Assembly (NCBI GenBank): GCA_025594325.1
Contig: JANHCV010000010.1
Span: 868,001-932,000, forward strand
Reading direction: 5' to 3'
Length of the DNA stretch: 64,000 bases
DNA from: Blastocladiella emersonii ATCC 22665
Taxonomy: Eukaryota > Fungi > Blastocladiomycota
Shown here: in pieces, positions 1 to 64,000 of the stretch
Layout of the letters: each line of letters begins with the position of its first letter
Numbering within the stretch: the stretch's first letter is position 1
The notes under the pieces: generated by a model
What the model saw: only the letters and a program-made list of their open reading frames with translations
Told to the model about the DNA's origin: nothing
Database searches by the model: none
Made by a program: the position numbers and the translations under genes

Positions 1-171
1 CTCGCCGTCGTCAGCAGCAACCCGCCACCACCGCCGCCGCCGCCGGCGACGCAGCCGCAGCCCATCTCCAAAAAGCAGCGCAAGAAGGCCGCCGCCCGCA
101 GACGGAGGCTCGAGCGCGAGCAGCAACAGCACCAACAGCAACAGCAGCAGTACGCCGCCCAGTGGCAGTAG
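1..171 (+). CDS. 3' end of an unknown protein (Pro/Gln-rich, basic tail), truncated by the window edge
   Basis: Frame 1 is open from base 1 (LAVVSSNPPPPPPPPATQPQPISKKQRKKAAARRRRLEREQQQHQQQQQQYAAQWQ) to TAG at 169-171, with GC3-rich codons. Confidence 0.55.
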   Translation, partial: LAVVSSNPPPPPPPPATQPQPISKKQRKKAAARRRRLEREQQQHQQQQQQYAAQWQ

Positions 172-784
172 GCGTGTGATCTGGTACGTTCTTTCCTTCT
201 CACCCGCTTGCGCGTGCGCGCGCGTCGTGCCGCCCGTGCTCTCGAGTCGCCAAGGTGCAACCGCGGTACGTTGCTCCTCGCCTGGGTCGTCCGTCGTCGC
301 CGTGCAACTCACCACCCTCCGCGCCATGTCAACCAAGGCCGCTCGCGACCCCGAGTCCGCCCGCGTTCGCGCTACGAGTCGTTCCACCTCGCGTTCGCTA
401 AGTTCTCGCTCAACCCGCTCGTCCGCACCCTCCCTCGCCCCCCGCCGTCGTCGCTCTGCCCTCCTCGACCAACCGGATCTCGGCGCGTCGCTATCGTCGT
501 TGTCGTTGTCGTTGTGGTACTCGGCTGGCTGGCATCCGCGTCGTGCTTGTAGGTCGCTTCTCTCCCCCTCGCTCGCTCGCTTGACCGCTCGACTTGAATG
601 GTACGATCGCATTGCCCACTGTGGCCGTGCGTGCGGCCCCGTTCGCGTCGTCGTCGTTCGAGTGCACTTTTTCTCCCCTCCCTCGTCCCGCCGCCCGAAA
701 AAGATGATGATGAAAGCGGGACTCTGTTGACGATGACGAAAAGAAGACATGAAAAAAAGTATCTGTACAACAACCCCTCTTGAG

Positions 785-2386
785 CTACTCGGCCACGGCC
801 ATGGCCGGCGCGCCGCCGCCCGGCGCCACGACGTTGCTGGTCCCGCGAAGCCGGCCCTGGATATCCCCCGACCGGCGCGCCTCCCACGCGAGCCCGCACA
901 GGACGATGAGCCCGCTGCTCGTCCCCGAAATCGTATGCGCGGCGAGCGGCACCCAGAACATGAACCGGTCGTATCCCGTCATGGCGTCGCCGCGCCGGCA
1001 CCCGCCGTCGACCACGGCCGTCAGCACGTGCATCAGGTTGACCGCCGCGAAGACCAGCGACGACAGCGGGAGCACCGTGAACGTCAGCTGCATCCGGCGC
1101 ACCACCCCCGACATCAGCATCGCCTGCAGCTGCCGACGCAGCGCCGCCGTGTTCTGCGTCGTCGAGGCCGACACCGACGAGGTGCCGTGCAGGCGCGACG
1201 TCTCGTCGTCGAGCGCCGACTCGGTGCCCGGCGCGCCCGTCGCGTTGCTGTGCGAGCGCGAGCGGGAAGAGGTACGCTGCTGCGACAGCTTCTGGATCAG
1301 CGCGATCATCGACAGCCGCTGCGTCCCCGTCAGCGTGCCGCCGAGCGCCACCGACTCGCGCGGCTTGGTGAGGTCCCCAGCGGGCGCGGCGCCGGTGGTG
1401 GTGGCCGTCGCGCGGCTCGACCAGCTCGCGTCCGGCGCTGCGCCGGCGAGCAGCGGCGCGCCCGCGGAACTGCCCGGGCTCGCCGTCGAGAACCGGAGCG
1501 AGGTGCCGAGCGCCGCGGTCCCTGCGGAGCTGGCGAGCCGCGCGCTCGAATTGAGCGACGAGCCGAGGTCGGGCCCGCTCGACGCGGGGATCGCGGCGGC
1601 GCTGCTGCGCTGGATCGTGGTGCCAACGGGTTTCGCGGGGCTCTGCTGGTTCTGGTTGTGGTTGCCCTGGGTGCGGTTGGTGCCGAGGACGACGGCGACG
1701 AGCTGGTGGCCGTACAGGCCCATGAGGATGCCGAACACGGCGACGAGGAACCCCCACATGCTCCAGAGCGCCATGTGCACGCCGCGGTTGGTCGCGTCCG
1801 AGGTCGGGACACCGAGCGTGACGGCAAAGGCGACGGTGGCGACGGTCGGGACGATGGTGAACCCGAACATGAACGTGTCGAGGACGAGCGGCGGCGGCGA
1901 GGGGACGGCGAGGATCGCGCTGGTGAAGAGCGACAGCGGCGGGTGCTGCTTGGCGGTGCCGCGCAGCGTGCGTTTCGCGGACGCCGGGATCGAGTAGATG
2001 ATGCCGACCATGTACAGGATCAGCGCCGCGTACCCGACCGTGTACCGCGTGTTCTGCAGCACGTGGCCGACGAGGATCGACTCGGCACCCGCCAGCATCG
2101 ACACGTGCCACAGCAGGTCGATCACCATGAACGACGTGATGAACAGCACCAGGCACTCGGTCGGCATCGGCCGGATCCCCGGGCGGTCCGGCAGCGTCGC
2201 GAAGAACCGCTTCTTCTTGGTAATGTACTGGTACAGCAGCCACGACCCCGCCGCGATCGCGCACGTGCCCATGGCCACCGACGAACCGTGCATCCACGTC
2301 AGGATCTGCCGCGTCGACACGTCGGGGAACCCGTAGATGGTCGTTTCCCAGTGGATGCACTGCTGGAACGCTTCTTCGTGCGCCAT
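785..2386 (-). CDS. Orphan 7-TM, GPCR-like membrane protein with a long Ser/Ala-rich loop between TM5 and TM6
   Basis: 533-aa intronless ORF with five hydrophobic segments, then a low-complexity loop of about 170 aa, then two more hydrophobic segments. No family motif recognised. Confidence 0.7.
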   Translation of the reverse strand: MAHEEAFQQCIHWETTIYGFPDVSTRQILTWMHGSSVAMGTCAIAAGSWLLYQYITKKKRFFATLPDRPGIRPMPTECLVLFITSFMVIDLLWHVSMLAGAESILVGHVLQNTRYTVGYAALILYMVGIIYSIPASAKRTLRGTAKQHPPLSLFTSAILAVPSPPPLVLDTFMFGFTIVPTVATVAFAVTLGVPTSDATNRGVHMALWSMWGFLVAVFGILMGLYGHQLVAVVLGTNRTQGNHNQNQQSPAKPVGTTIQRSSAAAIPASSGPDLGSSLNSSARLASSAGTAALGTSLRFSTASPGSSAGAPLLAGAAPDASWSSRATATTTGAAPAGDLTKPRESVALGGTLTGTQRLSMIALIQKLSQQRTSSRSRSHSNATGAPGTESALDDETSRLHGTSSVSASTTQNTAALRRQLQAMLMSGVVRRMQLTFTVLPLSSLVFAAVNLMHVLTAVVDGGCRRGDAMTGYDRFMFWVPLAAHTISGTSSGLIVLCGLAWEARRSGDIQGRLRGTSNVVAPGGGAPAMAVAE

Positions 2387-2804
2387 GATGATGGTTTCCG
2401 GTCTAGTCTATCGTGTAGTGGGGAAGTTGGATCGGGCGAAAGAAGAGCCCGAGCTCTGTCCCCGCCACGACGGCCATTTTCCTTGGCACTGCCTGGGCAC
2501 GATATCCATGGTTTCGGTGGATCCATTGCACCGACTCCGTCCGTGGTCTCTTTGAACGTTGCGTGCGAGGGAAGGAGTCGCTCTTTGACGCGCTTGCCGA
2601 GAGCCGCTGTGGCGCGGCGCGTCCGTCGACAGCCCGAGCATCAGGTGACCCGTGCGAGACGCGTTTGTCTCGCACGCTCTCGACTCTGCACGATCATGTG
2701 TCCCAAAAGTCGAGCAATACGTTGCATCATGAAACCAGCCGATGCAACCTCCATCCGTCTTGACCTCACACTCAAGACGTCACACACACTGAATGCAATG
2801 CACC

Positions 2805-3652
2805 ATGCCTGAACCCGTCGCCCTTACCAACTCGTTCGCCGTGGCGCCCGGCCACCAGCTCACCGATGACGAGCTCATCGAGCGGCTCAAGATCCGCTAC
2901 TACACGCCGGCCGAGGTGTTCGCGCACCGGCACCAGGACGACGTCTGGGTGTCGTGGCTCGGCCACGTCTACGACCTGACGCCGCTCATCAAGACCTACT
3001 ACGGTACATACCATTCCCTCGGCTCTATAGCCGACGAGCTGACGCCTCAGTCCCTAGGCGACCCGCGCCTCGTCCCGATCATCCAGAACGCGGGGCAGGA
3101 CATCTCGCACTGGTTCGATGCGGCGACGGGCGACCTCGCGATGCGCACCGACCCGCGCACGGGGCTGCGCGTGCCCGTGTGCCCGGACGGCGTCCCCGTG
3201 CACGTCCCCGACGTGACGCAGGTCCGCGCCGAGCTCGCGTGGGAGGTGAGCGTGCCGTGGTGGCTCGACCACGCCAAGTACCGCATCGGCCGGCTCTCGC
3301 GCAAGACGCGCCGCGTGCGCATCGTCAACACGCTCAATGGCGACGAGACGCAGCTTGAGGTACGTCGCGTGGGCTTGTGGGTACGCCGACGGAGTACTGA
3401 TTTGCGTGCCCGCGAGCGTAGATTTGCACCGAGGAGCCGATCCAGGCGATCGTGCAGCGGTACCTGGCCTTCAACGCGCACGCCAAGGCGTACACGTGGA
3501 AGTACCTCGGGCGCGTGCTCGACCTGTCGGCGACGTTTGCCGAGAACGGGATCCCCGACGAGTCGGCCGAGCTCGAGCGCATCGGGATCAACGAGCAGGA
3601 CTGGCTGCCCGCCCTGTTCCTGTACTTTTCCGACGACCTGACGGTCGCGTAA
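2805..3652 (+). CDS. CYB5D1: Cytochrome b5 domain-containing protein 1 (flagellar CYB5D1-like)
   Basis: Motifs RYYTPAEV..H...DVWVSWLGHVYDLTPLI, AGQDISHWFD, PWW....Y.IG.LS.KTR.VRIVNTL and RYL.FN.HA..YTWKY. Introns 3004-3057 and 3360-3421 restore the frame. Confidence 0.9.
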
Positions 3653-3707
3653 CCCCGGGGAGGAGTGATCGTGTACAGTATGCATGTATGAATGAATTTG
3701 TCGACGG

Positions 3708-6700
3708 CTAGAGCCCCTTGAGCGCAATTGCAATCTTCTTCTTGGCGTACTCGCGCGCGGGCGCCCACGACCCGGCCACCGACACGACGAGCGCCAGCAC
3801 CACGACCGTCGTGTACAGGCCCGTCGGGAAGTTGAACGAGAAGGGCATCTCCGTGAACAGGTTGAACTGCAGCGTCAGCGTGACGGCGGTGACGATCCCG
3901 ATGGTCGTGCCCAGCAGGATCGTCGCCAGCACGATGGCTACCGCCTCGTAGATGTACAGGCGGATCACGGTGCCCGCCTACACGACGCGCGAAGGAGCGT
4001 GAGTGCGCTGTCGGGGGACAGGCAAGAGCGTGAGGACTTACGTCGAGGCCAATGGCGCGCAACACGCCAAACTCCCACGCGTTCTCGCGCAGGTTGGCCG
4101 TGAACGAGAGCCACAGGACAAAGAACGAGAGCAGAATCCCGACGAACGCGACTACACACACGAGCGCATCGTCAGTGCCCGTGCCCTACACACCCATCGC
4201 GCCCACCAAACGTACCAATGTAGAACAGCACGTTGATGAAGAACGCAGCGAGCGCCGTCGACTGGAGCTGGTAGTTGAGGTTATCGACCGTGACCTTGTC
4301 GTCGCCGATCGCCGTGTTGAGCTCGTTGATGAACCCCTCGATCTGCAGCGGCGACATGCCCGCGCGCAGCCGGACCAGCGCCGACTGCTTGGGCACGCGG
4401 AGGTCCGTGTCGGGCAGCACCCGCAGTACCGCCGGGCTGACCTTCCCCGGCGCTGCGACGCTCGTCGCCGCCGACACGTTGGTCCCGGCCCACGCGTCGA
4501 TCTCGCGCAGCAGGCGCGCGTAGTGGTCCATGGACACGAGCAGCGGCGATCGGTTCGACGTGAGCCGCGAGATCCCCGTCAAGCTGGGCACCTTGCGCGC
4601 GACGGCGAGCGGGCGCGACAGCTGGCTGCGCGTGGTCGTCCACACCGAGTTGGTCGGCTTGTAGTCGATCTGCAGCACGCAGTTGGTCAGCGCGCCAATG
4701 TACGCGCGGTTCGCGAGCGCCTCGCTGATCACCACGGGCAGCACGTCCCGGTACGCGTCCGTCTGGTTGACCTGCGCCGCGAGCGTGTCGGCCGCGCGCG
4801 CGATGCGGGGCGCCGGCGCCGCGATCGGTTTGCGCGACCCCGCGGTGCTCGGCGCGGGCACCAGTGTGCCGTTCAGTTCCGCGGGCACGCGCCATGGGGA
4901 TACGCCGTCGAGGACGCGGACCGGGATGTAGTACTTGGTCAACGCCACGTCCAGGAAGTTGGCGTGGATCCCCATGACGCGCACCGACGGGCTGCTGAGC
5001 GACGCCATGGGCGCGTACCGCGTGCCCGTCACCGGGTAGTAGCTCGTCAGCGGGAACGTCAGGTACGTGAACCCGGCGACCGCCGTCGAGCTGGCCAGGA
5101 AGTTGGACACGCGCGCCTCGGGCAGCGGCCGCGCGAAGCTGACGCCGTCGATCGAGATGTCCGCGCCGTAGTTCCACTCGAGCGTCTCGGACAGCGTGTC
5201 CGCCTGGAGCCGGAACATGACCGCGGCGAAGATGATGTACGCCAGGCAGAGCGTGAACATGAGGGCGGTTTTCCCGTTCCTCTTCACGTGCGCCGAGAGG
5301 TTCTTGGCCACCACGTCCATGACGTACCGGTCGCGCGTGCAGACCATGACGATGCGCATCGCGACCAGCTCGAGCAGGTGCTGGAGGACCTGGCCAATGA
5401 GCACCTGGCCGACGACCATGGCGAGCAGGATCACCGTCAGGATGCGGAAGAAGAGCCCGAGGTTACCGAACGTGAACGACAGCGGGATCACGTAGTACAC
5501 GAGGAACCCGATCACCACGAACAGCAGCGCGACCACCGTCTCGCCGAGGTTGATCCCGACGTCGCGCAGCCGCGAAATCGTCACGACCGAGTCGAACACC
5601 ACGTTGTGGTACACGTCCAGCGCATCGCGCAAAGTCTGCGATAGCGCACGCCGGATCGGGACCAGCATGCCCAGCACGGGCAGGACCAGGCCCAGCACGA
5701 GGCCCAGCGACCACGCCGTCGTGTCGAGGCCCAGCGCGATGGGCACCGACGCGAACGTGCTGAGAATGTACTCGACGGGGACGTAGAAGACTACACACGG
5801 TCGCGATGTTAGTGCATCTCGCGTGAGGTCCGAGAGAGCGGATCGGCCGTACCGAGGCACACAATCAGACCGAGGACGATGCCGGGGATCGAATAGTAGA
5901 GCGACTGGATCATCAGGAGCCCAATGAGACTGGCCTGCTGCATGCCGAGGGACCGGAGCATGCCGTACTCAAACGTCTTCTCCTCGACGTCGGCGAGCAG
6001 CAGCGCGTAGATGAGCAGGACTGCGAGCAGCGACAGCACCGCGATCACCGTGAAGAAGATCTCGTTCATGAAGATCTGGATGAACTGGGTCCCCTTGAGC
6101 GCCTGGTTGAGCACATCGAGCACGTCCGCCGGGTAGTCGAGCCCGAGCGCCACCGCCATGGCGTCCGTCACCCGCACGAACGCGCGCTGCCGGTCGACCG
6201 ACGCGCCCGTGTACACGGCGACGCGGTCCTTGATGATGGCCACCATCGACATGGCGTAGTCGGCGAGCCGGAACCCCCGCACGTCGGCCACGGTCAGGTT
6301 GAGCGACTGCGACAGCACCGGGTTCGCGGCGATCTGCGCGGCCGCCCGCTTCAGCAGCACCTCGGTCGGCGCCCGGTCGAGCACGATCACGTTGCCCAGC
6401 GCCTGCGGGTACTTGCCCTGCGGCTTGTCGATGGCGTCGACGATCGTGAACTCCTGGCTCAGCGTCGTCAGCTGGCTCACGTTGTTGTTGGTCGCCGTGT
6501 TTAGCATCAGCTGGTACTGGCCGTCGGGCAGCTGCGTCGCGCCGGCGAGAAGCTGTGCGCGCGGCACGCCGAGGACGAGCGACAGCTGGTCGACTTGCGC
6601 CGAGGTCAGCGTCACGGTCGTGTTGCCGACGTTGGCCGCGGCCGTCGTGTTCGCCTACACACAGCTCGAGAGTCAGCAGCGGATCGGCAAGAGGGCCGCG

Positions 6701-8215
6701 CAGCACGTACACCGAGAAACGCAGCGAGATCAAGCCGAATCCCGAGCCGGTCGCCGCGATTCGGCCGCTTGCGGAGGGACCGCAGCAGCGAGCCCGTGAC
6801 GTGGGCCTCGCCGTCGCCGAGCGCGCGGTGGGGCCACGCGACGCCGACGCCGATCTGCTCCTCGAGCGACGAGTCGATGACGAGCAGGTACGCCGACGCG
6901 GCGACGGGGTCCGTGACGGACGGGTCCCAGTTGTCGGACGCGGGGCTGGTGACATTGACGGGGATCAGCCACCGTGGGACCGCGCCCTGCAGGCTCGCGA
7001 CGGACGCGAGCGACGCGTTCGCGCTCGTGTAGTTGAGGAACGGGCGGGTCATGTTGGTAGGTGTCAGGAGCAGGTCGTATTGGCCGACCTGTTAAGCGGG
7101 GCGGGCGTCAGTTGCGGGTCGAAATGACGGGGAGGGAATAGCCGTACCGTGTCCTCAGAGAGCTTGACAAACACGATGGACGAGCGCACGAGCGCGTTCT
7201 GGACCAGGGTGAGGAAGAAGACGACGAGGAACACGGTCAGGAGCCCGATCACAAACGAGCGGTAGTTGCGGCGGTTGTTGGCGAGCACGTAGTCGGCCGA
7301 CAGCTTGATGGACCCGAGGTGGTTGCCGAGCCGTGTCCGCCAGTGGGATAATCTCCCCGCCGCCGAAGGTGCGGTCGCGTCGATGTGCGGTTCGGCCGGG
7401 GAAGGCGGAAGCAGCGGTTTGGAAGGCGAGGATGGCGACGTCGTGGGCGCGGGCGAGAGCGGGCTCATGGGGTACTGCTGCGTGCTGCTCGTTGCTGCCG
7501 ATTTCCGCGTCGTGGAAGCCGAAGGGTATGGCGGTGCGCTTGGTGCGGTCGGTGGAAGTGGAGCGGGCCGTGGTGGTGGTGGTGGCTCGTCAACGTCGAT
7601 GAGGCGAACGGGCGACCGCAGCAGCAGCTCAGGGTGCGACTGCCGCTTTCGGGACGGCGAGGGTCCAGGTTGCGACTGTGGTGGTGGTGGAATGTAGAAC
7701 GGGTTTGGCGGAGCCGTGGCACCCGCGCTGTCGGGCGGAAGCGCAATGAGCGGGCTCTGGAGCGGGGTGGGCCACGCCGGAGCGACACCGGGAAGCAGCG
7801 GGTGGACAGCATGTTTCGGCGGGCTGTCGGTGCCGGCAGAAGAAGTCCGGGTGTGCACGGCAGACGCGGCGCGCGGCGACGAAAACGAGTGTGCCTGGCG
7901 GTTGTGCCGCGACTTGCGCGGCGGCGGGATCGAGTCCGCATTCACGGTGATCGGGGTCACCGGAGCTGGCAGCGAGAAGGGCGGCGCGACGATGGCGCCG
8001 TCGCTCTGCCGGCCAGGTAGCGCAGCGGCGGTCGGTTGGAGGGAAGGCGACCCGGTCCGACCAGCCGACCCACCCGAGCTGTCCAGCGGGCCCGGGAACG
8101 CCGAGCGGACCGAGACATACGAGCTCGTGACAGTGTGCGTGCGCGACGCGGGGCGCGGCTGGGCCGTGACGTCGCCCATCTCGCCCGAGGCCTGGCGCGT
8201 GTGTGGCTGCGACAT
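3708..8215 (-). CDS. FtsX/MacB-type ABC permease-like protein (two FtsX domains) with a long Pro/Ser-rich N-terminus
   Basis: Two FtsX-type motifs, EEKTFEYGMLRSLG and ENAWEFGVLRAIG, each followed by TM helices, with large extracellular loops. Five GT-AG introns (7089-7147, 6655-6710, 5791-5852, 4152-4215, 3978-4041) join the ORF pieces in frame. Confidence 0.85.
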
Positions 8216-8733
8216 TTTATTCCATCCGATGCATGGGGTGCGGGCCGTAGGCGGGCAACGGTGGGTGCGCGCGCACAAGGCGCGATCGGCGCGCCGCGCG
8301 ACGCGTCTCGCGCCCTGGAGCGCGTCTGTCACGTGGGGCGGCCGCCACGGGCCTCGGGGGAATCGGGGTGCCACGTATCGCGGTCGTCGCCACAGGGCAC
8401 GGGCGGGTGACGGGAGTGGCGGGCGGCGGCGGATCGTCTCGCGGCGCACGCGTGCCTCTGGGCGCCCTCAGCGACCTTCGCCGCCGCCGCCCACCCGCCG
8501 CCGCCCGACGCCCACGGTCCCTCCCCCGCGCGCCCTTGGGACCTCCCCTCTCTCTCTTCTGTTCGGCATCCCGCACCAGACCCCGCCCCGGGACTGCACT
8601 CGCTCGCTACGGATCAACACCGCTACCACGCTGACCGCCACGAACACGACGACGACGAATCCCTTGCTCGCTCTGCTTCCCTCGTAACACCACCTGCCAC
8701 CTCCCACGGACTACGCGTAACACATCTGCCACC

Positions 8734-10249
8734 ATGTCGTGTACGTGATCTGCCGCGCATGCTGGCGCGCCGTACCACACACTCGTCCGAGAGCGCTCAC
8801 ACGCGACGCCCCTCCGCCCCGCCCGTAGTCCGCTTCCTCCACCTCATCCGGCCGTTCATGTCGGTGCTGCCCGAGGTCTCGGCCCCGGAGCGCAAGGTCC
8901 CGTTCCAGCAGAAGGTGCTGTGGACCGCCGTGACGCTCTTCATCTTCCTCGTGTGCTCGCAGATCCCGCTCTACGGCATCACGTCGTCGGGCTCGTCGGA
9001 CCCGCTCTACTGGATGCGCGTCATCCTCGCCTCCAACCGCGGCACCCTCATGGAGCTCGGTATTACCCCGATCATCACCTCGGGCATGATCATGCAGCTG
9101 CTCGCCGGCGCCAACATCATCGAGGTCGACTACTCGGTCAAGGAGGACCGCGCCCTCTTCAACGGCGCCCAGAAGCTGTTTGCCCTGCTCATCACCTTTG
9201 GCCAGGCCGCCGTCCAGGTCATGTCTGGCTTCTACGGCCCGCCCTCGGACCTCGGCGCCGGCATCTGCGTCCTGCTCATCCTCCAGCTCGTCATTGCCGG
9301 CATGATCGTCATCCTCCTCGACGAGCTGCTCCAGAAGGGCTACGGCCTCGGCTCGGGCATCTCGCTCTTCATCGCCACCAACATCTGCGAGACCATTGTG
9401 TGGAAGGCCTTCTCGCCCACCACCGTCAACACGGGCCGCGGGCCCGAGTTCGAGGGCGCCATCATCTCGCTGTTCCACCTGCTCCTCACCCGCTCCGACA
9501 AGTTCCGCGCCCTCAAGGAGGCGCTGTACCGCCCGCACCTGCCCAACGTCATGAACCTGCTCGCCACGGTCCTCGTCTTCGGCGTCGTCATCTACCTGCA
9601 GGGCTGGCGCGTCGAGATCCCCGTCAAGTCGACCCGCGTCCAGGGCCAGACGGGCTCGTACCCGATCAAGCTCTTCTACACGTCCAACATGCCCATCATG
9701 CTCCAGTCCACGCTCGTCTCCAACATCTTCATGATCTCGCAGCTGCTGCACTCGCGCTTCCCCGACAACTTTGTCGTGCGCCTGCTCGGCGTCTGGAAGC
9801 CCTTCGAGGGCTCATCGCAGTTTGTCGCCACCTCGGGCCTCGCCTACTACCTGACCCCGCCCCAGTCCATCACCTCGGCCCTCATGGACCCGATCCACTT
9901 TGCCCTGTACACGGCCATCCTGCTCTCGGCCTGCGCCCTCCTCTCCAAGGCCTGGATCGAGGTCTCGGGCTCCTCGCCCCGCGACGTTGCCCGCCAGCTC
10001 AAGGACCAGCAGCTCGTCATCCGCGGCTACCGCGACACCACCATGTACAAGGAGCTCAAGCGCGTCATCCCGACCGCCGCCATGCTCGGCGGCCTCTGCA
10101 TCGGCCTCCTGTCCGTCTCGGCCGACCTCCTCGGCGCTATCGGCTCCGGCACCGGGATCCTCCTCGCCGTCACCATCATCTACCAGTACTTTGAGATCTT
10201 TGTCAAGGAGCAGATGGAGGCCGGCGCCGGCTTCGACGCTGCCCAGTAA
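8734..10249 (+). CDS. SEC61: Protein translocon subunit Sec61 alpha
   Basis: [12 protein letters not shown] after removing intron 8741-8828. Then [50 protein letters not shown] and [10 protein letters not shown]. Confidence 0.97.
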
Positions 10250-10351
10250 GTGTTGTAGCATCACCTCATTCGTTTTTGTCATCTTTTCCCCCCTCCTATC
10301 ATCGTCATCAAATATCAAGTATTGTCCAATCATCATTATCACCAGTCCTCC

Positions 10352-12670
10352 TCAGACGCCCTTGCCCGCACCACCGCTGCCGCTGCCGCCGCCGTGCTTG
10401 TGCATGCGCTGCTGCAGCCGCGCGATCGTGGACGACAGCGCATCCGTCGACCCCGCGTCGTACCCGGCACCCGTCGCCGCGACCTTGCGCGCCGGCGACG
10501 TGACCCCGACCATCCCCGCGACGGGCGACCCCGGCCGACTAACAGCCGCCGTCGCCGACGCAACCGCGACCGCCGCCCGCACACCGAGCTCGACCTCAAG
10601 CGCGCGCTTCTCGGCCGTCGCCGCGGCCGCCGCATCGCGCGCCGCCGCCACCTCGCGCTGCGCGTCCATGACGCTCTGCATCCACTGTGCCGCCTCGGCG
10701 CGGCGTCTTGCCTGCTCCTCGGCGAGCGCCGCGCGGTCCGCGTCGCGCTCGGCGACCGCGCGCGCCAGCTCGTTGCGCACCGCCGCCAGCTCCGCGGCCG
10801 CGCCCGCCGACTCGCGCCGTGCCGCGCGCTCGTGCTCGAGCAGCTTCTTGCACATGGCCAGGTCGCCCGCGACGCGCGCGTGCGCCGCGCGCACGTTCGC
10901 GAGTTCCGCGGCGGACGTCGCGGACTCGGCACGGGCTACGTCCCGCGCGGAAATCGCGGACTCGGTCTCGGCGCGCGCCGCGTCGAGCTGCCCCGCGTAC
11001 CGCGTCTCGGCCGTGGCGGCGCCCGAGGTCGCCGCCTCGAGCCGGTCCGCGAGCGCCGCCAAGTCGGCCCGTGCGGCATCACGCTCCGCCAGTGTCTCGG
11101 CGAGCGACGCGCGGGTCTGGGTGAGCGCCGCGTCGAGGTCCGCGCACTGCACGCGGAGCCCCGCGAGGTCCGTGTTTGCAGCCGCCGTCGCCTCGGCCGC
11201 CGCGCGCGTCGCTGCCTGCACGCCCTCCGCGACGCGCGCGAGCCATGCGACCACGTGCTCGGCGACCGTCTCGTCCTCGGAGTCGTGTGCCGCGTCGAGA
11301 TCGAGCGCGGAGAGTCCGACGGCGCGAGCCGGGTCCGCCAGGAGCGAGGCCGCGCGGCGCCATAGCTCACGCGTCGCGACACGCGCGGCAGCCGCCGCCG
11401 AGAGTTTCGCGGACTGTGCAGCGAGCTCGCGCTCCAGGTCCGCGACCTGGTCCGTGTGCGCCGCGGCCGAGTCGCGGATCGTCGCGGCGACGCGCTGCGC
11501 GTCGGCGAGAGCGGACTCCAGGTCGCGCACGCGGTGCTGCCACGTCGCTGTCTCCCGGCGTGCCGCGTCGAGGTCGGCTTCGCGCGCGGTGAGCGCCGCG
11601 TGGAGCTACGTTAGGGTGATGGTTAGTGCGGATCGCGATGACGCGATGACGAAAGAACGAACCTTCTTCTCGACCTGCCGCATCTTCTCGGCCACGGCGA
11701 CCGCTCGCGCCGTCTCGTCCTTGCTGCTGTTGACTTTGGCGGAGAGCGCCGCCATCTCGCGCTCGTGCCGCGCAACGAGCCGCTGCAGGTCCGCCGCGCG
11801 CCGCTCCCGGTCCTCGACCGTCTTGAGCAGCCGGTCGTTCTCTGTGTGCGCGGCCGCGAGGAGTGCCGACAGGGACTGCGCCGTCGTGGCCGCGTGCGCG
11901 ACGTGGTCGAGGAGCGCCTACGGGATGGCGCCGTGTGAGGGATCGGGGACGAAATTGGGATGCGAAAGAGCGGAGTGTACCTTCTTGTCGCGCTCGAGCT
12001 TGGCCGTGTACCGCTTGCGGTGCATCTCGTCGACGGGCAGCGCCGCCGGATGATGCTGGTGCTGGTGCGCGTGCCCGACCGACGGCGTCACGGTCTCAGC
12101 GGGACTCGCCGCCATCTCCGTGACGAGCGGAGACGCAGGCATCGACGCCGGCCGGCTCGTTCCCGCCGCCGCCGCCGTCGCCGTCGCAACGGTACGCTGC
12201 GACGCGCTACGCGAGACGCCCGCCGAGGGCGGCGACGAGCCGTAGTGTGCGCCACCCTCGCTGTACCGATGACTCCGGCGCGCGGGCGCCATTGGCGCCG
12301 GCGCGTACTCGGGCCGCGGCGACGGCGAGCGCGGGCGGCTGATCGGCGACGGGGACCGCGGCGGCGGGGTCGGCGGGGACGGAGACCGTGTGCGTGTCGT
12401 GCCGTCGTCGGCGCTCGGCATGCGGAACCCGCGGCGCGAGGTCGGCGACGCGGATCGCGGGCGCGGGGGGTGCGCGTAGCCGCCGAGGAACGAGGTCGTG
12501 GGACGGAGCAGGTAGTCGAGGAGCGCCTCGTCGTCGCCGTCGGCGGCGGAGTCGGTGTCCTCGTCGTCGTCGCGCGAGGTGCGGATGGCCGTCGGCGGCG
12601 GCGGGGCATCGGCGCCACCACCGCGCGCCGCGCGGCGCGGCGTCGGCCGGATGTGCGGCGATGAGTGCAT
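10352..12670 (-). CDS. Unknown coiled-coil protein with a disordered Pro/Ser-rich N-terminus
   Basis: ORFs 11918-12694 and 10352-11530 join in frame through introns 11918-11980 and 11606-11662. Long Ala/Glu/Arg heptad stretches. The start codon is uncertain. Confidence 0.75.
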
Positions 12671-13220
12671 CTTTGGTTTGCGCAAGTGCTGCAAGGTGTG
12701 GTCTATAGTGATACGAGGCGGGGAAGGAGGAAGGGGCGCGGGTTAGCGATCCACGGAGGCCGAGGGGGGTCGGCTGGGTCATGGCGATGGAGACGCGTAA
12801 TGAGACGCGCGAGACACAACACGCGTCGGGCTGTTGGGAGACATTTTCGTGACCGCGAGACGGAACGCGACAATCAGTTGTCATATGAGCGTGCGAACAG
12901 TCATTCACGCGCGCCACGTTCGCCACCAGATTTTGGGCAGCAGCAAAATCGGCGATAGTGTGGAACGAGGTCGTCCCTCGTGCTGCGCCACCTGGCTGCT
13001 GTGCCACCCAGCTGTTCGCGGCCAGACCACCGACATGACCGAGTGCAGTTTCCCTATTCCCTACAACTTGCCCACTGTCTCCCGCTCGCGGCCTCACCTT
13101 CAGTCGAGATCAGCGTGCCAGCGGCCTTCGAATTGAGTGTCCATGATGTACTCAGGTCGGGAACGGAGCTCCCGATCTACTCGGACTGCTACTCCATGAA
13201 TCCGCTCAATGAATGCCAAC

Positions 13221-15736
13221 ATGTATCGCCGCGTGCTTGAGGTCGCTGCGGTCTTCTTCTTGTTTCTATGCGCGGCGAACGCGGTCAGCACTGAGCGGCG
13301 CATCTCGGCCACCTGCATCCCGCGGTCCGACGCGGCACGGTTCGGCTACGTGCTGGCGCAGGACGGCGCCGACGTCGTTCGCCGCGCCTACCCGAACGTC
13401 ACGTTTGAGTCTGGAGCGTGGGCCTCGTACGTAGCCACCAGCCGTTGTTCTTCGGCTGGACGCCGGACCCCGTCACTGCCATCCACGACATGGTCCGCGT
13501 GAACCTGCCCAGCTACACGACCGCCTGCTGGACGGCTTTCAACATGACCGCGGCGGGGACTTCGTCGACGCGACTCACCTGCGACTGGCCCGTCGAGATG
13601 CTGTAGAAACTCGCGAGTCCGGTGGTCATGGACGCGATCCCACACCTTTCGAAGATGCTCCGCGAGTTCACAATCACCGAGGACACGTTGCGTGGGCTCC
13701 TCGCCGAGTTGCCAAACGCGAACGGCCAGGCCTACGACGTCGCGTGCGACTGGCTGCGTGACCACGGCGCCGTGTGGGAGCCGTGGATCGGAGCGCCGCT
13801 TGCGGATCATGGTACGCGTTCGTGGTCATTATGATCGCGCTCGTGGTCTTCATGTCGCACCGTGTTCACCTCGAGTTCGTCATGTGGCTCGTAGTCGTCC
13901 CGATTCGCACCAACAGCTCGTCGGATCTCGACGCCATCCTCATCATTTGTATCGCCTCGCTCATGGCCGTCCTTGCCGTGGCCGTTCTCGGCGCCACCTG
14001 GCGGTCGCGGAACCAGCCAAGCCTCCGTGTTCAGTCGCCCGCCCTACTCGCGCTTCAGATCGTTGGAGCCCTCGTGTTCGCGCTCAGGCTCGCCGTTCCA
14101 GCCGTCACGGGCGCATCGTCGGGCGCACCGTGCATCGTGCGTGCGTGGCTCATGTCGCTCGGCCTCGTCACTATACAGTTCGCCACCGCGGCCCGGCTGT
14201 GGCACGTCTACGCCATCATAGCAAACGTGTCGTGGTCCGTAACGGTAGTCCACTTCGGCCGACTCACGACGGTCCGTGGCACGACTAACCGCCAGCTCGT
14301 GGTCGCGTTCGTGTTCTTCGCCATGCTTTGCGCCGCTTCACTCGCTCCGTTGACGGTGACCATCGCGCCTTCTGGCGCGGCCATGATCCTCCTCGACATG
14401 TCGCCGGCCGCGTACGCCCGCGCACGCCCGCGTTTGTCCTGCTCCACCGCTATGGGCCGTGGCCATCCCTTTCGCGCTCATTCACGTTCCGCTCGCTGCG
14501 GCCACCGCATGGCTCTCGTCCCGGACGCGCAACTCGATCACCATGGCGAGCGACGCTGCGCCGCAAGGGTACCAGCACCTCGCAGTCGGTATCGCCGCGA
14601 GTGTCGGGATGCTACTCGGTGACCCGAGGCTGCAGCACGTCCACCTGTGGGTCGTCCCAGCACTCACGACGACGCTGACCATGATCCTCCACACTGCGGC
14701 TCTTCCCGTCGCCCTCGTCGTGCTCACGGTCACATCGGCACCCACACGTCTCGTGCGCAAACTTCCATCAAGTGCGAGCAGCGGTGCGGGAGGTCTCGGC
14801 GTCAATGGCGTCAGTGGTGCGACGGCTGCGTCGGGTGCTCGACTCGCCGTGAGCTTGGCGTACTCGGCTCCAAGCCGACGCGGTAGCCTGCCGCATACGC
14901 ACCAGTGGTGGCCTCAGCCCATCATACCTCCGCCAGCACAGGAGGAGCCAGAGGTCGTGGTCGAGCCCATGCCCGGCGCAATGGACACGGACGTATCTGA
15001 AGAGCAGCAGCCCGAGCTTCCGACCGACCTGCCGCCAAGAAACATCTTCGGCACAAACCGCTCGTCCACGTTTGGCACAATCCGGCGTCGTGCGGACGAC
15101 GTGCCCAAGCCCGGCGCCATCACCATCATGCTGAACGCGGACGACACGTCAAGCGTGTGAGTCGCGCCCGATCCGTCCGAATCCACTCCGGGCGCGAGCT
15201 CGTTTGTCGCTCCTGCTGGCGGCGAGCAGCTACCACAGCAGCCAACCCGGCTTCTCTCAACCGCGCTCTACCGCGACGAATCCAGCATCTCGCTGTACCC
15301 GACTTCTCTCGTTAGCTCCGGCGCCGTGCAGCACGAGTGGGCGCGGAGCTTCTAGACCTCGCACTCGGACCGCAGCCCCACAACGCTCCTCGCGCAACTT
15401 CCCGTCTCCAGCACGCGCGAGCCAATCGCTGTCCACCGCACGCGGTGGCCGTGGAATCCGTGGGCCGCTGGGTTTGCTGTCGTGATCCCGAGCCTGCGGC
15501 TGGTCGGCGTCATCCCAACCGCCATGCATGGCGTGACGCCGCGCGGAACCGCGTTCTGGATGCCGGGTAAGGAGGTAGTGTATGTCACGGTACGTTTCGA
15601 CGCTGTCGTCGACCGCTCGGGTCGCGCGAGCGTCCGGGTAGTGCGTGGCAGTCGAGCAGAGTACGAGATCGAGCTTCCCTCCGCGCAGTCGGCGGAGCTG
15701 TGGGTCGCCGCTGCTGAAGAACTTGCTAGAGTGTAA
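13221..15736 (+). pseudogene. Decayed tandem paralogue of the solute-binding-domain/class C 7TM/PH-like receptor at 16257-19396
   Basis: Collinear with 16257-19396. About 660 bp of ectodomain are missing just after the intron-1 donor (about 13427-13445). CAG>TAG at 13604, frameshift near 14450, TGG>TGA at 15158, and further frameshifts before the final IPSLRLV...EELARV segment. Confidence 0.85.
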
Positions 15737-16256
15737 TCTGATGATTTGACTGTACTATTTGCCCTCAAGAACACTGCCATTTAACGATCTCGTCGGCTCA
15801 GCCACGCTATTGCGTTCCGCGCAGAACGGTGGTCGGAACGCGTCGCGTTTCAGGCCCACGTGAGGGATCTGATCGGCTTGCCCACGCTCAACGAAGCGCA
15901 ACCCGCCGTTCCAAGGCGTTAAAGCGATTTGAGGGTGGTGTTGGCTTAAGTAATCCACGGAGTCTCAAAGACATGGAGCGAGCATGTTCGGGGACGCGTC
16001 CTGAGGCAGGAGGTGCGCACCAAGGCTTTGGGAGACATTTCGCGATGACGAAACATGAGTGACCGCGTGTCCTCCCTGGCTCCATGCCGCCCGGGTCGTT
16101 TCGCAAGGATCCGGCACTTTGGCTCGAGCACTGTCTCCCAGTCGGGCCATTCCTGGCGATCGAGTGGAACGCTCTGCCTGGATGGTAAGGCCTGAATCTA
16201 GCCAGACCCTGATCCACCCGATGCAAGACTTCATGCAAAGCTCCATGCAATAAGAA

Positions 16257-19200
16257 ATGTATCCTCGCGCGGTCGCAGTCGCAGCATCCATATTCTTGCT
16301 TCTCTGTGTGTCAACTGCCAGCAGCGTCGAGCGACGACTGCCGTACACTTGCATCCCGCGAGCCGAGGCCGCGCGGTTTGGCTTCGTTGAAGCCCAGGAC
16401 TCGCTTGACGTCGTGCGTCGCGTCTACCCGGCTATCACGCTCGAGTCGCACTCTTGGACCTCGTACGCCTCCAGCCGTAGCACAGGTCTGACTGTTCGGT
16501 CCACTGACAACTGGATGTGGTAGATCAAATGTGACCAACTTCATTGGCGCGATTCTCGCTCGCGACATCCTCGGCCTCGACGTGCGCGTCGTCGAGCGCG
16601 ACGCTCCGTTCGGCATTTACACGCGGCTTGTGAGTGGCCAGGTCTCGGCGGCGCTCGAGATCTGGCCCGTCAATAAGGTCAAGCTGTATCTGCAATACGT
16701 TACGATCGCGCGCACGGTGCACGACATGGGTCAAACCGGGTACACGGGCGTCACGATGTGGAGCTTTCCCGCCACGATCTCGGCGCAGCACCCGGGCATG
16801 ATCTTCGAGTCGTGGCGCTCGCTCCTTCAGCCCGAGACGCTCGAATTGCTTCCACTCGCCGGCTCCACGCCACCGGCGCGTTTAGCCGACGGAACCTTCG
16901 TCTGTACCGTGTCCTGGTGCGCCAACGGGGTTTACACGCCGCCGCAGTGCCAACCCGGCGGCACATGGGCCGGCCGCTGTCGCGAGATGTGGCACATGAA
17001 CCCCGGCGTCAATCCGGGCGAGTCAGAGCAGATGATCCACGACCTTGGCCTTCCCATCGTCGTCGTGTACCTCGGCGCAAGCTACGATTCCCGCGTGACG
17101 GCGTGTCTTGCCGCCGCGAGCCCGACGCAGACCTGCCTCATCTTCGGTTGGACGCCGTTCGCAGCGACAGCAAACTTCGGCCTGCTGCGCGTCAACTTGC
17201 CGAGCTACACGACTGCGTGCTGGTCCGGGTTCAACATGCAGTTTGCTGGGACCTCGTCGACACGCCTTGATTGCGCATGGCCCGTGGAACTGCTGCAGAA
17301 GCTTGCCGGCCCGACCGTCATGGACGCGGTCCCTCAGCTCGCGGCCATGATCCGAGCATTCACTATCACTGAAAGCACGCTCCAAGGTCTCCTGTCCCCG
17401 CTCACGTCGGACAACGACCGGACTTTTGACGTGGCGTGCGAGTGGGTGCGCGATCACGCTGCCGTGTGGAGTCCTTGGATCGCGGCTCCTCCAGCGGATC
17501 ATGGTACGAACTCTTGGTCCACGCCGCGTAATTCAAACTCACCCATGCTCTCCTCCGCTATGTGTAGTCGTACCGTTCCGCCGCACGAGCTGGTCCGACC
17601 TGGACATCTCCCTCATCACCTTCGTCTCGGTTTCTGCTGCAGTCCTGGCTGCGCTTGTGCTCGCCGCGATCTGGCGCTACCGCAAGGAGCCGAGCTTACG
17701 CGTCCAGTCGCCCGCGCTGCTCTCGCTCCAAGTCTGCGGTTCACTCCTCTTTGTGCTTGGCCTCGCGCTTCCCGCGTTTGTAGCCATCGCTACGGGCGCG
17801 TCGTGTATCTCGCGCGCATGGCTCGTTTCACTCGGCCTCGCCACGGTCCAATTCGCCACTGCGGCCCGGCTGTGGCGAGTCTACGCCATCATCGCGAACG
17901 TGTCGTGGTCGGCGGTCCTCTTTGGCCGACTCGTGACGATCCGCGGAACAACGCATCGTCAGCTCATGGTCGCTCTTGCTATCCTTGTCCTCATCGGCGC
18001 CTTTGCTCTTGGCCCGCTGACGGCCGCTCTCATTCGATCGCCCATCAACCCGATACTACTCAACAGCACTCCTCTCGCTTACGCTCACGTTTGCTCGACC
18101 CCGCCCCTCTGCGCCGCCGCGATCCCCGTTGTCCTCATTCACATCCCGCTCGGTGCGGGCACCGCCTGGCTTACGTCACGTACCAAGCACTCGATCACTT
18201 TGACGAGTGACGCCGCGCCGCAGGTGTACAAGCACCTCGTGGTCGGCATCGCTGCGAGTGTCGGACTGCTTTTCGGCGAGCCGAGGCTTTACCTTGTCCA
18301 GCTGTGGGTCGTTCCAGCGCTCGCGGCCACGCTGACGATGCTCTTCCAAACTGCCGCTTTCCCTGTTGCGCTGGTCGCTCTAACCTCGGCCACAGCTCCA
18401 GGCCGACTCGTGCGCAAACTGCGCTCGAACGCCAGTAGCGGCGGCGGTGGCTGTGGGCCGGCGGATTCGGTGACCCAGTCCGTCCCGGGTTCGAACTACT
18501 CGGCTCCTTCGCGAGTGAGCGGTCCGTCCCCAGCAATCACGACCCGCTGGTGGTCTCGGAACAACGTTATGCGGACACAGCAGGATTCGGATGTCGCTTC
18601 CAAGCCCGCGCCCGGCCCAAACGATCCGCTGTCGTCGCTCTCACCGTCGGCCGCTTATCCTAGTCACGTGCGGATGAGCGTGTTCGGCTCGCTGCTCTCG
18701 TCCAAGTTCAACACCGTGCAACGCCGCACGGCCGGCCCGGTGGAGCCTGGCGTGATCACCATGATGCTGGACGCCGACGAGACCGCGAGCGTGTGGGTTG
18801 CCGCCGACCCTGCCGAATCTACTCCGTCTGCCGCTACGCATCCGTCCAAGGACATCGGCGGCGGCGACTCGCTTTCGCAGCAGCCGAGCCGGCTCAAGGC
18901 GAGTGCGCTTTACCAGGAAGATTCGACGGTGTCCACGTCTGTGGCTGTTCTCTCGAGCGCGGATGACGTCCGAGCGACCTGGGCACTCGGGAACCAGAGC
19001 GTGCTACCGCTCCGCAGCTCGTCCAAGCCGACCACGCTGCTCGCACAAGTCCCAGTCATGAGCACGCGGACGTCGGTCTCGATTCGTCGCGCGCGGTGGC
19101 CGTGGACGCCCTGGACCGCTGGATTCGCTGTCGTCGTACCTTCCTTGCGGCTCGTGGCGATCATTCCGGCTGCTGAAGGTGGCACAGCGCCGCGCGGGAC

Positions 19201-19396
19201 TGTGTTTTGGGTTCGCGGCCGGACCTCGGCCACCGATCTCGCGTTCGTTTCCATAACCGACAGCAAGGGCAGAGGAAGCGTCCGCGTGCGCCGCGGCGAC
19301 CGAACGCTCTACGAGATCGAGTTTGATTCTGCGCAGCAGGCGCAGCAATGGGTCGCCGCCGCGACTGAACTGGTCACGGTGGCCGGGGCCGAATGA
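16257..19396 (+). CDS. Receptor: signal peptide + OpuAC/ProX-like (type II) solute-binding domain + class C-like 7TM + PH-like C-terminal domain
   Basis: Introns 16463-16523 and 17504-17567 give one open frame. Ectodomain motifs SWTSS, GAILARDILG, LEIWP, FGWTP and AFTITESTLQGLL...ACEWVRDH..VWSPWI. TM3 CISRAWLVSLG...ARLWRVYAIIAN matches the 7tm_3 pattern. C-terminal YEIEFDSAQQAQQWVAA. Confidence 0.8.
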
Positions 19397-19571
19397 GCCG
19401 CAATAAATACAAGTTCTAAGCCTATCCTCCGTTGATGCATCGCTGTCGAGCGGCTCCGGTGCTCGAAAGCGTCGCGCCTCAGCTTCGCGTCAAGTGAACG
19501 TTGACAAGTTCGGCCATCGACATCCCGTTAGCGTGACAGGCCAACAACTGTATGCGCATCCGTCTATTCGT

Positions 19572-20818
19572 TCACTTGACGACCAGTCCATCGACATGCC
19601 TGACCGCCGCCTTGAGCATCGCGTGCGTCCAGCCCGTCACACCGTGAAAAACTCGCTTGACCTCGCCCAGCTCGCTTTCCGGTAAACCCGCGGTGTACCG
19701 CGTCACGACATCGCGCAGCGGTTTCGCCATGTCGCGCGATACCGATAGCGCGCGGACCCACGCGACCACGGTCGCGGGCGGCAGCGGGAGCGCAGGCGTG
19801 CTCGAGGCCAGGGAGACGTGCAGCGCTGCGTGCGGGGCGGCGGGGTACGCGGTGAGGCACTGGACGGCGGCCGCGCGGTGTTGGGAGGGGAGTGAGGCGA
19901 GGGACGCGGCGAGCCACGTCGTTGATGCAGGATCTACATTCTCACGCGGGTCAGTCTCCTCGCTTCGCAACCTCGAGTCACTCTTCTGCACCTTCGGGTC
20001 CAGCCGCGAGCGCCGGCGCGAGAAGATGCTCGACCCAGTCGCCCGGGTGCTCACCCGCGACTTTTCAGGTGAGATCGGCCACGGCGCGCGGAACCGGCGC
20101 GCGTGAGACGGCGACCGTCGTGGCGACGTGCGCCAGGAGCGCGAGCCGGTGCGACCGCGGGACCGAGGTGAGTGAAGAGCACGTCGTGTACAGCCACGCG
20201 GCGTGCGTCGGCACGAGGCCAGCGGTGGATAGGGTTGAGGAAAACTACGCGGGATGAGTGAGCAAGGGATCCGGGAGTGAGAAGCGAGAAGCGGATGGGG
20301 GAGTACCTCGAACTGGGAGAGCACAGCGGCGCGTGAGACGCCCTCGGCGACTTCGGGTGCGAGTGCGTCGAGGGCGTCGCCAACGGGCGCGGCGTGCACG
20401 CGCGCGAGGACCGTCTCGAGGTCGCGAACGCGCTCGGACTCGTCCACGGCCGGGACGACTGGGGCATGCTCGGAGGGGGCCGCTTCTGCGGCAAGCTCGT
20501 CGCTCTCCGGCTCGATCGCGGCGACTACACCCGCCAGCGTCAGCTCCTGTTCAGCACGGCGACGACTCGGGCAACGGACCTCGAGCACGTTTAGCCCGCT
20601 CCAGCCGCTCGACACGGCTCGCGCGCTTGCGCCGGCGCACGTCGTCCGCGCTCACCTCCTGAACGGGGACCGCGCGCAGTTGCTCCCGCTCGATCCCGAG
20701 CGCCGCGCTGATGGCCTCGAACCGGCGGTCCGCTACATCGCGTCGATTATCAGCCTCCATTGCATCGAGTCGCGTCGTCGCGGAGCTTACATTGCGGGGT
20801 AGCCGGCCACGGGTCCAT
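19572..20818 (-). CDS. Possible Fanconi anaemia group E (FANCE)-like helical protein
   Basis: Spliced ORF starting MDPWPATPQS (intron 20733-20790 and further introns). The C-terminus DMAKPLRDVVTRY...VTGWTHAMLKAAVRHV resembles the FANCE C-terminal AKL.L.V.TKY...TTFL.KSLKAALKHL pattern. Confidence 0.5.
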
Positions 20819-20892
20819 GGCGTCGTCGTCAACGACGCGTCTCACATCCGCGACGCGCTTTCTTCTCCTCTCTCCCCTTCAAAGAGCAACCC

Positions 20893-21746
20893 ATGAAACC
20901 CACGCCGATCCTGCCGCGCACCGCGCTACACCGACCCGAAGGCGACCCGCCGCGATGGCGAAGCCCCGGCGAGTCGCCCACAACGCGGTCGGCGGCGCAG
21001 CAGTGGCAGGACCACGCGCTCGAGTCGGTCGCGCACCGCCTCTTCTCGCACCACTTTCGCCAACAGCAGCTGCGCGTGCACGTCGCCGGGTCTGCGGGGA
21101 GTGAGGGCGGCGAGGAGGATGACGTGGGTGAGGCTTCGTTGGGCGGAAGAAGGCGACCGCGGAGGGCCGCCGAGTTCCCGCTGGTCCTGAGTACGTTCGC
21201 TGCACGGCCGCGGCCACAATGACGACGACGAGGCGTGCTCACAACCGAGTAAGTGTAGACGACAAGCCGATGCTCGCGTCGGTTCCACTGCACCTGCTCC
21301 TGCGCTTCACGTCGTGCGCGTACCCGTGCTGGTCCGCCGCCATGGTGTACGTGACGTTGGCCAAGCTCGCTACGCCAGGCACCACCGCGATGAACGAGTT
21401 CTACCGGTTCGCGCTGCAGTTCAACCTCGCCGTGTTCATCCTCGCCGAGCCCGTGCGCCTGCTGCTCGGCATGCGCGGCAACCGGCGCGAGCGGATCCCG
21501 GACCTCGCCGGGTTCCTCCTGCTGTCGGTCCTCCCGCAGGTCCTGGTGCTCGCGTATTTCGCGGTGCTGCAGCGCGTCCACGCGCACAGCGTCGTGTCCC
21601 CCGTCGAGGTCGCGCTCAACGCCGCGTACCTCGCGGTGCTCGTGCCGCAGGTTGCCATAGGGTATCGTGTCGTTGATCGCATCTTTCACGTCATGTCGTT
21701 GCCGCTTCCGCCACCGCCGCCAGCGCAGCGAGGGCCCGAGCCGTGA
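20893..21746 (+). CDS. TMEM17: Ciliary transition-zone protein TMEM17 (TMEM17/TMEM216 family)
   Basis: Intron 21191-21258. Motifs LESVAHRLFS, MLASVPLHLLL.F, EPVRLLLG..GN.RERIPDLAGF.LLS and PVEVALN; four TM segments. Confidence 0.85.
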
Positions 21747-21790
21747 GAGAGAGACGACGGATAAACATGTATATATGAGATGGACGGCGC

Positions 21791-21922
21791 TTAGCTGAGT
21801 GTGACGAACCGGCCGCGGCGGCGCAACACGGCGTTGGCGACGGTCAACGCGACAGTGAGGACGGCCGCGGGGATGAACAGGATGAGCGCCGTGACGCCGA
21901 TCAGCTGCGCGGCAAGGATCAT
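21791..21922 (-). CDS. Candidate 43-aa single-TM microprotein
   Basis: MILAAQLIGVTALILFIPAAVLTVALTVANAVLRRRGRFVTLS: a hydrophobic helix followed by a basic stop-transfer patch, with GC3-rich codons. Confidence 0.3.
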   Translation of the reverse strand: MILAAQLIGVTALILFIPAAVLTVALTVANAVLRRRGRFVTLS

Positions 21923-22436
21923 CGCGCTGTTCTGAAGACGGCCGTAGATGGTGCGGCCAGCGTCGCGTCGCGTCGCGAGTCGAACCAACGCGTCTGCAAT
22001 CTACTCGTGACAGCGCGCGAGCCGAACGCGGACAGCGGTCGCGGCGTCAAACGATCGCGGCTTAAACTGCGCCTCGAGAGCGTCCGCGGCGAGTTGGGCG
22101 ATCGCCTAAGGTGATCAATGCTTGTACGACTGCAGCACACACGGAGGCGTGGGTTGACCGTGTCACAGCATTCCGCGACGCCTCGTCCGGTTGTCTCGCG
22201 CCAGCGGCGAGACAGCTGCGCGAAATGATGTGAGCGTGGCATCACGACCGTTTGACAGGCTCATAACGCGACGTGCGCGCTGTGACGTGGTCGGCGAAAC
22301 GAGCGAGCTACATAAAAAGGGAGGATATTGAAATCTAATCGTGTAATCACAACTGAAAAGGGCAAATGAAGGGCGTTGATGGAGAACGTGATGTTGTTGC
22401 AGGTGAGCTGATCTTGAGCCGAGCAAAGGGCGCTTG

Positions 22437-23921
22437 CTAGTCAAGCTGACTGCGGCACCAAGCCTTGATGTTCTCGACTTCGGTCCTGGCCATAAGCTGC
22501 TCAATGGAGGCACGTTCGTTGGCCAGAGGGACATCCGAATTGACCCACCAGTTCAAGCGGGCGACCACCGCGTCGCCGTGGTCGGAAATGGCTTGGTCCC
22601 AGAGCTCAAAATCCGAGCTGCTCGAAGGCCCAAAGCGAGCAAAGTCGCTCCATTGCCCGAAGTGGGCTGTACCAACGTCGCGGAAGGTCGGGGAGCTGGA
22701 ACCCGCTACGGCCCATCCCTTCGGGCAGACGAACTGGTCGTCGAGCAGATTGTTCCTATACCAATCGAGGGCGGCCAAGTTGTTGGTTCGACTTGCATGT
22801 GCGACCGCAGCCGTCCAAAACTTGGGCGATTTCTTGGTCAAGCGCTCGTGTAACCAATCAAGCACGGACTCGTCGTTGAAAGTGATAGCTTTTTCGAACG
22901 CACGCACCCAAAACCCGGTGTCACGCGACCTGGATTCAAACTGATCACGGTCGCGCTCAAGCTCTCGTTCGTACCGGTCGTGACCAAAACCAGGGATCAT
23001 AGAGGGAGCAAGATCGGACCGGCCACACAAGTAAATTTGACTGACTTCGCTGAAAATGTAATCGAGGACGTGCAGCTGCTTCCGCTGAATAGCGCCCTTG
23101 ACTATTTCGTCCCATTCGATGCTGGACCGCCAATCACTGTATTCGTCGTCATCGCAATGGTCGCGAAGAACGTTCAGACTCCCCGCTTCGAGAGCCATCT
23201 TGGGAATTTTGTCCAGAAGAGATTCAAACTTTTCGTGCGTGCAAACCCAACTGACGGAGTAGCCATTGTTGCTTTGAATGGCAATGTCTAAAGCACGATC
23301 GGAAACCTTGCGGTCGTCGCTGTACCAAGCCCACCAGCGAAGCACTTCTTCACGCTCCAGGCGTAGCGCCTCGTCAATCGCATGCTCCGTGTACTGTTCG
23401 AAAAATTCAGCGTCTTGCTTGAATAGCCACTCGAGGACGTCAGGATGACCGTTGGCAGATGCAATGCCTGCAGGATGGGGCTCGTTGCCGCAGTCCCACA
23501 CCCAGCCGTGCTCCAGCTTGATAAACTCGTCGAGCAGCTTGATTTTGCCCGCAGCGCACAACAACGAGAAGTAGAGCTTGCCTTCCTGGGTGTTTGGGCC
23601 AAAGGGAGGCTTTCGATGCTCGAGGAGCAGGCCGCGCAAGCTTGGGTCCTCGTCATCGTCCCAATCGTCCAGGTATTCCTCGTTTTCGGTCTGCTGCTCG
23701 TTTGGGACCGGTTCTAAGGCACGCCGGATCCGGGCGTGCAGAGAATGGCGAAGAACCACACGGCGCAAGCGGGTGAGGCCGGGAAGTACGCGCAAGAGTG
23801 GAAGCGGGTCCGTCCCGCACGGGTCGAGCAGGACGGCTTGGACGAGAACATTTTCGAGAATTTCATAAGGCAAGAATGGCTGAATGCGTTGCATCAAGTG
23901 ATTGCATGGTTTGTGCTTCAT
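22437..23921 (-). CDS. F-box-like + ankyrin-like repeat protein, copy 1
   Basis: Intronless. LPYEILENVLVQAVLLDP...DPLPLLRVLPGL N-terminus, then HPAGIASANGHPDVLEWL and YTEHAIDEA...VLRWW repeats. Confidence 0.75.
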   Translation of the reverse strand: MKHKPCNHLMQRIQPFLPYEILENVLVQAVLLDPCGTDPLPLLRVLPGLTRLRRVVLRHSLHARIRRALEPVPNEQQTENEEYLDDWDDDEDPSLRGLLLEHRKPPFGPNTQEGKLYFSLLCAAGKIKLLDEFIKLEHGWVWDCGNEPHPAGIASANGHPDVLEWLFKQDAEFFEQYTEHAIDEALRLEREEVLRWWAWYSDDRKVSDRALDIAIQSNNGYSVSWVCTHEKFESLLDKIPKMALEAGSLNVLRDHCDDDEYSDWRSSIEWDEIVKGAIQRKQLHVLDYIFSEVSQIYLCGRSDLAPSMIPGFGHDRYERELERDRDQFESRSRDTGFWVRAFEKAITFNDESVLDWLHERLTKKSPKFWTAAVAHASRTNNLAALDWYRNNLLDDQFVCPKGWAVAGSSSPTFRDVGTAHFGQWSDFARFGPSSSSDFELWDQAISDHGDAVVARLNWWVNSDVPLANERASIEQLMARTEVENIKAWCRSQLD

Positions 23922-24149
23922 GGCGGGTGCGAGTATCGTTTTCCGAGGAGCGAGGGTCGTCCGCGGCGAGCCGGGCCTGAAGCAGGGCTTGAAGTTGCGC
24001 CGCAACGGTCACGCGCTCGTGGTCAGCGCCTCAGTCGGAGGTCCCGGCTCGAGTCCGCAGGTGTCACGCAGATTTTATGACAAAAATAGATGATGTATAT
24101 GAACGTGAGCAATGAACAAACTGAATAATCCCCGCCGTGGCTCGGCCCA

Positions 24150-25682
24150 TTACACCGTCAGGTCGGGGAACTTGACGACGAGGCGGTCCAAATCGCGAGC
24201 AAAAGCCGCCTCGCGAACGTGCTTCTGCCACCACTTGGCGACCGATGGGCCATAAGCTTGGTTCAAGGCCGCGTGGATCAGAGTGTGGTCGTACGGGAGG
24301 CTCAGGCCAGAGTCGCGCCACCAGTCCAGTCGGTCAATGACAGCGTCCTGGCTGTCGCTGGGTGCGACCTCGGCCCATTCCTGGGGACGAACAAAGCCTT
24401 GCTCGGTCAGCGTCTCCAAGAGCCACGAGAGCGCGGCCACGTCGTTGGACCGGCTCGCTCGCTTGATCACCTCCGCCCAGAACGTTGGTTTCTGCTCGTC
24501 ACTCGCCTGGCCAGCGCTGTTGCCATCAGAGTTCGAGCTGAAGTTCGTCTTGGGCATGGTATTGAAGAACCAGGACAGAACGGCCCCGTCGTCATCGAGC
24601 TCGATCGCCGTGTCCAGCGCGCGCGCCCAAAACTCGATTTGCGCTGCGTGCGCGTTCAAGTGTTCGCGTTCAAGGTTGGCGAATCGCTGATGAATCGAAG
24701 CCTGGGACTGGTCCATTTTGTCGTCGAGCGACGACGGGACAAGATCGAGGCGACCGCACAAGTAGCGATAGTGAACGTTTCGGTAGATCCAGTCGAGAAC
24801 GTGAACGTGGTTGCGCTTGATCGCGCCTTCGACAAAGCGTTCCCATTGAATAGTCTCGCGCCAATCGAAGGCACTGTCTGCGTCAAACTGAGCGAGAACC
24901 TTGATACTGCCTGCTTCAAGGGCGAGCTTGGGAATGCCAAACTCGTAGTCGTGCAGGCCCGCGTCGCATAGCCAGAACACGGCGAACGGGTTATCACGAC
25001 TCATTGCGTCGTCAAAGGCATCGTCGGCAACCTTGACTAAGAGCTGCTGCGAGTCGTACCACCAAGTAAGAACGTGGTTGTGGCCCGCGCGGACGGCGTC
25101 GCCAATCGCGCGTTCCGTGTACGCGTCCGTGATCAGCTCGTTTTCCACGAGCCAGTCAAAGACGTCAACGTGGCCGTGAGCAGACGCAACGTCGGCGAGA
25201 TGAGGTTGACTTGCAGTACGCTCGGCGTACTCGGTCATGAGCCCGTGTTGGAGGAGCCACGCGAGCACGTGCGCGTGTCCGTGAGTAGCTGCGATGACGG
25301 CGGGGTGCTGCTGCTCGCGCAAGTCGCTCTGCGACCAGTCCCACGACTTGGTCGAGTCGTCGAGTAAATCCAGTCGCCCAGCGGCACAGAGCAGTTGAAG
25401 GTAAAAGTTTGCCTCGTCGCGGTCCACGGTTGGCCAGCGCACTTCGATCAGTAAGTCGCGGAGCGCCGAGTACTTTGAATCAAGGGCGCTCTGGATGCGG
25501 TCGTGAAGCGAGTGGCGCAGGATAACGTTTCGCAGCTGCTTGAGGCCGGGGAGCACGTGCAGGAGCGTGAGCGGATCGGTGCCGCGCGGGTCCAGTAGCA
25601 CAAGCTGCGACAAGCACTCCTCGATGAGCTCATAAGGCAAGATGACAGTTTGCGATAAGTCGCTGCATGATTTTGGCTTCAT
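24150..25682 (-). CDS. F-box-like + ankyrin-like repeat protein, copy 2
   Basis: Intronless. LPYELIEECL, HLADVASAHGHVDVFDWL and YTERAIGDAVRAGHNHVLTWW; collinear with copy 1. Confidence 0.75.
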   Translation of the reverse strand: MKPKSCSDLSQTVILPYELIEECLSQLVLLDPRGTDPLTLLHVLPGLKQLRNVILRHSLHDRIQSALDSKYSALRDLLIEVRWPTVDRDEANFYLQLLCAAGRLDLLDDSTKSWDWSQSDLREQQHPAVIAATHGHAHVLAWLLQHGLMTEYAERTASQPHLADVASAHGHVDVFDWLVENELITDAYTERAIGDAVRAGHNHVLTWWYDSQQLLVKVADDAFDDAMSRDNPFAVFWLCDAGLHDYEFGIPKLALEAGSIKVLAQFDADSAFDWRETIQWERFVEGAIKRNHVHVLDWIYRNVHYRYLCGRLDLVPSSLDDKMDQSQASIHQRFANLEREHLNAHAAQIEFWARALDTAIELDDDGAVLSWFFNTMPKTNFSSNSDGNSAGQASDEQKPTFWAEVIKRASRSNDVAALSWLLETLTEQGFVRPQEWAEVAPSDSQDAVIDRLDWWRDSGLSLPYDHTLIHAALNQAYGPSVAKWWQKHVREAAFARDLDRLVVKFPDLTV

Positions 25683-25762
25683 GGTTGGCGGGGTGAGTTT
25701 CGATCGAGAGCGGCGTGAGCGGCGGTGGGGAGGCGTAAAGGCGGTCACTTTCTTTGTCTCAA

Positions 25763-25788
25763 GATCACATGATTAATCGTCGCGTCTC
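25763..25788. promoter_or_regulatory. Conserved upstream motif GATCACATGATTRATCGTCRCGTCTC of ankyrin-like genes (also at 47672-47697 and 60084-60109)
   Basis: Three near-identical 26-bp copies, each upstream of a family member (copies 2, 4 and 5). Contains the E-box-like TCACATGA. Confidence 0.55.
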
Positions 25789-25928
25789 GGCGGCGCGCTT
25801 TGCTGGGGATGCTGCCGAAACGCCGAGGAACCAGAAACACTCGTCATTATTGTATTCGGCCTCGAGCAACCGGGATGAGGAGAAGGAAACGTCAATTTCG
25901 ATGGACCACTGAGCGTAAGGAGAGGGCA

Positions 25929-27388
25929 CTACTCATTGGGTTCATCTTCGTCGTCTTCATCGCTGCCATCGCTGCCGTCGCTACCGTCATTGCCGTCGCT
26001 TTCTTCAATCAGCGGGTTGAAGACAACGTCGTGGAACTGAGCAACGAGCTCGTCAAAGTCGCACCATCGACCATGGAAGACGAGCTCGTCAAAGTCGCAC
26101 CATCGACCATGGAAGACGAGCTCGTGGGCGTGCGCGCGCCACCAGTCGACGACGCGTTGGTCGGGCTCCTCCGACAGAACTTGGCGAAGCGATTTGTGCG
26201 AAAACCGAAGACGCAACCCTGTGCGAAGCCACCACTTGAGTCGAGCGAGCGCCATGGGCTTACTGCCACTGGGATCCACAAGACCCCAAGTTTTTGGGCA
26301 AACGAACTCGCCTTGGTCAAATGCTCGCAGTACCACTTGAGAGCGGCAAGGTCGTTTTTCGCGCTAGCATGCGCGATCGCCACCTCCCAGAACGACATCT
26401 TGGCAGCAGCAACGTCCTTGGCTGACACCTTGGAGAAGGTCTTGTAAAACCATTTGAGAGTCTTGGCGCTGCGGTAGTCAATAGCTCGCTCCATTGCCGA
26501 CGCCCAGAACTCGTAAGACTCGTCGCAATCCTCCGAGTTGCAAACGATGAAATCGGTGCAGTCCGCAAGGTATTCGGTCTCGATCGACTGGTGGATCCAC
26601 CGCAGGACGTGAGTTTGCTTGTTGCTGATAGCGTGATCGACGGCGTCTTCCCAATCAGTATTTGCGTGTGTCCATAGTCCTGGATCGCCGGGGCATTGGC
26701 GCTCAATGAAATCGTCAACAACCTCGAGACTGCCCATGCGCAGCGCGTAATCGATGATATTGGAGATGCAGTCATCGAATCCGTTGTCGTAAACCCACCA
26801 GACCACTTCTGGGTTGTCCGTGTCAACGGCAATTTCGAATGCCTCGCCAGAAACCTCGAGCAGGTGCCTTGAATCGCTCCACCACTCGAGAACGCGGGTA
26901 TGGCCGCCCCGGATGGCTTCGTCGACAGCCCGCTCAGTGAAGCCCTCAACGAGCTCCATTTCATCGAGCCAGTCGAGGACATGGTCATGGCCGTGGGCAG
27001 ACGCAATGTCGGCGGGGTGCGGGCCGTCGAACTTGCCCCAGTCCCACTTTGAGCTCAAGTCATGAAGCAGATCGAGGCGGCCAGCGGCACAGAGTAAGCG
27101 AAAGTGAAACTTGGCTGCGCCAAAATCGGCGGCAGGTTTGTAGTGCTTGACAAGGAGATCGCGGAGTGAAGCGTACTGCGGCTCAAGCGCGCGCTGGATC
27201 CGAGGGTGGAGCGAGTGACGAAAAACGACGCGGCGGAGTCGGTCGAGGCCCGGGGCGACGCGCAGCAGCGGAAGCGGGTCGGTGGCATCGGGGTCGAGGA
27301 GCATGGCCTGGACGAGAACCTCCTCGAGCACTTCGTAAGGCAGCATCGGAGGCCGTTGCGGCAAGTCGGTGAAATCCATTTGCTTCAT
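25929..27388 (-). pseudogene. F-box-like + ankyrin-like protein, copy 3, with a 1-nt frameshift
   Basis: Homology switches frame near 26315 (EHL-TK versus the expected EHLDQGEFVCPKTW). The 3' part lies in ORF 25929-26336. This could also be a sequencing indel. Confidence 0.6.
26044..26125. repeat. 36-bp tandem duplication (about 2.3 copies) inside ankyrin-like copy 3
   Basis: ACGAGCTCGTCAAAGTCGCACCATCGACCATGGAAG at 26044 and 26080, partial at 26116; encodes (ELVFHGRWCDFD)x2. Confidence 0.95.
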
Positions 27389-27534
27389 GGCAAGGTGTAG
27401 ATGGTGTCCATAGCCTGTCCGAGGAAGCGAAAACGGCGCGCGGGAGCGTCGCGCGGTGACGCGTTTGCGCTGAAGTGACTGACGCGCGGCGCAACACGTT
27501 CCCGCTCTCCCCAGTCCCATGTTACGAATGAAGC

Positions 27535-28997
27535 ATGACTGGAGCCGAATCTCGTGAACCTCGCCTTGCCGTCGCCGACCTCATTGACTGCATCTTATGC
27601 CACGCCGTGCGGCTGCACGACCCAGACGACTTGGGCGCGCTGCAGCGGTACTCGCGCGTTCTACCGGCCGCCACGGCGCCGCGCGTACACGCCACGATCC
27701 TCTCGCACATGACGTCCATGTCCGTCGACGAAGCGAGCGCGACAGGGCGGTTGCACGTTCTCGACGCGTGGGTGCGGTCGGGTCAGACGTTGAAGTACAC
27801 GGAGCGCGCGATCCTGGACGCCGAGGACGACTACCCGGTGCTTGACTGGTGGCGCCGGCACCCCGACCTCGTGTTGCCGCAGTGCACCGTCCGACGCCGC
27901 ACGGTGGTTTGCATGAACGGTGTAAGCGGCGGGGGAGACTCAAATAGCTGGGTACGCGCGCTCGCTATCAACGTTGGCCGAGCGAGGTGTAACCATTGCG
28001 TGAGTGCCGTGTAGCTGCTCACCCGAAACTCTCCGGATGGCGATAAGAGCCTCGGCGACACGCTCATCAGCTCCTCGCGCTCGAAATTGAGAACGGGGTC
28101 GCCACAACCGTTGCGATCAGCGGCGCAGCCATCACACGCGCAGGCGTCTCGCGGCTCTCCGATTCCCTTGCGACTCCAGGCCAGCGAGTCGACACCGTGT
28201 CGCTGTCGTGCTGCGACTTGACGCTCCGCGAGCTCACCGCGCTCCGTCTCCCCGCGACGGTGCGGAAACTGGTGCTCGACCACCACTGGCTCGGCGAGGG
28301 CGACGCGACGGAGCTCAGTTTTTCGCCGTCGCTCGCCGAGCTCTTCATGGCCGCCGCACACGTCGGCGACGGCCGCGTGTTCCGCCACTTTCCCTCCGCG
28401 CTCTCGACGCTCATCCTGACCAACACCCCGCTCTCACTCGCTGCTTCGGCCTCGCTCGCCGACGCCCTGCCCGGTAACCTATACCAACTCGATCTCAGCA
28501 CCACCCACCTCCACGGCGCGCCGCTCGCCGCGCTCCTACCACACCTCCCCCGCGACCTCGCCACGCTCACCCTCGCGTCCAACGGCCTCGACACCGCCGA
28601 CGCCGCCTTGCTCGCGTTGCACCTGCCGCTTGCCATCGAAAACCTGGACGTCTCGCACAACCCGATGCTCGGCGACGCGGGCGTGTGTTTGCTCGCCGCC
28701 GCGCTGCCGGCGACGCTCACGGACCTGCGTCTTGGGTCGGTCGGGATGCGGAGCGAGGGCATGCTCGCGCTTGCCAAGCACATGCCGCCCGAGCTCGGCG
28801 TGCTGGACGTGAGCGGAGCGTGCGTGTCGCAGGCGGCGCTCGAGGAGCTTGCGCGGCGGGTCCCGCGCGGACTGAACAAGTTGGACGTGTCGCAGTGCAC
28901 GCGCGAAGAGGACGACGAAGGGGCAAGATTGCAGCTGATGCCGCTGTACGCGCTGCTGTCGCCGCGGGTCAAAGTGCGCGCGGGCGGGCTTGCGTGA
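27535..28997 (+). CDS. Ankyrin-like N-terminal module + RNI-like leucine-rich-repeat protein (splice join unresolved)
   Basis: The 5' ORF has VDEASATGRLHVLDAW...LKYTERAILDA...VLDWW. The 3' ORF has LRRs (LYQLDLSTT, LATLTLASNGL, IENLDVSHNPMLGDAG, LGVLDVSG). A phase-0 intron such as 27952-28070 would join them. Confidence 0.6.
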
Positions 28998-29255
28998 TAC
29001 GGAGTGGGATAGAGGCAAAAATGACCGTCATGTATCGAAAAAGAGGTGGGTTGGGTTGGGTGTTCTGGGTGGTGGTGGTGATATGCAAGGAAGCGGGAGG
29101 CGACGCGATGCGGTGGAAGGAGCTAGGGGAGGGTAGTGTTGGTGATGCTATGAGATGGAAGAAGGGACATAGGAGCGAGGGTATCACGGTATGCGAGTGG
29201 CGCGAGAACGAGTAGAGTGTAAGGACATCGAAAAACCGACCGACGGCGAGCGCGA

Positions 29256-31607
29256 CTAGTACCCGCGCCGCGCCACGACCTGCTGCTGCGCGTACACGGG
29301 CGACGCCGCGTGGTGCCGCGCGGGCCCAGCTGCGGCGTACGGCCGGACGATATGCCCGTGCGCGTTGATATCGACAGCCGCGCCGCCGTACGCGGACGCG
29401 GACCCGACGCTCGCGAGCGACACGGCGCTGCTGAGCGCGGCGCCCGCGTGCTGCATGCCGAGCCGCGGCGGCTGCCCGCCAGGCTGCGCGTGCGCGTACG
29501 CGAGGTGCGACGGGCGCGGCGACCCGCCGGTCTGCGCCCGATAATGCTGCGGGCGGCCGGCCGACGCGGACGCGGACGACGACGACGCGTACGAGTGCTC
29601 GGAGGTGACCGAGGCGGTCGGGCTGGGCAGGGCAAAGTGGCGTGAGGACGACGACGAGGAGGCCTGCGAGCTTGGGCCCGCCGAGGGCGCGGCGCTGCCG
29701 CCGCCGCCGCCGCGCCAGAAGACGGATGGGGTGCCGCCGAGATCGTGCACGGCGAATGCAGACAGGGCGTCCGAGACGGCGGCGACCGACGGGTCCGTGG
29801 CGCCCGACGACCCCGACCGCGTCGACTCGGGCGGGGTCGGCGGCCCGCCGCCGTGCGGCGTGGTCGAGCGCGACTTGGGTTTGCCCTTGCCCTTGCCCTT
29901 GTCCTTGTCCTTGGACGAGGACGAGTCTTTGGGCGGCTTGCTGCCGCTGCCGCTGGACTTCTCCTTGGACTTCTTGGCCTTGCGCGACGGCTTCACAGCC
30001 TCCTCGGTGGCGCCGTCGTCGGCCTCGGCCGCGGCGGCGATGAGGATCTGCGGCGACGCGGGTGCCGAGGACGCGGGCGAGGACTCGGTGGTGGCGGACT
30101 TGGCGGCCTTCTTCTTGCCCTTGGCCGGCTTGTCGGCCGCGTCCTTCTTGCTCTTCTTACCCTTCTCCTTCTTCGGCGGCGGCACCGGCGCACGCACGTC
30201 CTCCGACGCGCGCGGCGAGATCGGGAGGACGTGCGACGCGGGCCCACCCACCACGTCGCGCGCGGGCGGGAGCGCGAGCGGGGCCATGGGCAGCGCGTTC
30301 CCCATGCCCGCACCGAGCGGCGGCTGCGGGGCGAAAAAGTGCGGCGACGCCGGGCCGCCGCCGAACGCGGGCGAGGCGGGCGCGGGGATGCGCGGCGACC
30401 GGAACGACGACGGCGACGACGGCGCGCTCCCGCCCCCGACATCGTGGCTCGCGAGGTAGCCGCGCGCGCGCAGGACCTGGGCGCCGAGCGTGTCGCCGTC
30501 GTCGTCGGACGAGTCGTCGCCGTCGGGGATCGCGAACCCGCCGCGGAACGAGCTCGCGTCGTTGAACAGGCGGCCGCCGCCCGCAGGCGCGAACGAGGAG
30601 GAGCCCGATGCGAGCGAATGTAGCGACGGGGTGTAGTGCCCCCCGCCAGTGCTCCCGCCCGACACGCTGCCGGGAGTCGGGCTGCCGGGCATGAACCCGG
30701 GCGACGCGAACGGCGCGTGGCTCGGCGAGTACATGAGCATGGGCGACGCGGGGCGCGAGGCGTGGTGGAACCCGGGCTGCGTGTAGTGGTGTGCGGCCGA
30801 CGGGTACATGGGGCCGGGGGCGAGGATCTGCGGGTGCGGGTGCGGGTGCGCCGGGTTGGCGAACGCGGCGGCCTGCTGGTCGTGGAGGAACCCGGGCGAG
30901 ACGGGTGCCGGCAGCGAGGCGGCGGGGAGCGAGACGGACGACACGGAGCCCTTGCGCAGGCGCGCGAGCAGCGGGTCGACGGTGGGCGGCTTGCCGAGGA
31001 CCGGGTGGTGGTCCGAGTCGTCCGAGTCGAGCGACGAGTCGGAATCGCTGTTCACGTCATCGTCGTCGTCTCCGCTCGCGGCGCGGATCGAGGACCCGAG
31101 CGATCGTGGCGGCGGGCCCTGCGGGCGGCGTGATGGCGGCCCACGCGCCGATGCGGCCGATCCGCTCGTCATCCCGCTCCCGCGCCTTGCGCGCCCCTTG
31201 CGCCCGTCGCTCTCGTCGTCGGACGGCAGCTGCGCGGCGGGATCCGGGCGCAGCGTCGACGTCGACGGGAACGTGTGCAGCGACACCCCATCGCCCGCCG
31301 CACCCCCCTCAGGCGCAGACACGGGCCGCGGCGGGGCGGGAGTGCCGGCGAGCGGGACGGCGCGGTGGCCGTCGACAAGGGTGACGGAGATGGCCGAGGG
31401 CGACGAGGGGAGGTGGACGCCGAGGCCGGGGCCGCCGAGCGCGCGGTCCTCGGGGACGGCGGCGAGCGCGCGCGGGGCGAGCTCCTGGCGCGTCGCCGAG
31501 GAGGAAGCGGCGGTCGCCTTGCCCTTGCCCTTGTCGGGCTTGGGGGCGTCGGCGGGCGAGCCGTCCTTGCGCTTCTTGCGGAACAGGGCCTGGAAGACGG
31601 AGCCCAT
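29256..31607 (-). CDS. Unknown low-complexity Ser/Pro/Ala-rich disordered protein
   Basis: Long ORF with GC3-rich codons; likely start MGSVFQALFRKKRK. Lys-rich and Asp/Ser-rich patches; no recognisable domain. Confidence 0.65.
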   Translation of the reverse strand: MGSVFQALFRKKRKDGSPADAPKPDKGKGKATAASSSATRQELAPRALAAVPEDRALGGPGLGVHLPSSPSAISVTLVDGHRAVPLAGTPAPPRPVSAPEGGAAGDGVSLHTFPSTSTLRPDPAAQLPSDDESDGRKGRARRGSGMTSGSAASARGPPSRRPQGPPPRSLGSSIRAASGDDDDDVNSDSDSSLDSDDSDHHPVLGKPPTVDPLLARLRKGSVSSVSLPAASLPAPVSPGFLHDQQAAAFANPAHPHPHPQILAPGPMYPSAAHHYTQPGFHHASRPASPMLMYSPSHAPFASPGFMPGSPTPGSVSGGSTGGGHYTPSLHSLASGSSSFAPAGGGRLFNDASSFRGGFAIPDGDDSSDDDGDTLGAQVLRARGYLASHDVGGGSAPSSPSSFRSPRIPAPASPAFGGGPASPHFFAPQPPLGAGMGNALPMAPLALPPARDVVGGPASHVLPISPRASEDVRAPVPPPKKEKGKKSKKDAADKPAKGKKKAAKSATTESSPASSAPASPQILIAAAAEADDGATEEAVKPSRKAKKSKEKSSGSGSKPPKDSSSSKDKDKGKGKGKPKSRSTTPHGGGPPTPPESTRSGSSGATDPSVAAVSDALSAFAVHDLGGTPSVFWRGGGGGSAAPSAGPSSQASSSSSSRHFALPSPTASVTSEHSYASSSSASASAGRPQHYRAQTGGSPRPSHLAYAHAQPGGQPPRLGMQHAGAALSSAVSLASVGSASAYGGAAVDINAHGHIVRPYAAAGPARHHAASPVYAQQQVVARRGY

Positions 31608-32830
31608 GGCGGCGGCGAGTGGCGAGTGGTTGGTCGAGACGCGCGCGAGGGCGTGCGAGAGGCCGTGGGAGCGCGCGGGCGGCGGGTCAGCGGGCCGTGC
31701 GATAAATGAGCGCAAGAGGAGCGGCGGCGGCGGCGGTGGCAACTGCGTGGGGCACGCGCGCGCGAGAGACAGCCGTCGCCAAGAAGTCGAGGTCGCGCGT
31801 GAGACAGCAGTAGCGCGACGAGAGCAAAGATGCCGTCGAGACAGCAGCGGCAGCGGCAGCGGCAGCAGCAGCAGCAGCAGCGCGGAAGCTACACGCAGCC
31901 GGCAAGGTGGGGTGGGAACCGCGACAGAGTTAGCGCCGGACCGCGGACCATGCGAGCTGCGCCACGTCGCCGGCCCCCGCCGAGGCGGGCCGTGATCGAG
32001 GGAGCGGGCGACGCGATGCGAAACGTACGTTGCCGGGGCCGAGTGCGCGCAGGTCCAGTCGGGCGGCGGTACAACGCAAACCGTGGCGCGCGTGTAAGTC
32101 GTAGAGGGAGAGAGAGCGTGGGCCGCGGCGACCGGCTAGCGTGCGCAGCAGCAGCAGCAACAACAAGCTCGCCTTCCCAGCGAGCGAACGACGTGATGCG
32201 AGCAAGACACACGCCTCGATGCGTGCGGTGTGTGGGTCGGGGTGGTCGCCGTTCCGAGCGGACAGCAGCCTGCCGTGTGGGGAAGCGAGAGGCGCGCAGC
32301 AACCGGTCCACACGCGCACACGTGCGGGCTGCGTTGAAAGGCGCGAGAGCGCGAGCGAGGGCGAGAGGAGAGGCGGGCTGCCGAATGCGGCAAGTGTCAG
32401 GGTGGGTCGCCCGCAGGTCGCTTCGTGGGCGAGCTGTGCGAGTTAGGTCGTTGATAACGTGTTGCTGCTGCTAGCGTCGGTGTCGGTGGTGAGGAGAGAG
32501 AGAGAGAGAGAGCCGACGGGAAGTTTATACCGACCGACCACTCGCGCGACCTCCACGCGCGTCGTCGCCACCACGATCCGCCGGCTGGTCCGAATTCGTC
32601 GCCGTGCCCGGACTTGGTGCAACGCGCGCTGCGTGCCCGCATGGGCAGGAACATCGAATCCGACGGAGGCCGCGAGGCGCGGCTTCTGCGCCTCGTTCCA
32701 TCGCACCATCCAACGCGAGGCCGACCAAGGTGCGAGACAGACACGCGCGCGAGAAAAACTCTGTCGCTGCCTATCCGCACGTGACGGGCGCCCCCTGGCC
32801 AATGGGGCGGGCGCACCGCACCGCAGCAGC

Positions 32831-32870
32831 GCGCCGCAGCCGCAGCCGCAGCCGCAGCCGCAGCCGCAGC
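32831..32870. repeat. (GCAGCC)n microsatellite
   Basis: About six tandem GCAGCC units just downstream of the RAD50 stop codon. Confidence 0.85.
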
Positions 32871-32935
32871 GACGCGTGGGCGCGATCTGAAACGGACCGC
32901 TTCTCCTCACCCCACTCCACTCCGCGTTTATTCGC

Positions 32936-35900
32936 TCACCCAGTGGCGCGAATCGCCTGCCGCTCAATCACCGAGTGCCGATTCTCGTCCTTGGACACGC
33001 GCCAGTAGAAATCGCAGAACTCGGACCGCCCGAGCAGCTGCATGAACTCCTCGTCGTGGGTGATGACGACGAGCTGGAAGTTGACCTGCTGGCGGCGCAG
33101 TTTCACGATGCGCGCGAGCGCCTCGGCGAGCGCCTCGACGTTATCATGGTCGAGGTTCGTCGTCGGCTCGTCCAGGGCGAGGATCCCGCAGTTGAGGCAG
33201 AAGGTCTCGGCGAGGGCGAGCCGGATGACGAGCGACGCGAGCACCTTTTGGCCGGCACTGCACCGCCCACGCATCTCGATCTCGGCGTCGCCCTTGAGCA
33301 TCACCACGCGGTACGCGTACTGGCGCATGCCGCGCGACTCCTTGTCGGCGCGGATCTCGATCGTGTCAATGTCGTTGCCCTGGTACGTGTTGACCCACAG
33401 CTCGCGGATCAGCTTGTTGATGGCGTCCATCTTGAGCGTGTGGTACTTCATGATGGCCGTGTCGAGCGCCTTGCCGTATTTCTCCAAATCGGCGACCGCC
33501 ATCTCGGACGTCTTGACCTGCACGCGCACCTCCTTGTACTCGGCGTCCGCGTTCGCGTACGGCCCCGCGAGCTCGGCGTCGATCCCGACGAGGTTGGCCT
33601 CGAGCTGCCCGCGCTCGCCCTCGAGCACGCTGGCCTCGCGCATCGCGTCCGTCTGCAGCCGCTTGAGCCGGTGCACCCGGTCCGTGTACTGGTGCTGCTC
33701 GAGCGCGGCGATCTCGCGCTGGAGCGCCGCCGCCTGCGCGTCCATCTTGCTGCGCTCGCGCTGCATCTCGCGGTACGCCAGGTTGTCGCTGATGTTGCGC
33801 TCGTGGTCGCGCACCTCGGCGACGGCGCGCTGCATCTCCTGCACCTGCTCGTCGAGCTCGCCGACGCCACGCGCCGCCTCGTCCACCTCGCCGTGCAGCT
33901 GCGCGACCTGCGCGTCGAGCCGCCCGAGCGCCGCCTGCGGGTCGCGGTCGTGCACGACACGGAGCTGCTCGGCCACCACAAAGAACTGCTCGGCGCGCGA
34001 CTTGAGCTCGTCCTGCGCGGCGGCGAGCTGCGCGAGGGCGGCCTCGTCCAGGGCCTTCCGCTGCGCGAGATCCGCCTGCGCGTCGCGCGCGCGGTCCGCG
34101 AGCTCGCGCACCTCGGCCTCGGCGTTGGCCTGGTCGGCCTCGTACCGGTCCTTGTCGACCTTGAGCTGCTCGAGCGCCGCGTGCGCCGCGTCGCGCTGCG
34201 CGAGCACGCCCTGCTTGTCGACGAGGTTCTGCTGCAGCCGCGACACGGTGCCCTGGTGCGTGGCGACCGCGCGGTGCAGCTCGCGCGCCTTCTCCTGCTC
34301 GGCGTGCAGCTCCTGCGTCGCGCGCTCGCGTTGCTCCTGCACGTCGCGCACGTCCGCCTGGATCGTCTCGACCGACTTGCCCGGCGCAAACGTCAGGTCC
34401 GACCGCAGCTGCTGCACGGCGCGGTCGAGGGTCTCGTACTCGCCGTGCACGCGGGCGAGGTCGCGCACCGAGACCGCGCACGCGTCGAGCCCCGCGATCT
34501 GCGCCTCGAGGTCGCGCAGCTCGCGCTGCGCCGCGTCGTGCGCCGCGGTCGCGGACTCGAGCTCGCGCTGCATGGGCGCGCGCGACAGGGCGGCGAGCTG
34601 CGCGCGGAGCTGCGCCACGGCGATGGCGTGCGGGCGGCCCTTCTGCAGGAACGCGAGCTGCGCGGCGGCCTCGTCGAGGCTGGCCTGTGCCGTGGCGGTC
34701 CGGGCCACCAAGTTGCTTGTGAGCCGGTCCTTGGCGCCGCGGACCGCGTCCTCGTCCTCGTCGGTCTCGACCGCCCGCAGGCACAGTGCGCAGCAGCCAT
34801 CCTGGAACGAGGCATCGATCATCTTGAGGACCACGAGGTCGACCGACTGGAGCATCTTGACGGCGCCCTGCAGCTCGTCGACCGTCGCGGTCGCGGTGCG
34901 GATCTCGGCGTCGAGATCGATCTCGACGCGCTGTGCGACGGCTTCGTTCTCGTCGACCTGCACCACGCGCGCGAGCTTGCGCACCTCGGTCTCGATCTCG
35001 CGCTGCAGCCGCGCGCGCTCCGCGTCCTGCACCCGCAGCTGCGTCTCGTAGTCGAGCCGCTTGCGGTTCTCGTCGGATACGCGCCGCGACAGCGTCTCGC
35101 GCTGCGCCTTCTTGCCGTTGAGCTGCGCCGCGATGCTGGCCTCGATGGCGACGGGCGAGTCGCTGCTGCCACTACTCGATGACGCGCCGCCCGCCGAGTA
35201 CCCGAGCGACATGAGCGGCGACGCGAGCCCACCCGCGCCGCCGCCGCCGTGCCCGCTCGCGGACATGGGCAGCGTGACGCCGTGCTCGGCAGCGACACGC
35301 GCGAGCGCGTTCCATGCGTCGCGCACGGCGTCGGACTTGGTGGCGAGATCAGCCTCGCGGGCCGTGAGCTTGGCGCGCTTGTTAGCGTCGGCGGTGACGG
35401 CGCCGAGCTCGTTGTTGAGCGCGTTGGCCTGGCGGTCGAGCCGCTCGATCTCGGACCGGATGCGCTCCTCGTCGCCGAGCCGGGCGTGCTGGTCGACGGC
35501 GGCGCGCGCCGCGTCGAGCTGCGACTTGGCCGCCTGCAGCTGTGTGTGGATGCTGGCCACGTCCACGTTTTCGCGCGACAGGCGCGTCAGTGTGGTGGTG
35601 AGCTCGTGGTATTTCGCGGACGCGGCGTGCAGGGCGGCCTGGGCGGCGGCGAGCTTGGACCGCTGCACGGCGAGCTTCGAGTCGGCGTCGCGGAACCGCG
35701 CCTGCAGGACGGCCTGCTCGGCGTCGGCCTCGTCGCGGCGCTGCTTGAGCTTGAGCTGCGCCGCGGCGAGCTCGGACCGCAGCGAGGTGGCGAACCGCTC
35801 GTCGGACGGGCGCGCGGCCGGGTCCATGTTAAGGTCCTTGACGAGGGCGTCGATGAGGGTGCGGCGCTGCGCGACGAGCCGCTCGAACTGGGCGAGCTCG

Positions 35901-37097
35901 GCGGCGACGGTGCCCTTTTCGGTGAGCTTGGCCTGGAGCTTGGCGCGGGCTTGGTTGCCCTTGGCGACGAGGGCCTCGCGCTTGGCGGTGAGGTGGTCCT
36001 GCGACTGCGACTGCTTGGCCATCTCGGCCTTGAAGGCGTCGAGCGAGGCCAGGAGCTCGTCGTCCGACTTGTCGGTGATGAGGGCCATCTTGCTCGACAT
36101 GGCGGCCATGTACACGTCCTGCTGCTCGCGCGCCTGGAGGAGCGACGACAGCTTGTTGTCGAGGGTCTGGCCGCGCGCCACGTGCTCGACGAGCCCCTGC
36201 AGCTGCTTGCTGATGTCGGTGATGCTCGTGTTGAGCTCGGCGATGCGGTTGGTGGCCTCGGCGATGCGATTGGCCGTGGCCTCGCGCGACTTGCGCAGCT
36301 CGAACGCGCGGCTCATGCGCTCGTTCTTGGACTGCAGCAGCACGCGCTCTGTCTTGAGCTCGGCCTCCTTTTCCTTTTTCACCGTGCGCAGGTTCTCGAG
36401 CGCCTTGGTGTAGCGCGTGCTGGCGAAGATGTCGTCGAACTTCTTTTTGAGGACGGCGGGCTCGGCGAGCGGCCTGGGGGTCGCAGCGGGCGTGTGTCAG
36501 TGGGTTGCTGCGGTGACCGGTGAGACCAGTGAGCGAGCGTACCAGTTGGACTCTTCCTGGTGCACGAAAATGACGCTCTCGAGGATGGCCTTGGACACGC
36601 CGAGGTTGTGGATCATCTCGGCGTCCATGTCGGAGCAGCGGGCGCTGATGGTAGCGCGCTCGCCCGTGACGGGGTCGCGGGCCTCGAGCACGCCCTCGAG
36701 GGTCTTGAAGGTGGCGGTCTTGGCGCGCTGGGTGACCTGCAGCGAGCGGGTGCTCACGAGCTGCTTGCCGTTGGTGTTGCGGAACTTGAGCTTGACCTGG
36801 GCCTTGACCTCGGACTCGTTGGCGAGCTTCGGGTCGTGGATGAAGGCGCCCTGCCGCGAGTTGGGCGGCATCTCGCCCGTCGTCGCGTATTTCAGGCATT
36901 CGACGATCTAAGACGAACGAACCGTGAGTGCCCATGCTGCACCTACTTCGCTTGATGGAAAAAAATCGCACGGTCGATTTCCCCGATCCGTTACTTCCAA
37001 CTATCAGTGTCAGCGGCGAGTAGAACTCGATGACTGACGAGGACTGCGGGTCAAACGACCGGATCCCGCGGATGAGGAGCTTCTCGATCGACGACAT
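32936..37097 (-). CDS. RAD50: DNA repair protein Rad50
   Basis: [17 protein letters not shown], Walker [10 protein letters not shown], zinc hook CALC, signature [10 protein letters not shown], Walker [12 protein letters not shown]. Introns 36908-36971 and 36474-36542. Confidence 0.97.
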
Positions 37098-37468
37098 GGC
37101 GGGCGTGGTGGTGGCTTAGACTGAGCGTGTTGTCCGTGTTGCAGGCAGTTGCATGAGCTTTCGTGTGATATTGACGGTGATCCCGGGAGCGCGAGGTAGC
37201 GAGGTGAGGTGAGCGAGTGCGACGCGTCGGCCGAAGCGCAGTCACCGCCGAGTGAGTCCTCTCAGCCTCGCGTGGCGGATCTGCAGTTTCGAGGCTTGTT
37301 GCGCCCATCACGTGTGCGCCCGCTCTGCCCCGCTTTCTCTTCGCCCTCCGTGAGCGGAAGCACGGACCACACCGCACGCTCCCACATTCGGCCCCCTCCT
37401 CGCTCTCGACCCGCGCCCGCTGCACTGCCCACCTCTGCCACGCACTGAATACCGCCACAAGAAACACC

Positions 37469-38311
37469 ATGGGAATCTCAACGGGCGCCGCCGCGCTGAT
37501 CGCCGCGGCCGCGCTGTGCGTGTGCATCCTGGGCACCGTCGGCCACTGGCTGCGCAGCAGCAAGAAGCGGCGCGAGCGGCTGCAGCGCGAGTACGACGCC
37601 AAGCACCACACCAACGGCGCGGGGCACGCCGATCCGTCGTCGGCCGCCGAGGCTGGGAGGGGAGGCCTGCCGCCTGTCCCGCCGCCCGTCGCTCCCGCCG
37701 CCGCCGCGCCTGCACCGCGCCGCACCTCCGCAGCGTCATCCATTGAGGCGACAGCAGCCATGGCGCCACCATCGCCCGGGACCCCCGTCGCCGACTCGGC
37801 GTGGAGCGCGAGCGCGAGCGCGGACGCGACGCCGCTGCGGCCCAACCACTCGTCGGTCCTGTCGCCCGAGCCGCGCCGCCCTGCCCAGCAGTCCGAGCAG
37901 TCGCCGCCCGCATCGCCCAGCTCGCCGTCCAACCAGGTGCGGCTCGCGAACGGCTTGGTCCTGAACGTGCCGCGCGCCCCGATCGTGGCGGTCCCGCGGT
38001 CGCCGCCGCCCGAGCAGCAGCCCGGGTTCCCTCACCACCAGCAGCAGCACCCGTCGTCGACCGTGTCCGTGGACGCGTCGCAGCCGCTCGTCGAGCAACA
38101 TCCCCCAGCGCCGCAGTGGCACCCGGAACCACCGCCGACACCTGCGCCAAATGGGGGCGCGACGCTGGCGGCGTTTGCCGTGGTGCGGCCCGTTGTAACG
38201 ATGCCGTCGATGCCCGCGCTCGACGAGGCCACGCTCGCGCGCCGCGTGTCGCCGCTCACGTCGCCGACGAGCACGCTGTCGCCGCAGCAGGCGGGACCCG
38301 CCAAATGGTGA
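37469..38311 (+). CDS. Unknown single-pass membrane protein with a Pro-rich cytoplasmic tail
   Basis: N-terminal hydrophobic helix (AAALIAAAALCVCILGTVGHWL), a basic patch (RSSKKRRER), then a disordered tail. Confidence 0.6.
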   Translation: MGISTGAAALIAAAALCVCILGTVGHWLRSSKKRRERLQREYDAKHHTNGAGHADPSSAAEAGRGGLPPVPPPVAPAAAAPAPRRTSAASSIEATAAMAPPSPGTPVADSAWSASASADATPLRPNHSSVLSPEPRRPAQQSEQSPPASPSSPSNQVRLANGLVLNVPRAPIVAVPRSPPPEQQPGFPHHQQQHPSSTVSVDASQPLVEQHPPAPQWHPEPPPTPAPNGGATLAAFAVVRPVVTMPSMPALDEATLARRVSPLTSPTSTLSPQQAGPAKW

Positions 38312-38411
38312 TACCGCGCCGAAGCCCAGTTTTGATTCTCCCCGTGTGTGATCCCCGAGCCCCAAAACCACAAAAAATATACTAGATTCCTCCTCCTCCT
38401 CCTCCTCCACC

Positions 38412-39925
38412 CTACAACTTGGCAGCGGGCAGGCCGGACCGGACATCGAGCCCGTCCTTGGTGACGACGAGCTTGCTGCGCGCAACGTCGGCGGGCTCGG
38501 GGGCGACCTTGGTCTCGGGGGCAAACTGCGGGCCGAGCGTGTCGCGGTTGGCGGGCTTGAAGAAGACGACGGTCACGGTGATATCGTCGCGGTACCGGCG
38601 CGAGAGGGGCGCGGGGATCTTGAGGAGCGACGCGACGAGTTCCGTGTCGCGCGCGCCGAACGCGTTGCGGACGACGTGCGCCGCGGCATTCGCGTCCTCG
38701 TGCGCCCACTGGCCCTTTTCCTTGCGGGCGACGTACTCGGCGACCATATCGACGACCTGGTCGTTGGTCATGCGCTCCCACAGGCCGTCGGTCGCGAGGA
38801 CCATGAAGTGGTCGGCGTCGTCGAGCGCGTACTCGGCCACCTCCGGGTGCGCCGTCACGTAGGGCGGCGTCAGGTAGTTGCGCGGCATGCGCTTGTACGG
38901 GTACTGCGACGACGCGAACACGCGGCCGATCCAGTCCTGCGTCGCGTGCGGCCACTTGTACCGCGCGTCGCCCATCGAGCGGAACGGCTGCAGCCCGCCG
39001 AGGACTCGGCCGCGCGCCACGACCGTCGACTCCTCGCCCGGGTGCTCGGCGCGCATGCGGGCCAGCTCGCCCGGGTTCTCGGCGTCGTGGTCGCGCGTCA
39101 GCTCGACGGCGGTCCACGCGCCCGTCCGGGCGTCGCGCCGCCCGATCACCGCGCGGCAGTCGCCCGCGTGCGCCACGTACACCTTGTCGCCGTCGACGAC
39201 CGACGACACCATGACGCTGCCGGCCATGGCGGGCATGAGCATCGCCTGCGCCATTTCCAGGGACACGCCGTCGCCGAGCGCCTTGATCTTGTCGGGGATC
39301 GCCATGAGGTCCGCGTCGTACTCGTCAAACGCCTTGGTCAGCGCGTCGAGCGGGCGGTCCGGGTCGGTGACGAGGTGGCGCGCGACGTAGTTGTGGAAGA
39401 CCTTCGACAACAGGTCCGAGCACTGCCACCCGGCGTGGCCGTCGTACACGCCCAGCACAAGCTTGTCGTCGCCGAGGCGCGCCACGACGTGGCGGTCCTC
39501 GACGGGGTCGTTGGACGCCACGTACGTCGAGTGCGCCTCCGAGACGCGCGCGCCGACGCCCGACCACACGCGCGCGTGCGCGTTCACCGTCGTGTGCACG
39601 AACCGCTCCGCCTCGGACATCTCGGCGACGGGTTTGCCCAGGAGTGACTTTTCCGGGATCGCCCCCGTGTACGTCTCGTACGCCATGGCGGCGCCCGCGG
39701 TAATGGCGCTACGCGACGAGGGATCAGGTTTGGGTACGGGAAGGCACGAGAGGGTGGTAGGGCGTACCCGGCGAGCAGCACCTTGCCGACACGCGCAACG
39801 TTGATGGCGGCCGAGGCGGCGGCGCCCGCGACGTAGGTGCGGCGCGGGATCGGGGTCGCGGCGGCGGAGGCGGCGCGGACGGCGGCGGAGCGCAGAGTGC
39901 CCGCGCGGGCAAGGAGGTGATTCAT
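38412..39925 (-). CDS. PTC5: Mitochondrial PP2C / pyruvate dehydrogenase phosphatase (Ptc5-like)
   Basis: Arg/Ala-rich presequence; intron 39709-39767. Motifs SNDPVEDR, GVYDGHAG, VAHAGDCRAVIG, GGLQPFRSMGD, LATDGLW and YRDDITVTVV. Confidence 0.9.
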
Positions 39926-40207
39926 TGCAGTGGGCGGTGTGAGTTGCGCGATCGCTCTACTGGGAACGTTTGCGAGAGGGTCGGGCAGGGAAGAAGAAGA
40001 AGAAGGAGCGACGCGGCGGTCAACTGAGCGAGCGCGCCACTCACGCGGGCCCCACGCGACCGCATTCACCCTCCCCCGAGTGAGTCCAGCCGCGCGCGCA
40101 GCAGGAGGGCGCACTCGTCCTCTCCGCGCCGCTCCCATCATCGCCCCGCCGCGCCTTTTGAAGCGGGTCGCCCCGCACGCACCGTAACCTCCCGCAACAC
40201 CCCCCTC

Positions 40208-42400
40208 ATGCTGCTCACCGACGTGATCCTCAACCAGCGCGGCCCGCTCGCCAAGGTGTGGCTGGCCGCGCACTACGAGCGCAAGCTGTCCAAGCGCGAC
40301 ATTGTGGCCGCGAGCATCCGGCGGTCGGTCGCCGCCATCCTGCAGGACGCGGCAGACCCCGCGGCGCTGCGCCTGTCGGGCCAGCTGCTCGTCGGCGTCG
40401 TGCGCATCTACTCGCGCAAGGCAAAGTACCTGCTCGACGAGTGCAACGAGGCCAAGATCTCGATCCAGCTCTCGTTCAAGCCCGGCAGCGTCAACGTCGA
40501 CCTGCCGACCGCCGCCGGCGCGGGCGCGGCTGCGGGTGCGACGGGCGCCGCGGCGGGCACCACGCGCCAGGCCATCACGCTCAACGACGCGCTCGCCGAG
40601 TTCGACCTCCTGCTCATGCAGCCCGACATCACGGCCGCCAGCGGCACGGGCGGCGAGTGGACCGACGCGCTGCCGCCGAGCCCGATGCAGTCGCAGGGCG
40701 CCCGCGACAACTACATGCTGACCGACGCCTACACCTTCACGGGCACCCCGACCCGCAAGCGCACCACGACGTTCGGCGAGGACGAGGGCGACGCGGCCGG
40801 CCTCGACCTCGGCGGCCTCGACTTCAACCTCGGCCTGCCCGACATTGACCCCAACAGCATGATGGTGATGCCCGACGATGATGATGCTCCTCCTGTGCCC
40901 GGGTCCGCCACTATCGAGCGGCCGCGCGACGCCGCGGGCAACTTCATCACGCCCGCCAGCGGCGAGGGCGCCGACGCCGCCGCCAAGGACGGCGCGTTCG
41001 ACGGTACCACGCCGACGCGCGACCTCGGTGCGAGTGGGGCCGGCGAGGGCGCACCGTACGCCGACGATTTCGGGAACATGGACCTCGGCGGGCTCGATCT
41101 CGGCCTCGATCTCGGGCCCGTGCCGGGCTTCGACGACGATCCCGGGTTCATCCAGCCGCCGACCCCCGACGCCGGCGGGGCCGCGGGTGATGCCGACGCT
41201 GATCCCGAGGCCGCCGCCGCTGCCGCTGCTGCCGCTGCTGCGGGTGGCGCGCCCGCCGACACGACGACGGCGCCCGCGAGATCGCTCTTGCACGACGACG
41301 ACGACGCGATCCTGAACGCGCAGGCCGAGGACCTCGACGCCGATCTGGCCGCGACGCAGCCGGCCGCGAAGCGCACGAGCCGGAAGCGCAAGTTCCCGAT
41401 GCTCGACAAGAAGACCAACTTCACGCTCGAGGAGATGAAGCGGTGGCCCGCCGAGCGCAAGGCCGAGCTGCGCCCGCCCCGCTACGTGCCCGGGTCGTAC
41501 GCGGCCGCCCGCCTCGCCGCCTTCTACGCGCTGACCGCCGAGGAGGCCCTCGAGGCCCCGCTCATCGACGGCATGTCCGACCGCGTCCTCGCCCTCTACT
41601 ACCGCGCCACCAAGCGCGCACGCCTCATGCGCGAGGAGGCCGCCAAGAACCCGCCGCCGCCGCTCCCCGACCTCGAGGGCGACGTCGAGATGGGCGAGGC
41701 CGCTGAGACGCAGACCGCGCCGCTCGACGAGATGCCGCCGCAGGACCCGTTCGCCGCCGCCGACGCCGCCGCGGGTGCCGGCGAGGCGCCGTTCCCCGAG
41801 TACCACGGCGACCAGGGCGACTTCGCCGCGCCTGACGCCGGCGCCGCCTTCGACCCGGCCGCTGACGGTATGGGCATGTTCCCCGAGGTCAACGACGACT
41901 TTGCGTTCCCCGACCGCTCCCAGGACGCGGCGGCGGCCGCCGCTGCCGCCGCCGCCGCGGCCGCGGGCGAGCTCGACGAGACCCCGCAGTCGGAGCACGC
42001 CAAGCGCGCGGCCTTCGCGCTCGAGCCCGTCGACGACGAGGCCGAGGCCGCGCGCGAGCACGAGGACGACGAGGACGAGGTGCCCGCCGGCGGCCACGGG
42101 TTCAGCAAGTCGTCGGTCCGCTCGATCCGCGAGTTCACCGAGAAGTTCAGCGCGCTCGACGCGAGCGCCGGCGACGCGGGCGAGGCCGAAGGCGAGGCGG
42201 GCGAGACCCCCGAGGCCGAGAAGCCCAAGACGCTCACGTCCGCCGACCTGCTCACGGGCAAGTCGCGGCGCGAAGCCGCGCGCACCTTCTACGAGCTCCT
42301 CCTCCTCTCGACGCGCAACCTCGTCAAGGTCAAGCAGGACACGCCGTACGGCGAGATCAAGGTCACAGCTAAGCCCGCGCTGTTCGACGTGGACGTGTGA
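40208..42400 (+). CDS. RAD21: Cohesin kleisin subunit Rad21/Scc1
   Basis: N-terminal GPLAKVWLAAH...LRLSGQLLVGVVRIYSRKAKYLL and C-terminal SRREAARTFYELLLL...KQDTPYGEI, with an acidic disordered middle. A Rec8 identity is not excluded. Confidence 0.92.
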   Translation: MLLTDVILNQRGPLAKVWLAAHYERKLSKRDIVAASIRRSVAAILQDAADPAALRLSGQLLVGVVRIYSRKAKYLLDECNEAKISIQLSFKPGSVNVDLPTAAGAGAAAGATGAAAGTTRQAITLNDALAEFDLLLMQPDITAASGTGGEWTDALPPSPMQSQGARDNYMLTDAYTFTGTPTRKRTTTFGEDEGDAAGLDLGGLDFNLGLPDIDPNSMMVMPDDDDAPPVPGSATIERPRDAAGNFITPASGEGADAAAKDGAFDGTTPTRDLGASGAGEGAPYADDFGNMDLGGLDLGLDLGPVPGFDDDPGFIQPPTPDAGGAAGDADADPEAAAAAAAAAAAGGAPADTTTAPARSLLHDDDDAILNAQAEDLDADLAATQPAAKRTSRKRKFPMLDKKTNFTLEEMKRWPAERKAELRPPRYVPGSYAAARLAAFYALTAEEALEAPLIDGMSDRVLALYYRATKRARLMREEAAKNPPPPLPDLEGDVEMGEAAETQTAPLDEMPPQDPFAAADAAAGAGEAPFPEYHGDQGDFAAPDAGAAFDPAADGMGMFPEVNDDFAFPDRSQDAAAAAAAAAAAAAGELDETPQSEHAKRAAFALEPVDDEAEAAREHEDDEDEVPAGGHGFSKSSVRSIREFTEKFSALDASAGDAGEAEGEAGETPEAEKPKTLTSADLLTGKSRREAARTFYELLLLSTRNLVKVKQDTPYGEIKVTAKPALFDVDV

Positions 42401-42834
42401 GCGCGGTGGGAGGGGTGAGCGAGACCTGCTGGACGCGATACCACGCGCGCGGGTCGGAATGGAGAGGGTCGTGGGTGGAGGAGAGGTGGAGGAGTAAATA
42501 CATTGATTTATCATCGGCCACGCAGACTTGGGTTCCTCGCGAGTGGTCGAGTGAAGGAAGAGGCCAGCGGCGAGACGAGACGCGCCACTTGCGCACCGCG
42601 TCCGGGGCGGGTCGATCATTTCGGCGATCGCACGCACGTACGAGGAGCGAGAATGGTAGATTGCATTATTCGGGTCCGAAGAATAGTATTTCTCGCTGTT
42701 GAGGGGGCTCGCGGGAGTGGAGGGAGAGGAGACGCGTTGCGCCACTCACGCGTCGGACGATCACTCTGACGATCACACACTCCGGATTAAAAACAAAAAG
42801 ACAACTATGCATTACTCGGTACAAAGACAACCAC

Positions 42835-44535
42835 TTAGGCCTTGCACACGCCCTTGGGGTTCTTGATCGCGCGCTGGAACGCGGGCATCGAGACGAGCGA
42901 GCCCGTGTTGGCCGAGTGCGGCGAGCCGGCAAAGCACCCCCCGTTCGTGTGGATACCCACAGCGAGGTCGCCGATCGCGATAGCACTGCCACTATTGCCG
43001 CCCTCAGTGGAAGTGCGGTGGTCAATGTGGAAGCGGTCCGAGAACGCCGTGACCTTGCCGCTCGCCTGCTGCTGAACCTGCGACATGTGCTTGCGCGCCT
43101 GCGCCGAGACCACGCCGAACCCGTAGATCTTGACCGTGTCGCCGACCTTGACCTGGTTCGCGACGAGGTCGCCCGTCGCGGGGTCCACCGTTGCCAGGCG
43201 GTACGCCTTGTTGCCGATGGTCTCGCGGTGCGTCAGGCCCGTGTTCGGGTTCGGGAAGGTGCCGAAATACGCCCAGTCCTCGGCGTCGTCGCCGAGACTC
43301 AGCGACGTCAGGTTGAACTGGACCGACTTGACGTCAACGGCGAACTGGTACTTGGGGTGCGGGTGGCGCACGATGGCCGTCTTCTGGCCCGCCGACGTGA
43401 TCACCGCCGACTGCGGCACGTTCATCTGGATGATCTGGTCGTCGAGGTCGGTCCCGTCGAAGCAGTGGCCCGCCGTGACGTGGCACCCGGCCTTGTCCGT
43501 GATGGTCCACGCAGTGCAACCGACGGGATGGATGCGAACGCTCCGCACGTCGGCCGAGGCGCGGCGATCGTCGTTGGCCGTGCACAGCGACGCGGGCGGC
43601 GGCAGCTGCGCCTTGTTGGACCCGTAGCCCGACTGCGTGTTGGTCTCGATCTGCGTCACGACAATCGACGGCTTCTCGTCGGGGTCCGTGTTCGGGTCGG
43701 CGAGCAGCTCGACCTTGACCTTGCCGCCGTTGAAGACCGCCGACCGGAAGTTCCACTGCTCGATCGACTCGAAGTTGAGGTACTGCACGCCGCCGTCGGC
43801 GAGCGACGTGATGCGCAGGATGTCGCCGGGCAGGTCCTCGCCGAAGCCGGGGAAGTCGACGCGGATAAAGTTCTCGCGCAGCTTGGTCTTGGACCGGTCA
43901 AAGTGCAGGCGCGACCAGAAGATGTTTTTGGCGCCCGGCTGGACCTGGGCAATGTCGATGGTCTGCTCGAAGACGACGACGTGCCCGTTGCGCGTCACGG
44001 GCGTCGGCGCGGGCTTCGGCGTGCCCGACGGCGGCGCGGGAGCCGTCGCGGTCGCCGTGGCCGTCGAGGTGCGCTTGGGCGGGCGCGGCTGCCCGGGGAA
44101 CACGATCGCGCCATCATCACCGTCGTCGGGGAACACGATGCGGCCGCCGCCGTTGGTCGGCGTAGCCGTCGGCGCCGCCGAGAGCGTCGCACGGGTAGTG
44201 CGCTTGGGCGGGCGCGGCTGGCCGGGGAACACGATCGCGCCATCATCGTCGTCGTTCGGGAACACGATACGGCCGTTACCGCCGTTGGTGGCCTTGGGCG
44301 CGGCCGAGCTGGTGCGCGTGCGCTGGCGGCGCGGACCCGTCGGGCGGCGCCAGCCGCGGAAGTTGCACTCGATGTCGGTCTTGCCGAACGACACCTGCAC
44401 GAACTCGCGCGCATCGGGCACCAGGAGCGGCGTGCCGGGCTTGCCGGCGGTCGGCGCGGCCGAGGTCGAGGTCGCGGTCAGGCTCACGAGGGCCATGGCC
44501 GCGGCGGCGAGGAAGGTGGCGGAGATCTTGGCCAT
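42835..44535 (-). CDS. Secreted bacterial-type trypsin-like (S1) serine protease
   Basis: Signal peptide; intronless. Catalytic TAGHC, DWAYF and EGGNSGS; SLC...DDR...R.HPVGCTAW start of the catalytic domain. Confidence 0.85.
   Translation of the reverse strand: MAKISATFLAAAAMALVSLTATSTSAAPTAGKPGTPLLVPDAREFVQVSFGKTDIECNFRGWRRPTGPRRQRTRTSSAAPKATNGGNGRIVFPNDDDDGAIVFPGQPRPPKRTTRATLSAAPTATPTNGGGRIVFPDDGDDGAIVFPGQPRPPKRTSTATATATAPAPPSGTPKPAPTPVTRNGHVVVFEQTIDIAQVQPGAKNIFWSRLHFDRSKTKLRENFIRVDFPGFGEDLPGDILRITSLADGGVQYLNFESIEQWNFRSAVFNGGKVKVELLADPNTDPDEKPSIVVTQIETNTQSGYGSNKAQLPPPASLCTANDDRRASADVRSVRIHPVGCTAWTITDKAGCHVTAGHCFDGTDLDDQIIQMNVPQSAVITSAGQKTAIVRHPHPKYQFAVDVKSVQFNLTSLSLGDDAEDWAYFGTFPNPNTGLTHRETIGNKAYRLATVDPATGDLVANQVKVGDTVKIYGFGVVSAQARKHMSQVQQQASGKVTAFSDRFHIDHRTSTEGGNSGSAIAIGDLAVGIHTNGGCFAGSPHSANTGSLVSMPAFQRAIKNPKGVCKA
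44069..44290. repeat. Two about 90-bp direct repeats, 129 bp apart, in the protease pro-region
   Basis: Encode (TNGG.GRIVFP.D.DDGAIVFPGQPRPPKRT)x2. Confidence 0.9.
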
Positions 44536-45524
44536 GATGGTGGTAATGGTGGTGGTGGTGGAGGTTCTTCTAGTTGTCGGTGGTGGTGGGTCTACTGTAT
44601 AGGAACAGGGGCCGTCTAGCAGCGAGGCGATGAGGTCGGATGGATCGGGTTGCTGGTGAGGATGCAGACTCGGACCGCGGGAGCCCGCGCGCTTTATACG
44701 CGTCGTCGCTCACTGTGCACTCGGCACCATACCCTCGGCCGCGCGAGCAATCCCCGATCCCGCGGACACACTCGCACACGTTCACGCGCCCCAACGTCAG
44801 CCGCCTGGGGCCGCATGCGCCTGCAGGCTGAAACCAAACCGCTCCGACGGTTCCGAGGCTTCGAGACGAGTCGCAGATCGGTATTCCCGGCGCCCTGGGA
44901 CGCGAGGGTGGCTGAGGCGTGCGTCTGAGCCCCCATTTTTTCCGGCTGCTGCGCCACACGCTCTGCGCCATGACTCCCGCGCGGACAGAAATACGGCCGT
45001 TGCTGACCGAGCACGCAATCGCGCAGGTCAGTCGTTCGCGCGACAAGGCACATCATCGAGTTCGTGAAACGCGAGGCGGACTGATACTGGAAAACGGAAG
45101 GCCGCTCGCGTCGACTTTCAGCCCGGCTGCGCGTATTGGCGGCAGAACGTGGCAAGGCTAGAGTCCTAGACGTTTGAGATGCGCCACGCGATGCGAGCAC
45201 GTTTCTCGCACGGCCTGAAACGCGACGCGACGCGTCTCGTGGGTCGCGTATTCTCGGCTTTCAAGCTGAGGTTCGGTCAAGGCCAGCTAGAAAGCCTCCT
45301 GATCGCGCGTTGGTCGAGCTACAACACAGGACGGTCTCCTCAGCAATGCGATCTTCGCCCATTACGCTTGAGTGACGCGCAGGACGGACACCCTTGCCGC
45401 ACTCGCGTCGTTCCAAGGCAAGGTAGACTCAAAGACGCGCTCGATGGGTCAGAAGTGAAGCACGACTATATTCAACCAACAACCAACAACCGACAGCCAA
45501 CGACCAGCATGAGAGCGACAACGC

Positions 45525-47114
45525 TCACAGAAAATCAGGAAACTCGGCGAAAAGCTCGTCAAACTCTAGGCCGTCGCGGATTAGCTTGCGAATGCGAGTG
45601 CGCCACCACGAAGCAAGCTTAGTGAACTGTTCTCGATGCTGCAGGGCCTGGCGGATCGTGTCGTCGTAGTAAGCGAGCTCGAAATCTCTCCGAACCCACC
45701 AGTTCAAGGGCTTGATGATCGCGGACTCGTCGATCTGCTTGAGGTTGCTCCAGTCCACGTCAGCCCAGTTCTTTGGACAAATGAACAAGAAATTGGGCAA
45801 GTTTGAGTGACACCATGAGAGCATGACTGTGTTATTCGACCGACTAGCGCGCTCGATCACGAAGCCGCAGAAGTTGGGTTTCCGTAGCGTGCGTTCAGAC
45901 TCGGAATCAGAATCGCTGTCAGAGTTGGCCGATTCCGGCTCAGAGTCCGAGCTAGAGTCTGATTCGAGGCCGCAGAAGTTGCTGGGAGACTCTCGAGCAA
46001 GCCATTTCAGTATCTCCTTTCGCTTGAGAGAGATGGCGAGCTCCAAGGCGTCCGCCCAAAATGCGAAGCGGTCCAATCGTTTGTCAAAGTAGGGCCCGAA
46101 ACGGTCGTGATGCTGCACATACCATTCGTGTTGGCGGAGTTCGCTGTCGTAGATACAATTAGGTGGTGGAGCAAGATCAGCACGGTCGCAGAGTAAAATG
46201 TAGTGGACATGGTTGAAAATCCAATCCAGCATGTCGGGGCGGTCGTTTCGAATCATCCGGGAGACTTCGTTTTTCCAATTGTCGATTCTGTCGCACCAAC
46301 GGTCCTCGGTCATTTCGTCAAAATCAATCAGAACCTTGAGGCTTCCGCACTCGACCGCACGTTCGGGGATTTCGAAATAATGATCCGTGAACCCGCCGTC
46401 ATCACAGAGCCAGAACACTGCCCCGGGGTTATCGGCTTTCATGGCATCGTCGAATGCTTCTACGCTGACCTTGATGGAGTGTCCAGACTCGCCCCACCAC
46501 CACAGGACGTCGTTATGTCCAGCCCGGACGGCATCGTCGACTGCGCGCTCCGTGTAGCCCTCGATTCGCTCGTTTTCCACAAGCCAGTTGAGAACGTCGA
46601 CGTGGCCGTGGGCGGACGCAACATCGGCGAGGTGCGGGCCGTCGAAGTCCTCGTCGTCGTACTCGTCCATGAAGTCGTTTGCAAGGAGCCAAGCGAGTAC
46701 GTGAACGTGTCCGTTAGCGGCGGCAACTTCGGCGGGGTGCTGCGCGCCGTCGAAAAAGTTCCAGTCCCACTCGGAAACAAAGTCATCCAGCAGGTCGATC
46801 CGTCCCGCGGCGCACAAAAGTCGGAAACGGAAGTTGGCCTCGTCGCCGTTCTCCGTCGGACCGCGGTACTTGAGCAGTAGTGCTCGAAGGTCATCGTAAC
46901 CGGGGTCCAGGGCGCGCTGAATGCATTTGTGCAGCGAATAGCGCAGAGCAACCGAGCGGAGTCGCTTGAGACCCGGAAGCACGTAGAGCAGCGGGAGCGG
47001 GTCGGCATCACGCGGGTTTAAAAGCACGGCTTGGCACAAAATATCCTCGACGAGCTCATAAGGCAAGAGGGGTTGAGTGCGTTGCATGGAGTTTTTGCGG
47101 GCTTTGCGCTTCAT
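45525..47114 (-). CDS. F-box-like + ankyrin-like repeat protein, copy 4
   Basis: 529-aa intronless ORF. LPYELVEDIL, HPAEVAAANGHVHVLAWL, HLADVASAHGHVDVLNWL and YTERAVDDAVRAGH. Confidence 0.8.
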   Translation of the reverse strand: MKRKARKNSMQRTQPLLPYELVEDILCQAVLLNPRDADPLPLLYVLPGLKRLRSVALRYSLHKCIQRALDPGYDDLRALLLKYRGPTENGDEANFRFRLLCAAGRIDLLDDFVSEWDWNFFDGAQHPAEVAAANGHVHVLAWLLANDFMDEYDDEDFDGPHLADVASAHGHVDVLNWLVENERIEGYTERAVDDAVRAGHNDVLWWWGESGHSIKVSVEAFDDAMKADNPGAVFWLCDDGGFTDHYFEIPERAVECGSLKVLIDFDEMTEDRWCDRIDNWKNEVSRMIRNDRPDMLDWIFNHVHYILLCDRADLAPPPNCIYDSELRQHEWYVQHHDRFGPYFDKRLDRFAFWADALELAISLKRKEILKWLARESPSNFCGLESDSSSDSEPESANSDSDSDSESERTLRKPNFCGFVIERASRSNNTVMLSWCHSNLPNFLFICPKNWADVDWSNLKQIDESAIIKPLNWWVRRDFELAYYDDTIRQALQHREQFTKLASWWRTRIRKLIRDGLEFDELFAEFPDFL

Positions 47115-47179
47115 GGTTGGTCATAGAGCATGTCATGGAGTGCGAGTCGCGATCGAAGGCGGCGAGGCGAAACGGCCGT

Positions 47180-47651
47180 TGTGGTGAATGGTCGTGCCGC
47201 GTGGCTCAGCGCGAGACGTTTCAAGTCAAGCCACGTCCCACGCGACGCGTTTCCCATCGCGTCACGCGACGCCACTCGGACGCGTTCCCTCTCCGCGTCA
47301 CCGCTGCGCGACGCGTCAACTCGGCCGCGGGCCTCGAACCGAGCCTTCTCTCCGTCTGCTGTTCTACGAATCACACGTAACAGTCGATCGGAGCGTCGGT
47401 TCGGAGCTCGAGTGCTCATGTCGTTCGTCGCGCAGGTACTACTCGCCGCCCTCCCCTTTGTCCCCTCATCCCACTCCCCGTCGTCGTCGCTCCCTTCGGG
47501 AAGATCCTCCTCCTCCTCTCGGTTATATATGGTCTGCTGTTCTACGAATCACACGTAACAGTCGATCGGAGCGTCGGTTCGGAGCTCGAGTGCTCACGTC
47601 GTTCGTCGCGCAGACCTCTTGCAGTACCTCTCGGTCCCCGGTCCCCCAACA
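47180..47651 (-). mobile_element. Solo-LTR-like insertion (472 bp, TG...CA ends, 4-bp TSD CCGT)
   Basis: Flanked by CCGT at 47176-47179 and 47652-47655; ends TGTGGTG... and ...CCCCAACA. The paralogous site near 60058-60075 reads AAACGG-CCGT-CTTTGGCG with no insert. ATATATAA on the minus strand at 47523-47530. Confidence 0.75.
47354..47613. repeat. 82-bp direct repeat pair inside the solo-LTR-like element
   Basis: GTCTGCTGTTCTACGAATCACACG...GTCGTTCGTCGCGCAG at 47354-47435 and 47532-47613, with one mismatch seen. Confidence 0.95.
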
Positions 47652-49169
47652 CCGTCTTTGGCGTCCACTCGGATCACATGATTGATCGTCGCGTCTCTCA
47701 TCGCATCGCGCCCCTGTCCTCCCTTTCTGTTTACTCTTGATGCCACTCTCTCTCTCTTGAGAAGAATTGTAGTACAATGAAGGCATCACGTATAGACAAG
47801 CGAGACTGTATTTGACACACTTCTTATCCCCGTAACCACTGCCCACCGTGGTCCCGTTGGCGAGAACTTGATTAATGTCGCTCTCGCGATACGACACAGC
47901 GGCAGATCTGCTGGTACGGAAGCGCGTGGGGCTTGACCGTTACCGACCTAGGCGGCAGTTTGTCGACGGCGGCAGCGTGGTGGAGAAGGACGAACGGGGC
48001 GTGTACCGGTGGTTGCAGACGAACTTGGGCGTTAAGACCGAGGCGAGATGAGACGAGAAGTTGTGCCCGCCATGACCTCGTCGACGGCACGCTCGCTTGA
48101 TCTTCTTGAAGGCAAAGGGCCGCCGAGCGACTCGACGATGCAGCACGACAGCACGACCTTGTTGGGTACACGCGCGCCGCGGGACTTTTGTGGATCGAGC
48201 TACGCGAGGGTGAGGGTGAGCGTGAGAGTGGGCTCCTCTGACCCGAGACCAGAGACGAGCCAGGACGCGGTACCTCGAACATGCCACAAAACGCGGCCAT
48301 GGCCACGGCCCAAGTCGGGTGCTGCGCGACGTGAAGCTGCCGGCGGCCAGAACAGGTGAACAGGTCGCTGAGGGCACGGGTCGTCTTGGTCTCGACGATA
48401 CTGTAGGTGAAATTGATGGATACGAGCATGACGAACTAGCTACACGCGCGGCAGGCGAAGATCTCGAGGTGAGCACGCGGACCAGCGCGAGTGGAACGAG
48501 AGTCGCGGGCATTGGTGCCGCGCCGTACCTGCTACTGCTGCTGCTCGCGAGGCCTCGCGCTTGGGCTTGAACTTGAACACACGGGTGCCCCACCAGTGCA
48601 GAGCGGGCTGCGCAGTCCCTAAAGCTGTACAAACGTTGATGGGGTGGGCGACCACCACCGCCGGACGCCGCGAGGGTCGTCAATGGGCCGTTGCACAGCC
48701 ACGTACTCTTGCGCCGCCGCGCGGTTCGCCGCCCTTCGTTAGCCCCCTCCGCACGGCCGAGCCCCCTTAGCCTGACCGCGCCACGCAGCGGGCCCGCTGC
48801 ACCATGCGTTCGCGGCGAACGAGCTCATGGTGGGGGAGGTGTGGGCGGTGCTTACGGCGGGGGTGCGGGAGCTCGTTTCCCCCGCAGCAAAGAAAGGGCG
48901 TGCCGAGGGAGGGGTGCTAGGGCCTCGGGCCGGGCGGGTACTCTGGCTCTGCATCAGGACGTCTATCTACACGCAGGCGAGCGAGCGAACGAGCGAAGGG
49001 GGCGGTCGCGACCACGGCCACGGCGGGCGACCGCGTTACTGCGCCGTCGTGAGGCGCACCTGCAGCAACGAGCGGATGAGCGACGCCGTGGCAACGGTGG
49101 ACGCCGCGACGGCCTTGATGCCGATGGCCGATGAGGAGAATGACGGCGACCGTGAGCTGATGCTGACGC

Positions 49170-50050
49170 GAGTCGTCGAGTGCCGCCGATCCGTCTACAG
49201 TTGGGCGCCGCGCGAGTGAGTGGGCGGTCGGTGGCCTCTTAATGTCCGCGCTATGAGCGTACCCTCGTTGATACCGCCGTCGCCGACGGGACCGAGCCGC
49301 CGTGCCTTGAGCAGAGCGCGCGTCGGGATCATGACTGCCGGCGCTTGGCGCGACACGACGCGGCCCTCGCGACCGAGTGACCGACGCACGATCTCGGCCT
49401 GCTGCAGCTGCAGGTGCAGCAGCAGGTACTGGACTCGGAGAACCACTCGAACCGCGCCGCGAGCCGAGGAGTGTTTACACAAGCACAAGCGCAAGAGTGA
49501 GTTATTGGACTGCGACGCCGGAAGTTCCGATTGTAGTATGTTACCTTGGTGTGCCGCGATGACATCTGGATTCCGAGTAATCGACGCGGCGCGCGCGCAC
49601 GGCGTGCACCCGGCCTTGTCCAGCCGCGCCGCCGCCGCGTGCTCACCACGACCATCGAGCTCTGCGCCGCGACCACACACATGACACGCGCGAGGGGCGC
49701 TACGGAATATAGTGCGGGTTCCACCACGTGCCGGACTAAGAAGTGTTTGAGCCGGGGCTCCCCCAAGCAGTGCGTACTGGGCGTCGTCCCTCGGCGTGTC
49801 ATGCGAATGGCCGCAGCGCCGCGCGACCCGACGCGGCGAGCGAGCGGCAGCTGCTGCTGCTGCGACGTGTACCACCCATGGAGAACCGCCGCCCGAGACG
49901 TGCGTGATCGGGTCCGTCGAGCTCAAAGAGTCTACACGAGCACGAGAGTGAGTTGTCGGATCGAGCCGCCGCTGGCTGCAGAGCAAAAGTACCTCAGCGC
50001 GTCGCGACGAGGAACGGGATCGAGGCGGCCGGCCTACACGATGTGGAGCG
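49170..50050 (-). repeat. Inverted, degenerate copy of the 56.6-58.5 kb repeat unit
   Basis: 49170-49201 is the exact reverse complement of 58439-58470. 49345-49470 matches about 58129-58250, and about 49680-49835 matches 57181-57329. Confidence 0.85.
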
Positions 50051-50783
50051 CGAGGGTGAGCGATGATGACCAGACCAAGCGGATCCGAGTCGCGAGCGTC
50101 GCCGTACCAGTTGTTGCGGTGGATCTGCGGCAAAGTAGAGGCTGCAGTTGCTGGGCGGCCGAGTCGTGGCTCGCCACGTCGTGTGCGACGGCTGCGGACT
50201 CGGACGGCCGTCGCATCGCGGACGTCGAAGCCGCCGGTGCCGAAGCGGGTTGATCGAGCTGGTTTCGCGGATGCGGGTGATGCGTGGCATGAGAAGAGGT
50301 GGTTGGAGCGAGTGCTTCATTGCTTGGAGAGCGAGTGAGGCGAGGTACGTCGGGTAAAGGAATAAATCAAAGGTTCCAAAAAAAGCGAGGTACGTCGGGT
50401 GTGAGGATCCAGCATCCCCGCGTCCCGGCGTGCAAGCAGAACAGCGCCTCATTTCTCCAAAGTGCGAGACGTTGCCCGGAGTGACTGGGTCGTCCTCGCG
50501 GTGCCAGCCGGACGAAGCAAAAATAAAGGAGACACGCGCCGAAACGCGTCTCACGGTGGTCGCGTGACGTGCGAGAGAATTTCGCGCGCGCACGTGTTCA
50601 CGCGACGAAAATCCTGATCTCTTTCTCCATCTGAGCTTGATGACCCACCTGTCCTGTGTGCGGCCGTCGTTGACACTATCACGAAGCATCGCACGGACCG
50701 AGTTGAATTGAGTCCATTGATGGCTCGGTCCGTTAGACCAGAAACCGCCTCTATGGATCTGCGCAAGATGAGAAGTGTGCAAT

Positions 50784-53700
50784 CTATCCAACACTGGACA
50801 TCACCGACTGCGGCGCGCATGGTGCGTGAAAGACCTGCGGGTCGTGGTGTGTCACGACAAACGCGTCTGTGTGGTCGACGGCGCGCCCGCACCCCGCGCA
50901 GATGGCGGGCAGCGTGATGGGACCGGGCTGCTCGTGCGCCGCAGCGAGCATGGCGAGCTTGGTCTACCGTGTAACGCAACGTTAGCGATGCCCCCGAGTT
51001 CTGAGAAGGAACCGCGTACCGTCATGTTGCGCTGGCGCTCGAGCGACTTGACCATGGTGCTCCAGCGGTGCCGGCGCGTGATCTGCGCGAGCTCGTGCAT
51101 GAGCAACGGTGCCGCACGCTCGAGCGCCCAGTCGCCGGGGAGCACGTTAGCGAGCTCGCGGAAGTCGACCACGTCCATGTTCTTGACGGCGACCGACATG
51201 AAGAAGCTCGAGTACGCGTCGCTAAAACACCGTTGGATCGTCAGTTCCTGGTCGAACGCAGGGTCAGAAACAACCGTACCGCCCGTCCATCTTGAGGAAC
51301 GCGTCGACCACGACCTCAAACGGCACCTCCTCGGTCTCGCACACGCGGTGCGCGGACGCAAAGTCGCCGACTTCGGTCACGAGCCGGCGCACGCGCGCCG
51401 TGGGGTCGGCCTCGAGCAGGGCGAGCTCGAAGGCAAACTCGCCCGCGGGGACGAGGCATTCGCGCACCTTGCCCACCACCATCTCGTCGCCCGACCCCGC
51501 AACACCGGCCACGACGGCGAGCAGCTGTCCGCGCACCTCGGATGCAGGCCGTTGTGCAGCGAGAAAGTCGGGGAACGAGGCGTGGGACGCGACGCTAGCC
51601 GCGCGGTACTTGCTGAGCCAGCTGGCGACGCTGCCGCCCTCGGCGAGGTACGCGCGGACGAGTTCGTCGCGCGGCCCGTTCGAGTCCTCGAGGTACGCGA
51701 TGAGCACCGCGTGGCCGAGCGCCGTGAGCCGCACCTCGTCAAACGCCGGGATCCAGGTGCGCAGGACGTGCGATGCGAGGGCGCGGTCGCGCGCGAGGAG
51801 CCACTGGATGTCGGACGCGTGGTTGGCGGCGTACTCGAGGTCGGCGAGCAGCTGCGCAACGTCGCGGACCGAGACCCAGCGCGGCTCGCTACCCGGCGCT
51901 GCGGTCGCGGGCGGCGTCGAGTCGAAAAGCGACTGCCACAGGTCGAGTACGCGGCGCACGTCGCCGGCGCGCTGGGCGACGAGGGACTCGGCAAACGCGT
52001 GGCCGCGCGCGGCGAGGTCATCGGCGAGCCTTTGGAGCTCGTCGCTGGACAGCGAGAGGTCGCACACGAGTCGCGTCTGCGCGACCACCTCCTGCACGCC
52101 GCGGTCCAGCTTCAGCAGCAGATGGAGCCGAGCAACCTCGACGGCTGGGTCGACGGCATCGGACGTGGACCGCCACGCGTCGAGGTACGACAGCAGGAAA
52201 CGGTCGACGCTCTCGTCCAGCGAAGCGCGGAGTGACGCGACCGAGGCCGGGTCGAGTGACGAGGGCTGGCCGCCGCAGAGCTTGTGCATCGCGAGATTGA
52301 CTGGAAGGAACGAACGAGTATGAGGTCTCGCTCGAAAGGAGGTGAGCGGATGGAACCATACCAATAGCCTCAAACGACTCGAGCGCCTTGACCTCGACGA
52401 GGAACGCGGCAATCTCCTTGTTCTCGCGCCCGTGCCGCGGATGGTCCGGGTCGGCCATGTGCAGCAGGTACTGCGGCTCGAGGCGGACCTCCCTGAGCAG
52501 CGCGAGTGTGTCGTCCCACTGGCACGCGTTGAGCATGCCGAACGCGACCTGCGTGACGACGGCGCGCGTCTCCTTGGCGGGCAGCATGGCGCGGGCGAGT
52601 TTCAGCGCGGCCGACTCATTCCCTTGCAGCAGCAGCGAGTTGACCTGGGCCGGGTAGTCGGGGCACGCGAGCGCGTAGACGGCGTCGCGCTCGCGGGCGA
52701 GAATCTGGACCTGGCCGAGCCCCGCGAGCGGAATCGGATGCGGTAACGGGAGGAACCCGATGGCCTGCAGCGGGATCGGCTCGTCCTGGACCACGGACTC
52801 GGTCAGCAGGCTGTGCGCCATGAGCCGCAGCGGCCCGCCCGACGCATCCGGGATCAGCAACAGGACGTGCGGGTAGTGGACGGCTAAAGAGTGTGGCTGT
52901 TAGTGAGAAGCGTCCACCAGAAATTCACGAGAAAGCCGTGCCGATAGCCTTGGGGTACACTGGGAACTGCAGCGTGCCGCGGCCGGGGATGGGGTCGCCG
53001 TGCGGCCCAATGAAGACGCCGACGCCCGTGGACTTGACGCCCACGCTCGCACGACACGCAATGAGAAGCTCCTTGGGCGCGACGAGCGCCATGTGCGGAC
53101 GAAAGTCGTGCAGGTGGTCGGTCGACTTTTTCGCGGTGTTGCGGCTCGCGTCAAAGGGCGCGAGGACCGTGATGCGCGGCTCGGCGAGGGCCAGGTGCAG
53201 GCACTTGTAGTGGAAGGTGCTGTCGGCGAGGTAGACGTGCTGGCCGTGCCAGAGCAGCCGCTGGGCGCCGTCAGGCAGCGGCACCTCCTACGCTGGCGGC
53301 GAGATGAGTAGACGGTCTCGAGTGGGACCAGCGGGATGTATGGACGCACCTTGACCTCGGTCAGCGAAAGCGTGGTGCCTGACTTTTTGATCTGGAGTTT
53401 GCCGAGGGTCCTGCGGCGCGCGACAACGAGGTAGTCGGCGGCGGACCCGCGTCGCTGCGAAGCTGACGAGTGCGTCGAGCGCTCATCGTGGTTGGCCGAG
53501 ATGGCGGTGATGCCCTTGAGCGGGCGCACCGAGAGCGGCTGCATAGCGAGGTCGTAAAAGGCGAGCACCGTGTCTACACGACGTAATGAGTTGATTGTCT
53601 TTCGTGGGACCAAGTTGCGCGTACCGGCGAGAACGGCAATCGACTGCGACTCGGGCAGCGCGACGACTTGGAGGACGTGCTGCTGCGTGGAGATGGTCTT

Positions 53701-54022
53701 TTGGCGTTGGATCAGGACGAAGGAGCCGTCCTCTGCCTGGGTGATGGGAGTGTCAGCGTTCGGTCGAGGCAAGACAGGAACGGAAAGCCCGCACGTTGAA
53801 GTGGTACGTGATGACGGACCCGTCGAGCATTCCGAGGTACACGACGTCGTCTACCGAGTTGGCGGTGGTACATCAGCCTCCTGCTTCCACGGAAACCGTG
53901 CAGAAACACTGACCGAGCATGTCGAAGCACGTAATCGCGTCGCGCGCGAACCGCTCACTCGGCGCGGTGCGGGTCCCCGCCGGTGGCGCAATGCTGTTCA
54001 GGACTGGGACGAGATTGAACAT
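50784..54022 (-). CDS. Vps39/Vam6/TGFBRAP1-family tethering-complex subunit (CNH domain + helical region + C-terminal Zn-finger-like motif)
   Basis: Multi-exon gene. N-terminus AITCFDMLDDVVYLGMLDGSVITYHF; CNH C-terminal GVGVFIGPHGDPIPGRGTLQFPVYPKAIAVHYPHVL; C-terminus LPGDWALERAAPLL...MVKSL...CAGCGRAV...FHAPC. Confidence 0.8.
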
Positions 54023-55249
54023 GGTGTGCTCGAAGATCAAGTTGCAGCAAGTTGCGGTGGGTCAATAGACCTATTCATGGAGAATTCATGGCGGGTCGAG
54101 AGAGCGACTGGGCGAACTGCGGCGCGACGGTCACAACGCGTCCATCGCCACAGCAACCGCCGCCTTGCCGCTGGCGAACCCCTCGGAGATCGTCGATGCT
54201 GACTCAAGCTCGACCTCGAGTGTCAAGAGCGGGGCACTATGTACCTTCCGCGCCCGCGTCACGGACCCGCCGCGCCGAACTGGGAGCAGGTCGTGCCAAA
54301 CCTGAGCCTGATGCGTGTTCCCGACCCGGCTGCCTGACCCACCATCGGCTGTACCAAGGATCAAAATGTCTCCAGGTGTCTCCAAAACGCGTGGGCGGGC
54401 TTTTGTCTCGCGCCTCTCACGTGACGGTTCGACGCGTCTCCTTCCCGCGTGTCTCCCTTCCTTGATTGCACCGAAGCACGATTCACCGCGAAACTAGGAG
54501 TCAAGAGGTACCAGCGACCATCGCTTCTCGTTATGCGACGAAACATACCATCGCACCGGCTGAGTCGCACTCGCAGCGGGCTCGTTTGAGCCATCATGCA
54601 TCGATACCGCTCTCGACAACCACTTCCCGCTGCCACTTCACCCTCACGATCCATGACATCGACTCGAACCAGCCGCGCTGGCCTCGATAACTTCAAGGAC
54701 CGCAGTCCACCGCTGGCGACATGGGGTCCGCTCGCTGCCGCCGCTCGCGACGCGGCGAGCAGGGCCTTGACCGGCCGCCCAGATCAAGTGTCGCCGCGCG
54801 CGCGTTTGTCGGGCTCCAGCTGCCGCAGATCTGTTTCGAGATTGCGCCGCCGTACGAGGTACGCAGCCGTCGTGGCTCGGATCCGCCTCGCCTTGGCGCC
54901 AACGGCAGGTCCCCGCGCGCGTGTAGGCGTGTCGATCCGGTCCGGTGCTCAAGAACTACCAGTTACGTCAAGAACAACTCGGCGTTCGTGATCCAGCTGT
55001 CGCCGTACCTCGCGCCGACTCGGGCTACGGCTCCACCAACACGCTGCTCCGCGCACCATTGTCACGCTCCTCGGCACGCTCGTCAACAGCGTCAAGAACG
55101 GACCGCGCGAGCTCCGGCTCGTACCCGCAACACCCACCGGAATCTGCCGTTGCCGTTGCCGTTGTCGCGGACGGGCGCCGCCGACGTGCAGCGCGAGCAG
55201 GTCGAGTTCACGTCGTGCTGCGCGGCAAGCCGAGTCCGGCCCATCGGCA

Positions 55250-58200
55250 AGTCGCGCCGAGGTACTATCTCATCTCATGAACCAGCGACGGAGTGGACTC
55301 ACGGGTTACGTATTGCATGTGTAGATTCTGCGCAGATGTCGATCCACACGAGCTCGGCTACTGCTCGACGGTTCTCCAAGTTCAAGCTCGTGCGGCTCGA
55401 CCTGATCGAGTCGACGTCAAAGTCGGCAGTGCACTCGCGCATCGGGTACGACTGCATCACCCGGACCTGGCGCTCATCGCCTCTAACCTCTTGATCCCCG
55501 TCGTCGTGTAGGCGGGTCGGGCTGGTGTTCGACGACCATCATCCAGACTGGCCATCGAGGCCAAGCTGTCGTCGCTCGCCAGATCTCGGCCTCAACCTCA
55601 ACACGCCGTCGTGCAACATCACCATGTCCATCATCGGGCTGCTCAAGCTCGTCAAGGACGCGCGCTGCTCGGGCTCGACGATCATCTCGATTGCATCTCG
55701 GCCGACGCGGTGAGTTTTCGCTGCGCGCGTCATCAACAATTTCCCATCGCGAGTCGTTCATGGCCGCCGTCCTGGCCAGGTCGCCCTTCGAGGTACCACT
55801 TCTCTCGTGCTGCTCAGTGCTGCCGTAATTGACCAAATCCCACTCGCTGTTCCGTGTAGCTAGCTTCTCCGTGCGCGCGCCAGCTCGGCGCCATCACCCG
55901 GCAAGCGGCGGCCGGCCATGGTCGTGGGCCGTGGATCGTGGTCGTGGTCGTGGCCGGCGCTCATCCGCGTAGCGTCGCGTCCGCACCGTGCTGCGGGCCC
56001 GTAGCGGCCATTCGCTTGACACGCACGATGGGAGCGTAAACCTCGGTACCCACTGCTTGGCAGGTCGTGGAAATGGGTTATTCATGCTATACCTCGACGA
56101 CCATAGCGGCTCTCGCGTGTCCGGCGGGTGGTCGCGGCAGTTCTCGAGTCGGCGACTCAACCCTCGACAAGTGCTGGGCCGCCGTGATCGCGCATCAAGG
56201 TACTCCGCCGGCAACAGCATCTCTTCATGAACTGAAAGCTCACGCTCCGCTGCCCGAACTAGTAGGTTTCGCAAGCCCCGGCGCGGCACCAGCTCAGCTC
56301 GTTTTCGTGATCAACTCGACGGGTCGTTCGCCGTGCGTCGCTGCCGGCAACATTATCGGGTTCAAGTCGCGCCCGGCGCCGAGCGCAGCGCGCATGCACA
56401 GTCGTCAGGACCGCAGCAGCAGCAGCAACATGTACTCTTCTCCCGACCTTTTCTGCCATCATGAAAGCCCGACTGACACTTGCGTTAATACCGTTCAGAT
56501 TCTCCAAGCTTCTCGACCCACCGCTCCTTCAAGGTCCACGGCACCAGCTCGCGCCACGTCGACGCCAAGGGCGGCGAGTCGAGGCGAGCCGAGTCGAGTG
56601 GAGGCGAGTCGAGTGGAGTCGTTCATCAAGGTACTCGTTCACTCATGCTCGAAACTCCTGAGATCGGACAACTCACGTTCACTGATCCGTGTAGATGCTC
56701 GAGAACATGATCCTCCGCGCCAGTCGGCCAGCTCAAGCTCGCTTCCTCGAGTCGTCGTCGTGCAACCGTGTCGTGGTGCGGGATCAGCGGCCACACTCGC
56801 TCAACCTGCTGCCTTGACACGCCGTCAAAGTACGCTCTGCCCTCCTGGCGGCACTGGATGGAAGGTCGGCGAGCTATATCACAGCGTCAATGCGTCGAGC
56901 GACTGGCCGCGATACGGCGGGTGGGTGACGATGTGGGTGGCGACGTCCTGCACCGCGAGACGGGGCGCGGCAGCGACCGGCGAGCAAGCAATTCACGGTC
57001 GGTCGGCTTCTCGGCCACGGCCACGCGGCCACGGTCGAGTACTCGGCCACGGCGGCAAGGTACGCTTCTCCCGACTTGCTCTTGTCGTCGCGATCGGGCA
57101 AGACAACTTACACTCGCTGATCCGTATAGATTTACGAGAACATCGTCATTATCCGCGCCAGCCAGCTGATGCTGCTCGCCGCGTCGGGTCGCGCGGCGCC
57201 GCGGCCGTCCGCCTGACACGCCCCGAGGAGCTACGCCCAGTACACACTGCTTCGAGCGAGGCCGAGCTCAGCAGGTGGTGGAACCCGCACTATACTCCAT
57301 AGCGTTCCTCAAGCATGTCAGGGCGGGCGGTCGCGGTGCGGAGCGCGATGGACGTGGCGAGCACGCAGCAGCGGCGCGGCGCGTCAGGGCGCGGCTTGGC
57401 TCGAGCTGCATGCAGGTCGAAACTGCTCGCCGTGCCGTGCGTGTTCTCGGTCGAGTACTCGGGATCCGGCCCGGCCGTTATCATTGCGACACGCGGAGGT
57501 ACCGTATTTTGGCCGGCTGGGCGGCGGCGTCGTCGTGATCCAATCCGAGAACTTACGCGCCTCGTCGTGTAGAATAATCTCCAAGCGCGGTGCGGTGTGG
57601 TTCGCTCGCGAGGGCTGCGTCGGGTCGCGCGGCGCCGCGGTCGTCCGCCTGACACGCCCCGAGAGGCTACGCCCAGTACACACTTCTTCGAGCGAGGCCG
57701 AGCTCAGCAGGTGGTGAAACCCGCACTATACTCCGTAGCGTTCCTCGCGCGTGTCAGGGCGGGTGGTTATGGCGCGGTGCGGTGCGGTACGACGGACGAC
57801 GCGGCGAACCGCGAACCACGAGCCATCAAGGTACCGCTCGCTCGAAGTCGACTCAGTTACGGCTACGGCGCCGACAAGGGTACGCTTCTCACGAATCGCT
57901 GCCGCCGTGATGATCGGGCACCAACTCACACTCGCAGATCCGTGCCATGCAGAGATCCTCGAGATGATCAGCTTCAGCACCAGCTTATGTTTGTCGGTCA
58001 AGTGCGCGGATCCGGCTCTGACATTGCAACAGGCCGAACTACCGCACGTCTGTGACTGCTGGCGACGTCGCGGTCCAACAACTCACTCACTCACGCTCGT
58101 CGGTTTTGCTTGCTCGTGTAGACCTTCTCTCTTCGGCTCGCGGCGCGGTTCGAGTGGTTCCCCGAGTCCAGTACCTGCAGCTGCAGCTGCAGCTGCAGCA

Positions 58201-58630
58201 GACCGAGATCGTGCGTCGGTTTCTCGGTCGCGAAGGCCGCGTCGGCTCACGCCGACGAGCGCCAACGAGCGCTGACGAGCGCCGACATTCATGATCTCGA
58301 CGCGCGTGCTGTTCGAGGCTCGAGCACGGCGGTCTACCTCATCGGCAACGGCAACGGCAGCACCACCAACAAGGGTATGTGCGCTCATGGCGCGCGGACA
58401 TTCAGAAGCCACCGACCGCCCACTCACTTGTGCGCCTGACTGTAGACGGATCGGCGGCACTCGACGACTCAACTCGCATCAGCATCAGCTCAATAGCCGC
58501 CGTCAGTCACACTCAACTCCAGCTGTCCGTCGTCGTTCGCGTCGTTGTCGGCTTACCATTCATCCGCGTCGGGTCGCCCATGAAGTTCAAGCTCGGGCCG
58601 GCGCGCGTCGGGTACCGGTCGCGAGTATGA
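55250..58630 (+). pseudogene. Array of decayed, intron-containing gene fragments (at least 3-4 partial copies)
   Basis: About 150-bp direct repeats at 57181-57329 and 57617-57765. A GTAC...CAACTCAC..CTGATCCGT.TAG intron-like unit recurs near 55262, 56631, 57060 and 57880, followed by MLENMILRAS/IYENIVIIRAS/ILEMI-type exon starts. Many stops and frameshifts. Confidence 0.5.
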
Positions 58631-58927
58631 GAAGCGTGTCTGACGACAAATACATTCACCTCGGTCCATCTGTGACCATCATTCTTGAAAATCACACTGC
58701 TCACCTGTTATCGAAAGCGTGAACGGGTCCGAGATCTGGTTGCATCCGCAACACAGACTTTGGGATTGTAAACTCTCGACCGTCAACAAAAGGGTCAGCG
58801 GTCCTCTCAAATGACGCGAGCGTGAACAGCGGCGACTCCATGATCTGACCTGCTTGGCCGCGAGCAGGATCAGTACATGAAAAACAATTTTATAATCAAC
58901 TGATATGTAAGCTGTGAGGGCTATCGC

Positions 58928-60030
58928 TCAAAGGAAATCCGGAAACTCTGCAAGAAGCTCGCCAAAGTCGTAGCCACGCACGATCAACATGCGAACTCGC
59001 TTGCGCCATCATTTGGCGAGCTTGCCGCTCTGCCCTTGATGGAGCAAGACCTGGCGGATCGGTTCAGAGCTTCAAGTTGTTGCTGACCCACCAATCCCAG
59101 CGCCTGAGGATCTCTGACTCGCGGCGGCCATTAGCGTCCATGTCATTCCAATCAACATCCGACCAGTTGCTTGGGCAAATGAATTGGTGACTTGGCAAGT
59201 TGTCGTGGCACCACGAAAGCGCTGCAATATTGTTGGATCGGCTCGCGCGCTCAATCATTTGTCCCCAGAAGGAGGGTTTGAGCTTGCGCGCCGCGCTTTT
59301 GTGCACTGAGTCGGGTTCGGAACCAGCATCAGAATCCGAGTCTGGCTGCGAGTCAGTGTCAGACTCGGACTTCGAGCCAAAGTTGGTAATCGGCATAGTT
59401 TCGGAGAACCAATCAAGAATCGCTGCGTGCTCGAGAGAGACGGCGAGCTCAAAGGCCGACCACCACTCGAGAACAGAAAAGTGTCCAGCCCGGACGGCAT
59501 CGTCGACTGCGCGCTCCGTGTAGCCCTCGATTTGCTCGTTTTCCACGAGCCAGTTGAGAACGTCGACGTGGCCGTGGGCGGACGCAACATCGGCGAGGTG
59601 CGGGCCGTCGAAGTCCTCGTCGTCGTACTCGTCCATGAAGTCGTTTGCAAGGAGCCAAGCGAGTACGTGAACGTGTCCGTTAGCGGCGGCAACTTCGGCG
59701 GGGTGCTGCGCGCCGTCGAAAAAGTTCCAGTCCCACTCGGAAACAAAGTCATCCAGCAGGTCGATCCGTCCCGCGGCGCACAAAAGTCGGAAACGGAAGT
59801 TGGCCTCGTCGCCGTTCTCCGTCGGACCGCGGTACTTGAGCAGTAGTGCTCGAAGGTCATCGTGGCCGGGGTCCAGGGCGCGCTGGATGCATTCGTGAAG
59901 CGAATGGCTCAAGGCAACCAGGCGAAGCCGCTTGAGGCCCGGAAGCACGTGGAGCAGCGGGAGCGGGTCGGCACCGCGGGGGTCGAGCAGTACGGCTTGG
60001 CAGAAAATCTCCTCGGCGAGCTCATATGAG
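58928..60030 (-). pseudogene. F-box-like + ankyrin-like copy 5, a recent duplicate of copy 4, decayed
   Basis: 59490-60000 is nearly identical to 46520-47030. The ATG region is deleted, there is an in-frame internal deletion (VLEWW joined to SAFELAVSL), and a frameshift plus TGG>TGA precede the conserved AEFPDFL* end. Confidence 0.85.
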
Positions 60031-60716
60031 CCAACCGCGATCAAAGGCGGCGAGGCGAAACGGCCGTCTTTGGCGCCCACTCGGATCACATGATTGATCG
60101 TCACGTCTCAACGCTTTCCTGTCTCCTCCTTTTGATCTTATCTCACTTTTGCGCCCCTCCTGTTTGACCAATATCACATATTGCGGTGTTCTCTGGGGCT
60201 AGAAATACTCGTTGCGCTGAGGATGGGGTCACTTCTCAACGACGTTGCTTCAAACTCCCGTGCTTGCGAGCGGAGACTCGCTTGCTGGTAGGAATGAAAA
60301 GGGGAGCTGTATAAGCCAGCACTTACATCCACTTTGAGCCATGGGGACGCGTTACGCGTTAGTAACGGGGTCACGCTGCGCCGGACTGGGACGCGCGAAC
60401 ACGCGTTTGTCTCACGCGGGCTGCGAGACGGGCCAAAATACGTCAGGGCCGGACTCATGCCGCGTTTCTGGATTTCTCATGCCCCCCCCCCCCCCCCGAA
60501 CGTGGACACCTCACAGTCATGGGAGCACGCCTGTTGGTTGCGCGCGCCGTCGTTGTTTCGCGCGTTGACCAGGCGGCGTGACACCCGGCTGGCAAGCGGT
60601 GATCTGGACCGGGTGCGTTCGCATGCCGCGCTCCTTGTCACCCAAGTGGTGAATGTGAAATCCTATGCCACTTCGATCGTCACGCGCCATATGTTCTCAA
60701 GGTAATCCATGACACC

Positions 60717-63435
60717 ATGAAGCAATGTATCTCCTGCACTTTATGCATCGTCGCCGTGGCCCTCTCGCTGATATCTGTGGCCAACTGCGCCGCGATCGCA
60801 GACAGACCGATCCGCATGCTGTTCTGGGCATGGGGCGGCGAGACGGCGCTGTTCCAGGCCCACTTTGACGAATGGACCAACACCTCGGGGATCAAAGTGC
60901 AGGTCGACGTGCCACGCGTGTCTGGCGGAGCGACCGCGGATGAGTACTTTGGCATGCTCAAGGCCATGGAGGACCAGAGAATCGCGTATTACGATATCGT
61001 AGTCCTCGACGTGACCTGGCCTGCGCTGCTTACCACTCTACTCTTGCCGCTTGACGGTCTGGTCGACGCGAGTTCCATAGCGGTTCATGATCAGAGCTTC
61101 GTCAACGAGGCGCGGGTCGGCGGCAAGCTTTACGCGCTCCCGTACACGACCACCATGTCGCTGCTCTACTACCGCGCCGACATTCTCGCCGACTATGGTT
61201 ACACTTCAGCGCCGCAAACGGTACGTTCCGTTAGTGAGACAGACGAGCGAGAAATTGGCAGCCAACACGAGTCTACCGTATAGTGGGACGAGATGGAGGG
61301 CATGCTCGAGCGCATTTTGCCCAGCGAGCAGACCAAGCGACCGGGCTTCCACGGATACGTTGGCCAGCTCAAGGCGTTCGAGGGTCTCACGTGTAACGCC
61401 ATGGAGCTGCTTGGCAGCTACGGCGCGGGCACCGTCGTGGAGCCCGACGGCTCCATCTCCACCGCCAACTCGACGCGGCGGGACGCGGCCGTGGCCGCCA
61501 TGACGCGGTTCCGCAGCTGGGTCACGCGCGGGTTCATCCAACCGTCGGTGCTGACCATGGACGAGGTGCCTGCTTACAATGCTTGGTTTTCGGGAAATGC
61601 GCTGTTTATGCGGAACTGGTTCTACGGTAACTTTCCCGTTGACTTTACATCGGGGATCGCACCATTACCCGGTAACACGCCCGACCTCGCCGGCTTTACG
61701 ACCAACGCCGCGAGCTACTTTGGGATCAACCGGTTCACGGCCGACCCGATCCGCACGGCAAAAGTGCTTGAGTTCATCACGGGCACAGAGTCGCAGCGCA
61801 AGTGGGCCGCTGAGCTCAGCTTCATTCCGACTATCAAGAGCGTGATTCAAGGTGCGTGCTTTGTCGCGTATCACTTCACGATCGCTGACATTACCGACGT
61901 GTGTAGACGAGTCGATCTGCACCATGCTCGGCAGCTGCAACGTCAGCGGCAAGTTGCGGATGGTTTCCCGCCCCGCTCTTGCAACGGGCTCGTCGTACCC
62001 TGCCGTGTCCGAGGCCATCATCAACGGATGGAGGCAGGCCTTCAGCGGATACCTCACACCTGCGGCCGCTGTGACGCGGCTGACCCGCCGGCTCGCGGCC
62101 ATTCTGTCCATCGACATTCTCGGACCTCCTGTCGTGGTTCAGTGGACGGACTTTTCCGGGATCGTGACCATCATTGCGTTCGTTATCGCCGAGGTTGTGG
62201 TTGTCGCGTCCACGGTGGCGCTTGTCCGCCACAAGCGCTCGGCGCTCGCGCGTCGCGTCTCGTTCCGCTTGCTTCTCTCAATGCTTGGCGGGCTTGCCGT
62301 GACGGCGGTGTGGCCGCTGCTCTTCATCGGCCAGCGCACCGGGCTTCAATGTTTCTTGCAGATCGCCATCCTCGCTTGCGCTTGGGCCGTGATTCTCGCA
62401 TGCATGGCTGTCCAGGACTTGCGCGTCTATCTCATTGTTTCGAGCCCGCTGCGTCGCGTCGCCAGTGACGTGACTCGAGTCCTGCGCGCATTCATCATCG
62501 TCGTCATCTTGCTCCAGTGTCTCGGGCTGCTCATGTGGGGGCTCGTCAGCCCGCCGTCGGCGGCCATGTACGTCGTGGCTGACGAGTGGGAGTACCTTGC
62601 GTGCTCGGAAGGCACAACACCCGAGCTTCTCGCGATCCCAGCCTCGGTTGTTGCTGCTCTCGTCGCACTAAACATGTGGCTCGCGTATCGCTCCAAGGCC
62701 AGCGAGGTCGTCATGACCAAGCGACAGTCGCCGACGCTTCAGATTCTCTACGCGATTTGTCTCATCACGGTCATCCAGGTACATCTCTCGAGTATGACCG
62801 GCCACTCGCTCCCACGGTTGCTGACGTTAACGCGTGTGTAGGGTATTTCCCTCAAGATCCCCCAACTCACACCTTCGGCTTGCTCTCTCATCTTCGCCAT
62901 CACCACACTTGTCCTCGTCGCGACCGTGTGCAAGGTTTACATTCTCCACCAGCTGGAGCCGGACTCGGAGGATACTACAAGCCCGTGGCTGGGCATGACG
63001 CGCGCGGGCACCGAATCCTCATTCGGCACTAACGTGGCCTCAACTCCGTCGAGTATCCATGCACCAGGCTCCATGCACCGCGACTTGTCACCAACGAGCG
63101 ACTGCACGCCCTGCTTTTCGATCGCCACAGCCGACTTGGCGCTGCGCACCGCCGCGTCGTCGTTTTTCGTGGAGCTGACGCCCTGTGTACCGTGTCAGCT
63201 GCAGTTGTTCACTCGTCAGGCAGTGCTGATCGCGACCGAGGTCTCGGGCCGCCGGCGTTACCGCGTGGCCATCGCCTTGCGCACGCTCGCTGCGGTGGAG
63301 TTTGCATCCGCGTCACAGACTTGCTTGCGCCTCCAGTTGCGCGGCCGTGTCGTTGACGTGGTCGGACCCACGGCGACGCTCGCGCAATGGAAACAGGCGT
63401 TGAGCGAGTTTGTTCGCGAGGAACCGGGGCATTGA
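60717..63435 (+). CDS. Receptor: signal peptide + sugar-binding SBP family 1 (type II) domain + class C-like 7TM + PH-like C-terminal domain
   Basis: Introns 61221-61283, 61852-61906 and 62779-62841 give one open frame. YDIVVLDVTWP, GKLYALPY....LLYYRADIL..YGY..APQTWDEM, YVGQLKAFEGLTCN and GNALFMRNW. TM2-3 LLFIGQRTGLQCFLQ...DLRVYLIVSSP; ECL2 WEYLAC. Confidence 0.85.
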
Positions 63436-63833
63436 TCCCCGTGACGTCGGAGAAAATATAGCATTTATTTCCTCATGTCCGCCATGTTTTGCGCGACCTG
63501 GGTGATGGAAACACCACTATTAGTCTCGTGAACGCGCAACGAATGGTGGTTTGCCGCTCATGGAGTACGTTTAAGCGGTACGTGCAGGTGAACGACGCGA
63601 TTTCCGCCAAAGTACAACGCGTCGCTCGTCTTGCGGTGCCACCACGCAAGGCAGCATCGTGATCAAGACCGGAACGAGCGAATACTGCTGCCACGGGGCT
63701 AGGCACGCAGCAAAGCACCGAACTGCATTTCCAGCGTAAGAGCTCCTTTCACCGTGATCGCAGCTGTTCCCACGAACTAAGCGTATGAGTAGTCAAAACA
63801 GAATTGTATCAACAGCATCACTAGAGACACTCG

Positions 63834-64000
63834 CTACGCGTCATCGCTCAACGAATAGAACGAAGCCTCCGGAATCAGACTTTGGATGAACTCCAACTTG
63901 CGACCGCGGTAACACTTGATTTGCACGTATTCGCGAAACCAGGCGATAACTTGCGCGTCGCCACGCTTGATCAGCCTCTTGAAGATTTTCTCTTGAGTAC
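63834..64000 (-). CDS. 3' end of a gene truncated by the window edge, possibly another ankyrin-like family member
   Basis: TQEKIFKRLIKRGDAQVIAWFREYVQIKCYRGRKLEFIQSLIPEASFYSLSDDA*; lower GC, like the ankyrin-like genes. Confidence 0.4.
   Translation of the reverse strand, partial: TQEKIFKRLIKRGDAQVIAWFREYVQIKCYRGRKLEFIQSLIPEASFYSLSDDA

What the first reader, a model, noticed from the sequence alone, without database searches (positions are those of the whole stretch)
16257..19396. Class C-like GPCR using a bacterial glycine-betaine/ProX-type (type II) binding protein as ectodomain
Established: animal class C GPCRs use a type I Venus-flytrap domain and Dictyostelium Grl receptors use Bmp-type domains. 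Seen: after splicing, one chain has a signal peptide, an OpuAC/ProX-like type II fold (SWTS, LEIWP, FGWTP and ACEWVRDH..VWSPWI motifs, plus a Cys-rich insert CTVSWC...PPQC...C), a 7tm_3-like bundle, and a long tail. Inference: an ABC-transporter substrate-binding protein repurposed as a GPCR sensor, possibly a zoospore or gamete chemoreceptor for betaine, choline or amino-acid-like solutes. This is the best candidate for an undescribed system, together with 60717-63435.
Basis: partly seen in the sequence, partly recalled or inferred. Interest (0 to 1): 0.85.

Follow-up and report, generated by a model that had tools for sequence, protein, structure and literature searches.

The report
Betaine-type binding domain fused to GPCR
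This is an intact three-exon gene of the water mould-like fungus Blastocladiella emersonii for a class C G-protein-coupled receptor whose outer sensor is a bacterial-type betaine/TMAO-binding domain; the design is real but was already catalogued in related fungi in 2012 and 2014, and nobody has tested what it senses.

Summary
Window 16257-19396 (+) is a three-exon gene with two short GTACG...TAG introns. It encodes 1004 aa: a signal peptide, a ProX/OpuAC-type (type II) solute-binding ectodomain, a class C 7TM bundle, a disordered stretch of about 215 aa, and a C-terminal PH-like domain.

The ectodomain model (pLDDT 95.7) matches TmoX, DmpX, OpuAC, ProX and ChoX. The family profile hits TmoX (4XZ6) at E=1e-50. 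It keeps three cage tryptophans and one phenylalanine (W67, W116, W278, F276). It lacks TmoX's TMAO-specific Glu and one aromatic wall. The 7TM region passes Pfam 7tm_3, and all of the top 50 structural matches listed are class C receptors, with GABA-B2 first.

The novelty claim fails. OpuAC+7tm_3 receptors were reported in Allomyces macrogynus (Krishnan 2012) and described as conserved across distant eukaryotes (de Mendoza 2014). I found at least 8 paralogues in this genome. Relatives occur in Catenaria, Allomyces, seven chytrid genera and a labyrinthulid. The scan also noted a paralogue elsewhere in this genome (s1-265345).

No ligand, transcript or signalling data exist. The public gene model (H9P43_007765) is chimeric.

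Verdict: new member of a known but functionally uncharacterised kind.

The parts
16257..16462 (+). Exon 1, residues 1-68 plus 2 nt of codon 69. It holds the signal peptide (about residues 1-23), conserved C32, and the first strand of the binding domain with cage Trp W67 (16455-16457).
   Evidence: The ATG follows an in-frame stop. There is a hydrophobic N-terminus. The exon aligns without gaps to the N-termini of paralogues P0002, P0003 and P0005, and an equivalent exon sits upstream at 13209. A Trp stands at this column in 61 of 66 family members.
16463..16523 (+). Intron 1, 61 nt: GTACGC donor, CTGAC branch-like site, TAG acceptor.
   Evidence: Sequence. The NCBI model P0001 uses the same acceptor. 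The reading frame is restored and the junction SWTS|SNVT is conserved in paralogues. There is no RNA evidence.
16524..17503 (+). Exon 2, residues 69-396: the bulk of the TmoX/ProX/OpuAC-type type II solute-binding domain. It holds cage residues W116 (16663-16665), F276 (17143-17145) and W278 (17149-17151).
   Evidence: Pfam OpuAC E=4.8e-4. Family profile vs 4XZ6 TmoX E=1e-50. AF2 pLDDT 95.7. Foldseek top hits are TmoX, DmpX, OpuAC, ProX and ChoX.
16885..16995 (+). Cys-rich insert inside the binding domain (residues 190-226; C196, C201, C211, C221).
   Evidence: It is absent from TmoX in the profile alignment. An insert of 22-54 aa, carrying 2-4 Cys in nearly all rows, is present in all 49 fused or eukaryote-type rows of A2. 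It is replaced by a 7-12 aa loop in 17 short bacterial-type SBPs. The model is confident there.
17504..17567 (+). Intron 2, 64 nt: GTACGA donor, TAG acceptor.
   Evidence: Sequence. The NCBI model P0001 uses the same junction, ADH|VVPFRR. The junction is conserved in P0002.
17568..19396 (+). Exon 3, residues 396-1004 plus the stop: short linker, 7TM, disordered tail and PH-like domain in one open frame.
17597..18394 (+). Class C (7tm_3) seven-helix bundle, residues 406-671. It has the TM3-ECL2 cysteines C475 and C571 and a beta-hairpin in intracellular loop 2 (residues about 509-520).
   Evidence: Pfam 7tm_3 at 40 bits vs cutoff 33.5. PDB sequence hits to GABA-B2 at E=4e-5. AF2 predicts 7 helices. 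The Foldseek top 50 are all class C receptors. AFDB matches are Dictyostelium Grl proteins, GABA-B2 and other class C receptors. C475 and C571 are nearly invariant in A3.
18419..19054 (+). Low-complexity, predicted disordered cytosolic region (residues about 680-891). It contains a conserved GVITMMLDADE motif.
   Evidence: pLDDT is below 50. The motif is shared with P0002 and P0004.
19073..19390 (+). C-terminal PH-like domain (residues about 898-1003): seven strands plus a terminal helix with conserved W991.
   Evidence: AF2 gives strands 502-584 and helix 588-607 at pLDDT 73-95 by 10-residue block. Atlas feature hits go to PH-domain clusters with score 0.90, which is a lead only. Similar tails occur at 15482-15736, in P0003 and in P0005. 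No separate structural search was done.

Best explanation
Window 16257-19396 (+) is an intact three-exon gene of Blastocladiella emersonii ATCC 22665 encoding a 1004-aa class C (Glutamate/GABA-B-like) GPCR. Its extracellular sensor is a type II solute-binding domain of the TmoX/ProX/OpuAC family, not the type I Venus flytrap of animal class C receptors. SHOWN: the domain order; the fold of both modules; retention of three cage tryptophans and a phenylalanine (W67, W116, W278, F276), which correspond to OpuAC's Trp prism and to three of the four box Trp (W55, W102, W222) plus Phe220 of TmoX's pocket; a very short linker (about 15 residues, no NCD3G cysteine-rich domain, as in GABA-B); the TM3-ECL2 cysteine pair; and a PH-like cytosolic end. 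INFERRED: a small cationic ligand with a trimethylammonium or dimethylsulfonium head (betaine, choline, carnitine, proline betaine, DMSP-like) sits in the cage between the two lobes. TMAO is unlikely, because TmoX Glu131 is Thr146 here and Trp177 is Val231. Lobe closure would pass through the short linker to a probably dimeric 7TM bundle, which would activate a heterotrimeric G protein. The PH-like tail would tether or scaffold at the membrane. The gene belongs to a blastoclad-expanded family, with at least 8 paralogues in this genome, whose architecture is already published but not characterised.
For: Gene model. Organism: P0001 (NCBI H9P43_007765) contains the exon 2 sequence exactly. Ectodomain: Pfam OpuAC E=4.8e-4 for this protein, and 1e-12 for its sister paralogue P0002. 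The family profile hits TmoX 4XZ6 at 1e-50, DmpX 7YLE at 2e-32, OpuAC 2B4L at 5e-21 and ProX 1R9L at 2e-12. AF2 gives pLDDT 95.7 and pTM 0.91. Every Foldseek PDB hit listed (top 50) is a betaine/choline/TMAO/DMSP/ergothioneine-type binding protein or a relative or engineered derivative. Cage mapping uses the TmoX residue list in PMC8918994 and the alignment; positions were verified. 7TM: 7tm_3 at 40 bits, above the 33.5 cutoff; GABA-B2 at 4e-5; seven helices; the top 50 structural hits are all class C. Family: 33 of 44 long multi-TM homologues hit OpuAC and 27 of 44 hit 7tm_3. Members are named in Blastocladiella, Catenaria, Allomyces, chytrids and Hondaea. Literature.
Against: No transcript evidence shows that the three exons form one mRNA. 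The single-sequence OpuAC Pfam score is 1 bit under threshold. One aromatic wall is Val231 here, where 54 of 66 relatives have Y, W or F, and the H-bonding Glu of TmoX is missing. The pocket may therefore take a different ligand or none. W67 lies in exon 1 and was not in the structure model, so cage geometry was not checked in 3D. TM6-TM7 fall outside the Pfam match, and the class C FxPKxY motif appears as FPV. This motif is recalled from memory and was read by eye, so it was not tested. G-protein coupling, dimerisation and expression are untested.
Confidence: 0.75

Rival explanations
1. The receptor is real, but its ectodomain is not a betaine/choline-type sensor. The altered pocket (Val231, Thr146, Lys120) would bind a different small molecule, such as an amino acid like proline, leucine or lysine, to which Allomyces zoospores are attracted. 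Alternatively it binds nothing and serves as the silent partner of a heteromer, as the GABA-B2 flytrap does.
For: Three of the seven TmoX pocket positions differ. Only 2 of 66 family members have Val at position 231. At least 8 paralogues in one genome make heteromers possible. Allomyces zoospores chemotax to Leu, Lys and Pro through unknown receptors (bioRxiv 10.1101/165027).
Against: The three tryptophans that suffice for the OpuAC Trp prism are all kept, and they are nearly invariant across the family. Every solved relative in the fold search that is listed with a natural ligand binds a trimethylammonium, sulfonium or betaine-type compound.
Confidence: 0.25
2. The locus is not one functional gene. 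The binding-domain exons and the 7TM exon would be separate or decaying units in a tandem array undergoing birth and death, like the truncated copy immediately upstream.
For: The upstream paralogue (13209-15736) has lost most of its binding domain and shows a frame change in the 7TM region. The public annotation could not model the locus cleanly. No RNA data exist.
Against: There are 1004 codons without an internal stop across three frames, joined by two canonical and mutually similar introns. All family-conserved Trp and Cys residues are intact. The same contiguous architecture is annotated independently in B. britannica, Catenaria, Allomyces and chytrids. The junctions are gap-free against paralogues.
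Confidence: 0.07
3. The 7TM module does not signal through G proteins. It would act as a ligand-regulated scaffold, as GPR158 does with RGS7-Gbeta5, with output through the PH-like tail and phosphoinositides.
For: GPR158 and GPR156 are among the top structural matches. TM6-7 and the PKxY-type motif are divergent (motif read by eye). The tail ends in a PH-like fold. Two relatives carry RGS domains.
Against: The closest sequence and structural matches are G-protein-coupling GABA-B2 chains. A G-alpha subunit group that includes the blastoclad Allomyces macrogynus is reported (PMC3971589).
Confidence: 0.15

Closest known systems
OpuAC-7tm_3 'Glutamate family' receptors of Allomyces macrogynus (Krishnan et al. 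2012, PMC3251606; architecture noted as conserved in de Mendoza et al. 2014, PMC3971589)
   Same: The domain architecture (PF04069-type ectodomain plus PF00003 7TM) and the fungal phylum (Blastocladiomycota) are the same. An A. macrogynus relative, AMAG_01758 (P0010), was found directly at E=3e-59 with 42% identity.
   Different: This is a different species and paralogue. Those papers catalogued Pfam domains only. They did not describe the TmoX-like cage, the Cys-rich insert or the C-terminal PH-like domain. No member has been studied experimentally in the literature searched.
Metazoan GABA-B receptor (GB2 subunit) and Dictyostelium Grl receptors
   Same: They are the best sequence and structural matches for the 7TM bundle. 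Like GABA-B, this receptor joins its binding domain to TM1 by a short linker without the nine-cysteine NCD3G domain (no NCD3G hit).
   Different: Their ectodomains are type I (ANF_receptor) or Bmp folds. Here it is a type II ProX/OpuAC fold. The tail carries a PH-like domain instead of the GABA-B coiled coil. TM7 lacks the PK motif.
TmoX (TMAO-binding protein of Ruegeria pomeroyi, PDB 4XZ6) and the ProX/OpuAC/ChoX/DmpX cluster F-III binding proteins
   Same: This is the best match to the ectodomain by profile (E=1e-50) and by fold. Shared features are W55/W102/W222/F220 = W67/W116/W278/F276, the C301-C319 cysteine pair, and the C-terminal W..W..W helix motif.
   Different: The ectodomain is not a free periplasmic protein of an ABC importer. 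It lacks TmoX Glu131, Trp177 and Phe106 (Thr146, Val231 and Lys120 here). It carries a 37-aa four-cysteine insert and extra cysteines (C32, C374) that 17 bacterial-type relatives lack.
Class C GPCRs with type II solute-binding domains in anaerobic gut fungi (Seppala et al. 2016, PMC5168858)
   Same: A fungal class C 7TM is fused to a type II bacterial-type binding domain, without ANF or NCD3G domains. Those were seen in transcriptomes.
   Different: Those domains resemble sugar-uptake binding proteins rather than the betaine type. The sugar-type design is the one seen in this window's other receptor at 60717-63435 (SBP_bac_1 + 7tm_3).

Membership tests
Class C GPCR (Pfam 7tm_3, PF00003) | Seven-helix domain scoring above the PF00003 gathering threshold | tested here: met
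   40.0 bits vs cutoff 33.5, E=4.8e-10, exon-3 residues 8-204 on profile positions 3-189 of 251. TM6-7 lie outside the match.
Class C GPCR (Pfam 7tm_3, PF00003) | 7TM fold closest to solved class C receptors | tested here: met
   AF2 predicts 7 helices. The Foldseek PDB top 50 are all class C (GABA-B, GPR156, GPR158, CaSR, mGlu, TAS1R), with TM-score by target up to 0.72 on TMD-only chains.
Class C GPCR (Pfam 7tm_3, PF00003) | Conserved TM3-ECL2 cysteine pair | tested here: met
   C475 and C571 are nearly invariant in the 43-row alignment A3. The disulfide itself is inferred.
Class C GPCR (Pfam 7tm_3, PF00003) | Type I Venus-flytrap (ANF_receptor) ectodomain and NCD3G cysteine-rich linker | tested here: not met
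   There is no ANF_receptor or NCD3G hit. The ectodomain is type II OpuAC-like. GABA-B also lacks NCD3G, and the fungal members described in PMC3251606 lack both.
Class C GPCR (Pfam 7tm_3, PF00003) | Dimerisation and G-protein activation | not testable with these tools
   Needs biochemistry.
ProX/OpuAC substrate-binding proteins (PF04069, cluster F-III, type II) | Sequence match to PF04069 or to solved family members | tested here: met
   The single sequence scores 20.2 bits vs cutoff 21.2, marginally below. The family profile A2, headed by this protein, hits TmoX at 1e-50, OpuAC at 5e-21 and ProX at 2e-12. Paralogue P0002 scores 48.6 bits.
ProX/OpuAC substrate-binding proteins (PF04069, cluster F-III, type II) | Two-lobe type II fold | tested here: met
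   The AF2 model has pLDDT 95.7. 75 PDB matches reach E<=1e-3. The top hits are TmoX, DmpX, OpuAC, ProX, ChoX, OpuBC and EgtU, with TM-score by target 0.65-0.76.
ProX/OpuAC substrate-binding proteins (PF04069, cluster F-III, type II) | Aromatic (Trp) cage for a quaternary ammonium head group | tested here: met
   W67, W116 and W278 correspond to OpuAC W178/W225/W72 and TmoX W55/W102/W222. F276 corresponds to TmoX F220. The fourth TmoX Trp (W177) is Val231. The 3D geometry including W67 was not modelled.
ProX/OpuAC substrate-binding proteins (PF04069, cluster F-III, type II) | Free or lipid-anchored partner of an ABC importer | tested here: not met
   The domain is covalently followed by a 7TM receptor in the same reading frame after a 64-nt intron.
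Fungal OpuAC-7tm_3 receptors (Krishnan 2012) | OpuAC-type N-terminal domain and 7tm_3 in one protein of an early-diverging fungus | tested here: met
   Homologues with both Pfam domains are frequent: 33 and 27 of 44. They include Allomyces and Catenaria proteins. On the tree the window gene lies in a blastoclad clade with 98% support.

The most novel reading that the evidence does not exclude
The blastoclad receptors may form a three-part signalling unit not yet described: a TmoX-like quaternary-amine sensor, a class C 7TM and a cytosolic PH-like domain. It could be a zoospore chemoreceptor for osmolyte-type or decay-derived amines. Its Cys-insert-bearing ectodomain may be one ancient eukaryotic sensor module that was shuffled onto GPCR, guanylate cyclase, kinase, phosphodiesterase and ion-channel chassis.
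Probability: 0.3. Interest if true: 0.6.

Novelty: new member of a known kind. Interest (0 to 1): 0.35.

Why it matters
Class C GPCR pharmacology and mechanism are understood only for type I flytrap ectodomains. A receptor that drives the same 7TM bundle with a type II betaine-type domain through a very short linker would test how general the clamshell-to-7TM coupling is. It could also identify a chemoreceptor of fungal zoospores, whose receptors are unknown. It offers a natural eukaryotic sensor scaffold for quaternary amines. The design itself has been in the literature since 2012. The value here is narrower: a corrected gene model, a concrete ligand-class prediction from the retained Trp cage, and the note that the public annotation of this locus is chimeric.

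Tried and rejected
1. RNA support for the splice model. No B. emersonii RNA run is served. Laying the one offered rhizosphere metatranscriptome at 80% likeness gave only pieces of about 40 nt, almost all under 90% alike, with no joints, so it is uninformative.
2. A first donor guess for intron 1 (GT at 16486) was rejected because it breaks the frame. GTACGC at 16463 restores the frame and matches intron 2 and the paralogues.
3. The search for homologous proteins with the 7TM region returned only the chimeric NCBI model. The exhaustive representative search was needed to find the family.
4. NCBIfam gave nothing for either module.
5. jackhmmer with the C-terminal tail against all fetched proteins found only P0001 (which contains this gene's own tail) and the C-terminal end of B. 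britannica P0004. A five-row tail alignment was poor. The PH-like call therefore rests on AF2 topology and Atlas leads only.
6. Recent horizontal transfer from bacteria was considered and rejected. The blastoclad ectodomains form a well-supported clade of their own, and all eukaryote-type members share an insert that the bacterial-type proteins lack.
7. A full-length model including exon 1 could not be made, because spliced sequences cannot be passed by reference. The 3D cage geometry with W67 was not checked.
Full report
WHAT IS THERE

The window is GC-rich eukaryotic DNA. An NCBI protein of Blastocladiella emersonii ATCC 22665 (H9P43_007765, P0001) contains the exon 2 translation exactly, so the window comes from that genome.

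On the + strand three long open frames follow one another in different phases. Reading the junctions gives two introns. Intron 1 is 16463-16523, 61 nt, GTACGC...CTGAC...TAG. Intron 2 is 17504-17567, 64 nt, GTACGA...TAG. Joining 16257-16462, 16524-17503 and 17568-19396 yields 3015 nt, which is 1004 codons with a single terminal stop. The ATG at 16257 follows an in-frame TAA.

Both junctions align without gaps to paralogues. SWTS|SNVT matches AWASANVT, AWSSSNLT and VWPSSNLT. PPADH|VVPFRRTSW matches PPADHVVPIRRASW. The NCBI model uses the same intron 1 acceptor and the same intron 2.

No RNA evidence could be obtained. No B. emersonii RNA run is served, and the one metatranscriptome offered gave only chance scraps.

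THE ECTODOMAIN

Exon 2 alone gives a sub-threshold OpuAC hit (PF04069, 20.2 bits vs 21.2, E=4.8e-4). It also gives a weak hit to PDB 4XZ6 (E=0.01).

An exhaustive search found 416 relatives at E<=1e-3. A 66-row alignment headed by this protein (A2) was used as a profile against the PDB:
- TmoX 4XZ6: E=1e-50 over its full length
- DmpX 7YLE: 2e-32
- B. subtilis OpuAC 2B4L: 5e-21
- ChoX, lactococcal OpuA, and E. coli ProX 1R9L: 2e-12

AlphaFold2 with A2 gives pLDDT 95.7 and pTM 0.91. Foldseek against the PDB returns only this family: TmoX/TMAO, DmpX/DMSP, OpuAC, ProX, ChoX, OpuBC and EgtU. The domain is therefore a type II, cluster F-III binding protein fold.

THE LIGAND POCKET

The TMAO pocket of TmoX is Trp55, Trp102, Phe106, Glu131, Trp177, Phe220 and Trp222 (PMC8918994). 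Using the alignment, with positions checked, the mapping is:
- Kept: W55 to W67 (exon 1), W102 to W116, F220 to F276, W222 to W278.
- Changed: F106 to K120, E131 to T146, W177 to V231.

The three retained tryptophans are also the OpuAC Trp prism (W178, W225, W72). I worked this out from the spacing of the aligned motifs and from my recollection of the OpuAC residue numbers in the literature.

Across A2 these positions are Trp in 61, 65 and 55 of 66 rows. Position 231 is aromatic in 54 of 66 rows. Val there is rare, and the nearest paralogues have Leu.

My inference is a cation-pi cage for a trimethylammonium or dimethylsulfonium head group. The tail specificity would differ from TMAO. W67 was not in the model, so the 3D geometry is unchecked.

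EUKARYOTE-SPECIFIC FEATURES OF THE ECTODOMAIN

A 37-aa insert with four cysteines (C196, C201, C211, C221) interrupts the fold where TmoX has a short loop. In A2 every fused or eukaryote-type row has an insert of 22-54 aa, carrying two to four Cys in nearly all rows, and a Cys at the position of C374. All 17 short bacterial-type rows have a 7-12 aa loop and no Cys at position 374. C301 and C319 are shared with the bacterial proteins. C32 in exon 1 is conserved in the family consensus. A C32-C374 disulfide is my inference.

THE 7TM AND TAIL

Exon 3 passes Pfam 7tm_3 (40.0 vs 33.5 bits). It matches GABA-B2 chains by sequence (E=4e-5).

The AF2 model (43-row alignment A3) shows the following:
- seven helices at exon-3 residues 10-275
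- an ECL2 hairpin
- an unusual ICL2 hairpin
- a disordered stretch at 284-495
- a confident seven-strand plus C-terminal-helix domain at 502-607

The Foldseek PDB top 50 are all class C receptors: GABA-B2, GPR156, GPR158, CaSR, mGlu and TAS1R. AFDB/Swiss-Prot gives Dictyostelium Grl proteins and GABA-B2. C475 and C571, the TM3 and ECL2 cysteines, are nearly invariant. No NCD3G domain is present. The linker from the last ectodomain helix (WSPWIAAPP) to TM1 is about 15 residues, as in GABA-B.

The C-terminal domain has PH-like topology with a conserved Trp in the last helix. Atlas feature hits go to PH clusters with score 0.90, which is a lead only. I did not run a separate structural search for it.

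DISTRIBUTION AND HISTORY

Of 44 long multi-TM homologues, 33 hit OpuAC and 27 hit 7tm_3.

Named members:
- Eight B. emersonii genes: H9P43_007765, 009109, 007535, 001971, 004764, 003522, 006426 and 003500
- B. britannica
- Catenaria anguillulae
- Allomyces macrogynus (AMAG_01758) and A. javanicus
- The chytrids Podochytrium, Phlyctochytrium, Zopfochytrium, Chytriomyces, Polychytrium and Obelidium
- The labyrinthulid Hondaea

On a quick ML tree the blastoclad ectodomains form one clade (SH-aLRT 98). The window gene is sister to H9P43_009109 (SH-aLRT 99). The chytrids form another clade (SH-aLRT 100). The bacterial-type proteins form one clan together with the Hondaea 7TM row. The tree is unrooted and was built with a quick search, so it gives no direction of transfer.

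COMPARISON WITH THE LITERATURE

Krishnan et al. [quoted passage not shown] De Mendoza et al. 2014 say OpuAC-7tm_3 is conserved in distant eukaryotic lineages. Seppala et al. 2016 report type II SBP-class C GPCRs in gut-fungal transcriptomes.

A full-text search for OpuAC together with eukaryotic receptors returns only the first two papers as relevant. The B. emersonii genome paper mentions GPCRs only in general terms.

The architecture is therefore known, and its function is untested. Allomyces zoospores chemotax to amino acids through unknown receptors. This keeps the chemoreceptor idea open but does not support it specifically.

VERDICT

The structural interpretation is right. The claim of an undescribed system is not. 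This is a new member of a known but uncharacterised kind.

What this analysis adds:
- a corrected gene model
- the TmoX-like cage mapping and a ligand-class prediction
- the eukaryote-specific Cys insert
- the PH-like tail
- the finding that the public model of this locus is chimeric

Noticed in passing
window 13209-19396 (NCBI H9P43_007765 = P0001): The public gene model is chimeric. It starts in the last part of the upstream paralogue's binding domain and runs through that copy's 7TM and tail. It then splices into exon 2 of this gene and removes this gene's TM2-TM7 and part of the tail as 'introns'. It omits exon 1 of both genes.
   Followed up: partly
window 13209-15736: The upstream tandem paralogue has a matching exon 1 (signal peptide, CIPR..., GAWAS) but lacks about 250 aa of the binding domain. 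Its frame changes within the ECL2 region of the 7TM (ORFs 13774-14622 and 14459-15160 overlap in different frames). It looks like a decaying copy. It keeps the PH-like end (15482-15736).
   Followed up: partly
window 60717-63435: A third receptor in the window has a different type II ectodomain: SBP_bac_1/SBP_bac_8 (sugar type, E=4.6e-9) followed by 7tm_3 (53.7 bits) and a similar C-terminal module. Krishnan 2012 also lists this architecture for Allomyces.
   Followed up: partly
P0029, P0053, P0054, P0056, P0066, P0071, P0077 (homologues of exon 2): The same TmoX-like ectodomain is fused in other eukaryotes to other chassis. Where it was checked in A2 (P0053, P0054, P0056, P0066) it carries the four-Cys insert. 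The chassis are receptor guanylate cyclases with a kinase-homology domain (Capsaspora XP_004364868, Chromosphaera), a receptor protein kinase, a PDEase_I phosphodiesterase and an iGluR-like channel. This suggests one eukaryotic sensor module shuffled among receptor types.
   Followed up: partly
P0123, P0133, P0067, P0088, P0118: Some long relatives combine the OpuAC-like domain with a second ectodomain. Two have ANF_receptor (a type II plus type I tandem). Three have Ephrin_rec_like cysteine-rich repeats, one of which (P0118) also has a sub-threshold TIR_2 hit. Two of the 44 multi-TM homologues scanned carry an RGS domain.
   Followed up: no
window 17906-17941 (residues about 509-520, SWSAVLFGRLVTIRGTT region): The AF2 model puts a beta-hairpin in intracellular loop 2, the loop that contacts G proteins in class C receptors. 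The sequence is conserved in P0002, P0003 and P0004 but deleted in P0005.
   Followed up: no
window 16350-16352 and 17437-17439 (C32, C374): C374 is present in every eukaryote-type A2 row and in none of the 17 short bacterial-type rows. An N-terminal Cys matching C32 appears in the family consensus. The two may form a disulfide tying the N-terminus to the last helix, next to the membrane linker. C263 and C273 form another candidate pair, seen in only 11 of 66 relatives.
   Followed up: no

Follow-up and report, generated by a model that had tools for sequence, protein, structure and literature searches.

The stretch of DNA analyzed here (64,000 nucleotides, the window), from the water-mould-like fungus Blastocladiella emersonii, carries at 60717-63435, on the forward strand, the gene H9P43_007777. 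The gene is made up of four exons, as the first-pass annotation had proposed when calling it intact, and of three introns, all GT..AG and 63, 55 and 63 nt in length. The CDS of 2538 nt has one stop only, at its end, and encodes a product of 845 aa. The public model of the gene (P0001) is 635 aa long, and is missing the signal peptide, the last transmembrane helix (TM7) and the tail; it departs from the corrected model at residue 649, and stops 20 aa further on. A corrected full-length model for H9P43_007777 is provided, with the features listed below (SBP, solute-binding protein domain).

60717..61220 (+), exon 1, aa 1-168: signal peptide, then the first part of the SBP; an ATG is followed by a hydrophobic signal sequence, and SBP_bac_1 is matched at E 6.7e-9
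60717-60788 (+), signal peptide, aa 1-24: the same signal-plus-'PIR.L' start is found in the paralogue P0002
61221..61283 (+), intron 1, 63 nt, GTACGT..TAG: takes out an in-frame stop (61281-61283); the PDB homologue is uninterrupted across the junction
61284..61851 (+), exon 2, aa 169-357 and the first base of codon 358: central part of the SBP, aligned by phmmer to residues 141-327 of 6JB0 (E 6.7e-25)
61852..61906 (+), intron 2, 55 nt, GTGCGT..TAG: the junction is identical in the deposited model P0001
61907..62778 (+), exon 3, aa 358-648: end of the SBP, whose last helices run to about aa 424, then a GPP linker (about 15 residues) and TM1-TM6; 7tm_3 is matched at E 6.6e-14
62779..62841 (+), intron 3, 63 nt, GTACAT..TAG: the deposited model P0001 reads into it and terminates there
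62842..63435 (+), exon 4, aa 649-845 and stop: TM7, linker and PH-like domain; aligns with the tails of paralogues
TM7 (+), in exon 4, ending at about aa 683 (62946)
62947-63117 (+), low-confidence linker between TM7 and the PH-like domain
63118-63405 (+), PH-like domain, aa 741-836, from AF2 and Foldseek
60816..62109 (+), introns included, ectodomain of the SBP_bac_1 / ThuE-TMBP-αGlyBP type, aa 34-425, from homology to 6JB0 and 1EU8, Foldseek and AF2
62155..62946 (+), intron 3 included, class C (7tm_3) seven-helix bundle, aa 441-683, from Pfam, phmmer matches to mGlu1 and CaSR, and seven hydrophobic segments

The predicted splice model rests on canonical signals and on homology. Intron 1 is backed by the structure 6JB0, residue 140 of which corresponds to the end of exon 1 and residue 141 to the start of exon 2, and exon 4, with TM7 and the tail, aligns with full-length paralogues. 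The fusion of the two main domains does not depend on any splice, because exon 3 by itself holds the last SBP helices and TM1-6. Bacterial contamination is ruled out by the spliceosomal introns, and by the presence of both SBP and 7TM sequences in a single exon.

The six SBP_bac_1 motifs quoted in the first-pass annotation are all found in the translation, and the assignment of the ectodomain to the trehalose/maltose type of SBP family 1 is confirmed. The protein matches SBP_bac_1 (PF01547) at E 6e-16, scoring 59.7 bits where the cut-off is 26, and the only N-terminal Pfam matches are SBP_bac_1 and SBP_bac_8, neither NCD3G nor a type I (ANF/Venus flytrap) domain being found. The ectodomain aligns with Thermus thermophilus αGlyBP over residues 38-401 of the 408 in the 6JB0 chain (E 1.1e-47), and with TMBP of T. 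litoralis (1EU8) at E 1.6e-32. Over the whole length, matches to αGlyBP (6J9W series), TMBP and T. maritima MalE3 (6DTQ) range from E 1e-47 to 2e-31 at 26-30% identity, and Foldseek target-normalised TM-scores to the same proteins are 0.78-0.86. The fold was predicted in two pieces, P0001:1-615 and exon 4. The first, spanning the SBP and TM1-6, has a mean AF2 pLDDT of 93.9 and a pTM of 0.86; helices at P0001 376-391 are followed by TM1 at 407-432. Whereas αGlyBP, TMBP and MalE3 serve ABC importers as free periplasmic proteins or lipoproteins, the domain of H9P43_007777 is part of one chain with a 7TM bundle.

The bundle had been annotated as 7tm_3-like, and both the Pfam match and a GPCR-like fold agree with this. 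PF00003 is matched with 51.3 bits (E 1.6e-13) and with 52.6 bits, both above its cut-off of 33.5, and phmmer finds the TM domains of mGlu1 (E 8e-4) and CaSR (E 5e-3); seven hydrophobic segments span aa 441-683. The only columns conserved in at least 90% of 60 relatives are the cysteines of TM3 and ECL2, C473 and C557 in P0001 (C506 and C590 in the full protein), and the AF2 model features an ECL2 beta-hairpin at P0001 542-558. These traits, together with the [K/R]xY of TM7 and a large ectodomain of the periplasmic-binding-protein superfamily, are shared with the metazoan mGlu, CaSR, GABA-B and TAS1R receptors. In contrast to these, H9P43_007777 has a type II SBP (Pfam clan PBP) in place of a type I ANF/Venus flytrap ectodomain, NCD3G is missing, and the C-terminus has a PH fold. 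The lack of NCD3G is compatible with class C, since GABA-B is likewise devoid of it. Also different is the K3.50/E6.35 pair, known from mGlu TM structures as an ionic lock: other relatives, SBP-type or not, have K and E as their consensus, but H9P43_007777 and its subclade have Q and R instead. This loss could mean altered signalling, or none through a G protein.

The tail encoded by exon 4 folds in the AF2 model into seven strands and a C-terminal helix (residues 177-188 of this piece), with pLDDT 80-93. It matches PH domains at a Foldseek probability of 1.00, with target-normalised TM-scores of at most 0.72 and E down to 9e-6, and the PH-like tail proposed earlier is thus supported by the predicted structure. 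No Pfam family, PH (PF00169) included, is matched by the H9P43_007777 tail at E <= 1; the homologous tail of the ANF-type receptor P0055 has a PH match at E 1e-3, under the Pfam cut-off. In the tail alignment W183 of the C-terminal helix is invariant, and the predicted β1-β2 stretch reads R-T-A-K-S-K in homologous chytrid tails and R-T-A-A-S-S in H9P43_007777. An alignment of 10 tails compared by hhalign with the tail of the OpuAC receptor encoded in the same window gave a probability of 0.2, which is not significant. A deeper profile of 36 sequences, built as an HMM from SBP-type tails only and leaving out the target OpuAC receptor, detects the latter at E 1.5e-6 and P0055 at E 2.6e-6. The PH-fold tail is common to OpuAC-, ANF- and SBP_bac_1-type receptors; a search of the literature found no paper describing it.

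The suggestion of one chassis carrying varied binding proteins holds in so far as SBP_bac_1, OpuAC, ANF and LamG domains all occur on 7tm_3 bundles with a homologous PH-like tail. That the scaffold is the same is true at the family level only, as the 7TM regions of H9P43_007777 and of the OpuAC receptor match by BLASTP at E 5.7; the latter region is 21-22% identical to the former, and sits on a long branch.

Ectodomain and 7TM trees were built separately. Set against 111 bacterial proteins, the 35 fungal SBP domains group without exception in a single clade (SH-aLRT 100), and the nearest bacterial clade contains named trehalose/maltose SBPs. A second ectodomain acquisition, from an unsampled donor, may have taken place, since the bacterial proteins were gathered with one query. 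In the 7TM tree a single branch sets off the SBP-type bundles, together with one LamG derivative, and an AU test does not reject a monophyletic SBP type without that derivative (p-AU 0.22); support for the SBP-type 7TM clade is 45/86, and the 7TM backbone is poorly resolved. Under LG+G4, the SBP-type receptors fell into two groups, with the clade of the gene beside long branches. The split is gone under a mixture model and the AU test, and is taken here to be a long-branch artefact. The H9P43_007777 subclade is marked by fast-evolving branches in both trees. Among the taxa found, relatives are zoosporic fungi only. The two trees, broadly congruent and old, fit one ancient fusion, present in Blastocladiomycota and Chytridiomycota and apparently inherited mostly as a unit. 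Such congruence argues for an old fusion passed on as a whole and not for recent swapping or free shuffling of domains.

The ligand pocket was examined by alignment. The residues chosen for mutation by the αGlyBP crystallographers are R49, D118, W287 and R356; H9P43_007777 has Y, T and S at the equivalents of the first three, and R356 alone of the four is kept. The equivalents of G285 and G286 are both changed to A. R49, D118 and W287 equivalents have been lost by the subclade to which the gene belongs, the W287 equivalent being absent in all of its 12 members and that of D118 in most. The equivalents of D70, W73, W237, R246 and W248 are retained along with R356, and the full D118/G285/G286/W287/R356 signature is found in most chytrid and other blastoclad members of the family. 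The ectodomain could have preserved the bacterial specificity, and the receptor be a sensor of α-glucoside disaccharides (trehalose, maltose, sucrose), as the retained positions, the relatives with a full signature and the binding of α-linked disaccharides by all the closest solved or named relatives (PMC12096829, PMC7949145) would suggest; we consider this unlikely for H9P43_007777, given the five replaced residues and their loss across the subclade. The sugar sensor of the first-pass annotation is weakened by the loss of the αGlyBP pocket residues, and the ligand is probably neither trehalose nor maltose, nor one which could be named from sequence. In B. emersonii the pocket is remodelled in H9P43_007777 and H9P43_006123, and the α-glycoside signature is kept in H9P43_006038 and H9P43_006061. 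Binding assays may thus contrast the two remodelled pockets with those of the signature keepers, most chytrid members included.

H9P43_007777 is, with good probability, a cell-surface receptor made up of a signal peptide, an SBP derived from the ThuE/TMBP/αGlyBP group, a class C 7TM bundle and a PH tail, resulting from an old fusion and having a changed pocket. The signal peptide would be cleaved, and the two-lobed extracellular solute-binding domain descends from the trehalose/maltose (ThuE/TMBP/αGlyBP) binding proteins of bacteria. This domain is joined to the bundle by the conserved GPP linker, about 15 residues long, with no cysteine-rich domain between them, and a linker of about 55 residues would lead to the cytosolic PH-fold domain. 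Closure of the binding domain upon a small solute would reach the bundle by way of the short linker and of the hairpin in ECL2, and the bundle may then pass the signal on within the cell by a G protein, the PH tail or both, coupling and tail role being putative. The fast-evolving blastoclad subclade would have rebuilt the ligand pocket, and dropped the class C K3.50/E6.35 lock. A broader proposal, which we advance tentatively, is that zoosporic fungi have class C GPCRs with a built-in PH fold whatever the ectodomain, and that in this subclade the ThuE-derived pocket was re-tuned to a non-disaccharide ligand as K3.50/E6.35 was dropped. If true, this would amount to naturally occurring neofunctionalisation of a receptor, in which changes outside the membrane and within it are coupled.

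Relative to the closest paralogue (dS about 0.7), dN/dS is 0.22 for the SBP, 0.17 for the 7TM and 0.19 for the PH domain, against 0.59 for the linker. The three folded domains (0.17-0.22, vs. 0.59-0.93 on linker and signal peptide) are under purifying selection, and the PH-fold tail is part of the conserved core of these receptors. These values, the intact frame of 845 codons and the canonical introns speak against a decaying or non-signalling paralogue persisting as an ORF devoid of sensory function, a notion in line with the fast branches in both trees, the missing pocket residues and K3.50/E6.35 pair, and a 5'-truncated sister copy at a paralogous locus. The derived residues are common to subclade members of Blastocladiella, Catenaria and Allomyces, and point to a retained new state; decay is very improbable. 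Equally hard to credit is a solute transporter or 'transceptor' in place of a receptor, ABC importers being the usual partners of the ectodomain family and sugar-type SBP-7tm_3 fusions of Plasmodiophora having been termed 'novel putative transporters' (PMC4815078), but the membrane part being a 7tm_3 bundle with class C hallmarks. The gene has no ABC permease or ATPase part, its SBP domain being covalently joined to the 7TM within one exon. We know of no transport activity for the 7tm_3 fold.

To our knowledge, the receptors for chemotaxis of fungal zoospores are still undefined experimentally, and the SBP-7tm_3 family is a reasonable set of candidates. The SBP_bac_1 plus 7tm_3 architecture has been in print since 2012, Allomyces Glutamate-family GPCRs with SBP_bac_1 and OpuAC ectodomains having been described by Krishnan et al. 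2012 (PMC3251606). In gut fungi (Neocallimastigomycota), sugar-like SBPs of type II have been reported as ectodomains of class C GPCRs (Seppälä et al. 2016, PMC5168858). Gut-fungal and Plasmodiophora receptors, termed non-canonical, resemble H9P43_007777 in that a class C bundle carries a bacterial SBP of the sugar type; no named protein from either was among 69 representative matches, about 40 of which could be named. The receptors of Allomyces macrogynus, in the same phylum, have the same SBP_bac_1 plus 7tm_3 Pfam architecture. The Allomyces study catalogued N-terminal domains only, with no mention of a C-terminal or PH domain and with neither a ligand-site analysis nor an ectodomain tree, whereas the gene described here is from Blastocladiella and belongs to a derived subclade. 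In both the ectodomain and the 7TM tree, Allomyces members are placed within the clade that holds H9P43_007777.

The receptor gene was matched by protein search to the hypothetical protein H9P43_007777 of B. emersonii ATCC 22665. The first-pass annotation described an intact 4-exon gene with motifs of a solute-binding protein (SBP), and it was accurate in this, as all the quoted motifs are found in the translation and the frame is open. The 2538 nt CDS encodes 845 aa, its sole stop being terminal, and is interrupted by three introns of 63, 55 and 63 nt, all with GT..AG ends. Gene and product are organized as follows:

60717-61220 (+), exon 1
61284-61851 (+), exon 2
61907-62778 (+), exon 3
62842-63435 (+), exon 4
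aa 1-24, hydrophobic signal peptide
aa 34 to ~425, solute-binding domain
aa 441-683, seven hydrophobic helices
C-terminal to the helices, tail of ~160 residues

Support for the predicted splicing comes from splice signals and homology. Intron 1 is backed by homology, the end of exon 1 lying opposite residue 140, and the start of exon 2 opposite residue 141, of 6JB0. Because the last SBP helices are encoded together with TM1-6 in exon 3 alone, the domain fusion is independent of any splice prediction. The deposited 635-aa model (P0001) begins at Met34 of the 845-aa model, and is thus devoid of the signal peptide; it runs through intron 3 to a stop, so that TM7 and the tail are missing. The longer product, as predicted, is supported by the alignment with full-length paralogues, which covers exon 4, and by the paralogue P0002, which features the same signal-peptide start.

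Selection was measured against the complete sister copy found in L001, a stretch of another B. emersonii contig hosting paralogous loci (dS ~0.7). The dN/dS values are 0.22 for the SBP, 0.17 for the 7TM and 0.19 for the PH regions, 0.59 for the linker and 0.93 for the signal peptide. The three folded parts are all under purifying selection, which argues against H9P43_007777 being a decaying copy.

In Pfam searches the 845-aa protein scores 59.7 bits with SBP_bac_1 (cut-off 26) and 53.8 bits with SBP_bac_8. Homology spans the whole length of the ectodomain with αGlyBP, the Thermus thermophilus α-glycoside-binding protein (PDB 6J9W series, E 1e-47, chain residues 38-401 of 408), the Thermococcus litoralis trehalose/maltose-binding protein (1EU8, E 1.6e-32) and Thermotoga maritima MalE3 (6DTQ, E 2.4e-31). 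The closest bacterial proteins, named at source as trehalose/maltose transport substrate-binding proteins, are 32-34% identical across ~95% of the ectodomain. The AlphaFold2 model of SBP plus TM1-6 (mean pLDDT 93.9, pTM 0.86) retrieved the same binding proteins in Foldseek, with target-normalised TM-scores of 0.78-0.86, the top matches being ligand-free forms (6JAL, 6DTR, 7NBZ). Homology and fold matches together make the original assignment to a maltose/trehalose-like SBP family 1 right at the family level.

The suggestion of a sugar sensor is weak for H9P43_007777. The αGlyBP residues mutated by crystallographers, according to PDB titles (R49, D118, W287, R356), align with Y77, T146, S312 and R379 in H9P43_007777, G285/G286 with A310/A311, and L284 with N309. 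Among 35 fungal receptor ectodomains, D118 is found in 23, W287 in 17 and R356 in all 35. The D-W-GG-W-R signature is retained in chytrid members and in the B. emersonii paralogues H9P43_006038, 006061 and 006099. H9P43_007777 belongs to a 12-member subclade, made up by Blastocladiella, Catenaria and Allomyces proteins, in which W287 is never found (0/12), D118 occurs twice (2/12), and most members carry G286A. From this pattern of pocket residues, sugar is a fair guess as ligand for the family, but the ligand of H9P43_007777, in which the R49, D118 and W287 equivalents are replaced, has probably changed.

The membrane part is class C, as indicated by Pfam 7tm_3 (51.3 bits, cut-off 33.5), single-sequence matches to the mGlu1 TM domain and CaSR, a pair of nearly invariant cysteines, one in TM3 and one in ECL2, and an ECL2 hairpin in the model. 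The NCD3G domain is absent from the H9P43_007777 protein; a conserved GPP-containing linker, ~15 residues long, connects the last SBP helix to TM1. Relatives share a conserved K..R...IF motif where TM3 ends, and a conserved E preceding TM6; in the subclade Q and R are found instead. The K and E positions are those which we take to be the K3.50/E6.35 lock of mGlu structures. Pocket changes and loss of the K/E pair make the subclade derived outside the membrane as well as inside it.

The exon 4 model, based on 10 aligned sequences, comprises TM7, a low-confidence linker, and seven strands plus a C-terminal helix (pLDDT 80-93). Foldseek matches at probability 1.00 are exclusively PH or PH-like domains, among them the GRK2 PH domain, ArhGAP27, ARAP3 and Slm1; target-normalised TM-scores reach 0.72, and E values go down to 9e-6 against AFDB/Swiss-Prot. 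No Pfam model matched the H9P43_007777 tail. An iterated profile detects the tail in 39 of the collected proteins, from both Blastocladiomycota and Chytridiomycota. A profile made exclusively of SBP-type tails still retrieves the OpuAC receptor, the other class C type of the window (17426-19393; E 1.5e-6), and the ANF-type receptor P0055 (E 2.6e-6). P0055 (905 aa) is made up by ANF_receptor, 7tm_3 and a weak C-terminal Pfam PH match (E 1e-3); its two tail matches indicate that the PH tail is not tied to the SBP-type ectodomain. The PH-like tail noted at first thus stands, predicted fold and profile tests lending independent support to its conservation among relatives. No paper mentioning a PH-fold tail was found in the literature on these receptors. 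In the PH-like domain (63118-63405), the β1-β2 stretch reads R-T-A-A-S-S in H9P43_007777 vs. R-T-A-K-S-K in chytrid members, and the loss of the two basic residues in the subclade could matter for lipid binding. The loss falls in the same subclade as the remodelled pocket and the K3.50/E6.35 change.

The modular design is not new: Allomyces macrogynus Glutamate-family GPCRs with SBP_bac_1 (n=8) and OpuAC (n=6) N-termini (Krishnan et al. 2012, PMC3251606), sugar-type SBP ectodomains in gut fungi, for which repeated fusions were proposed (Seppälä et al. 2016, PMC5168858), and SBP_bac_1/PBP-7tm_3 fusions interpreted as transporters in the Plasmodiophora genome paper (PMC4815078) make the central idea already published. 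The observation is confirmed and its interpretation partly supported; added here are the corrected gene model, the remodelling of pocket and K/E lock in the subclade, the support for the tail, and congruent trees.

Nameable SBP-7tm_3 fusions were found in two phyla only, Blastocladiomycota (Blastocladiella, Catenaria, Allomyces, Paraphysoderma) and Chytridiomycota (Phlyctochytrium, Thoreauomyces, Dinochytrium, Clydaea, Entophlyctis, Irineochytrium, Chytriomyces, Fimicolochytrium). The ectodomain tree groups the 35 fungal domains in a single clade (SH-aLRT 100) vs. 111 bacterial proteins. The mixture-model 7TM tree places the SBP-type bundles and the receptor P0059, which is sister of an Entophlyctis SBP-type receptor (95/98), on the same side of a weakly supported branch (45/86); monophyly of SBP-type bundles alone is not rejected by the AU test (p-AU 0.22). 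In both trees blastoclad members form a clade, with the H9P43_007777 subclade nested inside. The pattern fits one old fusion passed on as a unit, with at most occasional later ectodomain replacement, of which P0059 is a likely instance. P0059 (1643 aa) carries a Laminin_G_3/Pentaxin ectodomain on a 7tm_3 bundle, and weakly matches the PH-like tail. Different binding proteins had been imagined as plugged onto one chassis; the broad congruence of the separate ectodomain and 7TM phylogenies argues against recent swapping, as does the OpuAC receptor bundle, which is 21-22% identical to that of H9P43_007777 and sits on a long branch. The two receptor types of the window are deep relatives.

The sister locus H9P43_006123 (P0070) is mis-modelled, the deposited 1074-aa protein fusing two copies:

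L001:9905-11187, 5'-truncated copy, 7TM and PH tail without ectodomain
L001:11533-14298, complete copy

Identity to the window gene is 72-75% for the complete copy; for the truncated copy, dN/dS against the same gene is 0.13-0.27. A further SBP_bac_8 plus 7tm_3 paralogue, H9P43_006120 (P0022, 948 aa), resides ~4 kb from the pair (L001:2529-5792, -). Most B. emersonii family members (tags 006038-006125) are found in one 2.0-Mb contig. A 346-aa ORF with ankyrin repeats (59064-60104, -; Ank_4, E 3e-7) is located divergently upstream of the receptor gene, and an ankyrin gene likewise adjoins the paralogous cluster in L001 (1030-2493). OpuAC-type class C receptors are arranged in tandem in the window (13774-15160 and 16531-19396, +), with Pfam matches to OpuAC (E 5e-4) and 7tm_3 (E 5.5e-10 and 2.8e-8). 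The downstream copy has the tail matched by the SBP-type profile, and the upstream one is split across two reading frames.
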